From Candidatus Thiothrix moscowensis (GTDB taxonomy: Bacteria > Pseudomonadota > Gammaproteobacteria > Thiotrichales > Thiotrichaceae): DNA of 64,000 bases. Where the stretch lies: assembly GCA_016292235.1 (NCBI GenBank), contig JAEHNX010000017.1:574-64573 (forward strand), in the 5' to 3' direction. Shown here in pieces: positions 1-64,000 of the stretch; position 1 is the first letter of the stretch, and each line of letters begins with the position of its first letter. Below the pieces are notes generated by a model that made no database searches, was not told the DNA's origin, and saw only the letters and a list, made by a program, of their open reading frames with translations. The position numbers and the translations under genes were made by a program.

Positions 1-11
1 TCAGCAAATTT

Positions 12-416
12 GTGCGTTACACCCGTATCCGTGAGCTGGCTGCTGAAGAAATCGTGGCAGATATTGGTGAACTCAGCGACCGTTTTTATCTGGTGATTGG
101 CGGGGCTGTCAAACTGTTGCAGGTGGATGGTGAGCGGGAATTTGAAGTCGGTCATTTGGAACCGGGTAGTCTGGTGGGGGAAATGTCTTTCTTTGACCGC
201 CATCCGCGCACGGTACGCATCCGCGCCCGCCATAACGGAGTGCGTCTGCTGGAAATCAACCGGCAAATGTATAACCGCATCCGTATTGAAGAGCCTTATA
301 TTGCGACCAATCTGCTGGAATTCGTGATACGCAGCCTGGATTCGCTGGTGCGCTATCTGAGTGATGAAAATGCCAAGCTGCACAAGCGTTTGGGCGGGGA
401 AGACGACGCTACCTGA
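12..416 (+). CDS. Cyclic-nucleotide-binding (cNMP/Crp-type) domain protein, probably 5'-truncated by the window edge
   Basis: FYLVIGGAVKL...GxLVGEMSFFDRHPRTVRIRA matches the cNMP beta-barrel (GE..R.A/T). The frame is open back to base 3. Confidence 0.75.
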   Translation: MRYTRIRELAAEEIVADIGELSDRFYLVIGGAVKLLQVDGEREFEVGHLEPGSLVGEMSFFDRHPRTVRIRARHNGVRLLEINRQMYNRIRIEEPYIATNLLEFVIRSLDSLVRYLSDENAKLHKRLGGEDDAT

Positions 417-437
417 CGGGGGGCGCAACACACAAAG

Positions 438-463
438 AAAAGACCAGTCGATGCTGGCCTTTT
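438..463 (-). terminator. Intrinsic terminator between convergent genes
   Basis: Minus strand AAGGCCAG-CATCGA-CTGGTCTT then TTCTTT; T-run also on the plus side. Confidence 0.6.
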
Positions 464-487
464 CCCTTTTATCCTGTGGCAACAGGC

Positions 488-1351
488 TTATTTTTTGTCG
501 CCTTCAGGCTTTTTGTCGCCTTCGGCTGGTTTGGCATCCGCAGCAGGCTTTGCATCAGCGGCTGGTTTGGCATCCGCAGCAGGCTTTGCGTCAGCGGCTG
601 GTTTGGCCTCTGCCGCAGGTGCAGCACCGCCTGCCGGTTTGGCGGTAGTCAGGCCAAGAATAGCCCAATCCTGCATACCACCGCGATACCACTTGATCTT
701 GTCAGCAGGGTAGCCGAATTTCAGCAGTTGCTTGATGTTGGTAGGGGATTGACCGCACCACATGCCGTTACAGAACATGACCAGTGTTTTTGCACCGGAA
801 TAGTCAAACACTTTGCTGACTGCATCGCCACCAGCAGCAACGGCTTCGTCAACAGCCATGGAATCCTTGCCTGCGGCCAGTTTCACGCCGAATTTGTCCT
901 GCATGATCGCGATGATGCCATCCGTGGTTGCACCTTTGTCAGGTGCCAGACCCTCCCATGGAATGTTGACAGAACCTGGAATGGTGCCTTTCTCAACCCA
1001 GTCAGGAGTACGGGAATCCACAACCAACACGTTTTTGTCGCCGCCACTGACTTTTTCCAGATAGCCCAACATGCCCAGTTCTGCGATGGTTTCGACCCCA
1101 TCGGCAATCTTGTCAGGCTGGATGCAGAAAGGTGGGCAAGGGCGTGATGTTTTGGCGAAATCGGCAACAACGGTAGCGCTGTTGTCCTGATTACGCTTGA
1201 TTTCGACGGTTTCACTGCCGTGTTTAACGCTAACGCTCATTTTGTCGGCAGTGATGCCAACTGGCTTGGCTTCGCCTTCAGCCAACGCTGCGCCAGACAA
1301 GCTCAGGCCAGCAGCCAGTGCGGCAATACCGATCATTTGAGTAAATTTCAT
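488..1351 (-). CDS. Periplasmic rhodanese-domain sulfurtransferase (SoxL-like) with Ala/Pro/Lys-rich C-terminal tail
   Basis: Sec signal peptide; RPCPPFCIQP; VDSRTPDW...GTIPGSVNIPW; active-loop FCNGMWCGQS; WYRGGMQDW; RBS GGAGG. Confidence 0.85.
   Translation of the reverse strand: MKFTQMIGIAALAAGLSLSGAALAEGEAKPVGITADKMSVSVKHGSETVEIKRNQDNSATVVADFAKTSRPCPPFCIQPDKIADGVETIAELGMLGYLEKVSGGDKNVLVVDSRTPDWVEKGTIPGSVNIPWEGLAPDKGATTDGIIAIMQDKFGVKLAAGKDSMAVDEAVAAGGDAVSKVFDYSGAKTLVMFCNGMWCGQSPTNIKQLLKFGYPADKIKWYRGGMQDWAILGLTTAKPAGGAAPAAEAKPAADAKPAADAKPAADAKPAADAKPAEGDKKPEGDKK
524..613 (-). repeat. 18-bp (ADAKPA) coding repeats organised as 36-bp higher-order units
   Basis: GGCTGGTTTGGCATCCGCAGCAGGCTTTGC(A/G)TCAGC at 524 and 560, partial copy at 596. 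Confidence 0.9.
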
Positions 1352-1446
1352 GTATATCCTCCAGTTTTCAGGTTTCGGCTATGATTAGGCTGGTTCCAGA
1401 CTCTCTCCTCCCGAAATGCCAGCCAAAAGGGTGTAAGATTACTGCC

Positions 1447-1782
1447 TTATTTGCAATCCGGTTCGTCATCACCTTTCTTTTCGCCAGTTTCAGCCTTTTT
1501 CTCACCGCCTTCGGCAGGTTTGGCGTCAGTGGCAGGGGCGGCAGCTTGTGTGCCATCTGCCGGTTTGGCGTCAGTGGCAGGGGCGGCAGCTTGTGTGCCA
1601 TCTGCCGGTTTGGCATCAGTGGCAGGTGCAGCAGCTTGTGTTCCATTCGTGCCGCTCACCTGTGTCTGGTCAGCAGGTTTGGTGTCGGTTGTGGTGTTTT
1701 GGGCAGCTTTGTCTTCCGCAACAGCAGTGATGCTGATGGCAGATAATGCAGCCAGTAAAATAATGAAGGGAAGTTTTTTCAT
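1447..1782 (-). CDS. Small secreted low-complexity protein ending in DDEPDCK
   Basis: Signal peptide MKKLPFIILLAALSAISITAVA; three 15-aa repeats; a single Cys as penultimate residue. Confidence 0.8.
   Translation of the reverse strand: MKKLPFIILLAALSAISITAVAEDKAAQNTTTDTKPADQTQVSGTNGTQAAAPATDAKPADGTQAAAPATDAKPADGTQAAAPATDAKPAEGGEKKAETGEKKGDDEPDCK
1517..1651 (-). repeat. 45-bp tandem repeat x3 (DGTQAAAPATDAKPA)
   Basis: Identical copies start at 1517 and 1562; a degenerate copy starts at 1607. Confidence 0.9.
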
Positions 1783-1949
1783 GGTCTTGATCCTGCTTGC
1801 ATAAAAAGCACTATTTCTAATGCGCCCATAGGTTTATCAGAAATCCTTAGTGGCGACAAGTGTTAATGTTCGCAGTTTGAGAGACAGTAATGACGGTAGA
1901 AAGTTCCTGTTAAACAATGATTTAGTATTTAATTAAATGCTTATGTCTT

Positions 1950-2387
1950 TTAGGTCTGTAGCCAGAATGTAACAGGCCCGTCATTTACCAGTAATACCTG
2001 CATGTCAGCAGAGAAAATACCCTTCTGGATGTGAGTTAATTGCTGCAATGCACTATGACAAAAGGTGTCAAATAATATTTTCCCTTTATCCGGCGACGCG
2101 GCTGGTGTAAAACTCGGGCGCATCCCTTTGCGTGTATCCGCAGGTAATGTGAATTGGGGAACAACCAACAATTCTCCCTGGATGTCGAGCAGTGACAGGT
2201 TCATGCGCCCGTTTTCATCCGGGAAAATGCGGTAGTTCAGCACCCGGTGTAGCAACTTGTCGGCATGAGCCGGGGTGTCTTCTTTTTCCACCCCCAGCAG
2301 CAGCAGAATGCCTTTCTCGATCTGCCCGACCGTGACACCTTCCACATCCACTTGGGCATGGGTAACACGCTGGATCAGGCCAATCAT
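1950..2387 (-). CDS. dtd: D-aminoacyl-tRNA deacylase
   Basis: MIGLIQRV start overlapping the pip stop (ATGA); LNYRIF, QFTL, GxRPSF and NDGPVT motifs. Confidence 0.95.
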   Translation of the reverse strand: MIGLIQRVTHAQVDVEGVTVGQIEKGILLLLGVEKEDTPAHADKLLHRVLNYRIFPDENGRMNLSLLDIQGELLVVPQFTLPADTRKGMRPSFTPAASPDKGKILFDTFCHSALQQLTHIQKGIFSADMQVLLVNDGPVTFWLQT

Positions 2388-3340
2388 TCCAGATGCTCCA
2401 GCAGTTTTTCGGTGGCTTCCACCAGCGCTTGCTGGATCAAGGGTTCGCTGGCAGCATGACCACAACCGGGGACAAGTTTGAAATCGGCGTTAGGCCATGC
2501 CTGATGCAGGGCGAAAGCCTGTTCTGGCGGGCAGATCATGTCGTAACGCCCATGAATGATGCTGCCCGGCAAATGCGCAATACGGTGGGCGTCACGCAAT
2601 AATTGATCGGGTTCCAGAAAGCCCTGATGGATGAAGTAATGGGCTTCGATACGTGCAACGCTCATGGCGGTGTAAGGGTCAGAAAAATGTGCCAGAACGC
2701 TGTCTTTGGTTTGCAGGTTGGCAGTGCGGCCTTCCCAGATTGCCCAGGCTTTGGCCGCCTGCATCCGCGCAATCTCGTTTTCCCCGGTCAGGCGTTTGTA
2801 ATAGGCATCGACCAGATTGCCGCGTTCAGCTTCAGGAATGGGGGCAAGGTAATCCTGCCAGTAGTCGGGGTAAATACGCTCTACCCCGTGCCCCTGTTCG
2901 TAGAACCAGTCAATGTCCCGCTGGCGGCACAGGAAAATGCCACGCAGGATCATGCCACTGACCCGTGCCGGATACTGCTGGGCATAAGCCAGTGCCAGTG
3001 TTGAACCCCACGAGCCACCGAATAACGCCCAGCGTTCAATGCCCAATTCTTCGCGGATCAGCTCCATGTCGGCTACCAGATCCCATGTGGTATTGCGTTC
3101 CAGTGAAGCATGGGGACGCGAACGCCCGCAACCACGCTGATCAAACAGGATAATGCGGTAACGGGTTGGGTCGAAAAACTGGCGATGCCACGGTTCGCAG
3201 CCCGAGCCAGGCCCGCCATGCAGGAACACAATCGGCACACCGTAAGGATTGCCGCATTCCTCAACATAGAGTTCGTGCAACTCATCTACCCGCAGGTAGA
3301 AGTGCCGGTTTTCATGAATGGGCGGGTAAAGTGGGCTCAA
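2384..3340 (-). CDS. pip: Prolyl aminopeptidase (proline iminopeptidase)
   Basis: HGGPG, DQRGCGRS, nucleophile GGSWGS, GHAA; TTG start at 3340 behind AGGAG. Confidence 0.95.
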   Translation of the reverse strand: MSPLYPPIHENRHFYLRVDELHELYVEECGNPYGVPIVFLHGGPGSGCEPWHRQFFDPTRYRIILFDQRGCGRSRPHASLERNTTWDLVADMELIREELGIERWALFGGSWGSTLALAYAQQYPARVSGMILRGIFLCRQRDIDWFYEQGHGVERIYPDYWQDYLAPIPEAERGNLVDAYYKRLTGENEIARMQAAKAWAIWEGRTANLQTKDSVLAHFSDPYTAMSVARIEAHYFIHQGFLEPDQLLRDAHRIAHLPGSIIHGRYDMICPPEQAFALHQAWPNADFKLVPGCGHAASEPLIQQALVEATEKLLEHLE

Positions 3341-3377
3341 TGTTTGGCTCCTGTGTTTTTCAGTTATGGGTAGTATT

Positions 3378-4019
3378 TTACCATCGCGTCGGCAGTTTCC
3401 GCTCAATATAAATCTGTTTGTTTTCCACCCTGATGTATCCACCCTTGCGCAAATCCCCCAGGATGCGGCTGACCATTTCCCGTGAAGATCCAACCATTTC
3501 GGCAATTTCCTGATGGGTCAGGCGCGGGGTTATCTGGTTTTTTTCCCGTTCTTCTGCTTCACGAAGCAATACCCGTGCCACTCGTCCGTACACATCCAGC
3601 GTGGACAAGGAGCGAATGGTGTCATCCAGCGCCCGCAAACGGCTGGCGAGGATACGCAACATTGGCAGCAAGGTATCCGGGTGTGTTTCCACAAAGTGGT
3701 GGAAAGCATCCTGGGTCAGGCGTAGCAGGCGGGTTTTGGCGACCGTCATCACCGAGGCGGAACGTGGCTCATTATCCAGCAGGCTGAGTTCACCGAAAAA
3801 GTCCCCTTTGTTGAGGAAAGACAGGATAGTTTGTCGCCCCTCTTCATCCGTTACGTACACTTTCAAGCGCCCCTCCAGCACGATGTACAGCGAATTGCTG
3901 TATTCGCCTTGGTTGATGATGACGCTGTTGCGTTCATGGCGGATTTCCTGGGTGAGTTTGAGTAAATGTTCAAACTGTTCTGCAGGCAGGTTTTGAAATA
4001 GTGGAATGTCGGCAAACAC
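3378..4019 (-). CDS. Crp/Fnr-family transcriptional regulator
   Basis: cNMP domain (FGELSLL..PRSASV) plus HTH (LTHQEIAEMVGSSREMVSR); GTG start behind GAGGGG. Confidence 0.92.
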   Translation of the reverse strand: MFADIPLFQNLPAEQFEHLLKLTQEIRHERNSVIINQGEYSNSLYIVLEGRLKVYVTDEEGRQTILSFLNKGDFFGELSLLDNEPRSASVMTVAKTRLLRLTQDAFHHFVETHPDTLLPMLRILASRLRALDDTIRSLSTLDVYGRVARVLLREAEEREKNQITPRLTHQEIAEMVGSSREMVSRILGDLRKGGYIRVENKQIYIERKLPTRW

Positions 4020-4193
4020 GGTATTCCCCCCTCGGCGAATCATGTGCCAAGTATGGCACAGATACCATTCGGCGGTGATGTTGATACGTTCAAACCGCAT
4101 AAGAAAAGGGAATTGCCAAAGAGGGGCAAAGCTGGACTATGCTTAGAAGATGGGTTTTGCATGGTAAATTTGAAATCTACACGGAGTTGATTT

Positions 4194-4529
4194 ATGCCAG
4201 CGACAACAACAGGACGTGAGCAGGCAGGTGTTGTTCTTTCCAAACGTGGCAAGGTGACTGCCAAAGGGGCGGGACAGGAGCCGCGAATTCTCAAGCGTGG
4301 TGATGCGGTCTACGGGGATGACGTGGTGCACACCGTGCGGGGGGCGAATGTGCAATTGAAAATGCGTGACCGTAACATCGTGATGTTGCGGGGTGGCAGT
4401 ACTTTCCGGGTCAGTATCTACCATCCGCGAGCCTCCAGTGAAGATGGCCTGCGTTATGAATACGTGGGCGGCATCCTGCGCGAAAGCCAGCGTGATGCCG
4501 TCAGTGCCGGGTTGGGAATCGGAGGCTAA
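4194..4529 (+). CDS. Short FecR-like domain protein or truncated remnant
   Basis: G.V.....G.V.A.....R.L.RGD.VY.DD.V.T......VQL pattern; no signal peptide; stop overlaps the znuA stop. Confidence 0.5.
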   Translation: MPATTTGREQAGVVLSKRGKVTAKGAGQEPRILKRGDAVYGDDVVHTVRGANVQLKMRDRNIVMLRGGSTFRVSIYHPRASSEDGLRYEYVGGILRESQRDAVSAGLGIGG

Positions 4530-5470
4530 CGCAAGCAGTCAGCAAAGCTGTTAGCCGCGTTTTGCAATAAAACCGTGTAGGTTTTGTCGTCCAGTGGTAG
4601 CCCCACGCCTAGCGGGTCGACTTGCCCAAGGTGAATGCTGCTGTTTTCCACCAGCGTCTTGATCAGGGCAGGCGAGAACTGTGGCTCTTCAAACAGGCAT
4701 ACCGCTTGCTTGTCGGCAATGATTTGGCGGATGTGGCTGACATGGCGAGCACCCGGTGAACGTGCCACATCTAGCGTGACGGCTCCGGCAAAGTTCAGGT
4801 CGTAATGCGTGTCGAAATGCTGCCATGCATCGTGGAAACTGAGGTAAGGCCGCCCACGCAAAGGTTCCAGTTGTTGGCGGATTTGCGCGTCGGTAGTCTG
4901 GATACGTTGCACCAGTTGTGCAGCGTTGTTTGCGTAGTCTTCCCGGTGGGCGGGGTCGGCTTGCGCCAGTACGCGGGCAATTTCATGAGTCATGGCAATG
5001 GCATTCTGCGGATTTAGCCACAGGTGTAAGTCTTTGCTGCTATTCGTGGGGGGAGTTTCATCATGTTGGTGGGTATCTTCGCGGTTTTCAGCGTGATAAT
5101 GCGGTAGGCGGTTAGGCAAGTGTTGCAAGCCGGGTGTATCTGCTAGCGTAACGATGTGCGTGTGGCTGCCCAGACCTGTCAATGGTTTGTCGAGAAAGGT
5201 TTCTAGCCCGCTATCAATGCGAAAAATGACACGGGCGTTTTCCAGTGTGCGCATATCGGAAGGCTTGAGCGCATAATGGTGAGGTGATGTCCCATCTGGC
5301 AGCAACTGCTGTAACTCCAGCGCTTGATTGGCATCACCTGCCACCGCATACACCAGTGCTTGGATCGGCTTGATGGTACTGACAATCAACAGCCTGGACT
5401 CAGTTTCCTGCTGGCAGGACTGTAAAAGCGGTACGCACAGCAGCAGGAAAATCGTTAGAATACGCAGCAT
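4526..5470 (-). CDS. znuA: Zinc ABC transporter substrate-binding protein
   Basis: STIKPI, SPHHY, His-rich loop, DLHLWLNP, FHDAW, CLFEEPQF, DPLG; lipobox-like LQSC. Confidence 0.9.
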   Translation of the reverse strand: MLRILTIFLLLCVPLLQSCQQETESRLLIVSTIKPIQALVYAVAGDANQALELQQLLPDGTSPHHYALKPSDMRTLENARVIFRIDSGLETFLDKPLTGLGSHTHIVTLADTPGLQHLPNRLPHYHAENREDTHQHDETPPTNSSKDLHLWLNPQNAIAMTHEIARVLAQADPAHREDYANNAAQLVQRIQTTDAQIRQQLEPLRGRPYLSFHDAWQHFDTHYDLNFAGAVTLDVARSPGARHVSHIRQIIADKQAVCLFEEPQFSPALIKTLVENSSIHLGQVDPLGVGLPLDDKTYTVLLQNAANSFADCLR

Positions 5471-5496
5471 TTTTTACTCTCAAACATTGACAGGTC

Positions 5497-6261
5497 ATGC
5501 CCAACACCTTTTTGGCAAAACTGGAACATATCAGCCTGGGCTTTGGGCAGCGTGTGATTTTGCACGATGTTGGCTTCGAAGTGTACCCGCAAAGCATTCT
5601 CACCCTGATTGGCCCTAACGGTGCAGGCAAGTCGACCTTGCTCAAGGTATTGCTGGGTTTGCAGCAGGCAGATACGGGCAAGATCTGGCGTATGCCTGGT
5701 TTGCGGGTAGGTTACATGCCGCAAAAATTTCACCTTGACCGGCTGTTGCCCTTGACCGTAGAGCATTTCATCGGTTTGCGTCTGCCTCGACATGACCGGG
5801 AAGCTGTCAGGCAGAGTGCAGAAGAAACAGGGGTTATCGACTTGCTGGGGCAGCCAGCGCAATCCTTGTCTGGTGGGGAATGGCAGCGGGTGCTGCTGGC
5901 ACGTGCCTTGCTGGGCAAGCCGCATTTGCTGGTGCTGGATGAGCCGGGGCAAGGGGTAGATGTCACAGGGCTGAGCGACTTGTACCAGTTGATCAACCGC
6001 CTGAAACAGCAACATGGCTATGGGGTGCTGATGGTGTCGCATGACCTGCATCTGGTAATGGCTGCGACTGACCAGGTACTGTGCCTGAATGGGCATATCT
6101 GCTGTTCCGGGCAGCCGGAAGCGGTATCGCGCCACCCGGAATATTTGCGCCTGTTTGGTGACTGGCGTACCGCTGAGCTGGGAGTTTACACCCACCACCA
6201 TGACCACCAACATGATATGCACGGTTGCGTCATTCCCCACAAGGATAATTCGCATGGATGA
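5497..6261 (+). CDS. znuC: Zinc ABC transporter ATP-binding protein
   Basis: Walker A GPNGAGKST, LSGGE, LVLDEP; HICCSGQPE and His-rich tail. Confidence 0.92.
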   Translation: MPNTFLAKLEHISLGFGQRVILHDVGFEVYPQSILTLIGPNGAGKSTLLKVLLGLQQADTGKIWRMPGLRVGYMPQKFHLDRLLPLTVEHFIGLRLPRHDREAVRQSAEETGVIDLLGQPAQSLSGGEWQRVLLARALLGKPHLLVLDEPGQGVDVTGLSDLYQLINRLKQQHGYGVLMVSHDLHLVMAATDQVLCLNGHICCSGQPEAVSRHPEYLRLFGDWRTAELGVYTHHHDHQHDMHGCVIPHKDNSHG

Positions 6262-7042
6262 TTTTGTCTGGCGTGCTTTGCTGGCAGGTGCGGCTGTGGT
6301 GCTGATGAGTGGTGTGCTGGGGGTATTTCTGCTGTGGCGGCGTATGGCTTATTTCGGCGACACCCTATCGCATTCGGCTTTGCTGGGGGTGGCAATCGGT
6401 CTGATGAGCGGTACGAGCCTGAATGTATGGATCATGTTGGTGTGTGTACTGGTGGCGTTGCTGATGCTGTATGTACAGCATAATCCCGTACTGGGCAGCG
6501 ATACCTTACTGGGGATTATCGGGCACAGTGCGCTGGCACTGGGTACGGTGGCACTCACATTCCTTCCAGAAGTCAGGGTTGATCTGATGGCTTACCTGTT
6601 TGGTGATATTCTCGCGGTCAGCATGACAGATATTGTGTTGACCTGGGTGTTGGCAGGCGTGGTCGTTGGTGTCATGGCATGGATTTGGCGACCGCTGCTA
6701 TCCCTGTCAGTCCATGCGGAGCTGGCACAGGTGGAAGGGGTAAATACCTGGCGCATCAGTGCTGTTTACATGCTGCTGGTGGCATTGATGGTGGCGGTGG
6801 CAATGAAAGTGATTGGCGTGTTGTTGCTGACCTCTCTGTTGATTATCCCGGCAGCAACGGCACGGCGCTTTGCTTCCACCCCGGAAATGATGGCGCTACT
6901 GGCAGTTTTGGCGGGGGTGTTGGCGCTGCTGGGCGGCATGTTGCTTTCCCTGCAACTGGATACCCCGACAGGCCCCAGTATTGTGGTGGTTGCCAGTGCC
7001 CTGTTCATTCTGGTGCAATTGGTGCGCCCATCCGGCACTTGA
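6254..7042 (+). CDS. znuB: Zinc ABC transporter permease
   Basis: WRRMAYFGDTLSH, LFGDIL, KVIGVLL, LIIPAATAR, DTPTGPSIV; ATG at 6254 overlaps the znuC end. Confidence 0.92.
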   Translation: MDDFVWRALLAGAAVVLMSGVLGVFLLWRRMAYFGDTLSHSALLGVAIGLMSGTSLNVWIMLVCVLVALLMLYVQHNPVLGSDTLLGIIGHSALALGTVALTFLPEVRVDLMAYLFGDILAVSMTDIVLTWVLAGVVVGVMAWIWRPLLSLSVHAELAQVEGVNTWRISAVYMLLVALMVAVAMKVIGVLLLTSLLIIPAATARRFASTPEMMALLAVLAGVLALLGGMLLSLQLDTPTGPSIVVVASALFILVQLVRPSGT

Positions 7043-7136
7043 ATGGTGCGTAACAGCAAAAAATCCATTGTGCGATGCACAATAACATGCTACAAGATCA
7101 TGACATAGGGGTAGCCCTAATGTTTCTTGCCACTAA

Positions 7137-7670
<534 letters not shown>

Positions 7671-7732
7671 GGGCATCCCGATTATCATAATTTTGATACA
7701 GGTTAATGTTATCTTGCTGGGCTGGCTGCTAA

Positions 7733-8020
<288 letters not shown>

Positions 8021-8046
8021 TTTTCCTGCCAGTTTTACCTGTACTG

Positions 8047-8066
8047 ACGCCCGCTGTTGCGGGCGT
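8047..8066. terminator. Hairpin between the convergent ferredoxin and peroxidase genes
   Basis: ACGCCCGC-TGTT-GCGGGCGT 8-bp stem. Confidence 0.55.
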
Positions 8067-8074
8067 TGCCGTTT

Positions 8075-9262
8075 TCAGAGGATGCGCAAAAAGCTGAGCA
8101 ACTGGTGCTTTTCGGTGACATCCAGCTCAATGGTTGGCAACTCATTGTCACGTCGCTGCCCGGTTTGACGGGATGCTTCCACATAATAATCCACCACTTC
8201 TTCCAGCGTTGCCATGCGCCCGTCATGAAAATAGGGGGCGGTTTGTGCCACATTGCGCAAGCCGGGAACCTTGAAAGCCCCCGCAAGCGCATGACGGCTG
8301 CGTGACAGGAATTTCAGCTCACCACAATCGTCGTCGCTTGCGTCACTGTATTCACCCAGACAGTTGAAACGGTCAGTCAGGATGGCATCCAGCACGGCTG
8401 CCCGTCCGCTGTCTTGCCCGAGGCTGCCAGTACCGATGTTCTGGAAAGTCTGGTTGCTGAGCAAAGGGCCGGAATGGCACAGGATGCATTGCGCCTTGCC
8501 GATAAACAGGCGTGCCCCGGCAGCAGCTTCCGGGGAAAGTGCTGTTTGCGGCAGGTTGTCAAGGGCATTGGCAGGTGGCGGCAGGCTGTTGACATAGGCG
8601 GCAACGGCCTTGCCCAGATGGGCGAAAGTACGGTCAACCTGCTGGCGTTGCTGGCTATCCATCTGTTTCCATGCCTGTAACTGCGTCAGCGTACCGTCGG
8701 GGCTGGCATCTTCCGGCAGGTGTTGCCACCACTCACTGTCAGTCGGGGTGACAAACAGTTGGGTAAATTGCTGGCGGTAGTGTGGGTCTTGCAGCAACAG
8801 GCGGATAATGCGGGTACGGGTCATGCCGTGTTCTGCCGGGTTTTCCAGGGGGGCAAGGGCTTGTGACCACAGACTGTCCTTGCGCCCATCCCAGAAAAAC
8901 CAGTCGTTGTAGGCAACACCGGGCAGGGCAGGGGTATTGCGTGTGCCGCGTGCCAGTGCTTCCGCCACGGTTTTGCCATCGCTGAAAGCCTTGTCTGGCT
9001 GGTGACAGGTAGCACAGGCAACCTTGCCATTGCGGCTGAGGCGTTGGTCAAAGAATAGTTGCCTGCCGAGATCAACCGCTGCCGGATGGTGCAGGACGGC
9101 GTTGGAAGCATCCTGTAGCGCAGGCAGGTTTTGCAGGCGCAGGGTTTGTAGGATGGCAAGTTCCTGTTCATTCCACGTGCTGCTGTCTTTTTCCGTCTGC
9201 CATGCCCAGCCTGTCAGCAATGTACTGGCGAGCATGACAGCCACCAGCCAGCCTGTTTTCAT
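8075..9262 (-). CDS. Di-heme cytochrome c peroxidase superfamily protein, MauG/MbnH-like
   Basis: Signal peptide; CATCH (9002-9016) and CILCH (8474-8488); FFWDGR; FKVPGLRN..TAPYFHDG..TLEEVVDYY; ATG coupled to the upstream stop (TGATG). Confidence 0.88.
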   Translation of the reverse strand: MKTGWLVAVMLASTLLTGWAWQTEKDSSTWNEQELAILQTLRLQNLPALQDASNAVLHHPAAVDLGRQLFFDQRLSRNGKVACATCHQPDKAFSDGKTVAEALARGTRNTPALPGVAYNDWFFWDGRKDSLWSQALAPLENPAEHGMTRTRIIRLLLQDPHYRQQFTQLFVTPTDSEWWQHLPEDASPDGTLTQLQAWKQMDSQQRQQVDRTFAHLGKAVAAYVNSLPPPANALDNLPQTALSPEAAAGARLFIGKAQCILCHSGPLLSNQTFQNIGTGSLGQDSGRAAVLDAILTDRFNCLGEYSDASDDDCGELKFLSRSRHALAGAFKVPGLRNVAQTAPYFHDGRMATLEEVVDYYVEASRQTGQRRDNELPTIELDVTEKHQLLSFLRIL

Positions 9263-9660
9263 CACAGCGAAAACCGGAAGACAACCTTTTCTGGTTGTGT
9301 ACCGTTATCCAGCAGGAATCCCAGTACCCATTCACCCGGCATACTGAATTTCAGGCCATCAATGCGGTATGTGCCGTGTGTGTCGGTGGGAATGGCTTGC
9401 GGTGCGGTTGGCAGGCCGTGCCCGTGGGTCGGCATTCCGCCATCAACCGCCACCAGCAGGTTGGTAGGTAAGGCTTGTGAACTTTGCAGGATCAGCTTGC
9501 ATTCCTGAAATGCACCCGGTATCGGTGCAGAGGCACACGACAGGGTAGCCTGATACGTGCCTTTGTCGCTGGGCTGTTGCAGATGCCAGGCATGGTCGGG
9601 GTCTGCGCCACAGCCTGCCAGCAGCAGGCCAAGGGTCAGGGTGAGCAATGTTTTTGGCAT
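9262..9660 (-). CDS. YtkA/FixH-like lipoprotein, candidate copper chaperone
   Basis: Lipobox LAGC; DGGMPTHGHG and FSMPGEW motifs. Confidence 0.75.
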   Translation of the reverse strand: MPKTLLTLTLGLLLAGCGADPDHAWHLQQPSDKGTYQATLSCASAPIPGAFQECKLILQSSQALPTNLLVAVDGGMPTHGHGLPTAPQAIPTDTHGTYRIDGLKFSMPGEWVLGFLLDNGTQPEKVVFRFSL

Positions 9661-9683
9661 GGTTGTTTGCTCCTATCAGGTTT

Positions 9684-11999
9684 TCAGAAACGGTACTCGA
9701 AATAGGCCGGGTTTGCCGTAACATTCGGATAAGCGTCCTCTGCATCCCCTCCCAACGCACGGTTGTTACCATGGAACACGACCCGCAAGCGGGCAGGGTT
9801 GCCCAGCCAACTGCGCGGCAGGCTGAATTCGGCAGTTTGCCCGTTAATGGCGTAAGTGCTTGTACCTTGCTGTGTCCAGCTCCAGCTTGTGCCATCGCCG
9901 CTGTAACGCCACAGGGTGCTGCCTTCCAACAGGTATTCCGCCCCCACTGCACCACGCTGGTAGCCGCTGGCGGGGTTGCTGTCTGTATCCAGATAGACCT
10001 GATAGCCCCAGAAACCACTGGTGTTGACGTTGTTGCGGGTACGGTAGGCCAGCCACAGATTGCTACTATTGTGCGCCATCCAGCCTTCCAGCCAGTCAAG
10101 CGGGTTACTGGTTCCGCTGACATCGGCAGGGTCTGTACCGAATGAAGTCAGGCCGTTCCAGTCAGTGAGATTGCCGTCTGTTGTCAGGCTGCTGACCGGG
10201 TTGCTGACACCGCTGGTGCTGCCGCCACTGGCTGTATACATCTTGTAAGTGAAGTAACGGGTAGTAGCGCTATTGCTGAAAGCTCCATCCGGGTAGATGT
10301 CCTTGGCATCGCCACCAAACGCGATGTTGTTGCCCCAGAAAAACAGGCGCAATTCGGTACTGTTGCCCAGCCAGCTACGCGGGAAACTGAATTCTGCCAC
10401 GTTGCCGCTGACCTGATGGGTCAGGCTGCCCTGGTGTGTCCAGCTCCAGCTTGTACCGTCGCCGCTATAGCGCCACAGGTTGCTGCCTTCCAGCAAGTAG
10501 TCGGCTCCCAGTGCGCCGGTACGGTAGCCGGTGGTGCTGCTGGCATCTGTATCCAGATAAGCCTGATAGCCCCAGAAGCCGCTGGTATCAATCGTGCCCT
10601 TGGTCTTGTAGGCCAGATAGACACGGGAGGCGTCATTGGCCATCCAGCCTTCCAGCCAGTTGAGTTTGTTGCTGGTTCCACTGACATCATCCGGGTCAGC
10701 ACCAAACGAACTCAAGCTACTCCAGTCGGTGAGACTGCCGTTGACACTGATGCCGCTGCCATTGTTGGAAACCGTGCCGCCAGCAGGAGGTGGTGGCGGT
10801 GGTGGGGTGGTTGCGCCGGTTTCATTGCTGTCACTGAGTGGATTCCGGTTGTGCCAGTCACGCGGGGTGATGCGGAAATGTGTCCAGTGCGTATCCATGC
10901 GCGGGGCATCTTCGGCACGCGGCATGTGGTAGAAGGTGACGGAAGGCCACACCACCAGGTCTTGCCCGACCAGGCTTTCACCATTCACAAAGGTGCTCAG
11001 GTCAGCAGCGCAGCCATTGGTGGTCGGGTTGTGCGAGGCAAACAGCTCGCAATTTTTTTGCCGGGTGACGTAAAAGTCGTAATGGGTGAAAGGCTCACTG
11101 CTGGGGCCTTCGTCCTTTTGCCCGGATTCGTTCAACTGGATGTCATAGGAGATGGGCAGGTTCTTGCTGTTACGCAAGCTGGTATCCAGTACCCGCCAGA
11201 ACCGTAATTTGGCAGGATCCACATTGCGGGCGGCTTCCGTGCTGAAGCGGGTATGGGTGCGGGAAGTCTTGCCAGCAGTTTGGGTATGGTCGATTTCCTC
11301 CACCGCATCATCGTTGCTGGTTGCGCCCAGATCGAAATCCAGTTTCCAGAAAAAGTTGTGCAGGTGGGCAATGCCAACCTTGTTGCTTTCCAACAGCCAG
11401 CCATGTTGGGCGATACTAGCAGTGCCGAAGCGTTGCAAGGCTCCAGTTGCGCCCACACCCGGTTCGATAGCGCCATCATCCAGAAAACGCCATTCGGGAA
11501 TGTAGTTGTATGCGCCAATGGCTGACACGCTGAACAGGCTGAGGGCGTCACCCTGCAAGCGGTCAGCGTCGACGCTAAAGGCATCATCGCGGCTTGTCAC
11601 CTGTTTGCAGATGATGTTTTTGCCGAGGTAGGCGAGCCGTTCACCACCGGGGCATTCCTCGGCAGCTAGATCCTTGATGTAACCGCCACCCAGCCCATAG
11701 TCGGAAACATCATGGTAGCGTGCGCCGTTGTCATCGTAAGGTACGTGGATTTGCGCCATGGCTGCCTCGTGCAACACCATCTGGCGCGTGCCGTTGCGCG
11801 GGGTGTAATGGATGTGGTGCAACACCACGCCTTCCCGGTTGCGGTGTTCCCAGCACATGTCCCAGCGTGCCTGATTGGGCAGGGTGGTTTCGATGTAATA
11901 CGTATCAGCACAGAATTCAGCCGCCTGGGCGGGGATGCTGCCCAGCCCGGCAAGTGTCAGCAGGGCAGCCAGTGGATAACGGAAATGGTGCAGTTTCAT
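9684..11999 (-). CDS. Secreted copper amine oxidase-like catalytic (D4) domain with poly-Pro linker and two DOMON/CBM9-like repeats
   Basis: Signal peptide; VPYDD..RYHDVSDYGLG (Asp97), IGAYNY (Tyr164), HLH (212/214), YHMPRAED (His358), PRDW. Confidence 0.85.
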   Translation of the reverse strand: MKLHHFRYPLAALLTLAGLGSIPAQAAEFCADTYYIETTLPNQARWDMCWEHRNREGVVLHHIHYTPRNGTRQMVLHEAAMAQIHVPYDDNGARYHDVSDYGLGGGYIKDLAAEECPGGERLAYLGKNIICKQVTSRDDAFSVDADRLQGDALSLFSVSAIGAYNYIPEWRFLDDGAIEPGVGATGALQRFGTASIAQHGWLLESNKVGIAHLHNFFWKLDFDLGATSNDDAVEEIDHTQTAGKTSRTHTRFSTEAARNVDPAKLRFWRVLDTSLRNSKNLPISYDIQLNESGQKDEGPSSEPFTHYDFYVTRQKNCELFASHNPTTNGCAADLSTFVNGESLVGQDLVVWPSVTFYHMPRAEDAPRMDTHWTHFRITPRDWHNRNPLSDSNETGATTPPPPPPPAGGTVSNNGSGISVNGSLTDWSSLSSFGADPDDVSGTSNKLNWLEGWMANDASRVYLAYKTKGTIDTSGFWGYQAYLDTDASSTTGYRTGALGADYLLEGSNLWRYSGDGTSWSWTHQGSLTHQVSGNVAEFSFPRSWLGNSTELRLFFWGNNIAFGGDAKDIYPDGAFSNSATTRYFTYKMYTASGGSTSGVSNPVSSLTTDGNLTDWNGLTSFGTDPADVSGTSNPLDWLEGWMAHNSSNLWLAYRTRNNVNTSGFWGYQVYLDTDSNPASGYQRGAVGAEYLLEGSTLWRYSGDGTSWSWTQQGTSTYAINGQTAEFSLPRSWLGNPARLRVVFHGNNRALGGDAEDAYPNVTANPAYFEYRF
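9720..10751 (-). repeat. Two ~155-aa tandem domains in the amine oxidase-like protein
   Basis: Both carry G.L.DW, FG.DP.DVSGTSN, FWGYQ.YLDTD, YLLEGS.LWRYSGDGTSWSW, AEFS.PRSWLG (about 10284-10751 and 9720-10187). Confidence 0.9.
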
Positions 12000-12017
12000 G
12001 TGGGTTTCCTCCCTGCC

Positions 12018-13178
12018 TCAAAACGGGTTTTGCGAATGCCAGTCACGTGGCAGGAGCTGGAAGCTGCTCCAGACCGTGCCGATACGGTTGCTGTCTTCGC
12101 TGCGGGGCAGGTGGTGGTAACTCTGCTTGTACCAGACCACCACGTCTTGCTGGTTGAGGCTTTCGCCGTTCACAAACTGGCTGACATTGCCGGTGCAGCC
12201 GCTGGTTAGGTTGTTGGCAGCGTATTTTTCGCAGGCGTTGTAGCGGGTGAAGAAGACGTCTTGTGCCAGCCATGCTTCGTTGGCGCTGTTGGCGCGGCTC
12301 TGGTCGTAACGGGTCGGCACTAGTTCGTAGGACAGGTTGCCAACCGCTCCGTTGTTGAGGATGCCATCACGCACCCGCCAGAAGCGCTTGGTTTCCGGGT
12401 CGAAGGTGCGCCCGGTTTCCGTACCGACTGTGGTGATGGCTTTGGTTTTGCGCAGGCGGTCACTGCTGGGTGTGCTGGTGATTTCTTCCACCATGTCGTT
12501 GGCATGGGTGGTGTCAATGTCAAAATCCAGCCGCCACAAGGCATGGTCGGTGAAACCGGTGGCAATGTTGCCGCTTGCCATAGCAGGCCAACCGTACTGG
12601 CTGTTGCTGGCATTGACGATGGGCAACTCGCCGCTAAGACCTAGGGCGGGTTCAATCGTGCCGTTTTCGTAAAAGCGCCAGCGTAGCGTGTAATTGCGTG
12701 CGCCGATTTGTGACTGGCTGGCAAGTTCCCACAACTGCCCTTGTCGTTGGCTGGTGTACTTGTAGTGGTAGCCGTGGTCGCGGGTAGTGGCACACAGCAC
12801 GTTACGCCCGCCACTGGCGTGGAGTGTTCCACCGGGGCAAGCACTGGCAGGCAGGGTTTGCAGGTTGGTTCCACCCAACCCGGCTTCCGTGGTCAGGAAC
12901 AGCGGGGTGACGGAACCATCATCCAGCGCAGTTTCCAGTTGGGAAAGGCTGGCTTCACCCAGTACCCGGCGCTGGGCATGGGCAGGTGCTTTGTAACTGA
13001 TTTGGGAAAGCACTACACCTTCTGCCTGACGGGTAGTCCAGCACAGGTTCCAGCTTGCCCCGGAAGCGAAGGTTTTGCTGAGGGTTTGCCCGTTACAGGT
13101 ACTGGTGGGGGCAGCGTTGACGGGCGCTTGCCACCAGACCAGCAGGCAGAGTGTCAGCAGGGTATGACGGTATCGCAT
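12018..13178 (-). CDS. Secreted copper amine oxidase D4 paralog lacking catalytic residues
   Basis: Colinear with the 9684-11999 N-terminal part (EGVVL, CPGG, WRF.E.G.IEP, FWRV, FVNGESL, PRDW) but IGARNY, FTDH and no catalytic Asp. Confidence 0.82.
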   Translation of the reverse strand: MRYRHTLLTLCLLVWWQAPVNAAPTSTCNGQTLSKTFASGASWNLCWTTRQAEGVVLSQISYKAPAHAQRRVLGEASLSQLETALDDGSVTPLFLTTEAGLGGTNLQTLPASACPGGTLHASGGRNVLCATTRDHGYHYKYTSQRQGQLWELASQSQIGARNYTLRWRFYENGTIEPALGLSGELPIVNASNSQYGWPAMASGNIATGFTDHALWRLDFDIDTTHANDMVEEITSTPSSDRLRKTKAITTVGTETGRTFDPETKRFWRVRDGILNNGAVGNLSYELVPTRYDQSRANSANEAWLAQDVFFTRYNACEKYAANNLTSGCTGNVSQFVNGESLNQQDVVVWYKQSYHHLPRSEDSNRIGTVWSSFQLLPRDWHSQNPF

Positions 13179-13190
13179 GAGTGTTTCCCC

Positions 13191-13859
13191 CTAAAAACCG
13201 ATGTTCTGGGTGATCACACCCGCAGACAGGTTGACGATCGGGCTGATTTCAAACACCACCGAGTCAGCGGTGTACAGCAATACCTGGGCGCAGCGGTGCA
13301 AACCGCATTGCCGGGATGCGGCATTAAGCTGTTCCGGCAGGCTGGAGGCATGGAACACAAACGCCTTGACCTGAAGCTGCTGGTAGAGATCGGTGAGCGG
13401 TTGCCCGGTGATGCGGCGGAATTCGCGTTCCAGCAGGCTGCGTTGCTCGTCATCGGCAAAAATCAGGGCGGCAGCACGATGCAGCTCGTTGTCAGTCAGG
13501 GGCAATTGCAGGTTTTGCTGACGCTGGGTGGAAAGCACCTGATTGGTATCCAGATTGATGAGCGTGAGGATGGTTTCGTTGCTGCTGTAATCGTAGGTGT
13601 AAACGTCCGCCAGCCGTGCTGTTTGCCCCTTTTTGTTGGGGTGGCGCTCGACCAGTAGCAGTTCGGGAGCAGGCGTGGTGTTGACAGACAGGGAACGTTG
13701 GGTGTTGGCAGGGGAGGCAGCCGTTGCCATGCTGGTGGCGCGGCTGAGTTCGGCCGGGTTGAGGGGATCCATTGTGCCTGCCTGGGCAGACTGCAAGGCG
13801 GCAACCAGCAGGACAGATGCCAGTGGTAGCCAAGGTTTGAGGCAAAACAGTTTGTTCAT
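13191..13859 (-). CDS. Secreted protein resembling the copper amine oxidase N2/N3 domains
   Basis: Signal peptide; MDPLNPAEL, RLADVYTYDY...INLDTNQVLS, QLPLTDNEL..A..LIFAD; CGLHRC. Confidence 0.7.
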   Translation of the reverse strand: MNKLFCLKPWLPLASVLLVAALQSAQAGTMDPLNPAELSRATSMATAASPANTQRSLSVNTTPAPELLLVERHPNKKGQTARLADVYTYDYSSNETILTLINLDTNQVLSTQRQQNLQLPLTDNELHRAAALIFADDEQRSLLEREFRRITGQPLTDLYQQLQVKAFVFHASSLPEQLNAASRQCGLHRCAQVLLYTADSVVFEISPIVNLSAGVITQNIGF

Positions 13860-13982
13860 GACGAAAACCGTACAATCGTTATTTGGTTATTGGTACGGCG
13901 TTCAGTCTAGGGGGGGAGTAGGTGAGCCACCATCGCAGGCTTGCCCACCCGTTTGATTTTTATGATGGACGGTAAAATAAAT

Positions 13983-14459
13983 TTATTTGTTGTTGCCGGT
14001 TTCCGTTTTGGCAACATTGAACACCATCAGGACATTGCGCTTGGCATCCATCAGGTGTAACTGGTTGAGGATAATGCAGTACTGGTTGGCTTTGCCCAGT
14101 TCCTCGAAATAACGCTGTTCCAGTTGACCGCCTTCACCCATGCAGGCCATTTTGGTTGCACCGATCGGGCCTACACCAAACACGCCATCCCCACTGGCAG
14201 TGTAGCTGGCAAAGTAACGGTTGCAGCCGGAATAGCCCGCTACCCGGTCACTGTCAAAATTGATGGAGATGGGTGGGGCAAGTGTGAGCGTATCCTTGCC
14301 CAGTTTGTGCAGTTCCCACTGGGTTCCTGCCACGCTCATGGCGGGTTTGGGGTTGGCTTGGGTATCCAGATTGCTACACGCAGACACAATCGCCAGACCC
14401 AGCAAAACGATCAGGATTTGACCTGTCACGGATGACAGGAGTTTTTTTAGCATGGACAT
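13983..14459 (-). CDS. META-domain (HslJ-like) lipoprotein
   Basis: Lipobox VSAC; W.L, GYSGCNRYF, GPIGATKMAC, EQRYF. Confidence 0.88.
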   Translation of the reverse strand: MSMLKKLLSSVTGQILIVLLGLAIVSACSNLDTQANPKPAMSVAGTQWELHKLGKDTLTLAPPISINFDSDRVAGYSGCNRYFASYTASGDGVFGVGPIGATKMACMGEGGQLEQRYFEELGKANQYCIILNQLHLMDAKRNVLMVFNVAKTETGNNK

Positions 14460-14605
14460 ACACCGCTCCTCGTGGTTTTCTTGTTATGGTTATGGAGTTG
14501 CAAATAGCCGAAAAGTTGCAATTTAACCAGCAATCATGCGCCGCTTGCCTGTTTGGCGCAAAACAGGCTGACAAACTGCATGGTAAACGAATTCAGGAGG
14601 TCGTC

Positions 14606-14779
14606 GTGAGCAAGAATCCACAGGAAGCCCTGGGGCAACTACTGGCAAATACCCAAACCCTGCAACTGGCGACACTGCTCGCCCCGCTACTGGATGCGCT
14701 GGAACAGTGTTGCGGTAATGTGGTCAAGCTGTTGCACGGGCTGGGCGATTTGCAGCATATCGGGGCGGGGCAAGCCTGA
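14606..14779 (+). pseudogene. 57-codon internally deleted HutZ/HugZ-like (PNPOx-fold) remnant
   Basis: AGGAGG RBS plus GTG; TLQLATL, LDALEQCCGNVVKLLHGLGDL and GAGQA resemble separated HutZ segments; TGATG coupling to the next gene. Confidence 0.5.
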
Positions 14780-15537
14780 TGTTCCTGTTCAAAAAGCTGT
14801 TTTCCTCTTCCATCATGCCGTTGTCGCTGAGCTTTTTGCTGTTGCTGGGCGGTCTGCTGCTGTTGTGGCTGTCGCGCAGGCAGAAAACCGGCAAGGTGCT
14901 GGCGACGCTGGGTTTCCTGCTGTTGCTGGCGCAGGGCTATGGCTGGGGCTTTGAGTCTGCCTTGCGTTCACTGGAACGGGAATATCCGCCGGTCGTCGGC
15001 TTGCCTGCGGATGTACGTTGGGTGGTGGTGCTGGGCGGCGGTACGTCGTCGGATATGGCTTTGCCGTTGCATTCGCGTTTGAGTGAGGCTTCGCTGGCGC
15101 GGCTGGTGGAAGGTGTGCGCCTGTATCGGCAGCAAGCGGGGGCGAAACTGCTGGTGTCGGGTGGGCGCGTGTTCGGCTCCGGGGCTGATGCGGATGCAAT
15201 GCAGGCGTTGGCGGTGCAGTTGGGGGTGAATCCGGCTGATATTGTGCTGGACATGGATTCGCAGGATACCGAAACCCAGGCGCAGGTTATCTGCCAGCAG
15301 GTGGGAGCGGAACGGGTGGCGCTGGTGACATCGGCTTCGCACATGCCGCGAGCCGTGGGGTTGTTCCGGCAGGCCGGGGTGGAGGTATTGCCTGCGCCGA
15401 CCCATTACCTGGAGCAAAGCAACGCCGCTTTCAGCCCGACGGATGTGTTTCCTGATAGCGACAATTTTACCGAAGCGCAGCGGGCCGTGTATGAATACAT
15501 GGGGGTGATGTGGGCGAAGTTGCGCGAGCGCTGGTGA
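14779..15537 (+). CDS. ElyC/SanA/YdcF (DUF218) family envelope protein
   Basis: N-terminal TM segments; VVLGGG, RLVEG, VSGG, T..QA, LVTSASHMPRA, PAPT. Confidence 0.88.
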   Translation: MFLFKKLFSSSIMPLSLSFLLLLGGLLLLWLSRRQKTGKVLATLGFLLLLAQGYGWGFESALRSLEREYPPVVGLPADVRWVVVLGGGTSSDMALPLHSRLSEASLARLVEGVRLYRQQAGAKLLVSGGRVFGSGADADAMQALAVQLGVNPADIVLDMDSQDTETQAQVICQQVGAERVALVTSASHMPRAVGLFRQAGVEVLPAPTHYLEQSNAAFSPTDVFPDSDNFTEAQRAVYEYMGVMWAKLRERW

Positions 15538-15635
15538 CATTTCCCCATCTACTGTAATCCTGCCCTGACGCCAACCCGCGCTTTTTCTAGCACGCTCCGC
15601 TACAATCAGCACAACTTATCATCGCGGGTGTCCCC

Positions 15636-17272
<1,637 letters not shown>

Positions 17273-17276
<4 letters not shown>

Positions 17277-18079
17277 ATTCCAGCGATAAACCCCAATCGG
17301 CGGCATCTTGCTCCCTCCCCTCCTCGCGGGGGGAAGGGTTGGGGATGGGGGGTAACGGCGCAGCCGTGCCTGAAGGGATTTCCCTCCAACCCATCGGTAT
17401 CATTACTTCCCCCTACAAGGAAAAATTCGGCATTCCCCGCCAGCCCGGTCTGGTCACAGCGGCACAAGCCACCCTGAGCCTGTTGCCCCCCTACAACCAG
17501 CCCGAAACCGTGCGCGGCCTCGAAGGTTTTTCCCATGTTTGGCTCATTTTCGTGTTCCATGCGACCCAACAGCAGGGCTGGAAACCGACCGTGCGCCCGC
17601 CGCGTCTGGGTGGCAATGCCCGCATGGGCGTATTCGCCACCCGTTCCACTTTCCGCCCCAATCCCATTGGTCTGACGGTTGCCGGGTTAAGCAGCATTCA
17701 GGTGCAGGGGAGTAACATCACCCTGACGCTGCAAGGGGCTGACCTGCTGGATGGCACGCCCGTGCTGGATATTAAGCCGTATCTTCCGTATGCTGATGCG
17801 CTCCCGCAGGCACGCGCAGGCTTTGCCCCGCAAGCACCCGAGCTGCCGTTGCCGGTGCGGTTTTCCCCCCTTGCCAGCCAGCAATGTGCCGCGCAAGGGG
17901 CAGAACAGAACCTGCATTTGCGTCGCCTGATTGAGCAGATTCTGGGGCAAGACCCGCGCCCGTCTTACCAGCACGGGCAACAGGATGGGCGGGTATACGC
18001 CATGCGTCTGTATGAGTTTGACCTGCGCTGGCACTACACCGCTGACGGTATCGAAGTGCTGGAACTGGCAGGCATTTAA
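17273..18079 (+). CDS. trmO: tRNA m6t6A37 methyltransferase TrmO (TsaA)
   Basis: PIGII.SPYKEKFGIPRQPGL, FSHVWLIF.FH, GVFATRS.FRPNPIGLT, DLLDGTPVLDIKPY; GTG at 17273 behind AGGAG. Confidence 0.93.
17311..17352 (+). repeat. REP-like GC-rich palindromic element in frame within the trmO 5' end
   Basis: CTCCCTCCCCTCC-TCGC-GGGGGGAAGGG-TTGGGGATGGGGGG, translating as SLPSSRGEGLGMGG. Confidence 0.55.
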
Positions 18080-18097
18080 AACCACAACGAAGCCGAT

Positions 18098-19558
18098 ATG
18101 TTGAAGAAACTTGCACTTCTGGCAGGACTGTGCGCCTGCGTTGGTCATGCGGTTGCGGCTGACCTGTTACCGGAACGCCGCCCGCCGCAGCCCGCCGAGC
18201 TTGCCCTGGTTCGCCACCAGCAAACGCTGGAATTGCCAGCGGACATCACCGCCATGATGCAGCGTTACAACCTGCCTGCCGACAGCCTGAGCGTGTATAT
18301 CCGCGACCTTAACGCCGATGTGCCGATGGTGGTGCATAATGACAAGGTTCCGCGCAATCCGGCATCAGTGATGAAACTGCTGACGACCTGGACGGCACTC
18401 AAGCTGCTCAGCCCTTCCTACACCTGGAAAACCGAAGCCTGGACACGCGGTGAACTCAGGGATGGTGTCCTCAACGGCGATTTGATCCTCAAGGGGTATG
18501 GCGACCCGTTCCTGACGGATGAGGCGTTCCGCCAGTTGTTGCATGACCTGCAACTCAAGGGGCTGAAAGCGATCCGGGGCAATTTGCTGGTGGATAACAG
18601 CTATTTCAGTATTCCGTACCATGATCCCGGTGCTTTCGATAATGAGCCGACCCGCGTGTACAACGCACCACCCTCAGCGCTGATGTTTAACTTTCAGGCG
18701 AACCGTTTCCTGTTTGAAGCCGACGAAAGCAAAGGCGTGGTGAATGTGACCCCATTCCCGCAGATTCCCGGTTTGCAACTGGATAACCGCATGGTGCTGT
18801 CCAAAGGCGAGTGCCGCAAGGAGCATTACCAGCCGGATTTCAAGCAGGAAGGTGCGGTGATGAAAGTGTCAGGCACGTATACAGCGATGTGTGGCAAAAA
18901 CTTTATCCTGCGTGTCATGTCTACCCCGGAAGAACATGTGTTTAATGCCTTCCGCGACATCTGGCATTCACTGGGTGGCGAGTTCGCAGGCAAGTTGCAA
19001 AGCGGGCAGGTGGGGCGGGCTGATGTGTTACTGCATACTCATGAGTCGCGCACGCTGGGTGAGCAAATCCGCTTCATCAACAAGTGGAGCAACAATGTCA
19101 TGACCCGCAACCTGTTCCTGACGCTGGGGGCGAAGGTGCAGGGTGAGCCTGCCACGCTGGAAAAAAGCCGGATGGCGATGGCTGACCTGCTGCAACAGGC
19201 GGGGATTGATTACACCGGCATGGTAGTGGAAAACGGTTCCGGCCTGTCGCGGGTGGAGCGTATCACCGCCCGCCAGTTGGGGCAGTTGCTGGAAACGGCC
19301 TGGCGTGACCCGTACATGCCGGAGTTCATGGCCTCCATGCCGCTGCTGGGGGAAGATGGTACACTGGCAAAACGTTTCCGGGAGGAAGACTTGCGCGGTC
19401 GTAGCCACATGAAAACCGGCACGCTGAACGATGCCAGTGCGATTGCCGGTTACATGCTGACCCGCACCGGCAAGCGGCTGGTGGTGGTGCTGGTGCAAAA
19501 CGGCAAAGGCGGGCATGGTGTGCAGGATGCCATTCTGAAATGGGTATTTGAGCAATAG
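18098..19558 (+). CDS. dacB: D-Ala-D-Ala carboxypeptidase/endopeptidase PBP4
   Basis: PASVMK (SxxK), SNN, KTG; LKGYGDP; NGSGLSR. Confidence 0.93.
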   Translation: MLKKLALLAGLCACVGHAVAADLLPERRPPQPAELALVRHQQTLELPADITAMMQRYNLPADSLSVYIRDLNADVPMVVHNDKVPRNPASVMKLLTTWTALKLLSPSYTWKTEAWTRGELRDGVLNGDLILKGYGDPFLTDEAFRQLLHDLQLKGLKAIRGNLLVDNSYFSIPYHDPGAFDNEPTRVYNAPPSALMFNFQANRFLFEADESKGVVNVTPFPQIPGLQLDNRMVLSKGECRKEHYQPDFKQEGAVMKVSGTYTAMCGKNFILRVMSTPEEHVFNAFRDIWHSLGGEFAGKLQSGQVGRADVLLHTHESRTLGEQIRFINKWSNNVMTRNLFLTLGAKVQGEPATLEKSRMAMADLLQQAGIDYTGMVVENGSGLSRVERITARQLGQLLETAWRDPYMPEFMASMPLLGEDGTLAKRFREEDLRGRSHMKTGTLNDASAIAGYMLTRTGKRLVVVLVQNGKGGHGVQDAILKWVFEQ

Positions 19559-19583
19559 TGACAACAAGAGGTAAGGCCGCATC

Positions 19584-21356
19584 ATGAAAAGAATCGTTTG
19601 GGGCTTGTGCCTGCTGGGGGCAAGCGCACCGACAACAGCGGCTTTTTTCCAGCAAACCGAAAAAGAGGCGGCTGCCAAGGCCGAGTCGCCCGTCAAGGTG
19701 ACGGTGCAAGGTGCTGGGGAATCCCTAGCGGAAAACCTCAAGGCATTCATGCCGTCCTTGCGTAACCTGCAATGCGATTCCCCTGCCGAGCGGGTCGGGC
19801 GTTTCATCGAGTCTGCCGAAGAAAAGATGCTGGAAGGGGCGGAAGCGATGGGTTATTACGCCGCCCGTGTCCACATTACTCCGGTGCAACAGGCCAACTG
19901 TCTGGCACTGAATGTGGCAGTGCAACCCGGCGAGCCGGTCAAAGTGACCCAGGTGGAGGTACAGGTGACAGGTGAAGGGGTTGACTTGCCCGCTTTTCGT
20001 GAGATTGCCGCCAAGCCGCCTTACCAGCCGGGTGAGGTGCTGGTGCACCAGCCGTATGAAGATTTCAAGACCAGCCTCAGCCGTACCGCCAACAATCTGG
20101 GCTTTTTCGATGCGCAATACCTGAGCCGCGAAATCCGCGTCAACCCGGATACCCGCCAGGCGCAAGTGCAAGTGCATTTCGATACTGGCAAGCGTTACCG
20201 CATTGGGCAGGTCACGGTGGCGCAGGACATCCTCGACCAGAAACGCCTGAAGCGCTATATCCGCCTGCGTGAGGGCGACACCTTTGATGTGGAAGCCATC
20301 CTCAAGCAGCAGCGCATTCTGGAAGGCAGCAGTTTCTACAGCGATGTGCAGGTCAACAGCCGTTTCCGTGATGCCAAAGACGGCAAGGTTCCGGTCGAAA
20401 TCACGGCTGATCGCCGCAAGCGTTACAGCTATACCGGCAAGCTGGGTTACGGCACGGATACCGGGGTGCGGGTGGAAGCAGGCATGGACATCCACTGGGT
20501 CAATAGCAAAGGACACAAGATTGCTGCCAAGGGGAAGGCAGGCGTGCGTGAGCAATCGGCTGAAATGACTTACAAGGTTCCGCTGTGGGAACCGGAACAC
20601 GAATACACCAGTGCTTCGATTGGCTGGCGGAAAAGCGATAACGATGACATCAAGAGCAATGCTTTCAAACTCGGTGTCGACTATAACCGGCGCAATGACA
20701 GCGGTTGGCAGCAAACGGTTTTCATCAATTACCTCGATGAAACCACGCAAGTAGTGGGGGAAGAGGCTAGCGAATCACGCCTGACCCTGCTGGGGGCAAG
20801 GGTGAAAAAGACCCAAAGTGATGATCCGTTATTTCCGCGTGATGGCTGGTTGCTGGCGGCGGAAGTGCAGGGGGCGCACAAAAGCCTGTTGAGTGACCAA
20901 AGTGTGTTGCAGGGCAAAGTACAGGGCAAATACCTGCGCACCCTGTCCAACCAAGGCAAGTTGATTGTACAGGGTTCTGCCGGTTCCACCCTGACCAATG
21001 ATCTGGATGAAATGCCCAAGTCACTACGATTCTTTGCGGGTGGGCAGAATTCGGTGCGCGGTTACGATTTTGAATCCATCGGTGAAACCAATGACGATGA
21101 CGAAGTTGTCGGCGGCAAGCATTCGCTGACAGCCAGTCTCGAATACGAACACCCGCTGGTGGACAAATGGAGTGCAGCAGCTTTTGTCGATGCCGGGGAT
21201 GCGTTTGACCAGCCCGCCGATGCCGCCCTCAAGGTTGGGGTCGGGGTCGGAGTGCGCTGGAAATCACCACTTGGCCCGGTGCGAGCAGATATTGCCGTGC
21301 CAACGGATGATGCCCGTGATCCGCATTTCTATTTCAGCCTGGGGCCTGATTTGTGA
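19584..21356 (+). CDS. tamA: Translocation and assembly module outer-membrane protein TamA
   Basis: POTRA region, GYGTDTG, RFFAGGQNSVRGY, VRWKSPLGPVRADIA, terminal LGPDL. Confidence 0.92.
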   Translation: MKRIVWGLCLLGASAPTTAAFFQQTEKEAAAKAESPVKVTVQGAGESLAENLKAFMPSLRNLQCDSPAERVGRFIESAEEKMLEGAEAMGYYAARVHITPVQQANCLALNVAVQPGEPVKVTQVEVQVTGEGVDLPAFREIAAKPPYQPGEVLVHQPYEDFKTSLSRTANNLGFFDAQYLSREIRVNPDTRQAQVQVHFDTGKRYRIGQVTVAQDILDQKRLKRYIRLREGDTFDVEAILKQQRILEGSSFYSDVQVNSRFRDAKDGKVPVEITADRRKRYSYTGKLGYGTDTGVRVEAGMDIHWVNSKGHKIAAKGKAGVREQSAEMTYKVPLWEPEHEYTSASIGWRKSDNDDIKSNAFKLGVDYNRRNDSGWQQTVFINYLDETTQVVGEEASESRLTLLGARVKKTQSDDPLFPRDGWLLAAEVQGAHKSLLSDQSVLQGKVQGKYLRTLSNQGKLIVQGSAGSTLTNDLDEMPKSLRFFAGGQNSVRGYDFESIGETNDDDEVVGGKHSLTASLEYEHPLVDKWSAAAFVDAGDAFDQPADAALKVGVGVGVRWKSPLGPVRADIAVPTDDARDPHFYFSLGPDL

Positions 21357-24300
21357 GAAAACTGCTGCATTACCTGCTGATCCATCCGCTGGCTGCCCTG
21401 TTGCTGGTGGTATTGCTGCTGTTGGTAACACTGGCATTGCTGGCAAGTTCCAGCAGTGGTACGCGCATTCTTGCCAGCAATCTCCAGCATATTGTGCCGG
21501 GGCTGGAGCTGGCAGGGGTAGACGGGGCATTGCTGCAAGGCATTCATTTGCAACGTTTGCACTGGCAGGATGATACGACACAGGTGGAAGCTGAAGGGGT
21601 GCGTATCAGCAACCGGTTGGAAATTGGCACACCTGCAACCTTGCGGGTGGATGAGCTGCATGTGGACAAGCTGACGCTGCATTTGCAGGGCAGCGGGCAG
21701 GAAGATGCGGCAGATGAGGAGCCGTTTGATCTGCCAACCATCCTGCTGCCGTTCAATGTTGATATGCAGCAGGCTCGGATTGGTTCCATCGAAATCTGGC
21801 AGGATGGCAAACTGCTGCCGGTCTGGCGCAACGTGACGGCACACGGGCATACCCGTGACGGGCGCTTGCAGCTTGACAGCTTGCAGACGCAGGTAGATGA
21901 CGGGCAAGGGCAGGCAACGCTTATAGTGGATGGCAATATGGGGCTTGCCCGCCCGCACCCGCTGGATGTCAATCTTGCGGTGGATTCCACCAATCCGGTC
22001 TGGGGGCTTGGCAAGGGAAAAGCGCATCTGGGCGGGGAGCTGCAACAATACGAGTTGTCGATCGACGTTGACTGGCAATATGCCGCTTACCCACGTTATC
22101 AGGGGCATCTGCAAGGCAAGGGTACACTGGCAAACCTGGTGGTCAACAGCCTGCAACTGGAGGGGGCGGCTGGCAAGGTGACAGGCAAAGGCACACTCGG
22201 CTGGCAGGATGGTTTTTCTTGGCAGGCTGACCTGAACGGAACTGCCCTCAACCCGGCTCCTTTCGTCAAGGATATGCCCGCCCAACTGGATGCCAGTCTG
22301 GTTTCCAGTGGTACATGGCGTGACGGCAAACCCAACCTCACCTTGGAAGTCAGCAAGTTGCAGGGCAAGCTGCGTGATTACCCGGTGGATGTGAAAGGTA
22401 AAGGGGCGTGGGATGGTAAATTGCTGGCATTGCAATCACTGGATGCCTGGGTCGGTGGCAATCATGCCGAACTCAGCGGGCAAGCCAGTGAACCTTTCGA
22501 TCTGCGTTGGAAAGTGGATGCCCGCAATCTGGCTGAAGTCTGGCGTGGGCTGGAGGGGGGTGTAAAAGGTGAGGGAATCCTCAAGGGGACGCTTGCCAAA
22601 CCGGTTATTCAGGCTGACCTGCAAGGCAGCAAGTTGCGCTATCAGGATTTTCGGCTTGGCTCACTGGAACTGAAGGCAACCCAGGAGGGTGAGCGTTACA
22701 ACCTCAAAGGGGTGCTGCAAGCCTTTAAAAACGGTAACAACGAACTTAAGTCAGCCACGCTCGACGGGCAGGGCAGTATCGACAACCACCGGCTTGTTGC
22801 CCAATTGGTTCATGCTGACGGCAAGGCCGATTTCACCGCCAATGGTGGCTGGAAAGACGGTGCATGGCAAGGGAGTGTGCAAAACCTGTCATTGCGTGAT
22901 ACGCCCGCTGGTAACTGGAACATGGCGGGGGCTGTCAATCTGGCTGCTTCCGCTAGTGCCTTCAGCAGTTCAGACATTTGCCTGAGCAATCCGGCGGGGG
23001 CAAAAGTGTGTGGTAAACCGGCATGGGCGCAGCGTGAGGGTTTTAGCATCAATGGTACGTTGCAACAGTTTCCGCTGGTCATGTTGAAAACGTGGCTACC
23101 GGACACCATCAGCCTGCCGGGTTCTGCCAATGCCGAGTACCGTTTTGCCCAGTCCGGTGGCAAGCCTGTGGCAAAACTCAGCCTGCGTTTGCCAGATAGT
23201 AGCTTGGGGCTGCATGACGGCAAGGGTAAAACTGAAACCTTGCAGTATGCCAATGCCAAAGCCGAGCTGGATTTACATGATCGTCAGGCTGATGTGCAAG
23301 CCAGCCTGGATTTGTTGAAGCGGGGAACCTTGCGAGCCAACGGTCAAGTAACGCTGTCACCACAGGACGGGCCGCATCGGTTGAATGCCAACATCAAGGT
23401 TGATGTACCGGACATTGGTTGGCTGGAACAGTTTTCCACGCAGATTGACCAGTTGAAAGGGCAAGTTGGCGGCGATGTGCAGGTTTCCGGCTTGCTTGCC
23501 AGCCCGAACATTACCGGCAGTGCTCGCTTGAGCAACGGTCAGGTGCATTTGCCGGAAGCAGGCGTGACCCTGGATGCCATTACCCTCACCATGCAGGCGG
23601 ATGGAGCAGATCGTGCCAACCTTGTCGGTACATTGCGGGCAGGGCAGGGAACCCTGAATGCCACTGGTGTGTTGTCGCTGGCAAATCTTCCCAATTGGCA
23701 GGCTGATGTCAAGCTGACAGGCAATAACCTGCGGCTGATGGATACCCACGAGATACAGGCACTGGTTTCACCCAATCTGCATATCCAGGCCAGCCCGGTA
23801 GATGTGAACATCACGGGTGTGGTGCAAGTGCCCGAAACCACGGTCAGCTTGCGTGAGTTTCCGGCAAGTGCCAAGGTGCGTTCAGGGGATGTGGTCATCG
23901 TCGGGCGCAATGCCACCCGCCAAGCCACAACCCTACTGGTCAAGGAAACACCGCTGAATATCAATCCCGATGTCAGTATCGAACTGGGCGACAAGGTGCA
24001 ATTCACAGGGTTTGGGCTAGATGCCCGCCTGACCGGCAAACTGCGGGTGTTGCGTACCCGTCAGGACATCGTGGCACAGGGTGTGCTGAACGTGGAGGGT
24101 GGCACGTATAAGGCTTACGGGCAAAATTTGCAAATCGAACGCGGCAGGTTGCTGTTCAATGGCCCAGTGGATAATCCGGGGCTGGACGTGCGGGCGGTGC
24201 GGGAAGTCGAGGATGGTGATATTCAGGTTGGTATGGAACTCGCGGGTACAGTCAAGCGCCCTGAATCCACGCTGTTTTCCAGTCCGCAACAAAGCCAGAG

Positions 24301-24685
24301 CGATACGCTTAGCTATCTGTTGACGGGCAGGGCAATGTCGACTGTTAGCGGCGACCAATCATCCTTGCTGATGGACGCCATTACCGGGCTTGGTATTGCC
24401 GGTGGTGAAGGTCTGGCACGGCAAATTGGCGGTAATCTCGGGCTGGATGAGGTGGGGTTGAAAGCCAAAAACGGCAGTTTTGAGCAAAGCGAGCTGTCAC
24501 TGGGCAAGCGTCTGGGGCCGCGCTTGTATGTGCGCTATATCGTCAGCCTGTTTGATTCCCTGCAACGGGTAGCAATCACCTACCAGATCAACAAGCGTTT
24601 ACAGGTTCAGGCCGAAACCGGCATCCAGCAGGGTGTTGACCTCATTTACAAGATTGATACCAATAAGGGGCCACTAGGGCCGTGA
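21353..24685 (+). CDS. tamB: Translocation and assembly module TamB
   Basis: N-terminal anchor, beta-taco repeats, DUF490-like C-terminus (YKAYGQNLQIERG, LGKRL.PRLYVRY); overlaps tamA. Confidence 0.9.
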   Translation: MRKLLHYLLIHPLAALLLVVLLLLVTLALLASSSSGTRILASNLQHIVPGLELAGVDGALLQGIHLQRLHWQDDTTQVEAEGVRISNRLEIGTPATLRVDELHVDKLTLHLQGSGQEDAADEEPFDLPTILLPFNVDMQQARIGSIEIWQDGKLLPVWRNVTAHGHTRDGRLQLDSLQTQVDDGQGQATLIVDGNMGLARPHPLDVNLAVDSTNPVWGLGKGKAHLGGELQQYELSIDVDWQYAAYPRYQGHLQGKGTLANLVVNSLQLEGAAGKVTGKGTLGWQDGFSWQADLNGTALNPAPFVKDMPAQLDASLVSSGTWRDGKPNLTLEVSKLQGKLRDYPVDVKGKGAWDGKLLALQSLDAWVGGNHAELSGQASEPFDLRWKVDARNLAEVWRGLEGGVKGEGILKGTLAKPVIQADLQGSKLRYQDFRLGSLELKATQEGERYNLKGVLQAFKNGNNELKSATLDGQGSIDNHRLVAQLVHADGKADFTANGGWKDGAWQGSVQNLSLRDTPAGNWNMAGAVNLAASASAFSSSDICLSNPAGAKVCGKPAWAQREGFSINGTLQQFPLVMLKTWLPDTISLPGSANAEYRFAQSGGKPVAKLSLRLPDSSLGLHDGKGKTETLQYANAKAELDLHDRQADVQASLDLLKRGTLRANGQVTLSPQDGPHRLNANIKVDVPDIGWLEQFSTQIDQLKGQVGGDVQVSGLLASPNITGSARLSNGQVHLPEAGVTLDAITLTMQADGADRANLVGTLRAGQGTLNATGVLSLANLPNWQADVKLTGNNLRLMDTHEIQALVSPNLHIQASPVDVNITGVVQVPETTVSLREFPASAKVRSGDVVIVGRNATRQATTLLVKETPLNINPDVSIELGDKVQFTGFGLDARLTGKLRVLRTRQDIVAQGVLNVEGGTYKAYGQNLQIERGRLLFNGPVDNPGLDVRAVREVEDGDIQVGMELAGTVKRPESTLFSSPQQSQSDTLSYLLTGRAMSTVSGDQSSLLMDAITGLGIAGGEGLARQIGGNLGLDEVGLKAKNGSFEQSELSLGKRLGPRLYVRYIVSLFDSLQRVAITYQINKRLQVQAETGIQQGVDLIYKIDTNKGPLGP

Positions 24686-24758
24686 GATAGAATTTGCTTG
24701 CAGGAGAATGGCTTGGATGACGGCAGGAAAATAATACAAGGTTATGGAATTTTAAGTG

Positions 24759-24787
24759 TTGACAAGAAGGTCGGTTTCACTCACAAT
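24759..24787 (+). promoter_or_regulatory. Sigma70 promoter of the tRNA-tuf operon
   Basis: TTGACA-17 nt-CACAAT followed by a GC-rich discriminator TTGCGCC. Confidence 0.75.
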
Positions 24788-24803
24788 TTGCGCCTTTCCA
24801 GTC

Positions 24804-24888
<85 letters not shown>

Positions 24889-24956
24889 TATTTTATTGGT
24901 TTACACGTTCAGCTTGATTCATATCGTCATGCGGTGTGGGCAAAAAAAAGCTTCAG

Positions 24957-25030
<74 letters not shown>

Positions 25031-25059
25031 AATTCTGGCTGAGTCGTTAGATAGTTTTT

Positions 25060-25135
<76 letters not shown>

Positions 25136-25170
25136 GTTATTGAAAAGAATTTAACGGGAAGTTATCGAAA

Positions 25171-26361
25171 ATGGCAAAAGGTAAATTTGAACGCACGAAG
25201 CCGCACGTGAACGTAGGGACGATCGGTCACGTTGACCACGGCAAAACCACTCTGACCGCAGCGCTGACTGTCGTACAGTCCCGCAAGTTCGGTGGTGAAG
25301 CCAAAGCATACGACCAGATCGACGCAGCACCAGAAGAAAAGGCACGTGGTATCACTATCTCCACTGCTCACGTTGAATACGAATCTGACAATCGCCACTA
25401 CGCGCACGTAGACTGCCCAGGGCACGCTGACTATGTGAAAAACATGATCACTGGTGCAGCGCAAATGGACGGCGCCATTCTGGTATGTTCCGCTGCTGAC
25501 GGCCCAATGCCGCAGACCCGTGAGCACATCCTGTTGTCTCGTCAGGTAGGTGTGCCTTACATCGTTGTTTACATGAACAAGTGTGACCTGGTTGATGACG
25601 AAGAGCTGCTGGAACTGGTTGAAATGGAACTGCGTGAGCTGCTCTCCAGCTACGACTTCCCTGGTGACGACACCCCAATCATCAAGGGTTCTGCCCGTGC
25701 AGCCTTGGAAGGTGATCAATCCGAGATCGGCGAGCCATCCATCGCCCGCCTGATTGATGCGCTGGACAGCTATATCCCTGAGCCAGAACGCGCGGTTGAC
25801 GGCACTTTCCTGATGCCGGTAGAAGACGTATTCTCCATCTCCGGTCGTGGTACTGTCGTAACAGGCCGTATCGAGCGTGGTGTCATTAAAGTTGGTGAGT
25901 CCATCGAAATCGTTGGTATCCGTGCCAGCCAAACCACCACCGTTACCGGCGTGGAAATGTTCCGCAAGCTGCTTGATCAAGGTATGGCAGGTGACAACGT
26001 AGGTCTGTTGCTGCGCGGTACCAAACGTGACGACGTAGAGCGTGGTCAAGTACTGTGCAAACCAGGCTCCATCAAGCCGCATACCAAATTTGAAGCAGAA
26101 ATTTACGTTCTGTCCAAGGAAGAAGGTGGTCGTCACACCCCGTTCTTCAAAGGCTACCGTCCACAATTCTACTTCCGTACCACCGACGTAACAGGCGCTT
26201 GCGACCTGCCGGAAGGTGTGGAAATGGTAATGCCGGGCGATAACGTCAAGCTGGTTGTCAGTCTGATCAATCCGATCGCGATGGAAGAAGGTCTGCGCTT
26301 CGCCATCCGTGAAGGTGGTCGTACTGTTGGTGCCGGTGTTGTTGCTAAAATCATTGAGTAA
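25171..26361 (+). CDS. tuf: Elongation factor Tu (copy 1)
   Basis: [17 protein letters not shown]. Confidence 0.99.
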
Positions 26362-26419
26362 GTAATTACTTGTGTTTTGAAGGGGTGGGGAGTATGCTCC
26401 CTACTCTTTCTGCTTTTAC

Positions 26420-26495
26420 AGGTCAATAGCTCAATTGGCAGAGCAGCGGTTTCCAAAACCGCAGGTTGGGGGTTCGATTCCCTCTTGGCCTGCCA
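26420..26495 (+). tRNA. tRNA-Trp(CCA)
   Basis: AGGTCAA/TTGGCCT acceptor stem, loop TTCCAAA, GGTTCGATTCC, CCA end. Confidence 0.96.
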
Positions 26496-26585
26496 TCTTT
26501 TCAGATGGCTTTGGATAACAAATTGTTTTGTACAAAGCAGTCTCTTGTCCAAAGTCATTCGACTGTCAGGTTTGGTGAAAATAAA

Positions 26586-26978
26586 ATGTCAGATCATACC
26601 GAAGAACAGGGCTCATCGCTTGATACGGTAAAGCTCGTCATTGCACTCGCGCTGCTACTGGCAGGAATCGCGGGTTTTTACTATTTTGAGACTTGGCAAG
26701 GTGAGCAGGTTTCCTTGCTGCTGCGCGTGGTTGGTCTGTTGGTCGTGGCAGGGGCGGGAGCTGCGGTTGCGCTGACCACTCAAACGGGTCGTTCGTTGGT
26801 GGGTTTCATGAAGGATTCCCGCCTTGAAGTGCGCAAAATGGTATGGCCTACGCGTGATGAAACCCTGAAGACGACGCTTATGGTGATGGTTATCGTTCTG
26901 ATCCTTTCCATTTTTCTTTGGATTGTTGACTCACTGCTCGGCTGGGGTGTCCAAAGCTTGTTGGGAGGCGTTTCCTGA
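26586..26978 (+). CDS. secE: Preprotein translocase SecE
   Basis: Three TM segments, [13 protein letters not shown]; position between tRNA-Trp and nusG. Confidence 0.95.
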
Positions 26979-27511
26979 TGGCTAAGCGATGGTTTGTAGT
27001 TCAGGCTTATTCCGGCTTTGAGAATCAGGTAAAGCGTTCTTTGGAAGAGCGCATTGTGCGTTTTGGCTTGCAGGATGCTTTTGGTCATGTGCTGGTGCCG
27101 ACCGAAGAGGTCGTTGAAATGCGTGATGGGCAAAAGCGGCGCAGTGAGCGCAAGTTTTTCCCTGGCTATGTGCTGGTCGAAATGGACATGAATGATGATA
27201 CTTGGCATATGGTGAAAGAAACACCGAAAGTGCTGGGTTTCATCGGGGGCAAGGCTGATAAGCCTGCACCCATTACACAGAAAGAAGTCGACAATATCAT
27301 GCGCCGTGTTGAAGAAGGTGCAGAAAAACCGCGTCCCAAAGTCTTGTTTGATGCGGGTGAAGTGGTGCGTGTTACTGATGGGCCATTTAAGGACTTCAAC
27401 GGCGTTGTCGAAGAAGCTAACTATGAAAAAAACCGCCTGTTGGTCGCAGTGCAGATTTTTGGTCGCTCAACGCCCGTTGAGCTTGAGTTCTACCAGGTCG
27501 AAAAAACCTGA
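26978..27511 (+). CDS. nusG: Transcription termination/antitermination factor NusG
   Basis: [23 protein letters not shown] domain, [10 protein letters not shown]. Confidence 0.98.
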
Positions 27512-27522
27512 CTTGGTAGCTA

Positions 27523-27547
27523 GGGGAGCCGTAAGGCGTTATCACCC
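27523..27547 (+). promoter_or_regulatory. rplK leader, probable L1-binding autoregulatory site
   Basis: GGGGAGCC-GTAA-GGCGTTATCACCC directly upstream of rplK. Confidence 0.55.
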
Positions 27548-27566
27548 GTTTATATAGGAAACTATC

Positions 27567-27998
27567 ATGGCAAAGAAAGTCATTGGCTATATCAAGCTGC
27601 AAGTTCCGGCTGGTAAAGCAAATCCAAGTCCACCTATCGGTCCTGCGCTGGGTCAGCGTGGTCTGAATATCATGGAATTCTGCAAGGCATTCAACGCTGC
27701 TACGCAGGGTATGGAAGTTGGTTTGCCAACTCCAGTGGTAATTACGGCGTATAGCGACAAAAGCTTTACGTTTGTTATGAAAACCACGCCAGCTTCTGTT
27801 TTGCTCAAAAAGGCAGTAGGCATCAAGTCTGGCAGCGCCCGCCCTAACAGTAACAAGGTTGGCAAGGTTAACCGTGCCCAACTGGAAGAAATCGCCAAGA
27901 CCAAGACGCCAGACCTGACGGCTGCTTCCATGGATGCGGCGGTACGTACCATTGCAGGCACCGCCCGCAGCATGGGTCTTGAAGTGGAGGGGGTGTAA
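27567..27998 (+). CDS. rplK: 50S ribosomal protein L11
   Basis: [21 protein letters not shown]. Confidence 0.98.
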
Positions 27999-27999
27999 G

Positions 28000-28695
28000 A
28001 TGGCAAAGCTGACCAAACGTCAAAAAGCAATCGCTGAGAAAGTTAATACCAACAAGTCTTATGCGCTGGCTGAAGCTCTGGATACCCTGAAATCCCTGCC
28101 GCGTGCCAAGTTTGTTGAAAGCGTTGATGTAAGTATCAATTTGGGTGTTGATCCACGTAAATCCGATCAAGTTGTACGTGGTTCTACCGTATTGCCAAAT
28201 GGTAATGGCAAAACTGTCCGTGTTGCAGTTTTTGCTCAGGGTGCGAACGTTGAAGCTGCCAAGGCAGCAGGCGCAGACATCGTGGGTTTTGATGATCTGG
28301 CTGCCGAAATCAAGGCGGGCAAAATGGACTTCGATGTGGTCATCGCCAGTCCTGACGCGATGCGTGTCGTCGGTCAACTGGGTCAAATCCTTGGTCCGCG
28401 CGGCTTGATGCCAAACCCGAAAGTCGGCACTGTGACCCCTGATGTGGCAGGTGCTGTGCGTAATGCTAAGGCTGGTCAGGTGCGTTACCGTACTGACAAG
28501 GCCGGTATCATCCATTGTTCCGTAGGTAATGTGGATTTCGATACCGACAAACTGGCCGGTAACATCAATGCGCTGGTGGCGGATCTGGTAAAACTGAAGC
28601 CGTCTACCTCCAAGGGTGTTTATCTGAAGAAAGTTGCTGTGTCCACCACAATGGGGACAGGTTTGACAGTTGATGGTGCATCACTGTCTTACTAA
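28000..28695 (+). CDS. rplA: 50S ribosomal protein L1
   Basis: [25 protein letters not shown]; ATG at 28000. Confidence 0.98.
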
Positions 28696-28780
28696 CTGAT
28701 TTGGAGCCGTGAAGGCTCCATCTCCCTGCTTTCATGGATGAAAGCTGCCGCAAGGCAATAAAGATATACATGGATGTATG

Positions 28781-28860
28781 TCGTCAAAGACCGCAGGTGT
28801 TTTCCAAAAACTTAATGGTTCTGCCTTTCGCTGAAGTGGTAGAGAACCTGCGCAGATGGC
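28781..28860 (+). promoter_or_regulatory. L10 leader (rplJL autoregulatory RNA)
   Basis: AAGACCGCAGG...TTAA...CCTGCGCAGATGG signature upstream of rplJ. Confidence 0.75.
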
Positions 28861-28967
28861 GTTACCCGAGTCAGTAAGATGGTTTGGGACGCTGTTTCCT
28901 TCACAAGCCGGAAAGCGGCAAGTGATCGATAAATGGCGGAATGTCCGCCAAACCAGGAGTAGATAAC

Positions 28968-29486
28968 GTGGCATTAACACTGCAAGAGAAAAAAGAGATT
29001 GTCTCTGAAGTGGCCGCAGTTGCTGCAAGTGCTCATTCCATGGTGGCTGCCGAGTACCGTGGATTGACCGTAGGGCAACTCACCACGCTGCGCCAAAACG
29101 CACGCAAGGGTGGGGTGTATCTGCGGGTCGTAAAGAACAATCTGGCGCGTATCGCCGTCAAGGACACTGCATTTGAATGTGTTCAGGATGGTCTGGTAGG
29201 TCCGCTGGTACTGGCGTTTTCCCAGGAAGATCCAGGTTCTGCGGCGCGTCTGATCAAGGAGTTCAAGAAAGACAAAGCCAACGACAAGATGGAAGTCAAG
29301 TTCGTCGCTATCGACGGCAAAATGCTTCCTGCTTCTGAGTTGGAACGTCTGGCGAAACTGCCGACACGCGATCAGGCACTGGCCACCTTGGCCGCTGTCC
29401 TGCGTGCTCCGCTCGACAAGTTCGCACGTACCCTTGCTGCATTGCGTGACCAAAAAGCTGAAGCCGCTGGCATCAGTTTGGATTGA
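28968..29486 (+). CDS. rplJ: 50S ribosomal protein L10
   Basis: AEYRGLTV, RVVKNNLAR, LAKLPTR; GTG start behind CAGGAG. Confidence 0.97.
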   Translation: MALTLQEKKEIVSEVAAVAASAHSMVAAEYRGLTVGQLTTLRQNARKGGVYLRVVKNNLARIAVKDTAFECVQDGLVGPLVLAFSQEDPGSAARLIKEFKKDKANDKMEVKFVAIDGKMLPASELERLAKLPTRDQALATLAAVLRAPLDKFARTLAALRDQKAEAAGISLD

Positions 29487-29519
29487 TCTGATTACTGATT
29501 TAGGTTTTGGAGAATCAAA

Positions 29520-29897
29520 ATGGCTTGTACTAAAGAAGATATGTTGGAAACCTTTGCCAACATGACTGTAACTGAAATCGTTGACCTGATTTCAGCGATT
29601 GAAGAAAAATTCGGTGTTACTGCTGCGGTTGCAGTAGCTGCTGGTCCTGCTGCTGGCGGTGAAGCTGCTCCTGCGGTTGAAGAGCAAACCGAATTCAACG
29701 TTGTTATGACCAGCTTCGGCGCGAATAAGATCAACGTTATCAAGGTTGTTCGTGGCGCGACCGGTCTGGGTCTGAAAGAAGCGAAAGACATGGTTGAAGG
29801 CGTTCCTTCCGTTGTTAAGGAAGCCGCTAGCAAGGACGAAGCAGAAAAGCTCAAGAAAGAACTGGAAGAAGCAGGCGCAACTGTCGAACTCAAGTAA
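29520..29897 (+). CDS. rplL: 50S ribosomal protein L7/L12
   Basis: [23 protein letters not shown]. Confidence 0.98.
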
Positions 29898-29945
29898 TAC
29901 TGAGGGTTGGCATGTTGAACTGCAATTAGTTCTTACATACCTTGC

Positions 29946-29979
29946 AGGCTGGCAGCGTATCTTGCGCTGTCAGCCTTTT
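29946..29979 (+). terminator. rplL-rpoB attenuator/terminator
   Basis: AGGCTGGCAGCG-TATCTTG-CGCTGTCAGCCT-TTTG, 12-bp stem. Confidence 0.75.
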
Positions 29980-30051
29980 GTCGCTTGTTAAGTTGACAAA
30001 ACCGGCAATGTCTGGAAGCCGGGATTCTGACTCCGAAATTGAGGAAAGAAG

Positions 30052-34137
<4,086 letters not shown>

Positions 34138-34155
34138 ACACGGGATTGGATAGCG

Positions 34156-38346
<4,191 letters not shown>

Positions 38347-38379
38347 TCCAGTGAGGGTTCAGGTTTAAGTTATTGACAG

Positions 38380-38419
38380 GGAAAACCTCCTTGACAGGAG
38401 GTTTTCCGATCCATACAAT
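38380..38419 (+). promoter_or_regulatory. Sigma70 promoter of the str operon inside an 11-bp inverted repeat (also likely rpoC terminator)
   Basis: GGAAAACCTCC-TTGACA-GGAGGTTTTCC; TTGACA (38391) -17 nt- TACAAT (38414). Confidence 0.8.
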
Positions 38420-38517
38420 CTTGCGTCCTTAGATAGACCGATTTTCGGTCTGTTGTTTTTATGGGGACTAGGCAAGCCAGGCAGGTTCCTCGTGATTCCA
38501 GGAGACAATTTCAGAAT

Positions 38518-38892
38518 ATGGCAACAGTAAACCAGTTGGTGCGCAAACCGCGCCAGAGCAAAGTAGAGAAGAGCAAGGTGCCAGCGTTGGAGGCTTGTCC
38601 GCAGCGTCGTGGTGTTTGTACCCGTGTTTATACGACCACCCCAAAGAAACCGAACTCCGCTATGCGTAAGGTTGCTCGTGTGCGTTTGACCAATGGTTTT
38701 GAAGTCACTAGCTATATCGGTGGTGAAGGCCATAACCTCCAGGAGCACTCGGTGGTGCTGATCCGTGGTGGTCGTGTCAAGGATTTGCCAGGTGTGCGTT
38801 ACCATACAGTGCGCGGCAGTCTTGATACGCAAGGTGTCAAAAATCGCAAGCAGGCTCGTTCCAAGTACGGCGCCAAGCGTCCCAAGAAGTAA
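38518..38892 (+). CDS. rpsL: 30S ribosomal protein S12
   Basis: [28 protein letters not shown]. Confidence 0.99.
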
Positions 38893-38908
38893 TTCACAGG
38901 TGATATGA

Positions 38909-39382
<474 letters not shown>

Positions 39383-39401
39383 TTGACGGATTAAGAATTC
39401 A

Positions 39402-41507
39402 GTGGCACGTAGCACCCCTATTGAGCACTATCGCAATATCGGCATCATGGCGCACATTGATGCGGGTAAAACGACTGCTACCGAGCGCATCCTGTTTTAT
39501 ACGGGTGTGTCTCACAAAATAGGTGAAGTGCACGATGGTGCTGCTACCATGGACTGGATGGAGCAGGAGCGGGAACGGGGTATTACCATTACCTCGGCAG
39601 CCACCACTTGTTTCTGGTCAGGCATGGATAAGCAGTTTCCACAGCATCGCGTCAATATCATTGATACGCCGGGGCACGTTGATTTCACGATTGAGGTGGA
39701 ACGTTCTTTGCGGGTGCTGGATGGTGCGGTATTTGTACTCTGTGCTGTTGGTGGTGTGCAGCCGCAATCCGAGACGGTCTGGCGGCAGGCGAACAAGTAC
39801 CATGTTCCGCGCATGGCGTTCGTCAACAAGATGGATCGTTCGGGAGCAAACTTCCTGCGCGTTTACGAGCAGTTGAAAGCCAAGCTGAAGGCTAATCCAG
39901 TGCTGCTGCAATTGCCCATCGGTGCGGAAGAGCATTTTGCTGGTGTTGTCGATCTAATTCGCATGAAAGCCATCATGTGGAATGATGCTGATAAGGGCGT
40001 AACCTACGAAGCTGTTGATATTCCGGCGGACATGGTTGCTGACTGTCAGCAATGGCGTGAAAAAATGGTTGAGGCGGCTGCTGAAGCTGATGAAGCCTTG
40101 ATGGATAAGTACCTTGAAGAAGGTGATTTATCTTCGGAAGAGATTATTGCTGGTTTGCGCAAGCGCACGATTAATCTTGAAATCGTACCAATGACCTGTG
40201 GTTCTGCTTTCAAGAATAAGGGCATTCAGGCGGTTCTTGACAAGGTGGTGGAGCTGATGCCATCACCGGTGGATGTGCCTTCTATCAAAGGCCATCTGGA
40301 TGACAAGGACGGCTCTGAAGCCGAGCGTCATCCATCCGATGATGAACCGTTTGCTGCGTTGGCATTCAAGATTGCCACTGACCCGTTTGTGGGGACATTG
40401 ACTTTCTTCCGGGTCTATTCTGGGGTGTTGACTTCGCAGAGTGCGGTGTATAACCCAGTAAAAGGCAAGCGTGAGCGTATCGGGCGTCTGGTGCAGATGC
40501 ACTCCAATTCGCGCGAAGATATTGATGAAGTTCGGGCGGGAGATATTGCCGCTGCTGTCGGACTGAAGGATGTGACCACAGGTGATACGTTGTGTGACAT
40601 GCACAAGGTTATCACGTTGGAGAAAATGGATTTTCCTGAACCGGTGATTGCGGTCGCTGTCGAGCCGAAATCCAAAGCCGATCAAGAGCGCATGGGGATT
40701 GCGCTGAGTAAACTTGCACAGGAAGATCCGTCGTTCCGGGTGCGTACTGACGAAGAGACCGGGCAGACCATCATCGCTGGGATGGGTGAGTTGCACCTTG
40801 AAATCATTGTTGACCGCATGTTGCGCGAGTTCAAGGTGAGCTGCAATGTTGGTGCGCCACAAGTGGCTTACCGTGAAACCATCCGCAAGTCTGTTGAGGT
40901 TGAGGGCAAGTTTATCCGGCAGTCCGGTGGGCGTGGTCAGTATGGTCATGTTTGGTTGCGTCTGGAGCCATTGGGCGAAGCGGAAGGCTACAGGTTTGAA
41001 AATGCCTTGGTGGGTGGTGTGGTGCCGAAAGAATTCGTGCCTGCCGTCGATAAAGGTGTGCAAGAGCAGATGGGTAACGGCGTTTTGGTTGGTTTCCCTC
41101 TGGTTGATATGAAAGTTACCATATTTGATGGTTCCTTCCATGATGTGGATTCCAGTGAGCTGGCATTCAAAATCGCGGGTTCCATGGCATTGCGTGACGG
41201 TGTGATGAAAGCATCGCCAGTTTTACTGGAGCCGGTCATGAAGGTTGAGGTGATAACACCGGAAGAGTACATGGGCGATGTCATTGGTGATTTGAACCGT
41301 CGGCGCGGCATCATCCACGGTACAGATGAAGAAAGCGGTAGTCTGGTGGTACAGGCAGAAGTGCCGTTGGGTTCAATGTTCGGGTATGCCACTGACTTGC
41401 GTTCAGCGACGCAGGGTCGGGCATCCTACAGTATGGAATTTTTAAAATATTCGGAAGCGCCTGCGGCTATTACTCAGGCGGTCATTAAAAAAGTGAAAGG
41501 CGAGTAA
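39402..41507 (+). CDS. fusA: Elongation factor G
   Basis: [25 protein letters not shown]; GTG start. Confidence 0.99.
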
Positions 41508-41512
41508 CAACG

Positions 41513-42703
41513 ATGGCAAAAGGTAAATTTGAGCGCACGAAGCCGCACGTGAACGTAGGGACAATCGGTCACGTTGACCACGGCAAAACCACTCTGACCG
41601 CAGCGCTGACTGTCGTACAGTCCCGCAAGTTCGGTGGTGAAGCCAAAGCATACGACCAGATCGACGCAGCGCCAGAAGAAAAGGCACGTGGTATCACTAT
41701 CTCCACTGCTCACGTTGAATACGAATCTGACAATCGCCACTACGCGCACGTAGACTGCCCAGGGCACGCTGACTATGTGAAAAACATGATCACTGGTGCA
41801 GCGCAAATGGACGGCGCCATTCTGGTATGTTCCGCTGCTGACGGCCCAATGCCGCAGACCCGTGAGCACATCCTGTTGTCTCGTCAGGTAGGCGTACCTT
41901 ACATCGTTGTCTACATGAACAAGTGTGACCTGGTTGATGACGAAGAGCTGCTGGAACTGGTTGAAATGGAACTGCGTGAGCTGCTCTCCAGTTACGACTT
42001 CCCTGGTGACGACACCCCAATCATCAAGGGTTCTGCCCGTGCAGCCTTGGAAGGTGATCAATCCGAGATCGGCGAGCCATCCATCGCCCGCCTGATTGAT
42101 GCGCTGGACAGCTACATCCCTGAGCCAGAACGCGCGGTTGACGGCACTTTCCTGATGCCGGTAGAAGACGTATTCTCCATCTCCGGTCGTGGTACTGTCG
42201 TAACAGGCCGTATCGAGCGTGGTGTTATTAAAGTTGGTGAGTCCATCGAAATCGTTGGTATTCGTGCCAGCCAAACCACCACTGTTACCGGCGTGGAAAT
42301 GTTCCGCAAGCTGCTTGATCAAGGTATGGCAGGTGACAACGTAGGTCTGTTGCTGCGCGGTACCAAACGTGACGACGTAGAACGTGGTCAAGTACTGTGC
42401 AAACCAGGCTCCATCAAGCCGCACACCAAATTTGAAGCAGAAATTTACGTTCTGTCCAAGGAAGAAGGTGGTCGTCACACCCCGTTCTTCAAAGGCTACC
42501 GTCCACAATTCTACTTCCGTACCACCGACGTAACAGGCGCTTGCGACCTGCCGGAAGGTGTGGAAATGGTAATGCCGGGCGATAACGTCAAGCTGGTTGT
42601 CAGTCTGATTAACCCGATCGCGATGGAAGAAGGTCTGCGCTTCGCCATCCGTGAAGGTGGTCGTACTGTTGGTGCCGGTGTTGTTGCTAAAATCATTGAG
42701 TAA
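41513..42703 (+). CDS. tuf: Elongation factor Tu (copy 2)
   Basis: Translation identical to 25171-26361. Confidence 0.99.
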
Positions 42704-42708
42704 TAGTT

Positions 42709-43020
42709 ATGTCTGATCAAAGAATCCGTATTCGCCTGAAAGCCTTCGATCATCGCCTGATCGACCGCTCTGCGACTGAAATCGTCGAGACAGCCAAGCG
42801 CACTGGTGCTCGTGTCAAGGGGCCAATTCCCCTGCCTACACGCACTGAGCGCTACACAGTGCTGATTTCCCCGCATGTCAACAAGGATGCGCGTGACCAG
42901 TACGAAATCCGTACCTACAAGCGTCTGATGGACATCATTGACCCAACAGACAAAACGGTCGACGCCCTGATGAAGCTGGATTTGGCGGCAGGTGTAGACG
43001 TACAGATCAAACTTAACTGA
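42709..43020 (+). CDS. rpsJ: 30S ribosomal protein S10
   Basis: [28 protein letters not shown]. Confidence 0.99.
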
Positions 43021-43036
43021 TTTGTAAAAAAGTTCA

Positions 43037-43106
43037 TAGACGGCGGAAAAAATTCTGCTATAATGCGCGGCTTTCCACGGCTCGACCTATGTCGAGCCGA
43101 GTTTTT
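43037..43106 (+). promoter_or_regulatory. Internal promoter plus terminator-like hairpin between rpsJ and rplC
   Basis: TAGACG-16 nt-TGC TATAAT-GCGCGGC, then CGGCTCGAC-CTAT-GTCGAGCCG-AGTTTTT. Confidence 0.65.
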
Positions 43107-43154
43107 CTAGAAGTACAGAATGAAAGTTGCTCGGTGTGAGTAATTCGAAGAGGT

Positions 43155-43793
43155 ATGCAAATGGCAATCGGTCTGCTGGGTCGCAAAATCGGAATGACCC
43201 GGATATACGGTGAAGATGGTGGCTCCACTCCGGTCACTGTGCTTGAGATTGCGGCAAATCGTGTATCACAAGTCAAGACGCTAGAAACCGATGGTTATAA
43301 CGCCATCCAGTTGTCTACAGGTGAGAAAAAATCTTCCCGCGTTTCCAAATCGGAAGCAGGTCATTTTGCTAAGGCGGGTGTGCCAGCAGGTACTGCTGTG
43401 CGTGAATCACGTGTGGGTGATGTGGCTGGTTACGAACCCGGTTCCGAGTTGACTGTAAGCATGTTTGAGGCGGGTCAGAAGGTTGATGTGACAGGCGTAA
43501 GCAAGGGTAAAGGCTTTGCAGGTGTCCTGAAGCGTTATCATTTTGCTGGTCAAGATCGCACGCATGGTAACTCTTTGTCGCACCGTGCGCCGGGTTCCAT
43601 CGGTCAGAACCAGACTCCAGGTCGTGTATTCCCTGGTAAGAAAATGTCTGGTCATCTGGGGGCTGCTACCCGTACTTCCCAAAATCTGGAAGTGGTGCGC
43701 GTAGACACTGAACGCAATCTGTTGCTGGTTAAGGGCGCTGTTCCGGGCGCTACTAACGGCGATGTGGTTGTCAAGCTGTCAGTCAAGGCATAA
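43155..43793 (+). CDS. rplC: 50S ribosomal protein L3
   Basis: [23 protein letters not shown]. Confidence 0.98.
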
Positions 43794-43804
43794 GGATAAC
43801 TGCA

Positions 43805-44407
43805 ATGGAATTACAGATTGCAAATGGTGGATCAGTCGCGGTAAGCGATGATGTATTTGCGCGTGACTTCAATGAAGGTCTGGTGCATCAGGCAGTGGTT
43901 GCTTATATGGCGGCTGGTCGTGCTGGAACCAAGGCGCAGAAAACACGTTCCGACGTTAGTGGTGGTGGCTCCAAGCCGTTCCGTCAAAAAGGTACCGGTC
44001 GCGCACGTGCTGGTAGTATCCGTAGCCCGCTGTGGCGCACGGGTGGTAAGTCTTTTGCTGCACGCCCACGCAGCTTCGAGCAGAAGCTGAACAAGAAAAT
44101 GTACCGTGCAGCCATGCGCTCAATTTTCTCAGAGTTGGCGCGTCAGGATCGTTTAGTGGTGGTGAATGACTTTGATGTCATGGAGCCAAAAACCAAAGCG
44201 ATGGTGGCAAGATTGAAAGAATACGGTTCAAATGATGTGCTGCTGGTTTCCGATGTTGATGATGTCAATGTCCTGCTGGCATCGCGTAATATTCCGTATT
44301 GTGAAGTTGCAACAGTGGCTGGTTTGAACCCTGTTAGTCTGGTTGGGCATGAAAAAGTTGTCGTGACTGTGGCTGCGGTTGCAAAAATTCAGGAGTGGTT
44401 GGCATGA
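43805..44407 (+). CDS. rplD: 50S ribosomal protein L4
   Basis: [14 protein letters not shown]. Confidence 0.98.
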
Positions 44408-44697
44408 GTCAGGAACGTCTTTATCACGTTCTGGTTGCGCCTCGCGTAACAGAGAAAACAGTTGCGGCAGCAGAAAAAGGCAATCAGTACGTGTTCAAGG
44501 TTGTCAAGAATGCAACCAAACAAGAAATCAAGGATGCTGTCGAGGCTTTGTTTGAAGTCAAGGTTGACAAGGTTCGTACCATCAACATGAAAGGTAAGCA
44601 GAAAAACTTCGGTCGTCGTAGCGGTCAACGCAATGACTGGAAAAAGGCTTATGTAAGCCTGGCGGAAGGTTTCTCTCTGGATGCGGCAGCGGAATAA
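44404..44697 (+). CDS. rplW: 50S ribosomal protein L23
   Basis: [14 protein letters not shown]. Confidence 0.98.
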
Positions 44698-44711
44698 GGT
44701 AAGGGTGAATC

Positions 44712-45539
44712 ATGGCAGTCGTTAAGGCAAAACCAACCTCTCCCGGTCGTCGTTTCCAGGTCAAGGTTGTCAACAAAGAGTTGCACAAAGGCGCACCTTG
44801 GAAGGGTCTGGTAGAGAGCCAGCGCAAGAGCGGTGGTCGTAACAATACTGGTCGCATTACTACCCGTCATGTGGGTGGTGGTCATCGCCAGCATTATCGT
44901 ATCGTTGACTTCAAACGTCGCAAGGATGATGTTCCAGCTCGTGTTGAGCGTTTGGAGTATGATCCAAATCGTAGCGCAAACATTGCTCTGTTGCTGTATG
45001 CGGATGGTGAACGTCGTTATATCATTGCGCCAAAAGGTTTGAGCGCAGGTATGGAAGTGATTTCCGGCATTCATGCGCCCATCGCTGTTGGCAATAGCTT
45101 GCCAATGCGTAATATCCCGGTCGGTACAGTGATTCACTGCATTGAAATGCGACCTGGCAAAGGTGCGCAGTTGGCGCGTAGTGCTGGTGCTTCCGTGCAA
45201 TTGGTTGCTCGTGAGGGTGCTCATGCAACTATTCGTCTGCGTTCTGGGGAAATGCGTAAAGTGCCGATCGACTGTCGCGCAACCATCGGTGAGGTGGGTA
45301 ACTCAGAGCATGGCTTAATCAAGCTGGGTAAGGCTGGTGCAAAACGCTGGCGTGGTGTTCGCCCAACGGTGCGTGGTGTGGTCATGAACCCGGTCGATCA
45401 CCCGCACGGTGGTGGTGAAGGTCGTACCTCTGGTGGTCGTCATCCAGTAACACCTTGGGGTGTTCCAACCAAGGGTTACAAGACTCGTAGTAACAAGCGT
45501 ACTGACAAGATGATTGTCCGTCGCCGGAACAAAAAGTAA
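44712..45539 (+). CDS. rplB: 50S ribosomal protein L2
   Basis: [21 protein letters not shown]. Confidence 0.99.
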
Positions 45540-45551
45540 GAGGATTAGACA

Positions 45552-45824
45552 GTGCCGCGTTCACTAAAAAAAGGTCCTTTCGTCGACCATCACCTGATTA
45601 AGAAGGTCGAAACTGCCAAGGCGAGTAATGACCGTCGTCCTATCAAAACATGGTCGCGCCGTTCTGTGGTTCTGCCAGAAATGATTGGTTTGACACTCGC
45701 AGTTCATAATGGCAAACAGCATGTTCCGGTGCTGGTCAATGAAAATATGGTAGGCCACAAGCTGGGTGAGTTTGCACTGACCCGTTCTTACCGTGGTCAC
45801 GTTGCTGACAAGAAGTCAAAGTAA
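45552..45824 (+). CDS. rpsS: 30S ribosomal protein S19
   Basis: [15 protein letters not shown]; GTG start. Confidence 0.99.
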
Positions 45825-45833
45825 GAGGTAGAG

Positions 45834-46166
45834 ATGGAAGTTGCAGCTAAATTGCGCTTTGCGCGTATTTCTCCTCAGAAATGTCGCTTGGTTGCTGATC
45901 AGGTTCGTGGTCTGCCAGTTGATAAGGCTTTGAATATCTTGGCGTTCAGCCCTAAGAAGGGTGCAGCTATGGTCAAGAAAGTTCTGGAATCTGCCATTGC
46001 CAATGCAGAACATAACGAAGGCGCGGATGTTGATGAATTGTGTGTCAAGACAATCTTTGTTGATCAAGGGCCTACGATGAAGCGTATCATGCCGCGTGCT
46101 AAGGGACGTGCTAACCGCATCCTGAAGCGTACCAGTCACATTACCGTCGCTGTTGGCGAGAAATAA
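45834..46166 (+). CDS. rplV: 50S ribosomal protein L22
   Basis: RISPQK, PRAKGRA, TSHITV. Confidence 0.99.
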
Positions 46167-46175
46167 GGTTTTAGT

Positions 46176-46868
46176 ATGGGTCAGAAAGTACATCCAACCG
46201 GTATCCGTCTTGGTATCGCCGCTGATTGGCGCTCCAAGTGGTACGCTGAAGGCAAGGACTATGCCGATTTCCTGTATAAAGATTTGGAAGTGCGGTCATT
46301 CCTGAAGAAGAAGCTGAAAGAGGCTTCCGTCAGTCGCATCCAGATTGAGCGCCCTGCCAAGTCCGCTTTCATTACCATTCACACTGCTCGTCCAGGTGTG
46401 GTGATTGGCAAAAAAGGCGAAGATATTGAGAAACTGCGTGCAGAAACGGCTGCCAAGCTGGGATTGCATGTCAACAATGTAAAGCTCAATATTGAAGAAA
46501 TCCGCAAGCCGGAACTGGATTCACAATTGGTGGCGGAAAGTATCGCCAGCCAGCTTGAGCGTCGCATCATGTTCCGTCGTGCCATGAAGCGTGCGGTCAG
46601 TAATGCAATGCGTCTGGGTGCGTTGGGTGTAAAAGTAAGTGTCGCAGGTCGTCTGAACGGTGCTGAAATTGCCCGTACAGAATGGTATCGCGAAGGTCGT
46701 GTTCCGCTTCATACGCTGCGTGCCGACATCGACTACGCAACTGCTGAAGCGTTGACTACTTACGGCATCATTGGCGTGAAAGTCTGGATCTACAAAGGCG
46801 AAGTCTTCGATCTGGAGCAAAAACAGCAAGCTGGCCAGAATCAGGGTCAGGCCAGAAAGAAGAAGTGA
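46176..46868 (+). CDS. rpsC: 30S ribosomal protein S3
   Basis: [24 protein letters not shown]. Confidence 0.99.
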
Positions 46869-46880
46869 TAGAGGTTTGAG

Positions 46881-47294
46881 ATGTTACAACCCAAGAGAAC
46901 CAAATTCCGCAAGCAGTTTAAAGGCCGCAACCGTGGTCTGGCGCTGGCAGGAAGCAAAGTCAGTTTCGGCGATTTTGGCCTGAAAACGACTGAACGTGGT
47001 CGTCTGACTGCACGTCAGATTGAGTCTGCACGTCGTGCGATTAACCGTTATGTCCGTCGTGGCGGTAAAATCTGGATTCGCGTATTCCCTGACAAGCCAA
47101 TTAGCAAAAAGCCGTTGGAAGTCCGTCAAGGTAAAGGTAAAGGGAACGTTGAATACTGGGTGGCGCTAGTTCAGCCTGGCAAGGTTCTCTACGAAATCGA
47201 AGGTGTGGCAGAAGAGATTGCACGTGAGGCGTTCCGTCTTGCTGCTGCCAAGCTGCCGGTGAAGACTACATTTGTTTCCCGTCAGGTGATGTGA
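46881..47294 (+). CDS. rplP: 50S ribosomal protein L16
   Basis: [20 protein letters not shown]. Confidence 0.99.
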
Positions 47295-47491
47295 TGAAAG
47301 CAGCAGAACTCAAGCAAAAGTCAGCTACCGAACTCAAGGCCGAGTTGGTTGAAAACCTGAAAGAGCAGTTTAAACTGCGTATGCAAAAGGCTGCTGGTCA
47401 GTTGTCACGTCCTTCTGAAGTGAAGCGTGTACGCCGTCAGATTGCCAGAATCAAGACAGTGCTTGCGGAAAAGCAGGCGGCAGGTGAATAA
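47294..47491 (+). CDS. rpmC: 50S ribosomal protein L29
   Basis: [16 protein letters not shown]; ATG overlaps the rplP stop. Confidence 0.97.
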
Positions 47492-47493
47492 CG

Positions 47494-47769
47494 ATGAGCA
47501 TGAATGAAGAAGGCAAAGTTGAACGCAGTCTGATGGGGCGTGTTGTCAGCAACAAGATGGACAAGTCCATTGTTGTGCTGATGGAGCGTCAAGTTAAGCA
47601 TCCAATGTATGGTAAGTTTATCAAGCGTTCCAAAAAATATCATGTTCACGATGAAAACAATGAATGCCGTGAAGGTGATACCGTATTGTTCAAGGAATGC
47701 CGTCCTTTGTCCAAGACAAAGCACTGGACTTTGATCAAAATTGTTGAACGTGCTCCAGAGCAGGCATAA
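47494..47769 (+). CDS. rpsQ: 30S ribosomal protein S17
   Basis: [24 protein letters not shown]. Confidence 0.98.
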
Positions 47770-47786
47770 AGGGACGGAAACATACA

Positions 47787-48155
47787 ATGATCCAGATGCA
47801 ATCCATTCTGCAAGTTGCAGATAACAGTGGTGCCAAGAAAGTTATGTGCATCAAGGTTCTGGGTGGCTCTCACCGTCGTTATGCCAACATTGGCGACGTT
47901 ATCAAGGTGAGCATCAAGGACGCGATCCCACGTGGTAAAGTCAAGAAAGGCGATGTTTACAACGCTGTTATCGTGCGTACTGCTCATGGCATCCGTCGTA
48001 ATGATGGTTCCAAAATCCGTTTTGACAACAATGCTGCTGTGTTGTTGAACAATAAACTGGATCCTATTGGAACTCGTATTTTTGGACCTGTCACCCGTGA
48101 GCTGCGTGGTGAGAAGTTCATGAAGATTATTTCTCTGGCACCTGAAGTGCTGTAA
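47787..48155 (+). CDS. rplN: 50S ribosomal protein L14
   Basis: [16 protein letters not shown]. Confidence 0.99.
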
Positions 48156-48183
48156 GACTGCAACGACAGGAATAGGTGACAAA

Positions 48184-48501
48184 ATGCGCAAGATTCGCAG
48201 TAATGACGAAGTAGTCGTCATCACCGGCAAAGATAAAGGCCGTCGTGGCAAGATCATGCAGGTGTTGGCAGAAGGTAAAGTTTTGGTGCAAGGCGTTAAC
48301 CGTGTTAAAAAACACGTTAAGCCAAACCCAAATGCAGGTGTTCAGGGTGGCATTGTCGAAAAGGAAATGCCGATGGATGCCTCTAATGTGATGCTGGTCA
48401 ACCCTGCTACTGGTAAGGGCGACCGCGTTGGATTCAAGCTCCTGGAAGATGGCAAGAAAATCCGTGTCTTCAAATCCAATGGTGAGCGCGTAGACGCTTA
48501 A
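48184..48501 (+). CDS. rplX: 50S ribosomal protein L24
   Basis: [19 protein letters not shown]. Confidence 0.98.
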
Positions 48502-48509
48502 GGTGTAAA

Positions 48510-49052
48510 ATGGCAAGACTGCAACAGTACTACCGTGATACTGTCGTCAAGGAATTGACTGACAAGTTTCAGTACAAAAACGTAATGGAAGTCCCGAAGC
48601 TGGTGAAAATCAGCCTGAACATGGGTTTGGGTGAGGCTGTCGGTGACAAGAAAATCATTGAACATGCCACAGGCGATATGGCGAAAATTGCAGGTCAAAA
48701 ACCTGTTGTTACCTTGAGCCGCAAATCTGTTGCAGGTTTCAAAATCCGTGATGGTTGGCCGATCGGTTGCATGGTCACTTTGCGCGGCGAAAAGATGTAT
48801 GAATTTCTGGATCGTTTGGTCAATATCTCTATTCCACGTATCCGTGACTTCCGTGGTCTGAATGCGCGTGCATTCGATGGTCGTGGTAACTACAACATGG
48901 GGATCAAGGAACAGATCATCTTCCCGGAAATCGAGTACGACAAAATTGATGCGTTGCGTGGCATGAATATTACGATTGCTACCACTGCACGCACTGACGC
49001 AGAAGGGCGGGCGCTGTTGGAAGCGTTCAAGTTCCCTTTCAGACAGCAGTAA
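48510..49052 (+). CDS. rplE: 50S ribosomal protein L5
   Basis: [15 protein letters not shown]. Confidence 0.99.
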
Positions 49053-49067
49053 GAGGAAAAAGATCTA

Positions 49068-49373
49068 ATGGCAAAGAAATCCATGATCGCCCGTGAAGCA
49101 CGCCGCACTGCTGCTGTTGCCAAATATGCAGCCAAGCGTGATGCACTGAAAGCTACGATTAGCAATCCTGAGAGCTCCTATGAAGCTGTGCTGGATGCTG
49201 TAGAGAAGCTGCAAAAAATGCCACGCGACAGCAGCCCGGTTCGCCAAATGACCCGTTGTAACTTGACTGGTCGTCCGCACGCCGTTTACCGCAAGTTCGG
49301 TCTGTGCCGTAATAAGCTGCGTGAAGCAGCCATGCGTGGTGATGTTCCTGGTTTAACCAAGGCTAGCTGGTAA
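49068..49373 (+). CDS. rpsN: 30S ribosomal protein S14 (long, Zn-independent type)
   Basis: [25 protein letters not shown]. Confidence 0.98.
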
Positions 49374-49387
49374 GGGAGAGAAACAAA

Positions 49388-49783
49388 ATGAGCATGAGTG
49401 ATCCTATCGCTGATATGCTGACACGCATCCGCAATGGTCAGTTGGCAAGCAAGGCGAGTGTGACTTTCCCTGCCTCCAAGCAGAAAAAAGCCATTCTGGA
49501 AGTGCTGCAAGGTGAAGGCTATATCGCTGGTTTTGATGCTGGTGATGCTGAAGGCAAACCTGTCTTGACTGTAAAGCTGAAATATTTCCAGGGTAAGCCT
49601 GTTATCAGTAAAGTCAAACGTGTTAGCCGTCCTGGTTTGCGTATTTTCCGTGGCAAAGATGAGCTGCCAACCGTCATGGGCGGTTACGGTATTGCCATCG
49701 TGTCTACTTCCAAAGGCGTCATGAGTGACCGCGCAGCCCGAGCAGAAGGTCAGGGTGGCGAAGTCATTTGCACGGTTGAATAA
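49388..49783 (+). CDS. rpsH: 30S ribosomal protein S8
   Basis: [24 protein letters not shown]. Confidence 0.99.
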
Positions 49784-49797
49784 GGGCAGGCTTCAAG

Positions 49798-50337
49798 ATG
49801 TCAAGAATTGCAAAGAAAGCGCTGGCTCTGCCGAAAGGTGTGGAAGTCAGCATTAATGGGCAAAGCCTGAAAGTCAAAGGCAGTAAAGGCAATTTTGAAT
49901 TTACTGTACATGACGCTGTGGAAGTTGCTCAGGAAGACAATGTGCTAAAGTTCCGTTCACGGAATGAGTCTGACAGCAGCGGCTGGGCATTAGCAGGTAC
50001 AACCCGCGCACTTGCCAGTAATATGGTAAAAGGTGTCAGTGAAGGTTTTGAAAAAAAGCTGCAATTGGTCGGTGTTGGTTATCGTGCTCAAGCACAAGGT
50101 AGCAAGCTGAATCTGAGTTTGGGTTATTCCCATCCAGTAGTATATGAGATGCCAGAGGGTGTGACTGTCGAAACCCCAAGCCAGACAGAAATCATCATTC
50201 GTGGTATTGACAAGCAAAAGATTGGTCAGGTTGCAGCAGAGGTTCGCGCTTACCGCCCACCAGAGCCTTACAAAGGCAAGGGTGTGAAGTATGCCGACGA
50301 AACTATCTTGCGCAAAGAGACCAAGAAGAAGAAGTAA
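49798..50337 (+). CDS. rplF: 50S ribosomal protein L6
   Basis: [16 protein letters not shown]. Confidence 0.99.
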
Positions 50338-50348
50338 GGTGGCATAGT

Positions 50349-50702
50349 ATGGACAAACAAGTATCCCGTATCCGCCGTGGCAAACGCGCTCGTATGAAAA
50401 TGCGTGAGTTGCGTGTAAACCGTTTGAGCGTCCACCGTACTTCCCTGCATATCTATGCACAGGTAGTGACTGCTGATGGTTCTCAGGTTCTGGCTTCAGC
50501 TTCCTCGCTGGATAAAGATCTGCGTGCCAGTCTGGATTACACAGGCAATGTTGCGGCTGCAGCCGCAGTCGGCAAACTGGTTGCAGAGCGTGCGCTGGCA
50601 AAAGGTATTGATTCCGTTGCTTTTGATCGCTCCGGTTTTAAATATCATGGTCGTATCAAGGCGCTGGCAGATGGCGCTCGTGAAGCCGGTCTGAAATTCT
50701 AA
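50349..50702 (+). CDS. rplR: 50S ribosomal protein L18
   Basis: [16 protein letters not shown]. Confidence 0.99.
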
Positions 50703-50713
50703 GGATTAATCCA

Positions 50714-51223
50714 ATGGCAAAGGCAGAAAATACAGCAGCACCATCTGACGGTTTGCAGGAAAAGTTGGTTCAAGTGAACCGCGTTGCCAAAACTGTGAAA
50801 GGTGGTCGTATCATGAGCTTCACCGCGTTAACTGTGGTGGGTGATGGTAATGGTCGTGTTGGTTTCGGTTACGGCAAAGCCCGTGAAGTACCAGCAGCCA
50901 TCCAGAAAGCAATGGATCAGGCGCGTCGCAGCATGGTCAATGTTTCTCTGGTGGATGGCACACTGCAATATCCAATCAAGTATGAACAGGGCGCTGCCCG
51001 TGTCTATCTGCAACCGGCCTCTGAAGGTACCGGTGTTATCGCAGGTGGCGCAATGCGTGCTGTTTTGGAGGTTGCTGGTGTGCGTAACGTACTTTCCAAG
51101 TGCATGGGAACTCGCAACGCAGGTAATGTCGTGCGTGCAACCATTGCAGCCCTCGGATCCATGCAGGCTCCTGAAATGATCGCTGCCAAGCGTGGCAAAA
51201 CTGTTGACCAAATCAAAGGGTAA
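50714..51223 (+). CDS. rpsE: 30S ribosomal protein S5
   Basis: [19 protein letters not shown]. Confidence 0.99.
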
Positions 51224-51226
51224 GAT

Positions 51227-51415
51227 ATGACTTCCGCGAAACAGCTCAAACTGACGTTGGTGCGCAGTCTGAATGGCCGCCTGAAGAGTCATCAGCAGTG
51301 TGCACGTGGTCTTGGTATCCGCAAGATCAACAATCCGGTGACTGTGGTTGATACCCCGGAAAACCGTGGCATGATCAACAAGATTTCCTACATGCTGAAG
51401 GTTGAGGAAGCTTAA
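51227..51415 (+). CDS. rpmD: 50S ribosomal protein L30
   Basis: TLVRS, RGLG, RGMINK. Confidence 0.97.
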
Positions 51416-51416
51416 G

Positions 51417-51854
51417 ATGAAATTGAACACGCTACAACCTGATATTGGTAGCCGCCCTTCCCGTACCCGTGTAGGTCGTGGTATTGGTTCCGGTCTGGGT
51501 AAGACCGCTGGTCGTGGTCATAAAGGCCAGAAAGCTCGTAAAGGTGGTTTTCATCAGCGTAAAGGTTTTGAAGGCGGTCAGATGCCAATGCATCGCCGTT
51601 TGCCAAAATTCGGTTTTACTTCGCGTATCGGTCGCCGTACTGAAGAAGTTCGCCTGAGTGAACTGGCTAAAGTCGCAGGTGACATCGTAGATATGCTGAG
51701 CCTGAAAGCTGCCAATGTAATCGACGCGCAAGCTTTGCAAGCCAAAATCATTCTGTCAGGCACAGTCGATAAAGCTGTTACTGTCAAGGGTGTCGGCGTG
51801 ACCAAAGGTGCACGTGCGGCTATCGAAGCAGCGGGCGGCAAGGTCGAAGAATAA
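51417..51854 (+). CDS. rplO: 50S ribosomal protein L15
   Basis: [29 protein letters not shown]. Confidence 0.98.
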
Positions 51855-51866
51855 CGGACAATAAAT

Positions 51867-53216
51867 ATGCGCAAGAACCCGACAGGTTCCCTTGGGGGCT
51901 TTGGAAATATGGTTGAGATTCGCCAGCGGTTAGTTTTCGTACTGCTGGCGTTAATCGTTTACCGGATAGGTACTTACATCCCTGTGCCTGGTGTTAATCC
52001 TGCGGCAATGGCGCAGTTCTTTGACCAGAACAACGGTACTATCCTTGGCGTTTTCAACATGTTTTCGGGTGGTGCGCTGGAACGTCTAAGCGTGTTTGCG
52101 TTAGGCATCATGCCGTATATTTCTGCTTCCATCATTATTCAGTTGATGGCTACCGTTCTGCCTTCACTTGAGCAGCTAAAGAAGGAAGGGGAATCTGGGC
52201 GTCGTAAGATTACACAATATACCCGTTACGGAACTGTGGTATTGGCACTTTTTCAGAGTGTTGGGGTGGCCATTGCGTTAGGTGGTCAGGATATTGGTGG
52301 TGGTCAAACGATTGCCCTGAATCCGGGAGTCAGCTTCATTATCACTACGGTTGTGACGCTGGTGACGGGTACGTTGTTCCTGATGTGGCTAGGTGAGCAA
52401 ATTACTGAGCGTGGTATTGGTAATGGCATTTCCCTGATCATTTTTGCTGGTATCGTGGCGGGATTGCCAGCGGCTGTCGGTGGAACGCTGGAATTAGCAA
52501 ATACGGGCGAACTGTCTCCTTTCCTCGTCATTGTTTTGATATTGCTGGTTCTGTTGGTGACTGCGTTTGTTATTTTTGTTGAGCGTGGTCAGCGCCGTAT
52601 TACAGTCAACTATGCCAATCGTCAGCAAGGCCGCAAGATGATGATGGGACAGTCCAGTCATTTGCCGCTGAAATTGAATATGGCTGGTGTTATTCCGCCT
52701 ATCTTCGCCTCTAGCATTATTCTGTTTCCGGCAACACTGGGGCAGTGGTTTGGTCAAGCAGACGGTATGGGCTGGTTGCAGGATTTCTTCAACATGTTGC
52801 AGCCTGGGCAGCCGCTGTATGTGTTGTTGTATGCCATTGCTATTGTATTTTTCTGTTTCTTCTATACGGCTCTGGTATTTAACTCGCGTGAAACAGCCGA
52901 TAATCTGAAAAAAGCGGGTGCGTTTATTCCAGGTATCCGTCCAGGTGAACAGACATCTCGGTACATTGATGGCGTAATGACCCGTCTGACTGGTGTTGGT
53001 GCTGTTTATATTACGCTGGTTTGCTTGCTGCCAGAGTTTTTGATCCTGTGGTTCAATGTGCCGTTTTATTTTGGTGGCACTTCGTTGTTGATCATCGTGG
53101 TCGTTGTCATGGATTTCCTGTCACAGTTACAGGCTCACATGATGTCGCACCAGTATGAGGGCTTGATGAAAAAAGCCAACTTCAAAGCGCAGACACGCCC
53201 AGGCACAGTGCGCTGA
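51867..53216 (+). CDS. secY: Preprotein translocase SecY
   Basis: [36 protein letters not shown]. Confidence 0.99.
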
Positions 53217-53243
53217 TTTGATTACTTCCAAGAGGTTTTTATC

Positions 53244-53357
53244 ATGAAGGTTCGTGCTTCAGTTAAAAAATTGTGCCGCAACTGCCGTGTTGTTCGCAGA
53301 AATGGCGTTGTACGCATCATCTGCTCTGATCCGCGCCACAAGCAACGTCAGGGTTGA
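53244..53357 (+). CDS. rpmJ: 50S ribosomal protein L36 (not in the ORF track)
   Basis: Manual translation [37 protein letters not shown]. Confidence 0.98.
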
Positions 53358-53397
53358 TTTTCTTGTGCTGCCTCGGGCAGTAGGCAAGAGACCAGAA

Positions 53398-53420
53398 AAC
53401 CTCTGCTCAGGCAGGGGTTA
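53398..53420 (+). terminator. spc operon terminator
   Basis: AACCTCTGC-TCAG-GCAGGGGTT followed by ATTTG. Confidence 0.55.
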
Positions 53421-53424
53421 TTTG

Positions 53425-53453
53425 TTGATAATTGAAAGAGGTTCCGGCATAAT
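53425..53453 (+). promoter_or_regulatory. Alpha operon sigma70 promoter
   Basis: TTGATA-17 nt-CATAAT followed by a GC-rich discriminator. Confidence 0.65.
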
Positions 53454-53486
53454 CGCCGGTTTTCCCGGTAGTCTGGAGAGATTTTA

Positions 53487-53843
53487 ATGGCTCGTATTGC
53501 GGGTATCAATCTTCCTGTCAACAAGCACGTGATTATTGGTCTGACAGCCATCTATGGTATTGGTCCTTCTCGTGCTGCGGATATTTGCAAGGCTGCGGAC
53601 ATCGTACCTAGCACCAAGATTCGTGAGCTGACAGAAGAGCAAGTTGAGCGCGTCCGTCTTGAAGTAGGCAAGTTCCTGGTTGAAGGCGATCTGCGTCGTG
53701 AAATTTCCATGAGCATCAAGCGCTTGATGGATATGGGTTGCTATCGTGGCATCCGCCACAGACGTGGTTTGCCTCTGCGTGGTCAGCGTACTAAAACCAA
53801 CGCACGCACCCGTAAAGGTCCTCGTCGTCCTATTCGTAAATAA
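53487..53843 (+). CDS. rpsM: 30S ribosomal protein S13
   Basis: [22 protein letters not shown]. Confidence 0.99.
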
Positions 53844-53865
53844 GAGATTGCAGGTAGAGTAAGTA

Positions 53866-54270
53866 ATGGCAAGACAGCCTAGAAAAGGTGCAACTGTTAA
53901 CCTTCGCAAGAAGGTCAAGAAAACTGTCACTGACGGTGTTGCACACATCCATGCATCATTCAACAACACTATCGTAACCATTACCGACCGCCAAGGTAAT
54001 GCCCTTGCTTGGGCTACTTCTGGTGGTTCCGGTTTCCGTGGTTCACGTAAAAGTACCCCGTTTGCAGCACAGGTTGCTGCCGAGCGTGCGGGTAACGCAG
54101 CTAAAGATTATGGCTTGAAAAACCTTGATGTTGAAGTCAAGGGTCCTGGTCCTGGTCGTGAGTCTGCCGTCCGTGCGCTGAATAGCGTCGGTTTCAAGAT
54201 CAATACTATTGTGGATGTGACGCCTATCCCGCATAACGGCTGCCGTCCACCCAAGAAACGTCGTGTGTAA
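53866..54270 (+). CDS. rpsK: 30S ribosomal protein S11
   Basis: [23 protein letters not shown]. Confidence 0.99.
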
Positions 54271-54287
54271 CGGGAGATAGGATAGTC

Positions 54288-54908
54288 ATGGCACGTTATA
54301 TTGGCCCTACCTGTAAATTAAGTAGACGTGAAGGTACTGACCTTTACCTCAAAAGCCGTGGTGTTTCTCTGGAAAAGAAATGCAAACTGGACAAAGCTCC
54401 AGGGCAGCACGGTGAAAACAAGGCACGCTTGTCCGACTACGGCGTGCAGTTGCGTGAAAAACAGAAAGTTCGCCGTATTTATGGCATTCTGGAACGTCAA
54501 TTCCGTAACTATTTTAAAGAAGCAGCACGTCGTAAGGGTTCCACTGGTGAAAACCTGCTGCAATTGCTGGAATGCCGTTTGGACAACGTTGTTTACCGCA
54601 TGGGTTACGGTTCTACCCGTGCTGAAGCCCGCCAGTTGGTAAGCCACAAAGCTATCACGGTTAACGGTCAGAGCGTTAATATCCCGTCTTATCAGGTTAA
54701 GGCTGGTGATGTGGTTGCTGTCCGTGAAAAATCCAAAAAGCAAACCCGGATTCAGGATTCCGTCACTGTTGCTGAGCAACTGGGATTCCCTGCTTGGGTT
54801 GAAGTGGATGCCAAAGCATTGCAAGGTACTTTCAAGTCTGTACCAGACCGTAGTGATCTGCCGTCCGAAATCAATGAATCACTGATTGTGGAATTGTATT
54901 CCAAGTAA
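54288..54908 (+). CDS. rpsD: 30S ribosomal protein S4
   Basis: [21 protein letters not shown]. Confidence 0.99.
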
Positions 54909-54934
54909 TCACTGATCAGCTTCGAGAGAACAAT

Positions 54935-55939
54935 ATGACCTCGAAAACAACAGAATTGCTGAAGCCCCGCAATGTCCATGTGCAAGAGGCAGGTCTAAAC
55001 ACCTACCGTATCACACTGGAGCCATTGGAACGCGGTTTCGGTCATACATTGGGCAATGCCTTGCGCCGTATTCTGCTGTCTTCCATTCCGGGAAGTGCAG
55101 TGACAGAGGTGCAGATTGCCGGTGTTGTGCATGAATACACCAGTATCGAAGGTGTACAGGAAGATGTGGTTGAGATTCTGCTGAATCTCAAAAACCTTGC
55201 TATCCGTTTGAATGCGCGTGACGAAGCGACCCTGACCCTGAAAAAGAAAGGCAAAGGTGTTGTAACGGCTGCCGACATTGAGCTGGATCATGATGTTGAC
55301 ATCATCAATCCAGAGCATGTCATTGCGCATGTCACCAAGGATGACACTGAGCTGGAGATGAGTCTGACCATTACTCGTGGTCGTGGGTATCAACCAGCTT
55401 CTGTGCGCCGTGGACCGGATTCACCTGAGCTGCCGTTAGGTACTCTGGTGCTGGATGCCAGTTATAGCCCGATTACCCGTGTTGCCTACAATGTAGACAG
55501 TGCGCGTGTAGAGCAACGCACTGACATGGACAAGCTGGTGCTGGAAGTCCAGACCAACGGTTCTATCAATGCGGAAGAAGCTATCGGCATGGCTGCGCAG
55601 ATTCTGCAACAGCAGTTGGCGGTCTTTTTCGATCTGCGTATCGAAGAGCCTGTGCGCCGTGAAGAAGAACAGCCGGAAATCGACCCGATCCTGTTGCGTC
55701 CGGTCGACGATCTGGAGTTGACTGTACGTTCAGCCAACTGCCTGAAAGCCGAGAACCTGTTCTATATCGGTGATTTGGTGCAACGGACAGAAACCGAACT
55801 GCTCAAGACACCGAATCTGGGCAAAAAGTCCCTGACTGAAATCAAAGATGTGCTGGCACAACATGGTCTGACTTTGGGCACAAAGCTGGACAACTGGCCG
55901 CCTGCGGGTTTGGATCATCGTGATAGCAAAGTGGGTTAA
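54935..55939 (+). CDS. rpoA: RNA polymerase alpha subunit
   Basis: [31 protein letters not shown]. Confidence 0.99.
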
Positions 55940-55964
55940 CCACGGGTTTTGAAGGATATAGAAG

Positions 55965-56348
55965 ATGCGTCATCGTAATACTGGTCGTCAATTGAGCCGT
56001 AACAGCAGTCACCGCAAAGCCCTGCTGCAAAGCCTGACCAACTCACTGATCCGCTATGAAGCGATCAAGACAACCCTGCCCAAGGCGAAAGAACTGCGCC
56101 GTGTTGCAGAGCCGCTCATCACTCGTGCGAAAGAGGATTCTGTCCACAATCGCCGTATTGCGTTCTCCCGTCTGCGTGACCGTGAGATTGTGACCAAGCT
56201 GTTTACAGAAATTGGTCCACGTTTCAAGGGACGCCCAGGTGGCTATCTGCGTATCATCAAGTGCGGTTTCCGTGCTGGTGACAATGCGCCAATGGCGTAT
56301 GTTGCCTTGGTTGATGACGCAGAAGGTGCTCAGGCTGCTGCTGAATAA
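55965..56348 (+). CDS. rplQ: 50S ribosomal protein L17
   Basis: [20 protein letters not shown]. Confidence 0.99.
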
Positions 56349-56372
56349 ACAGCGTGATTCCGTATCAGCAGG

Positions 56373-56398
56373 AAGGTCGACAAATGTCGGCCTTTTTG
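56373..56398 (+). terminator. Alpha operon intrinsic terminator
   Basis: AAGGTCGAC-AAAT-GTCGGCCTT-TTT. Confidence 0.75.
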
Positions 56399-56478
56399 CG
56401 TTTGGTCAAGTTGCTTTATATCATTGCAATATCGGCTGGGTAGCGTAGGCTGCACGCTTTTTTGATGGAGCATTCCTG

Positions 56479-56856
56479 ATGCAGGATAATCAACAAGTTG
56501 TCTCCGCTGATAGCGCCCGTAAAATGGCGAAGATATTCTATTACGGCAATATCCTGTCCGTGCTGATTCCATTTCCGGTGTTTATCCTCTGGTTTGGGGC
56601 TGGCATACTGGTCTATGCGATGTTCCGCCATCATCCCAATCCACGAGTGGGCTATTTTACGCAGATAGCTGCTTACCAGTATTATGGTCTGGCTGGTGGT
56701 CTGGTTCCCATACTCACCTTTGCACCGGGTGACTTTTTTGTAAACTGGTGGTGGGCACTGTGGATACTCTGTGCTGCCATTTTGCTGCCGCTTTCCGTTC
56801 GCCAGATCATGCGAGTCAATCGTGAGGTCTGGCAAGATACCGCCAAATCCCATTGA
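56479..56856 (+). CDS. Small membrane protein of unknown function
   Basis: 125 codons with 3-4 hydrophobic segments; 10 bp upstream of bioB. Confidence 0.7.
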
Positions 56857-56866
56857 GGAGTGGACA

Positions 56867-57838
56867 ATGTCCGAATTACGTCATGACTGGCGCATCGAAG
56901 AAGTCAATGTGCTGTTGGCGATGCCATTCAGCGACCTGATGTTTCAGGCTCATCAGATTCACCGCGAAAATTTTCCAGCCAATCAGGTGCAGATTAGTAC
57001 CCTGCTGAGTATCAAGACCGGTGCTTGTCCTGAGGATTGTGGTTATTGTTCACAAAGTGCCAAACACGACACTTCGCTGGAGCGGGAAACCCTGTTGCCT
57101 TTGCAGGAAGTGGTAGATGCTGCCAAAGAAGCGCAGACCAATGGTGCAACCCGTTTTTGCATGGGGGCAGCCTGGCGTAACCCGACTGACAAGAACCTTG
57201 AGCGGGTCGTGGAAATGGTGCAGGCGGTCAAGGATATGGGGATGGAAACCTGTGTCACGCTGGGTATGCTGACTGACCGGCAAGCCATTCGCCTGAAACA
57301 GGCAGGGCTGGATTACTACAACCACAATCTGGATACCTCTCCCGAGTTCTACGGCAATGTCATTACCACCCGAACCTATCAGGATCGTTTGGACACACTG
57401 GACAATGTGCGTAATGCCGGGATCAATGTTTGCTGTGGGGGCATTCTGGGTATGGGCGAAACCCGTCTGGATCGTGCCCGTCTGTTGCAGCAATTGGCGA
57501 ATATGAAGTTTCACCCCGAATCCGTGCCGATCAACGATCTGGTCAAGGTTGAAGGTACGCCCTTGTCAGGTGCTGCGAAACTTGATCCGTTCGAGTTTAT
57601 TCGCACAGTAGCTGTGGCGCGAATCATGATGCCAAAATCTTACGTGCGCCTCTCCGCAGGTCGTACCGAGATGAGTGATGAAATGCAGGCATGGTGTTTC
57701 TTTGCGGGAGCCAATTCCATTTTCTACGGTGACAAACTGCTGACCACAGAAAACCCGGAAGAAAGTCATGATCAGCAACTGTTTGCGCGGTTGGGGCTGG
57801 AAGCAGAAGCAAGCCGTCCTGGCAGTACATTTTTGTGA
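56867..57838 (+). CDS. bioB: Biotin synthase
   Basis: CPEDCGYC radical SAM motif, YNHNLDT, ESVPIN, VRLSAGR; ATG behind GAGGAG. Confidence 0.98.
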
Positions 57839-57847
57839 GGTTAACGG

Positions 57848-59722
57848 ATGCACTACCCACAACCCTTTGATGTCATCGTCATCGGCGGCGGACACGCCGG
57901 AACCGAAGCTGCGCTGGCCGCAGCGCGGATGGGTAGCCGCACCCTGTTACTGACCCACAATATCGAAACGGTCGGTGCAATGAGCTGCAATCCGGCGATT
58001 GGCGGCATCGGCAAAGGCCATCTGGTCAAGGAAGTGGATGCCCTCGGCGGGGCAATGGCACATGCCACTGACCGTGGCGGTATCCAGTTTCGTATACTCA
58101 ATTCCAGCAAGGGTGCGGCAGTCCGCGCCACCCGTGCACAGGCTGATCGGGCACGCTACAAGGCCGCCATCCGTTCCATCGTCGAAAATCAGCCCAACCT
58201 GCAAGTTTTCCAGCAGGCGGTTGATGACCTGATGGTGGAAGGCGAGCGGGTCGTTGGGGTTGTTACCCAAATGGGGCTGCACTTTTCCGCCCGTGCGGTG
58301 GTACTGACCAGCGGAACCTTCTTGGGTGGCAAAATCCATATCGGCCTAAGCAACCATGCCGGGGGCAGGGCAGGCGACCCGCCGTCGATTGCGCTGGCGG
58401 AACGTTTGCGTGAACTGCCGTTCCGGGTCGACCGTCTCAAAACCGGCACGCCACCGCGCATTGATGCCCGTAGCATTGATTTCAGCAAGCTGGAAGCGCA
58501 ACCGGGCGATACGCCAATGCCAGTGTTCTCGTTCCTCGGCAGCGTGGAAGAGCACCCGCAGCAAGTCGCTTGCCACATTACCTACACCAACCCGCAGACG
58601 CATGACATCATCCGTGGAGGGATGGATCGTTCGCCGATGTATACCGGTGTGATTGAGGGTATTGGCCCGCGTTACTGCCCATCAATTGAAGACAAGGTAG
58701 TGCGCTTTGCCGATCGCGAACGCCACCAGATTTTTCTCGAACCGGAAGGGTTGGATACGCACGAAGTTTACCCCAACGGCATTTCCACCAGTCTGCCGTT
58801 TGATGTGCAATACCATCTGGTGCGTTCGATGGCAGGGCTGGAAAACGCCCACATTACCCGCCCCGGTTACGCCATCGAATACGATTTCTTCGACCCACGT
58901 GACTTGAAACCGACCTTGGAAACCAAGGTGCTGCGTGGCTTGTTCTTCGCCGGGCAAATCAATGGCACGACTGGTTATGAGGAAGCCGCTGCTCAAGGCT
59001 TGCTGGCTGGCCTGAATGCCGGTTTGTATGTGCAGGAAAAAGAGGGTTGGTATCCGCTGCGTGACCAGGCTTATATCGGCGTGTTGGTTGATGACCTGAT
59101 TACGCTGGGAACCAAAGAACCTTACCGCATGTTCACCAGCCGTGCCGAACACCGTCTGTTGTTGCGGGAGGATAATGCCGACCTGCGCCTGACTGAGCAA
59201 GGGCGTGAACTGGGTCTGGTGGATGATGCGCGTTGGGCGGCTTTCTGTGCGAAACGTGAAGCGATTGAGCGTGAGCAGCAGCGCCTGCGTTCCACTGTGC
59301 TGCATCCACACATGCTCAGCGCAGAAGACAGCCAGCGCGTGTTTGGTGACGTGCTGACCCGTGAATACAAACTGCATGACTTGCTGCGTCGCCCCGGTGT
59401 GACTTACGCCGGTTTGACCAGCCTGCCTGTGGTAGGCAATCCGGTAGCGGATGAAAAAGTTGCCGAGCAGGTCGAAATCCAGTGTAAATACGCTGGTTAT
59501 ATAGGTCGTCAGCAGGAAGAAATCGACAAGCAGCGCCGCAACGAAGCAACCCGCCTGCCGGACTGGTTGGATTACGTGCAAGTACGAGGTTTATCCAACG
59601 AAGTGCGCCAGAAACTGCAAACCCAGCGTCCTGCCACCATCGGGCAGGCACAGCGGATTCCGGGTGTGACCCCTGCTGCCATTTCCCTGCTGTTGGTGCA
59701 TTTGAAAAAGAGGTTGGGGTGA
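57848..59722 (+). CDS. mnmG: tRNA uridine-5-carboxymethylaminomethyl modification enzyme MnmG (GidA)
   Basis: [38 protein letters not shown]. Confidence 0.99.
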
Positions 59723-60288
59723 GGGGTATGGAACAGCAACTCCAGCACTACCTGCAACTGCTGCAACGCTGGAACAAGGTTTACAACCTGACGGCGGTGC
59801 GTGATCCTGCGCAGATGCAACTTCTGCATATCGACGATAGTCTCAGTGTTGCCTCTTTCATCCGGGGTGAAACCTGTCTGGACGTGGGGAGTGGGGCAGG
59901 CTTGCCGGGCATTCCGCTGGCGATCATTCAGCCGGAACGCCAGTTCACCCTGCTCGATACCAACGGCAAGAAAACCCGTTTCATGCAGCAGGCCGTGCTG
60001 GAACTGGGCTTGAAGAATGTGCAGGTGGTACAAACCCGCGTAGAAAGCTGGCAACCTGAGCATTGTTTCGACGCCATCATCAGCCGTGCTTTTGCTTCGC
60101 TGTATGATTTTGTGACCTTTACGGGCAAACATGCCTGTGAAAATGGTATCCTCTACGCCATGAAGGGGCGCTACCCTGAAACAGAGCTGGCAGAATTGCC
60201 CCAAGGCTGGAAACTGGTGGCGAAACATTCCCTGCACGTCGCCGGGCTGGAGGCAGAACGGCATCTGTTGGAATTACAGCAAGAATAG
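59719..60288 (+). CDS. rsmG: 16S rRNA m7G527 methyltransferase RsmG (GidB)
   Basis: [28 protein letters not shown]; start could be 59719 or 59728. Confidence 0.95.
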
Positions 60289-60302
60289 CGAGAATAAACC
60301 CC

Positions 60303-61100
60303 ATGACGCGAGTTATCGCCATCGCCAATCAGAAAGGTGGTGTGGGCAAAACAACGACCACGGTCAATCTGGCAGCTTCACTGGCAGCGATGAAGCGTCG
60401 TGTCCTGCTGATAGATATTGATCCGCAAGCCAATGCAACTACCGGGATAGGTCTGGAAAAGCATGGGCAACAAACCAGCTTGACCGATGTTTTGCTGGGG
60501 GATGCGCACGTCACCGAGCTATTGCAGAAATTGCCTGACAGTTCCCTGCATGTCTTGCCTGGTTCGCCGGAAGTGACGGTGGCAGAAGTCAGCCTGATGA
60601 ACAAGGAACGACGAGAGTACCATCTGCGGGACGCGCTGGCTCCTATCCGTGATGCTTACGATTACATCCTGATTGATTGCCCGCCATCCCTCAACATGCT
60701 GACGGTGAATGCACTGGTAGCAGCCGATGGTGTGATTATTCCCATGCAGTGTGAATATTATGCGCTGGAAGGTTTGAGTGCACTGGTTGGGACGATTGAG
60801 CGCATTACCCAAACGGCTAATCCCAATTTGCAGGTGATGGGGCTGGTACGCACCATGTATGACCCGCGTAGTAATTTGTCGCGTGATGTTTCAGAACAGA
60901 TCAACGCTTTCTTCAAAAACAAGGTCTACAACACTGCCATCCCGCGCAATATCCGGCTGGCAGAGGCGCCCAGCCATGGTTTGTCAGTACTGGAATATGA
61001 CAAGGGTTCACGTGGTGCGCTTGCGTATCTGGCCTTGGCAGCCGAAATGTTGCGCAAGGATACCAGCAAGATTGCTGCCAATGGAGAACGGGTATGGTAA
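60303..61100 (+). CDS. parA: Chromosome partition ATPase ParA/Soj
   Basis: NQKGGVGKTTT, DIDPQAN, DCPPSL, PRNIRLAEAPS. Confidence 0.97.
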   Translation: MTRVIAIANQKGGVGKTTTTVNLAASLAAMKRRVLLIDIDPQANATTGIGLEKHGQQTSLTDVLLGDAHVTELLQKLPDSSLHVLPGSPEVTVAEVSLMNKERREYHLRDALAPIRDAYDYILIDCPPSLNMLTVNALVAADGVIIPMQCEYYALEGLSALVGTIERITQTANPNLQVMGLVRTMYDPRSNLSRDVSEQINAFFKNKVYNTAIPRNIRLAEAPSHGLSVLEYDKGSRGALAYLALAAEMLRKDTSKIAANGERVW

Positions 61101-61948
61101 AAAAACCGGCTCTTGGGCGTGGCCTTGACATCCTGCTCAGTTCGGCACGTGGGCAGGCAGAATCGGCGGACGATATTGTTCTGAAAACCCTGCCAGTTGA
61201 GCGTATCCGCCCCGGTCAGTATCAGCCGCGTACCCGCATGGATCCTGACGCTTTGCAGGAATTGGCAGATTCCATCAAGGCTCAAGGGCTGGTGCAACCG
61301 ATTGTGGTGCGCAAACTGGGCGGTGGTGAATACGAGCTGATCGCCGGGGAACGTCGCTGGCGGGCTTCCCAACTGGCGGGATTGCATGAAATACCAGCGG
61401 TGGTGCGCGAAATCCCTGATCAGGCTGCGGCTGCCATGTCGTTGATCGAAAACATTCAGCGCGAAGACCTGAATGCCCTAGAAGAGGCCAATGCCCTGCG
61501 TCGCCTGATTGATGAATTTGGCCTTACCCATCAGCAAACTGCCGAAGCAGTAGGCCGTTCACGGGTCGCCGTTACCAACCTGTTGCGCCTACTGGAATTG
61601 CAGGACGAAACCAAACAGATGGTGGATGCTGGTCAGCTTGAAATGGGGCACGCCCGCGCGTTACTGGCGTTGCAGGGTTCGCAACAGATTGAATTGGCGC
61701 AAAAGGTTGCCCAGCGTCAGCTTTCCGTGCGTGAAACCGAACGTTTGGTCAAACTGGTGCTGGAAGGGGGTAAAAAAGCCCAACAGGAATTCAAGCCAGC
61801 ACCTGATGTCGTGCGTCTTGAACAGCAACTGGCTGATACCTTGGGGGCAACAGTTGCCATCCGTTACAACCGTACCGGCAAGGGTAAACTGGTTATTGAG
61901 TACAACAGCCTGGATGAGTTGGATGGTATCCTTGCCCATATCCAGTAA
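61094..61948 (+). CDS. parB: Chromosome partition protein ParB/Spo0J
   Basis: LGRGL, YQPR, AGERRWRA, ENIQREDL, GHARALL. Confidence 0.97.
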   Translation: MVKKPALGRGLDILLSSARGQAESADDIVLKTLPVERIRPGQYQPRTRMDPDALQELADSIKAQGLVQPIVVRKLGGGEYELIAGERRWRASQLAGLHEIPAVVREIPDQAAAAMSLIENIQREDLNALEEANALRRLIDEFGLTHQQTAEAVGRSRVAVTNLLRLLELQDETKQMVDAGQLEMGHARALLALQGSQQIELAQKVAQRQLSVRETERLVKLVLEGGKKAQQEFKPAPDVVRLEQQLADTLGATVAIRYNRTGKGKLVIEYNSLDELDGILAHIQ

Positions 61949-61966
61949 ATTTTGTCGTTGAGGGTG

Positions 61967-61995
61967 TTGAAGCAGGCGTAGAATCCCTGCATAAT
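61967..61995 (+). promoter_or_regulatory. rpsT sigma70 promoter
   Basis: TTGAAG-17 nt-CATAAT followed by ACGCGCC. Confidence 0.6.
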
Positions 61996-62036
61996 ACGCG
62001 CCTTGTTTTTCGGATTGGTTTTTCGGGAGAATACCC

Positions 62037-62306
62037 TTGCCTAACATAGCTTCAGCTAAAAAGCGCGTCCGCCAAAGTGAAGAGCGCCGTATGCACAACC
62101 GTCATATGCGCTCACGCCTGCGCACTCAAATCAAGAACGTTCTGAAGGCTATCGCTGCCGGTGATCGTGAAGCAGCCGTCGCTGCTTATAATGCTGCTGT
62201 TCCGGTAATTGATTCCATTGCGGACAAAGGCATTGTCCACAAGAACAAGGCGGCACGCCACAAGAGCCGTCTGAATGCGCACATCAAAGCCTTGCAAGCC
62301 GCCTAA
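62037..62306 (+). CDS. rpsT: 30S ribosomal protein S20
   Basis: [20 protein letters not shown]; TTG start behind GGAG. Confidence 0.98.
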
Positions 62307-62334
62307 GCTGCCGGGCAACGTTGCCTCGTTTTCT

Positions 62335-62360
62335 AGGCCGGTTTTTTTAACCGGCCTTTC
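62335..62360 (+). terminator. rpsT terminator
   Basis: AGGCCGGTT-TTTTT-AACCGGCCT-TTC. Confidence 0.65.
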
Positions 62361-62378
62361 GCGTTTGTGCGTGATGCC

Positions 62379-62978
62379 ATGCTGAAGGTTGGGCTAACTG
62401 GAGGTATTGGTTGTGGCAAGTCTACGGCGGTCAAGCGCTTCCGCGAGCTGGGTGTTCCTGTCATTGATGCTGATATTGTTGCCCGTGAAGTCGTTGCGCC
62501 GGGTCAGTCTGCCTTGCGGGAAATAGTGACCTGCTTTGGCGAGCAGGCTTTGCTGGCAGATGGTTCATTGAACCGCTCTTGGTTACGTCAAACCATTTTT
62601 GCCGACAGGCAGGCGTTGCAGCAACTGGAATCCATCCTGCATCCGCGTATCCGTGCTGAAATTGTACAACGCATGGCAGAATGTGGCGATGTCGCCTACG
62701 CTATTGTTGACGTGCCGTTATTGTTTGAGAAAAATTATCGTCAGTTATTCGACCGCGTGTTGGTGATTGACTGTTTGCCGCAGCAACAGCGGGAAAGGGT
62801 TGTGTTACGTGATGGCAGTGATGTGGAGTTGGTTGATTCTATCATGCAGTCACAGGTTTCACGTGAGCATCGCTTGCAACAGGCGGACGAAATTCTAGAA
62901 AATAGTTCATCCATTCTTGATTTTTATAAGAAAATTGACAGCCTTCACAAAGAATACACAAAATTCATTGATACCTAG
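62379..62978 (+). CDS. coaE: Dephospho-CoA kinase
   Basis: GLTGGIGCGKST, DADIVAR, HPRI, VPLLFE. Confidence 0.97.
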   Translation: MLKVGLTGGIGCGKSTAVKRFRELGVPVIDADIVAREVVAPGQSALREIVTCFGEQALLADGSLNRSWLRQTIFADRQALQQLESILHPRIRAEIVQRMAECGDVAYAIVDVPLLFEKNYRQLFDRVLVIDCLPQQQRERVVLRDGSDVELVDSIMQSQVSREHRLQQADEILENSSSILDFYKKIDSLHKEYTKFIDT

Positions 62979-63095
62979 TTGATTGAATTAGGGAATTTTT
63001 GGTATAAACACGAAACAACCCCCCTTCTAGGGCATCTTATGGTTATCTATAATCAATTGGTGGGCGAGCAGATTCGCCAACTTTCAAGGCAGCAC

Positions 63096-63860
63096 ATGAT
63101 CAGTTATGAGCAACCGCTGAATGAAAAGATTCGCCTTTTGCTGCGTCTTGAGCTGCTGATGGGGCGTTTTGAGTACCATGTGTCCGGTGAGCCCATGCCG
63201 GAAGATACCGTAGCGGCATTACACCTATTGCTGGATTTGTATAATCTGTCGGCTCGCCTTGATATTAAAAGTGAAATCCTCAAGGAAATTGACCGGATCG
63301 GTCAGTCCACCCGCATGTTGATGCGTGAAGAAACTGCTGATACTGCCCGCCTAGATCCGGTGCTGGAAAAACTCAACCACCACAGTGATGTGCTCTACCA
63401 GCAACGTGGACAGTTGGGGCAGCATCTAAAAAATCACATGTTTTTCAATAGTCTGCGTCAGCGTTCCACCTTGCCTGGCGGTATCAACGGATTTGATATT
63501 CCCTTGTTTAATTATTGGCAGGCGCAGATATTGTCTGTTCGTCTGGAAGATTTGCAGGAATGGGTGGCTCCTTATGTCACAGCCAAGGCTGCTGCTACCG
63601 ACATTCTTAACCTGATGCGTGAGTTTTGTGAGCGGCGCGAGGAAGTGGGCAAGGAGGGTTTCTACCAGTCAACCTTGGAGGGGCGCAAACCTTATCAAAT
63701 GATGCGGGTGGAATTGCCTGACACGGTTGATTATTACCCTGAAATCAGTGCAGGCAAACAGCGCTTTACCCTGCGTTTCGTCAATGCCGACATGTTGGCG
63801 GATCGCGGCAAACAGATCACTAAGGATATTCCTTTCACCCTGGCTTTGTGCAGTTTCTGA
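63096..63860 (+). CDS. zapD: Cell division protein ZapD
   Basis: YEQPLNEKIR.LLRLE, PGG...FD.P, YPEISAGK.RF; follows coaE as usual. Confidence 0.92.
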   Translation: MISYEQPLNEKIRLLLRLELLMGRFEYHVSGEPMPEDTVAALHLLLDLYNLSARLDIKSEILKEIDRIGQSTRMLMREETADTARLDPVLEKLNHHSDVLYQQRGQLGQHLKNHMFFNSLRQRSTLPGGINGFDIPLFNYWQAQILSVRLEDLQEWVAPYVTAKAAATDILNLMREFCERREEVGKEGFYQSTLEGRKPYQMMRVELPDTVDYYPEISAGKQRFTLRFVNADMLADRGKQITKDIPFTLALCSF

Positions 63861-63863
63861 TGT

Positions 63864-63895
63864 AAACCCCTTTCGCCCGCAGACGGAAGGGGTTT
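63864..63895. terminator. Bidirectional hairpin between zapD and a convergent gene
   Basis: AAACCCCTTTCG-8 nt-CGGAAGGGGTTT. Confidence 0.6.
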
Positions 63896-63900
63896 CACCC

Positions 63901-64000
63901 TTAGCGTAATGTTTCCCAGATCGGTTTATCGGTTTTGGCAGGTGATTCCCACGAAGGTGTACCTGTTACGGGCGGCTTTGTGTCTGGATTTGGTGTTTCT
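63901..64000 (-). CDS. 3' end of an unidentified minus-strand gene running off the window
   Basis: Open frame ...PDTKPPVTGTPSWESPAKTDKPIWETLR* ending just before the hairpin. Confidence 0.4.
   Translation of the reverse strand, partial: ETPNPDTKPPVTGTPSWESPAKTDKPIWETLR

Follow-up and report, generated by a model that had tools for sequence, protein, structure and literature searches.

Does a copper amine oxidase (CuAO) whose cofactor tyrosine has lost its usual neighbors still form topaquinone (TPQ), and would it do so by itself or with help from a di-heme enzyme encoded in the same operon? The question is raised by an intact open reading frame on the reverse strand (9684-11999, 771 amino acids, hereafter the oxidase) of the window, by which we mean the whole 64,000-nucleotide stretch of DNA analyzed. 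The residues flanking the TPQ tyrosine are regarded as conserved and functionally important (PMC3382800), and the N381A variant of the phenylethylamine oxidase of Arthrobacter globiformis (AGAO) still makes TPQ by self-processing, with biogenesis 180-fold slower, kcat 160-fold lower, and the ring flipped (PMC9491219). A preliminary description of this DNA had noted Ala and Asn in place of the influential Asn and Asp/Glu, and the flanks are indeed non-canonical. It had also suggested that the motif might signal a cross-linked quinone or a need for the co-encoded di-heme enzyme, and on these two points the evidence below leads elsewhere.

Architecture of the oxidase and its operon

From its translation and from profile and repeat comparisons, the oxidase consists of a signal peptide, a CuAO D4 domain, a poly-proline linker, and two C-terminal repeats (Table 1); in homologs, the D4 domain starts directly after a similar leader. 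The presence of a CuAO catalytic domain, as previously described, is borne out by a PF01179 match (E 3.4e-45) of 155.1 bits against a cut-off of 27, and by matches of the family profile to the CuAOs of pea and E. coli and to AGAO with E-values of 1e-39 to 2e-44. An AF2 model of the domain, built on an alignment of 102 family sequences (pLDDT 95, pTM 0.92), agrees in global fold with both AGAO and E. coli TynA (ECAO), with Foldseek TMq values of 0.84 (E 3e-25) and 0.79, respectively, at approximately 24% identity. Classical TPQ CuAOs (EC 1.4.3.21/22) carry D2, D3, and D4 in a single chain, whereas here an N-domain-like protein has a gene of its own, and the oxidase lies far under the cut-offs of the NCBIfam primary-amine oxidase models NF008559 (122 vs 651) and NF011285 (56 vs 1278). 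Judged from its sequence, the Thiothrix-type gene is the catalytic part of a secreted, split CuAO.

The D2/D3-like identity of the separate 222-residue protein is drawn from NCBIfam matches and synteny. NF008559 matches this protein (E 2e-7, residues 23-145 against profile positions 9-130) as well as 23 of its 27 orthologs, and in 49 of 56 well-flanked loci the N-domain gene immediately precedes the oxidase genes on the upstream side. Pfam yielded no match in the protein up to E 5, and the profile of its family retrieved nothing from the PDB at E 0.01; the only matches there were weak and collinear, to the HPAO N-terminus (E 0.92). The neighboring paralog of the D4 domain is clearly degenerate, with Arg at the TPQ position and neither the catalytic Asp nor the HxH pair (site columns L/R/F-D-H), a type that makes up about 30 of 151 cluster representatives. 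We considered the TPQ position of this paralog as a target of MauG-type chemistry and rejected it because Arg occupies that position. As for the C-terminal repeats of the oxidase, they are 60% identical to each other (E 2e-78); Pfam found no match in them up to E 5, their ESM Atlas feature leads only to Glucodextran_C and CBM9-like clusters, and repeat 1 may possibly have a carbohydrate- or surface-binding role.

Table 1. Features of the oxidase and its operon partners, with positions in the window
Feature	Position	Strand	Basis
MauG/MbnH-like di-heme enzyme, 396 aa	8075..9265	-	PF03150, E 2.3e-41
YtkA/CtaK-like lipoprotein, 132 aa, lipobox LAGC, M-P-T-H-G-H-G loop	9262..9660	-	PF13115, E 2.4e-6
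Oxidase, C-terminal repeat 2, residues 598-771	9687..10208	-	identity to repeat 1
Oxidase, C-terminal repeat 1, residues 410-587	10239..10772	-	identity to repeat 2
Oxidase, poly-proline linker, residues 399-405	10785..10805	-	translation
Oxidase, CuAO D4 catalytic domain, residues 27-395	10815..11921	-	PF01179, profile, AF2, Foldseek
Oxidase His358, third copper ligand position	10926..10928	-	YHMPRAED vs AGAO THFPRVED, His592
Oxidase His212-Leu-His214, two copper ligand positions	11358..11366	-	HLH vs AGAO HQH, His431/His433
Oxidase Tyr164 codon TAC, TPQ precursor position, within G-A-Y-N-Y	11508..11510	-	ungapped to AGAO Tyr382 and pea TPQ Tyr
Oxidase Asp97, catalytic base position	11709..11711	-	YHDVSDYG vs AGAO YFDTGEY
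Oxidase Tyr88, position of the Tyr hydrogen-bonding TPQ-O4 (AGAO Tyr284)	11736..11738	-	VPYDD vs AGAO VPYGD
Oxidase, Sec signal peptide, residues 1-26 (...PAQA, followed by AE)	11922..11999	-	read from translation
Degenerate D4 paralog, 386 aa	12018..13178	-	36% identity to the oxidase catalytic domain
Exported 222 aa protein resembling the CuAO N-terminal (D2/D3) region, own gene	13191..13859	-	NCBIfam NF008559 and synteny

The cofactor motif across the family

Three independent alignments, together with the global TM-scores, relate the active site of the oxidase to those of known enzymes. In a phmmer search of the PDB, the oxidase segment 'saigAYNYipeW' aligns ungapped with AGAO 'TTIGNYDYGFYW', so that Ala163, Tyr164, Asn165, and Tyr166 correspond to Asn381, Tyr382 (TPQ), Asp383, and Tyr384 of AGAO, and the 102-sequence family profile 'vgaYnYipewrf' is likewise ungapped on pea CuAO 'VGNYDNVIDWEF' (E 2e-44 over the whole D4 domain). 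Tyr164, flanked by Ala and Asn, was thus correctly placed at the TPQ position in the preliminary description, as were Asp97 on the catalytic base (the Asp of AGAO YFD) and the three His on the copper ligands. Tyr88, absent from the residues listed there, also fits, as the counterpart of AGAO Tyr284. At the level of sequence, the correspondence with TPQ CuAOs is far beyond chance. A shifted register that places the conserved N-Y of AYNY/ARNY on the canonical N-Y, with Tyr166 as the cofactor, arose from one gapped paralog alignment; we rejected it because no gap interrupts the family-profile or AGAO alignments between Gly at -2 and Trp at +6, and both put Tyr164 on TPQ.

Tyr88- and Asp97-type residues in CuAOs serve the TPQ Schiff-base mechanism. 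Together with Tyr164, His212, His214, and His358 they make up a set of residues whose only known role is in TPQ chemistry, and all six are invariant (102/102) in an alignment of diverse homologs; Tyr164 is also kept in 120 of 120 homologs. Each invariant residue of the family has a counterpart in canonical CuAOs. Among these are Cys116 and Cys131, whose aligned positions in the pea enzyme are also Cys and which probably form a conserved disulfide. This conservation suggests that the oxidase contains TPQ.

Against the T-x-x-N-Y-D/E consensus, the oxidase reads A-I-G-A-Y-N. Three of the four consensus positions are gone, namely Thr at -4 (here Ala160, at a position that is variable in the family), Asn at -1, and Asp/Glu at +1. 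This is no peculiarity of the gene, as A-Y-N-Y is the norm, or signature, of the family: N-Y-D/E does not occur among 116 catalytically complete cluster representatives, in which the -1 residue is Ala in 64, Glu in 14, and Asn in 8, and the +1 residue is Asn in 67, Tyr in 11, Glu in 6, and Asp in 0. Because AGAO N381A forms TPQ, Ala at -1 is compatible with this cofactor; because it is costly in AGAO, the natural enzymes of the family need compensation. Furthermore, since A-Y-N-Y is normal for the whole family, orientation of the quinone must fall to other residues. Candidates that might shield its ring are Asn215, His371, Trp372, Arg94, and His96.

The family comprises 212 clusters at 50% identity (E <1e-30) and is found in Thiotrichales, Methylococcales, Chloroflexota, Actinomycetota, and Myxococcota. 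Bacteria with family members include Thiothrix, Leucothrix, Caldilineaceae, and Microthrixaceae. Literature searches on CuAO with MauG, on CuAO in Thiothrix, and on bacterial PF01179 did not find the family described, and it is apparently both large and unstudied.

The di-heme enzyme and its YtkA-like partner

The last two genes of the operon encode a lipoprotein and a di-heme enzyme, and the start of the di-heme gene overlaps the end of the lipoprotein gene. The lipoprotein matches PF13115 only weakly (28.5 bits, cut-off 25.9); the YtkA domain is that of the CtaK family, which has been linked to the delivery of copper to CuA (PMC13344008). The di-heme enzyme has the two CxxCH motifs (CATCH at 84, CILCH at 260) and the Tyr-for-Met axial ligand of MauG and MbnH, with Tyr362 aligning both on the Met ligand of 3o5c (..NTM) and on the Tyr of 6e1c (..DIY). 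It scores under the equivalog cut-offs of both MauG TIGR03791 (142 vs 443.85) and MbnH TIGR04039 (149 vs 362.85), and its gene neighbors that of the YtkA-like lipoprotein rather than one for MADH or MbnP.

The company kept by the di-heme gene bears on what it does. Of the 18 loci outside Thiotrichaceae with orthologs of the di-heme enzyme, 15 encode a YtkA-like protein next to it or, in two cases, as a fusion with it, and no CuAO gene lies within approximately 9 kb in any of the 18. In other genomes the pair follows galactose-oxidase-like proteins, in two gammaproteobacteria, and sits beside a heme-copper oxidase operon. When the di-heme enzyme and the YtkA-like protein were modeled as a complex, the score was 0.63, a mark reached by 51 of 78 solved complexes and by 2 of 108 mismatched pairs, against 0.00 for the best control. 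The YtkA-like and di-heme genes are a distinct two-gene module that travels with different copper enzymes, and our literature search on YtkA with MauG did not find this pair described. Rather than making the cofactor, the di-heme enzyme seems to belong to a separate module for the handling of copper.

Alternatively, the di-heme enzyme may be a peroxidase that clears oxidase-derived H2O2 from the periplasm or the surface; the YtkA-like protein would then assist it, and there would be no connection to cofactor or copper. Its closest PDB sequences are the bacterial cytochrome c peroxidases 3o5c and 1iqc (E 1e-28), and CuAOs and the galactose-oxidase-like neighbors both yield H2O2. We consider this idea rather unlikely, however, because a Tyr replaces the classical peroxidase Met ligand, the pair also occurs beside a heme-copper oxidase operon, where no H2O2 is made, and the near-constant YtkA/CtaK-like partner points to copper.

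A further possibility is that, in the Thiotrichales clade, the MauG-like enzyme acts directly on the oxidase or its paralog, oxidizing Tyr164 or some other residue, and thereby builds the quinone or speeds its formation and offsets the lost Asn and Asp/Glu. Such direct action is conceivable in this clade because the di-heme gene is tightly linked within the operon in Thiothrix-type genomes and the enzyme has the Tyr ligand of MauG/MbnH-type protein oxidants. Help would also be useful, given the 180-fold slower biogenesis in AGAO N381A, and the galactose-oxidase-like proteins that the pair follows belong to a class with Tyr-derived cofactors. The distribution of the genes argues the other way. 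A MauG-like gene adjoins the oxidase gene in 20 of 56 well-flanked loci, while the other 36 (from Methylococcales, Chloroflexota, and Actinomycetota) have x-Y-x-Y motifs, including A-Y-N-Y, with no MauG-like gene nearby. The same motif is thus found in both groups; the loci with A-Y-N-Y itself divide into 11 with a MauG-like gene and 12 without. The earlier suggestion that the motif signals a need for the co-encoded di-heme enzyme is therefore not supported. When we add that the YtkA-like protein, and never a CuAO, accompanies orthologs of the di-heme enzyme outside Thiotrichaceae, that the complex model favors the YtkA-like protein as partner, and that all copper ligands for self-processing are intact in the oxidase, direct oxidation appears decidedly unlikely.

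Proposed working of the system and comparison with known enzymes

We think it probable, on balance, that the oxidase is a split secreted CuAO with self-processed TPQ, served by the YtkA/di-heme pair as a copper-delivery accessory. The D4 domain would bind Cu(II) through His212, His214, and His358, and Tyr164 would be converted to TPQ, most likely autocatalytically with copper and O2 as in classical CuAOs. Asp97 would then act as the base, and Tyr88 would hold the quinone O4, in the oxidative deamination of a primary amine to an aldehyde, with release of NH3 and H2O2. The first gene of the operon would supply the N-terminal D2/D3-like part, the degenerate D4 paralog is probably a non-catalytic dimer partner, and the two C-terminal repeats probably serve to attach the enzyme to a surface polymer. 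The YtkA/CtaK-like lipoprotein and the MauG-like enzyme would form an independent pair, recruited to the operon only in Thiotrichales-type bacteria and most likely concerned with copper supply and not with oxidation of Tyr164.

The cofactor might instead be a Tyr-derived species other than plain TPQ, for instance an LTQ- or CTQ-like cross-linked quinone or a Cu-tyrosyl site, and the chemistry would then differ from classical amine oxidation. The loss of Thr at -4, Asn at -1, and Asp/Glu at +1 would fit this, as would a set of conserved residues peculiar to the family and without canonical counterpart (His371 in 98, Trp372 in 92, Asn215 in 83, Arg94 in 87, and His96 in 79 of 102 sequences). Yet neither Asp97, the catalytic base, nor the O4-binding Tyr88 varies across the family, Tyr166 is the equivalent of AGAO Tyr384, and nothing points to the cross-linked quinone that had been raised earlier: the 102-sequence alignment contains no new invariant Lys, Cys, or Trp nucleophile, and the two invariant Cys, which might otherwise be candidates for a cross-link, are probably joined in a disulfide. 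We therefore regard a non-TPQ cofactor as very unlikely. Least plausible of all is the idea that the protein has kept no more than a CuAO-like fold and serves, without enzymatic activity, at the surface or in adhesion, for although homologs carry varied adhesion-type C-terminal domains (Ig-like, cadherin-like, and He_PIG) and the neighboring paralog is degenerate, the six catalytic residues are invariant over several phyla, and the degenerate lineage shows what loss of function looks like.

If the proposal of a self-processing split CuAO is right, the family offers a natural experiment on what TPQ biogenesis and positioning really need, in that the copper site, base, and cofactor Tyr are kept while the flanks vary. 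The family also splits the enzyme into separate polypeptides across several phyla and represents an unexplored class of secreted, probably surface-anchored putative amine oxidases in bacteria such as those named above. The YtkA/di-heme pair accompanies a split CuAO in this operon and, in two other gammaproteobacteria, galactose-oxidase-like giants. A bolder idea, to which we give a small but real chance, is that this pair is a portable maturation module for exported copper oxidases with Tyr-derived cofactors, needed in Thiothrix-type bacteria to metallate or directly oxidize the oxidase and so offset the lost Asn and Asp/Glu. If true, a CuAO cofactor would for the first time be seen to depend on accessory proteins for its formation.

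Among known systems, MauG with pre-methylamine dehydrogenase and MbnH with MbnP share with the di-heme enzyme their fold, two CxxCH motifs, and a Tyr at the distal position, and a small dedicated partner protein encoded alongside is a trait it has in common with MbnH. Unlike in those systems, the partner here is a YtkA/CtaK-like lipoprotein and not MADH or MbnP, and the association with a CuAO is restricted to one clade. The lipoprotein itself resembles Bacillus subtilis CtaK (YtkA), also a lipoprotein with the YtkA domain PF13115 and implicated in copper delivery to a cuproenzyme, but Bacillus has no di-heme partner.

The oxidase has the same D4 beta-sandwich fold as AGAO (PDB 1av4, 3wa2, 7wir) and E. 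coli TynA/ECAO (1oac, 1dyu), with which it also shares the three His ligands, catalytic Asp, O4-binding Tyr, cofactor Tyr, Gly at -2, Tyr at +2, and a Met near the copper site. It differs from them in having its D2/D3 domains encoded by a separate upstream gene instead of in the same chain, in having Ala, Ala, and Asn for Thr at -4, Asn at -1, and Asp at +1, and in its two additional C-terminal repeats and co-encoded degenerate paralog. The lysyl oxidase of Pichia pastoris (PPLO; PDB 1n9e, 1rky), a secreted CuAO-family enzyme matched by the family profile at E 1e-31, acts on protein-bound amines and may offer a functional analogy for a surface-anchored oxidase, although it is a single chain with canonical N-Y-D-Y. 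AGAO N381A (PDB 7wir/7wis), which ranks at the top of the PDB sequence search, resembles the oxidase in having Ala just before the cofactor Tyr. That enzyme was engineered by a single substitution, its biogenesis and turnover are severely impaired, and its TPQ is flipped, whereas in the oxidase family Ala is the commonest natural residue at this position, which in so large and conserved a family implies compensation elsewhere.

Catalytic residues and the cofactor motif

The 771-aa protein belongs to the copper amine oxidase (CuAO) superfamily, judged by its fold, its score above the Pfam threshold and its catalytic residues. AlphaFold with an alignment of 102 family members predicts its catalytic domain at pLDDT 95 and pTM 0.92, and in the structural alignment to TynA and AGAO that had been proposed earlier, the model has a CuAO fold: its top Foldseek matches are all CuAOs (TMq 0.84 for AGAO, the Arthrobacter globiformis phenylethylamine oxidase, and 0.79 for ECAO, E. 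coli TynA), at about 24% identity. A phmmer search against the PDB places saigAYNYipeW on AGAO TTIGNYDYGFYW with no gap, setting Tyr164 on Tyr382, the topaquinone (TPQ) precursor, Ala163 on Asn381, Asn165 on Asp383 and Tyr166 on Tyr384. In the same search Asp97 falls on the catalytic base (YHDVSDYG against YFDTGEY), HLH on HQH (His431 and His433), YHMPRAED on THFPRVED (His592), and Tyr88 on Tyr284, the hydrogen-bond partner of TPQ-O4 (VPYDD against VPYGD). The profile of the 102 members matches pea, E. coli and Arthrobacter CuAOs across the whole D4 domain (E 2e-44 to 1e-39), with family vgaYnYipewrf lying without a gap on pea VGNYDNVIDWEF. These alignments confirm what the preliminary description had observed, namely the catalytic residues and a Tyr164 at the TPQ position flanked by Ala and Asn; the codon coordinates it gave for Tyr164 are exact.

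The unusual flanks extend well beyond this protein. A word-indexed search found 517 relatives. HMMER, run exhaustively over 1.84 billion cluster representatives, recovered 1167 matches at E <= 1e-3, 212 of them at E <= 1e-30. Among 120 close homologues, Asp97, Tyr164, Tyr166, His212, His214 and His358 are invariant, while position 163 never holds N (the residues there are A, S, E, Q and K) and position 165 varies among N, Y, V, S, H and I. Motifs were tallied in the best 151 representatives at 50% identity, 116 of which are catalytically complete as judged by Asp97, Tyr164, His212 and His214 (ten are truncated fragments that lack the third His). In these 116, the -1 residue is mostly A (64), then E (14), N (8), S (7) and Q (6); the +1 residue is N in 67, Y in 11, T in 9, S in 7, E in 6 and D in none; and +2 is Y in all but one. 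Canonical N-Y-D/E occurs in 0 of the 116, and the consensus Thr at -4 is likewise lost. As read from these alignments, the A-Y-N-Y-type motif is a family signature. Every invariant family column has a canonical CuAO counterpart, and none supplies a new Lys, Cys or Trp for a possible cross-link; His371, Trp372, Asn215, Arg94 and His96 are nearly invariant and family-specific.

Split architecture and distribution

The oxidase gene is one of five closely spaced minus-strand genes in the window, with intergenic gaps of 12-23 bp and a 4-bp overlap between the last two. Across 79 genome loci and four contigs, a homologue of the 222-aa N-domain protein lies directly upstream of the catalytic gene in 49 of 56 well-flanked loci; frequently a degenerate paralogue separates the two. 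Over its N-terminal 130 residues, the NCBIfam primary-amine oxidase model matches the 222-aa protein (E 2e-7) and 23 of that protein's 27 orthologues; the PDB matches of this protein family are solely to the HPAO N-terminus, weak but collinear. On account of these matches and the upstream gene position, the enzyme is, as far as homology can tell, split, with D2/D3-like and D4 parts on separate exported polypeptides.

Features of the CuAO operon, the catalytic protein and related loci (L numbers are genome loci examined)
Feature	Location	Strand	Size or match
N-domain protein gene	13859-13191	-	222 aa
Degenerate paralogue gene	13178-12018	-	386 aa
Catalytic CuAO gene	11999-9684	-	771 aa
YtkA-like lipoprotein gene	9660-9262	-	132 aa
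Di-heme enzyme gene	9265-8075	-	396 aa
Sec signal peptide	residues 1-26 of 771-aa protein		
CuAO D4 domain	residues 27-395 of 771-aa protein		PF01179, E 3.4e-45
Seven-proline linker	between D4 domain and C-terminal repeats		
Two C-terminal repeats	residues 410-587 and 598-771		60% identical to each other
YtkA-di-heme fusion	L127:8596-10191	+	532 aa
YtkA-di-heme fusion	L128:9001-10563	-	521 aa
Giant galactose/glyoxal-oxidase-like protein	L125:10714-15873	-	1720 aa
Giant galactose/glyoxal-oxidase-like protein	L127:2941-8541	+	1867 aa

The frame of the 386-aa paralogue is intact and its signal peptide and Cys pattern are kept, but Arg161 occupies the TPQ position, Leu replaces the catalytic Asp and Phe/Asp replace the HxH pair. 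Lineages resembling it, highly diverse at the catalytic sites, account for about 30 of the best 151 representatives. The host genome (about 99% complete) holds no CuAO-like genes besides these two; its nearest genomes are Thiothrix caldifontis, T. fructosivorans and T. lacustris, at 77-79% identity. Some Thiothrix and Thiolinea genomes have a second locus (L003:3732-9167; similar in L035, L037, L042 and L043) with four CuAO-domain genes, two complete and two degenerate, around one N-domain gene, and with no di-heme or YtkA gene nearby. Elsewhere in the window, a membrane-protein ORF (15636-17276, +) encodes a long (Val/Phe)-Ala dipeptide repeat run at about 16377-16508.

The family occurs in Thiotrichales (Thiothrix, Thiolinea, Cocleimonas, Leucothrix), Methylococcales, Chloroflexota (Caldilineaceae), Actinomycetota (Microthrixaceae, Acidimicrobiales, Rubrobacter) and Myxococcota. 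Many of these hosts belong to filamentous or sheathed genera (Thiothrix, Leucothrix, Caldilineaceae, Microthrixaceae). The C-terminal repeats gave weak Atlas leads only, to Glucodextran_C and CBM9-like modules; the appendages vary, and those of homologues include Ig-like, cadherin-like or He_PIG domains, which suggests surface anchoring. Judging by these appended domains, the substrate may be an amine on a surface or bound to a polymer. Relatives' operons adjoin exopolysaccharide genes (L001:99-5831, L003:9176-17017) encoding GH12, chitin-synthase-like GT2, polysaccharide deacetylase, an outer-membrane barrel, Poly_export and sulfotransferase; together with the filamentous or sheathed hosts, these hint at a matrix or sheath substrate.

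The di-heme enzyme and its YtkA-like partner

The 396-aa protein belongs to the CCP/MauG superfamily, with two CxxCH motifs and Tyr362 at the Met-ligand position of classical peroxidases, as in MbnH-like 6e1c; its scores fall short of the equivalog cut-offs for MauG and MbnH. The earlier suggestion that the motif signals dependence on this enzyme is unsupported as a family property: its gene adjoins the oxidase in 20 of 56 well-flanked loci, within one group of clades (Thiothrix, Thiolinea, Cocleimonas, Leucothrix, Halioglobus and some gammaproteobacteria), and is absent from Methylococcales, Chloroflexota and Actinomycetota CuAO loci, and A-Y-N-Y is as common with it (11) as without it (12). 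The idea of di-heme maturation has lost most of its support; a direct, clade-specific role on the oxidase is possible.

A reverse search of 400 gammaproteobacterial genomes found di-heme orthologues in 17, the window's own included. Two Thiotrichaceae genomes, of the same family as the window, have the full CuAO operon around the orthologue; within about 9 kb of it, none of 18 loci in other genomes has a CuAO-like gene. In 13 of those 18 a YtkA-like gene immediately adjoins the di-heme gene, and in two more the two are fused. The complex model of di-heme enzyme and lipoprotein scored 0.63, against 0.00 for the best control; such a score was attained in 51 of 78 solved complexes and in 2 of 108 mismatched pairs. 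Given this adjacency and fusion, the complex model and the lack of CuAO genes at the 18 loci, the YtkA-like protein is the cognate partner of the di-heme enzyme. The predicted interface joins the lipoprotein's M76-P-T-H-G-H-G loop (H79-G-H81; residues 79-88), which could be a metal-binding loop presented to the heme domain, with enzyme residues 262-273, just past the second heme motif, CILCH at 260. One locus encodes a 282-aa YtkA-like protein with two matched YtkA stretches (L122:6401-7246, -).

Galactose/glyoxal oxidases are another class of H2O2-producing copper oxidases with a Tyr-derived cofactor. Giant proteins resembling them, with lectin, PA14 and PKD domains as well as a CCP_MauG-like stretch inside, are encoded immediately upstream of the pair in two further gammaproteobacterial genomes. 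At L119:4376-7859 (+) the pair closely follows a heme-copper oxidase operon (COX1, two COX3-like, COX4_pro), and L124 has a similar layout, judged by ORF sizes. B. subtilis CtaK, a lipoprotein with the same YtkA domain, has been implicated in supplying copper to the CuA site (PMC13344008); the position after the heme-copper oxidase operon fits such a role for the pair. Across these loci the pair behaves like an accessory that travels with copper enzymes, and its simplest role would be copper handling.

Cofactor formation and relation to classical oxidases

In canonical CuAOs, the counterparts of Asp97 and Tyr88 serve TPQ Schiff-base chemistry. Both residues are invariant in the family, and the three copper ligands are intact. 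Because of this, and because the AGAO N381A mutant can still form TPQ by self-processing, albeit 180-fold slower, with the ring flipped and kcat reduced 160-fold (PMC9491219), we lean toward an amine oxidase in which Tyr164 would be converted to TPQ by Cu/O2 self-processing and the ring would be positioned differently than in classical CuAOs.

Our literature search found no paper on this family, and a 2025 survey noted only a plant clade as lacking the motif (PMC12058724). Biochemically, the relaxed "invariant" motif and the split architecture are of interest: classical TPQ oxidases have the T-x-x-N-Y-D/E consensus and a single-chain D2-D3-D4 layout, whereas the 771-aa protein departs from them in both respects.

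What the first reader, a model, noticed from the sequence alone, without database searches (positions are those of the whole stretch)
12018..13178. Adjacent paralog has lost the TPQ Tyr, the catalytic Asp and the HxH copper pair: a pseudo-enzyme subunit
Seen by manual alignment to the neighbour: Tyr164->Arg161 (IGARNY), Asp97->Leu95, His212/His214->Phe209/Asp211. The third His is kept (YHHLPR, His355/356), a new His212 appears, the six Cys align, and the ORF is intact with a signal peptide. Inference: it is a non-catalytic partner forming an asymmetric heterodimer (CuAOs are obligate dimers), or a ligand or metal binder with a remodelled Asp/His site.
Basis: partly seen in the sequence, partly recalled or inferred. 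Interest (0 to 1): 0.7.

Follow-up and report, generated by a model that had tools for sequence, protein, structure and literature searches.

The report
Dead copper amine oxidase partner subunit
This intact, selection-maintained gene encodes a copper amine oxidase catalytic domain that has lost every catalytic residue. It always sits next to a still-active sister gene, so it is most likely the silent half of an asymmetric enzyme pair, something not described for this enzyme family.

Summary
ORF 12018-13178(-), here called A (386 aa), has the copper amine oxidase (CuAO) D4 fold. It has Leu95 for the Asp base, Arg161 for the TPQ Tyr, and Phe209/Asp211 for the HxH pair. Its neighbour B (9684-11999) keeps all of these. 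The loss is ancient:
- In 83 A-type and 92 B-type genes from 76 genome loci, no A has the catalytic set, and about 89 of 92 B have it.
- A is under purifying selection (dN/dS about 0.10-0.15).
- The gene order is almost always N (a stand-alone D2/D3 protein), then A, then B, even at 32-39% identity.
- All 49 carrier genomes in the order hold at least two D4 copies.
- Some Chloroflexia have N+B without A.

An A:B model scores 0.93 against controls at 0.00. That may be recall of solved CuAO homodimers, and it cannot separate A:B from A:A or B:B.

My best reading (0.6) is that A is a non-catalytic protomer of an A:B heterodimer. The kept "third His" (H356) is variable, while the neighbouring H355 is invariant and lies in the modelled interface. 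Binding, metal content and transcription are untested. The scan also noted this same stretch as a five-gene operon.

The parts
12018..13178 (-). Gene A: secreted CuAO D4-domain paralog without catalytic residues (386 aa). This is the finding.
   Evidence: ORF. PF01179 at E 7.8e-32. AlphaFold model pLDDT 82.7; the top Foldseek hits are AGAO, ECAO and pea CuAO, TMq 0.72-0.80 across the top 50. dN/dS is 0.10-0.15.
13113..13178 (-). Predicted Sec signal peptide of A (residues 1-22, ...VNA/AP).
   Evidence: Read from the sequence. A22 and P24 are nearly invariant in orthologs. No signal-peptide predictor was run.
12894..12896 (-). Leu95 codon, at the column of the catalytic Asp base (B Asp97, AGAO D298).
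   Evidence: A-type orthologs have L/V/I/M and others here, never D (0 of 83). B-type has D in 89 of 92.
12696..12698 (-). Arg161 codon, at the column of the TPQ precursor Tyr (B Tyr164).
   Evidence: In A-type the column is R48/Q8/Y6/I5/H4... of 83, so it is not conserved. In B-type it is Y in 90 of 92.
12543..12554 (-). Phe209-Thr210-Asp211-His212, replacing the H-x-H copper ligands (B His212/His214).
   Evidence: F is conserved (79/83). The D column reads D51/N12/T6/S5/A4.... The H212 column reads H53/N12/Y10/S6.
12111..12116 (-). His355-His356. H356 is the canonical third copper ligand column and is variable in the family. H355 is invariant in 83 of 83 A orthologs and lies in the modelled A:B interface.
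   Evidence: H355 is not kept in the most distant dead relatives.
12387..12389 (-). Lys264 codon: invariant in the non-redundant A set, variable in B (M 36%), and in the modelled interface.
12426..12495 (-). Beta-hairpin arm (about residues 228-251) with an A-specific two-residue insertion that includes a conserved Arg241.
   Evidence: Strands E228-237 and E244-251 in the model. R241 is at 0.87 in A, where B has a gap in 83%. Residues 233-247 are in the modelled interface.
13186..13191 (-). Shine-Dalgarno-like GGGGGA for A, overlapping the stop codon of gene N. The N-A gap is 12 nt.
9684..11999 (-). Gene B: the catalytically competent-looking D4 paralog (Asp97, Tyr164 in A-Y-N-Y, His212/214, His358) plus a Pro-rich linker and two C-terminal repeats (771 aa).
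   Evidence: The residues are conserved in 89-90 of 92 B orthologs. A GGGAGGA site lies 7 nt before the ATG, 18 nt after A's stop.
13191..13859 (-). Gene N: a stand-alone secreted protein with the CuAO D2+D3 fold (222 aa).
   Evidence: NCBIfam PRK11504, residues 9-130, E 2e-7. Model pLDDT 81.6. All top 50 PDB Foldseek hits are CuAOs over about 210 columns. It sits upstream of A in nearly all loci.
9262..9660 (-). YtkA(CtaK)-like lipoprotein (132 aa, LLLAGC lipobox, MPTHGHG motif).
   Evidence: PF13115 at E 2.4e-6. The YtkA/CtaK family is implicated in copper-centre assembly (PMC13344008). It is present in about 45 of 76 loci.
8075..9265 (-). MauG/MbnH-like di-haem enzyme (396 aa). Its start overlaps the YtkA stop by 4 nt.
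   Evidence: PF03150 at E 2.3e-41. TIGR04039 (MbnH) and TIGR03791 (MauG) both match, but below their cut-offs.

Best explanation
Gene A encodes a secreted, folded, catalytically dead copy of the CuAO D4 domain. It serves as the non-catalytic protomer of an A:B heterodimer with the neighbouring active-looking paralog B. The D2/D3 domains are supplied in trans by the upstream protein N.

Shown:
- A has the D4 fold but lacks the Asp base, the TPQ Tyr and two of the three copper His. The third is not conserved.
- The loss is shared by all A orthologs and is old.
- A is under purifying selection.
- A is co-inherited next to B.

Inferred:
- A keeps the very large D4-D4 interface and the two hairpin arms. 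[quoted passage not shown] A would therefore stabilise and shape the single active site of B, giving a hard-wired one-active-site dimer.
- The old active-site pocket of A is filled by hydrophobic residues (Leu95, Phe209) and is otherwise free to drift.
- In this window the YtkA-like lipoprotein (a copper chaperone family) and the MauG-like di-haem enzyme more probably serve B's copper and cofactor site than A.
For: 1. Residue losses.
2. Family-wide pattern: 0 of 83 A-type have the set, against about 89 of 92 B-type.
3. Of 132 cluster representatives, 100 are live and 30 dead. The dead label needs only 2 changes on the tree.
4. dN/dS: A 0.10-0.15, B D4 domain 0.09-0.11.
5. Synteny: N-A-B in nearly all of 76 loci across Thiotrichales, Methylococcales, Pseudomonadales, Woeseiaceae, Acidobacteriota and Caldilineaceae. 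The same order holds in three dead relatives at 32-39% identity. Spacing is tight and both genes have Shine-Dalgarno sites.
6. Phyletic asymmetry: all 49 carrier genomes of 107 in the order have at least 2 D4 copies. Of the two loci without an adjacent B, the one genome that could be checked has B elsewhere. N+B without A exists in Chloroflexia.
7. The catalytic set forms one clade (support 99), and the A and B subtrees mirror each other, including pairs duplicated together. r(A,B) = 0.89 and partial r(A,B|N) = 0.65.
8. A:B complex model: ipSAE 0.93, best control 0.00, about 275 contacts. That mark was reached by 51 of 78 solved complexes and 2 of 108 mismatched pairs.
9. Constraint is lost selectively. 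Twenty-one positions are at least 90% conserved in B but below 50% in A, including the Asp base, TPQ Tyr and His2, and they are mostly off the interface. Of the 39 positions at least 95% conserved in A, only K264 and H355 are not shared with B, and both lie in the modelled interface.
10. Published structures: the D4 arms contribute to the partner's active site (PMC3382800).
Against: - No binding, metal or activity data exist.
- The complex score may be recall of solved CuAO homodimers. It cannot tell A:B from A:A or B:B, because only one job was allowed.
- Interface positions are not more conserved than the rest of A (p = 0.73).
- In two loci (Leucothrix sargassi L002, Thiolinea disciformis L023) A stays with N, YtkA and MauG while B is absent from the cluster. 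A is therefore linked at least as tightly to those genes as to B.
- Extra stand-alone B copies exist (L074, L078, L081), so B need not pair with A.
- One N gene serves two A-B pairs in the five-gene clusters, so stoichiometry is unclear.
- H355 is not kept in the most distant dead relatives.
- Transcription is not shown.
Confidence: 0.6

Rival explanations
1. A is the substrate, or a co-substrate, of the MauG-like di-haem enzyme. It would carry a new protein-derived cofactor or copper site, loaded by the YtkA-like chaperone, making A a re-purposed protein rather than a dead one. The precedents are preMADH/MauG, MbnP/MbnH and MopE/CorA with their kynurenine-copper sites.
For: MauG-like and YtkA-like genes follow the pair in about 45 of 76 loci. 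In L002 and L023 the cluster is N-A-YtkA-MauG with no B. A has a few family-specific conserved residues: K264, H355, W303, Y313, Y350. MauG-family enzymes are known to modify partner proteins (established knowledge; CorA paper PMC3912023 listed).
Against: There is no conserved His/Met/Cys cluster at the old site; R161, D211 and H212 all vary. Many N-A-B loci have no adjacent MauG or YtkA: Methylococcales, the second clusters, the plasmid copy L010, and L087-L089. B, with its non-canonical A/S-Y-N-Y motif and full copper site, is the more obvious client. H355 is lost in distant dead relatives.
Confidence: 0.12
2. A acts on its own, as a monomer or homodimer, as a non-enzymatic binding protein. 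It could be a periplasmic or cell-surface receptor for an amine or polymer that uses the old substrate channel, independent of B.
For: The fold and selection are maintained. The peripheral-site Asp residues D218/D220/D345 and the disulfide Cys are kept. A stays in the cluster when B is elsewhere.
Against: The pocket-lining columns are exactly the ones released from constraint (21 positions), which argues against a conserved ligand site. A is next to B in about 70 loci, including very distant ones. No carrier genome in the order holds fewer than two D4 copies.
Confidence: 0.13
3. A is a transient assembly or maturation factor for B. It would hold B during copper loading, cofactor formation or secretion and then be released, leaving a mature B homodimer.
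For: The synteny and co-inheritance evidence is the same as for the main reading. Stand-alone B copies and N+B-only systems show that B can exist without a dedicated A.
Against: A retains the whole D4 architecture, including both arms, with about 275 modelled contacts. That looks like a permanent interface rather than a chaperone surface. No precedent in CuAO biogenesis is known to me; TPQ formation is described as self-processing (established knowledge; review PMC3382800 read).
Confidence: 0.1
4. A is a decaying duplicate (a pseudogene in the making) with no function.
For: All catalytic residues are lost.
Against: ORFs are intact in 83 orthologs spanning several phyla. dN/dS is about 0.13. 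Thirty-nine positions are at least 95% conserved, and gene order is conserved.
Confidence: 0.01

Closest known systems
Canonical copper amine oxidases (TPQ/Cu; AGAO, ECAO, HPAO, pea CuAO; Pfam PF01179)
   Same: Same D4 beta-sandwich fold with hairpin arms (Foldseek TMq about 0.78). The conserved WR/KLDFD and QDxVVW segments are kept, with the Asp residues that I recall as the peripheral metal site. A very large dimer-type interface is modelled.
   Different: There is no Asp base, no TPQ Tyr, and no HxH pair, and the third His is not conserved. D2/D3 are encoded by a separate gene. The partner is a paralog rather than an identical chain. All solved CuAOs are homodimers (PMC3382800).
Neighbour B and its orthologs (the live D4-only CuAO-like clade)
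   Same: 37% identity, same length of D4 domain, same six Cys, same signal-peptide architecture, same operon.
   Different: B keeps D/Y/HxH/H in about 89 of 92 orthologs and usually carries C-terminal surface or repeat domains. A never has the catalytic set and has no extension.
Dead-paralog activator subunits ('prozymes', e.g. trypanosomatid AdoMetDC/prozyme and deoxyhypusine synthase pairs), from my own knowledge, not tested here
   Same: A duplicated enzyme in which one copy lost its catalytic residues, stays under selection, and is thought to function only as a heteromer with the live copy.
   Different: Those are cytosolic eukaryotic enzymes of unrelated folds. For A neither heteromer formation nor activation has been measured.
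MauG/preMADH, MbnH/MbnP and CorB/CorA-type pairs (a di-haem enzyme that modifies a partner protein)
   Same: A MauG/MbnH-like di-haem gene lies in the same operon.
   Different: A shares no fold or motif with MADH beta, MbnP or MopE/CorA. The MauG-like gene is missing from many N-A-B loci. Its client here is unknown and is more plausibly B.

Membership tests
Copper amine oxidase (TPQ/Cu enzyme, EC 1.4.3.21/22) | D4 catalytic-domain fold / PF01179 match | tested here: met
   PF01179 at E 7.8e-32, above the cut-off. Foldseek top hits are CuAO structures, TMq 0.72-0.80, E about 1e-24.
Copper amine oxidase (TPQ/Cu enzyme, EC 1.4.3.21/22) | Precursor Tyr in the N-Y-D/E-Y motif that becomes TPQ | tested here: not met
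   Arg161 sits at that column. Only 6 of 83 A orthologs have Tyr there, and those lack the copper ligands.
Copper amine oxidase (TPQ/Cu enzyme, EC 1.4.3.21/22) | Three His copper ligands (HxH plus a distal His) | tested here: not met
   Phe209 and Asp211 replace the HxH pair. His356 is present here, but the column is H/Y/T/I/V/F across orthologs.
Copper amine oxidase (TPQ/Cu enzyme, EC 1.4.3.21/22) | Catalytic Asp base | tested here: not met
   Leu95 sits at that column. Asp is never found there in 83 A orthologs.
Copper amine oxidase (TPQ/Cu enzyme, EC 1.4.3.21/22) | D2-D3-D4 in one chain, forming a homodimer | tested here: not met
   A starts D4 right after the signal peptide. D2/D3 are a separate gene, N. 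Oligomeric state was only modelled.
Pseudoenzyme partner subunit (dead paralog working with a live paralog) | Homolog of an enzyme with its catalytic residues lost | tested here: met
Pseudoenzyme partner subunit (dead paralog working with a live paralog) | Maintained by purifying selection over long times | tested here: met
   dN/dS is 0.10-0.15, though dS is about 0.9-1.4 and so near saturation. ORFs are intact across several phyla.
Pseudoenzyme partner subunit (dead paralog working with a live paralog) | Physical complex with the live paralog | tested here: inconclusive
   The model scores 0.93 against 0.00 for controls, but it may be memory of CuAO homodimers and does not separate A:B from A:A or B:B. 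Synteny and mirrored trees are supportive.
Pseudoenzyme partner subunit (dead paralog working with a live paralog) | Changes the activity, stability or specificity of the live partner | not testable with these tools
   Needs enzymology of B with and without A.
Client proteins of MauG-family di-haem enzymes | Genetic linkage to a MauG-like gene | tested here: inconclusive
   Linked in this window and in about 45 of 76 loci. Absent from Methylococcales loci, second clusters, and L010 and L087-L089.
Client proteins of MauG-family di-haem enzymes | A conserved target residue (Trp/Tyr) and a resulting cofactor or metal site | not testable with these tools
   A-specific conserved W303, Y313, Y350, K264 and H355 exist. 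No coordinates or MS data are available to test for clustering or modification.

The most novel reading that the evidence does not exclude
The N-A-B trio is an obligate, hard-wired one-active-site copper amine oxidase. A would be a prozyme-like dead subunit whose hairpin arms (with the conserved Arg241 insertion, K264 and H355) complete and tune B's only active site. D2/D3 would be added in trans. In Thiotrichales the non-canonical A/S-Y-N-Y cofactor of B would be matured with help from a MauG-like di-haem enzyme and a YtkA-type copper chaperone. That would be the first heteromeric CuAO, and a natural test of the old half-of-the-sites question in this enzyme family.
Probability: 0.3. Interest if true: 0.8.

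Novelty: new variant of a known kind. Interest (0 to 1): 0.62.

Why it matters
Every structurally characterised CuAO is a homodimer with two identical active sites (PMC3382800). Whether the two sites communicate (half-of-the-sites reactivity) has been debated for decades. A widespread bacterial lineage that pairs one live and one dead D4 subunit, and splits off D2/D3, would be a natural one-site CuAO. It would allow direct tests of what the second subunit contributes structurally. It would also add a clear bacterial extracytoplasmic example to the pseudoenzyme-partner theme.

The size of the family matters for annotation. About 176 clusters at 50% identity match at E of 1e-30 or better, and 30 of the 132 full-length representatives among the best 150 hits are dead. 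The source names seen for A relatives read 'primary-amine oxidase', 'copper amine oxidase' or 'hypothetical protein', which would mis-call function.

Tried and rejected
1. Interface conservation. Residues of A in the modelled interface are not more conserved than the rest (entropy 1.79 against 1.76, p = 0.73). This is uninformative, because the buried core could not be separated without coordinates.
2. Transcription. Four activated-sludge libraries labelled as RNA hold the operon at about 98% identity, but as contigs of up to 25-32 kb at flat depth. That looks like DNA carry-over or mislabelling, so it gives no evidence of expression.
3. Rooting. The best 150 representatives never reached canonical full-length CuAOs. 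The trees are therefore unrooted, and 'A is derived' rests on B sharing the canonical residues.
4. Leucothrix sargassi (L002). I could not check for an unlinked B because that genome is not held.
5. Literature. Searches for 'copper amine oxidase' with pseudoenzyme, with MauG/kynurenine, and for Thiothrix with 'amine oxidase' found nothing on this family.
6. Remodelled Asp211/His212 metal site. Rejected as a family feature, because both columns vary.
7. Pseudogene decay. Rejected.
8. A:A and B:B complex models for comparison could not be run; the cap was one job.
Full report
WHAT IS THERE

Five co-oriented genes lie tightly packed on the minus strand of the window:
- N, 13191-13859, 222 aa.
- A, 12018-13178, 386 aa. 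This is the finding.
- B, 9684-11999, 771 aa.
- A YtkA-like lipoprotein, 9262-9660.
- A MauG/MbnH-like di-haem protein, 8075-9265.

Gaps are 12 nt (N to A), 18 nt (A to B) and 23 nt (B to YtkA), with a 4-nt overlap between YtkA and MauG. A and B each have a strong Shine-Dalgarno site 7 nt before the ATG.

A and B both match Pfam PF01179, the CuAO enzyme domain, at E 7.8e-32 and 3.4e-45. N matches only the N-terminal 120 residues of NCBIfam PRK11504 (primary-amine oxidase) at E 2e-7.

CHECK OF THE OBSERVATION

A and B are 37% identical over 358 residues. The phmmer alignment of B to the Arthrobacter enzyme places:
- B Asp97 on the catalytic base D298.
- B Tyr164 on TPQ382.
- B His212/His214 on H431/H433.
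- B His358 on H592.

In A these columns are Leu95, Arg161, Phe209, Asp211 and His356, and His212 follows Asp211. The six Cys correspond between the two proteins.

Two refinements apply. B's own motif is A-Y-N-Y rather than N-Y-D/E-Y. In the 'kept' HH pair, H356 is the ligand column and H355 is its neighbour.

IS IT A FAMILY TRAIT OR A LOCAL ACCIDENT?

A has 449 database homologs at E of 1e-5 or better, from Thiothrix, Thiolinea, Leucothrix, Cocleimonas and others.

I fetched 76 genome loci, called ORFs and typed them with phmmer. The table compares 83 A-type and 92 B-type D4 genes.

| Column | A-type (83) | B-type (92) |
|---|---|---|
| Asp base | never Asp (L38/V13/I9...) | D 89 |
| TPQ Tyr | R48/Q8/Y6/I5/H4... 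| Y 90 |
| First His of HxH | F 79 | H 89 |
| Second His of HxH | D51/N12/T6/S5/A4... | H 89 |
| Third His | H44/Y23/T11... | H 90 |
| Residue before third His | H 83 of 83 | Y75/H16 |

The loss of the catalytic set is therefore universal in the A lineage. The replacement residues, Phe209 aside, are not conserved.

In a search of 1.84 billion cluster representatives, 176 clusters matched at E of 1e-30 or better. Of 132 full-length representatives, 100 carry all five canonical residues and 30 carry two or fewer. On their tree the 'dead' label needs only two changes, and one is not excluded.

SELECTION

Against six Thiothrix orthologs, A has dN 0.13-0.18, dS 0.9-1.4 and dN/dS 0.10-0.15. B's D4 domain gives 0.09-0.11 and N gives 0.10-0.24. 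dS is close to saturation, so these ratios are approximate.

Thirty-nine positions of A are at least 95% conserved across a set made non-redundant at 80% identity.

NEIGHBOURHOOD AND PHYLETIC PATTERN

Gene order N-A-B holds in nearly every locus. This covers Thiotrichales, Methylococcales, Pseudomonadales, Woeseiaceae, an Acidobacteriota MAG and a Caldilineaceae MAG. About 45 loci continue with YtkA-like and MauG-like genes. Pseudomonadales loci have MauG only. Methylococcales loci have neither.

Several Thiothrix and Thiolinea genomes carry a second five-gene cluster, A'-B'-N-A-B, without MauG.

Three dead representatives that are only 32-39% identical to A again sit between an N homolog and a live D4 gene, with stop/start overlaps in L087 and L088.

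In the window's order, 49 of 107 genomes carry the family. Every carrier has at least two D4 copies (2, 3, 4 or 7) and none has one. The trait is patchy, present in 12 of 27 genomes of the window's own genus. The window's genome has exactly one A and one B.

Two loci lack an adjacent B: L002 (Leucothrix sargassi) and L023 (Thiolinea disciformis). T. disciformis encodes a 62%-identical B on another contig. The L. sargassi genome is not held, so it could not be checked.

Conversely, two Chloroflexia genomes have N plus a live B and no A anywhere, and stand-alone extra B copies exist (L074, L078).

The dependence is therefore one-sided. In the genomes I could check, A is not found without B, but B is found without A.

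PHYLOGENY

In a 137-row tree, the sequences with the full catalytic set form one clade with support 99, and all dead ones lie on the other side. The A and B subtrees have the same internal structure, clade for clade, including the pairs duplicated together in the five-gene clusters.

Pairwise distances correlate at r(A,B) = 0.89. After removing N, partial r(A,B|N) = 0.65, against 0.33 and 0.38 for the other two partials. This is suggestive only, because paralogs of one fold may share rate patterns.

STRUCTURE

The AlphaFold model of A (pLDDT 82.7, pTM 0.83) is a D4 sandwich with long hairpins. Its best PDB matches are AGAO, pea and E. coli CuAOs, with TMq 0.72-0.80 across the top 50.

The model of N (pLDDT 81.6) hits only CuAOs among its top 50 PDB matches, over about 210 columns. 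That corresponds to the D2+D3 pair.

The cassette is therefore a CuAO taken apart: D2/D3 in one gene, one dead D4 and one live D4.

COMPLEX MODEL

Mature A with the D4 part of B scored ipSAE 0.93 in three runs, with about 275 contacts. The best of three controls scored 0.00. In the tool's calibration that mark was reached by 51 of 78 solved complexes and 2 of 108 mismatched pairs.

CuAO homodimers are in the PDB, so this may be recall. It cannot distinguish A:B from A:A or B:B. It shows only that A still looks like a D4 protomer able to make the canonical interface.

WHERE THE CONSTRAINT LIES

Twenty-one positions are at least 90% conserved in B but below 50% in A. They include the base Asp, the neighbouring Asp, the TPQ Tyr, the second His and other residues. 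Only three of the 21 fall in the modelled interface. This is the pattern expected when an active site is released from selection and the scaffold is kept.

Of A's 39 most conserved positions, 37 are shared with B. These include the Trp/Gly core, the six Cys, and the LDFD and QDxVVW Asp residues. Only K264 and H355 are A-specific, and both are in the modelled interface.

A's first hairpin arm carries an A-specific two-residue insertion with a conserved Arg241, which is also in the interface.

Overall, interface positions are not more conserved than the rest of A (p = 0.73). The interface argument therefore rests on a few residues and is weak.

MECHANISM PROPOSED

In solved CuAOs the D4 hairpin arms of one monomer embrace the other. 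They form part of the back wall of its active site, and they are thought to affect dimer stability and substrate specificity (PMC3382800).

I infer three things:
- A supplies this half of the dimer to B without contributing a second active site.
- A's own pocket is plugged by Leu95 and Phe209.
- N docks as D2/D3 in trans.

YtkA/CtaK-family proteins are implicated in copper-centre assembly (PMC13344008), and MauG-family enzymes modify partner proteins. Here both more plausibly serve B, which has a full copper site and an unusual cofactor motif. The two loci where A, but not B, stays beside them keep open the rival that A itself is the client.

COMPARISON WITH WHAT IS KNOWN

A is a homolog of CuAOs by sequence and fold, but it fails four defining features of the enzyme: the Tyr, the three-His site, the Asp base, and the single-chain D2-D3-D4 homodimer. 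It should not be filed or annotated as a primary-amine oxidase.

Functionally it resembles dead-paralog partner subunits ('prozymes'). That comparison comes from my own knowledge and was not tested here. I found no paper on this family.

LIMITS

- Nothing here measures binding, metal content, modification or transcription.
- The RNA-labelled libraries that contain the operon hold it in contigs of 25-32 kb, so they are not evidence of expression.
- The trees are unrooted.
- No model coordinates were available for spatial tests.

EARLIER SCAN NOTES

The scan's notes on this same window describe the operon, B's motif, the N gene and the MauG-like gene in the same way. I re-derived the first three independently. 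They did not change my reading.

Noticed in passing
window 11502-11513 (B residues 163-166): B's cofactor motif is A-Y-N-Y rather than the canonical N-Y-D/E-Y. Across 92 B orthologs the residue before the Tyr is A65/S20 and the residue after it is N47/Y13/H7/V7..., so it is never the canonical pair, while the copper ligands and the Asp base are kept. Together with the MauG-like gene, this raises the question of whether the cofactor or its biogenesis differs from TPQ.
   Followed up: partly
L073, L080 (Chloroflexia MAGs); genomes G002, G003: These genomes have only N plus one live D4 gene and no dead paralog anywhere in the genome. This is probably the architecture that preceded the A/B duplication.
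   Followed up: partly
L003, L025, L026, L049, L051, L056-L058, L060, L062: Second clusters with the order A'-B'-N-A-B: two dead/live pairs sharing one N gene, with no YtkA or MauG. They occur in genomes that also hold the N-A-B-YtkA-MauG cluster. Those genomes reach 7 D4 copies.
   Followed up: partly
L010 (Thiothrix fructosivorans plasmid pTfr446): A second N-A-B copy (A 75% identical to the window's, B only 465 aa) lies on a 446-kb plasmid without YtkA or MauG. The chromosome (L009) carries the full five-gene cassette. This hints at mobility and fits the patchy distribution (12 of 27 genomes in the genus).
   Followed up: no
window 9720-10805 (C-terminal half of B): After a poly-Pro linker come two ~190-aa aromatic-rich repeats with no Pfam match. 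In other taxa B instead carries He_PIG, Big_7/Big_9 or PKD domains. The live subunit is therefore generally decorated with surface or binding modules, and the dead one never is.
   Followed up: no
window 7800-14600 in runs X2-X5: Activated-sludge libraries labelled TRANSCRIPTOMIC RNA-Seq contain a roughly 98%-identical strain of this region in contigs of up to 25-32 kb at flat depth. That suggests substantial DNA in those libraries.
   Followed up: no
window 15636-17276 (+): A 546-aa membrane protein ORF contains a long (Val/Phe-Ala)n run (AVAVAVAV...) that looks like a hexanucleotide microsatellite.
   Followed up: no
window 13983-14459 (-): A META-domain lipoprotein (PF03724, E 1.6e-21) lies directly upstream of the cassette on the same strand. 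I did not examine whether it is linked to the cassette in other genomes.
   Followed up: no
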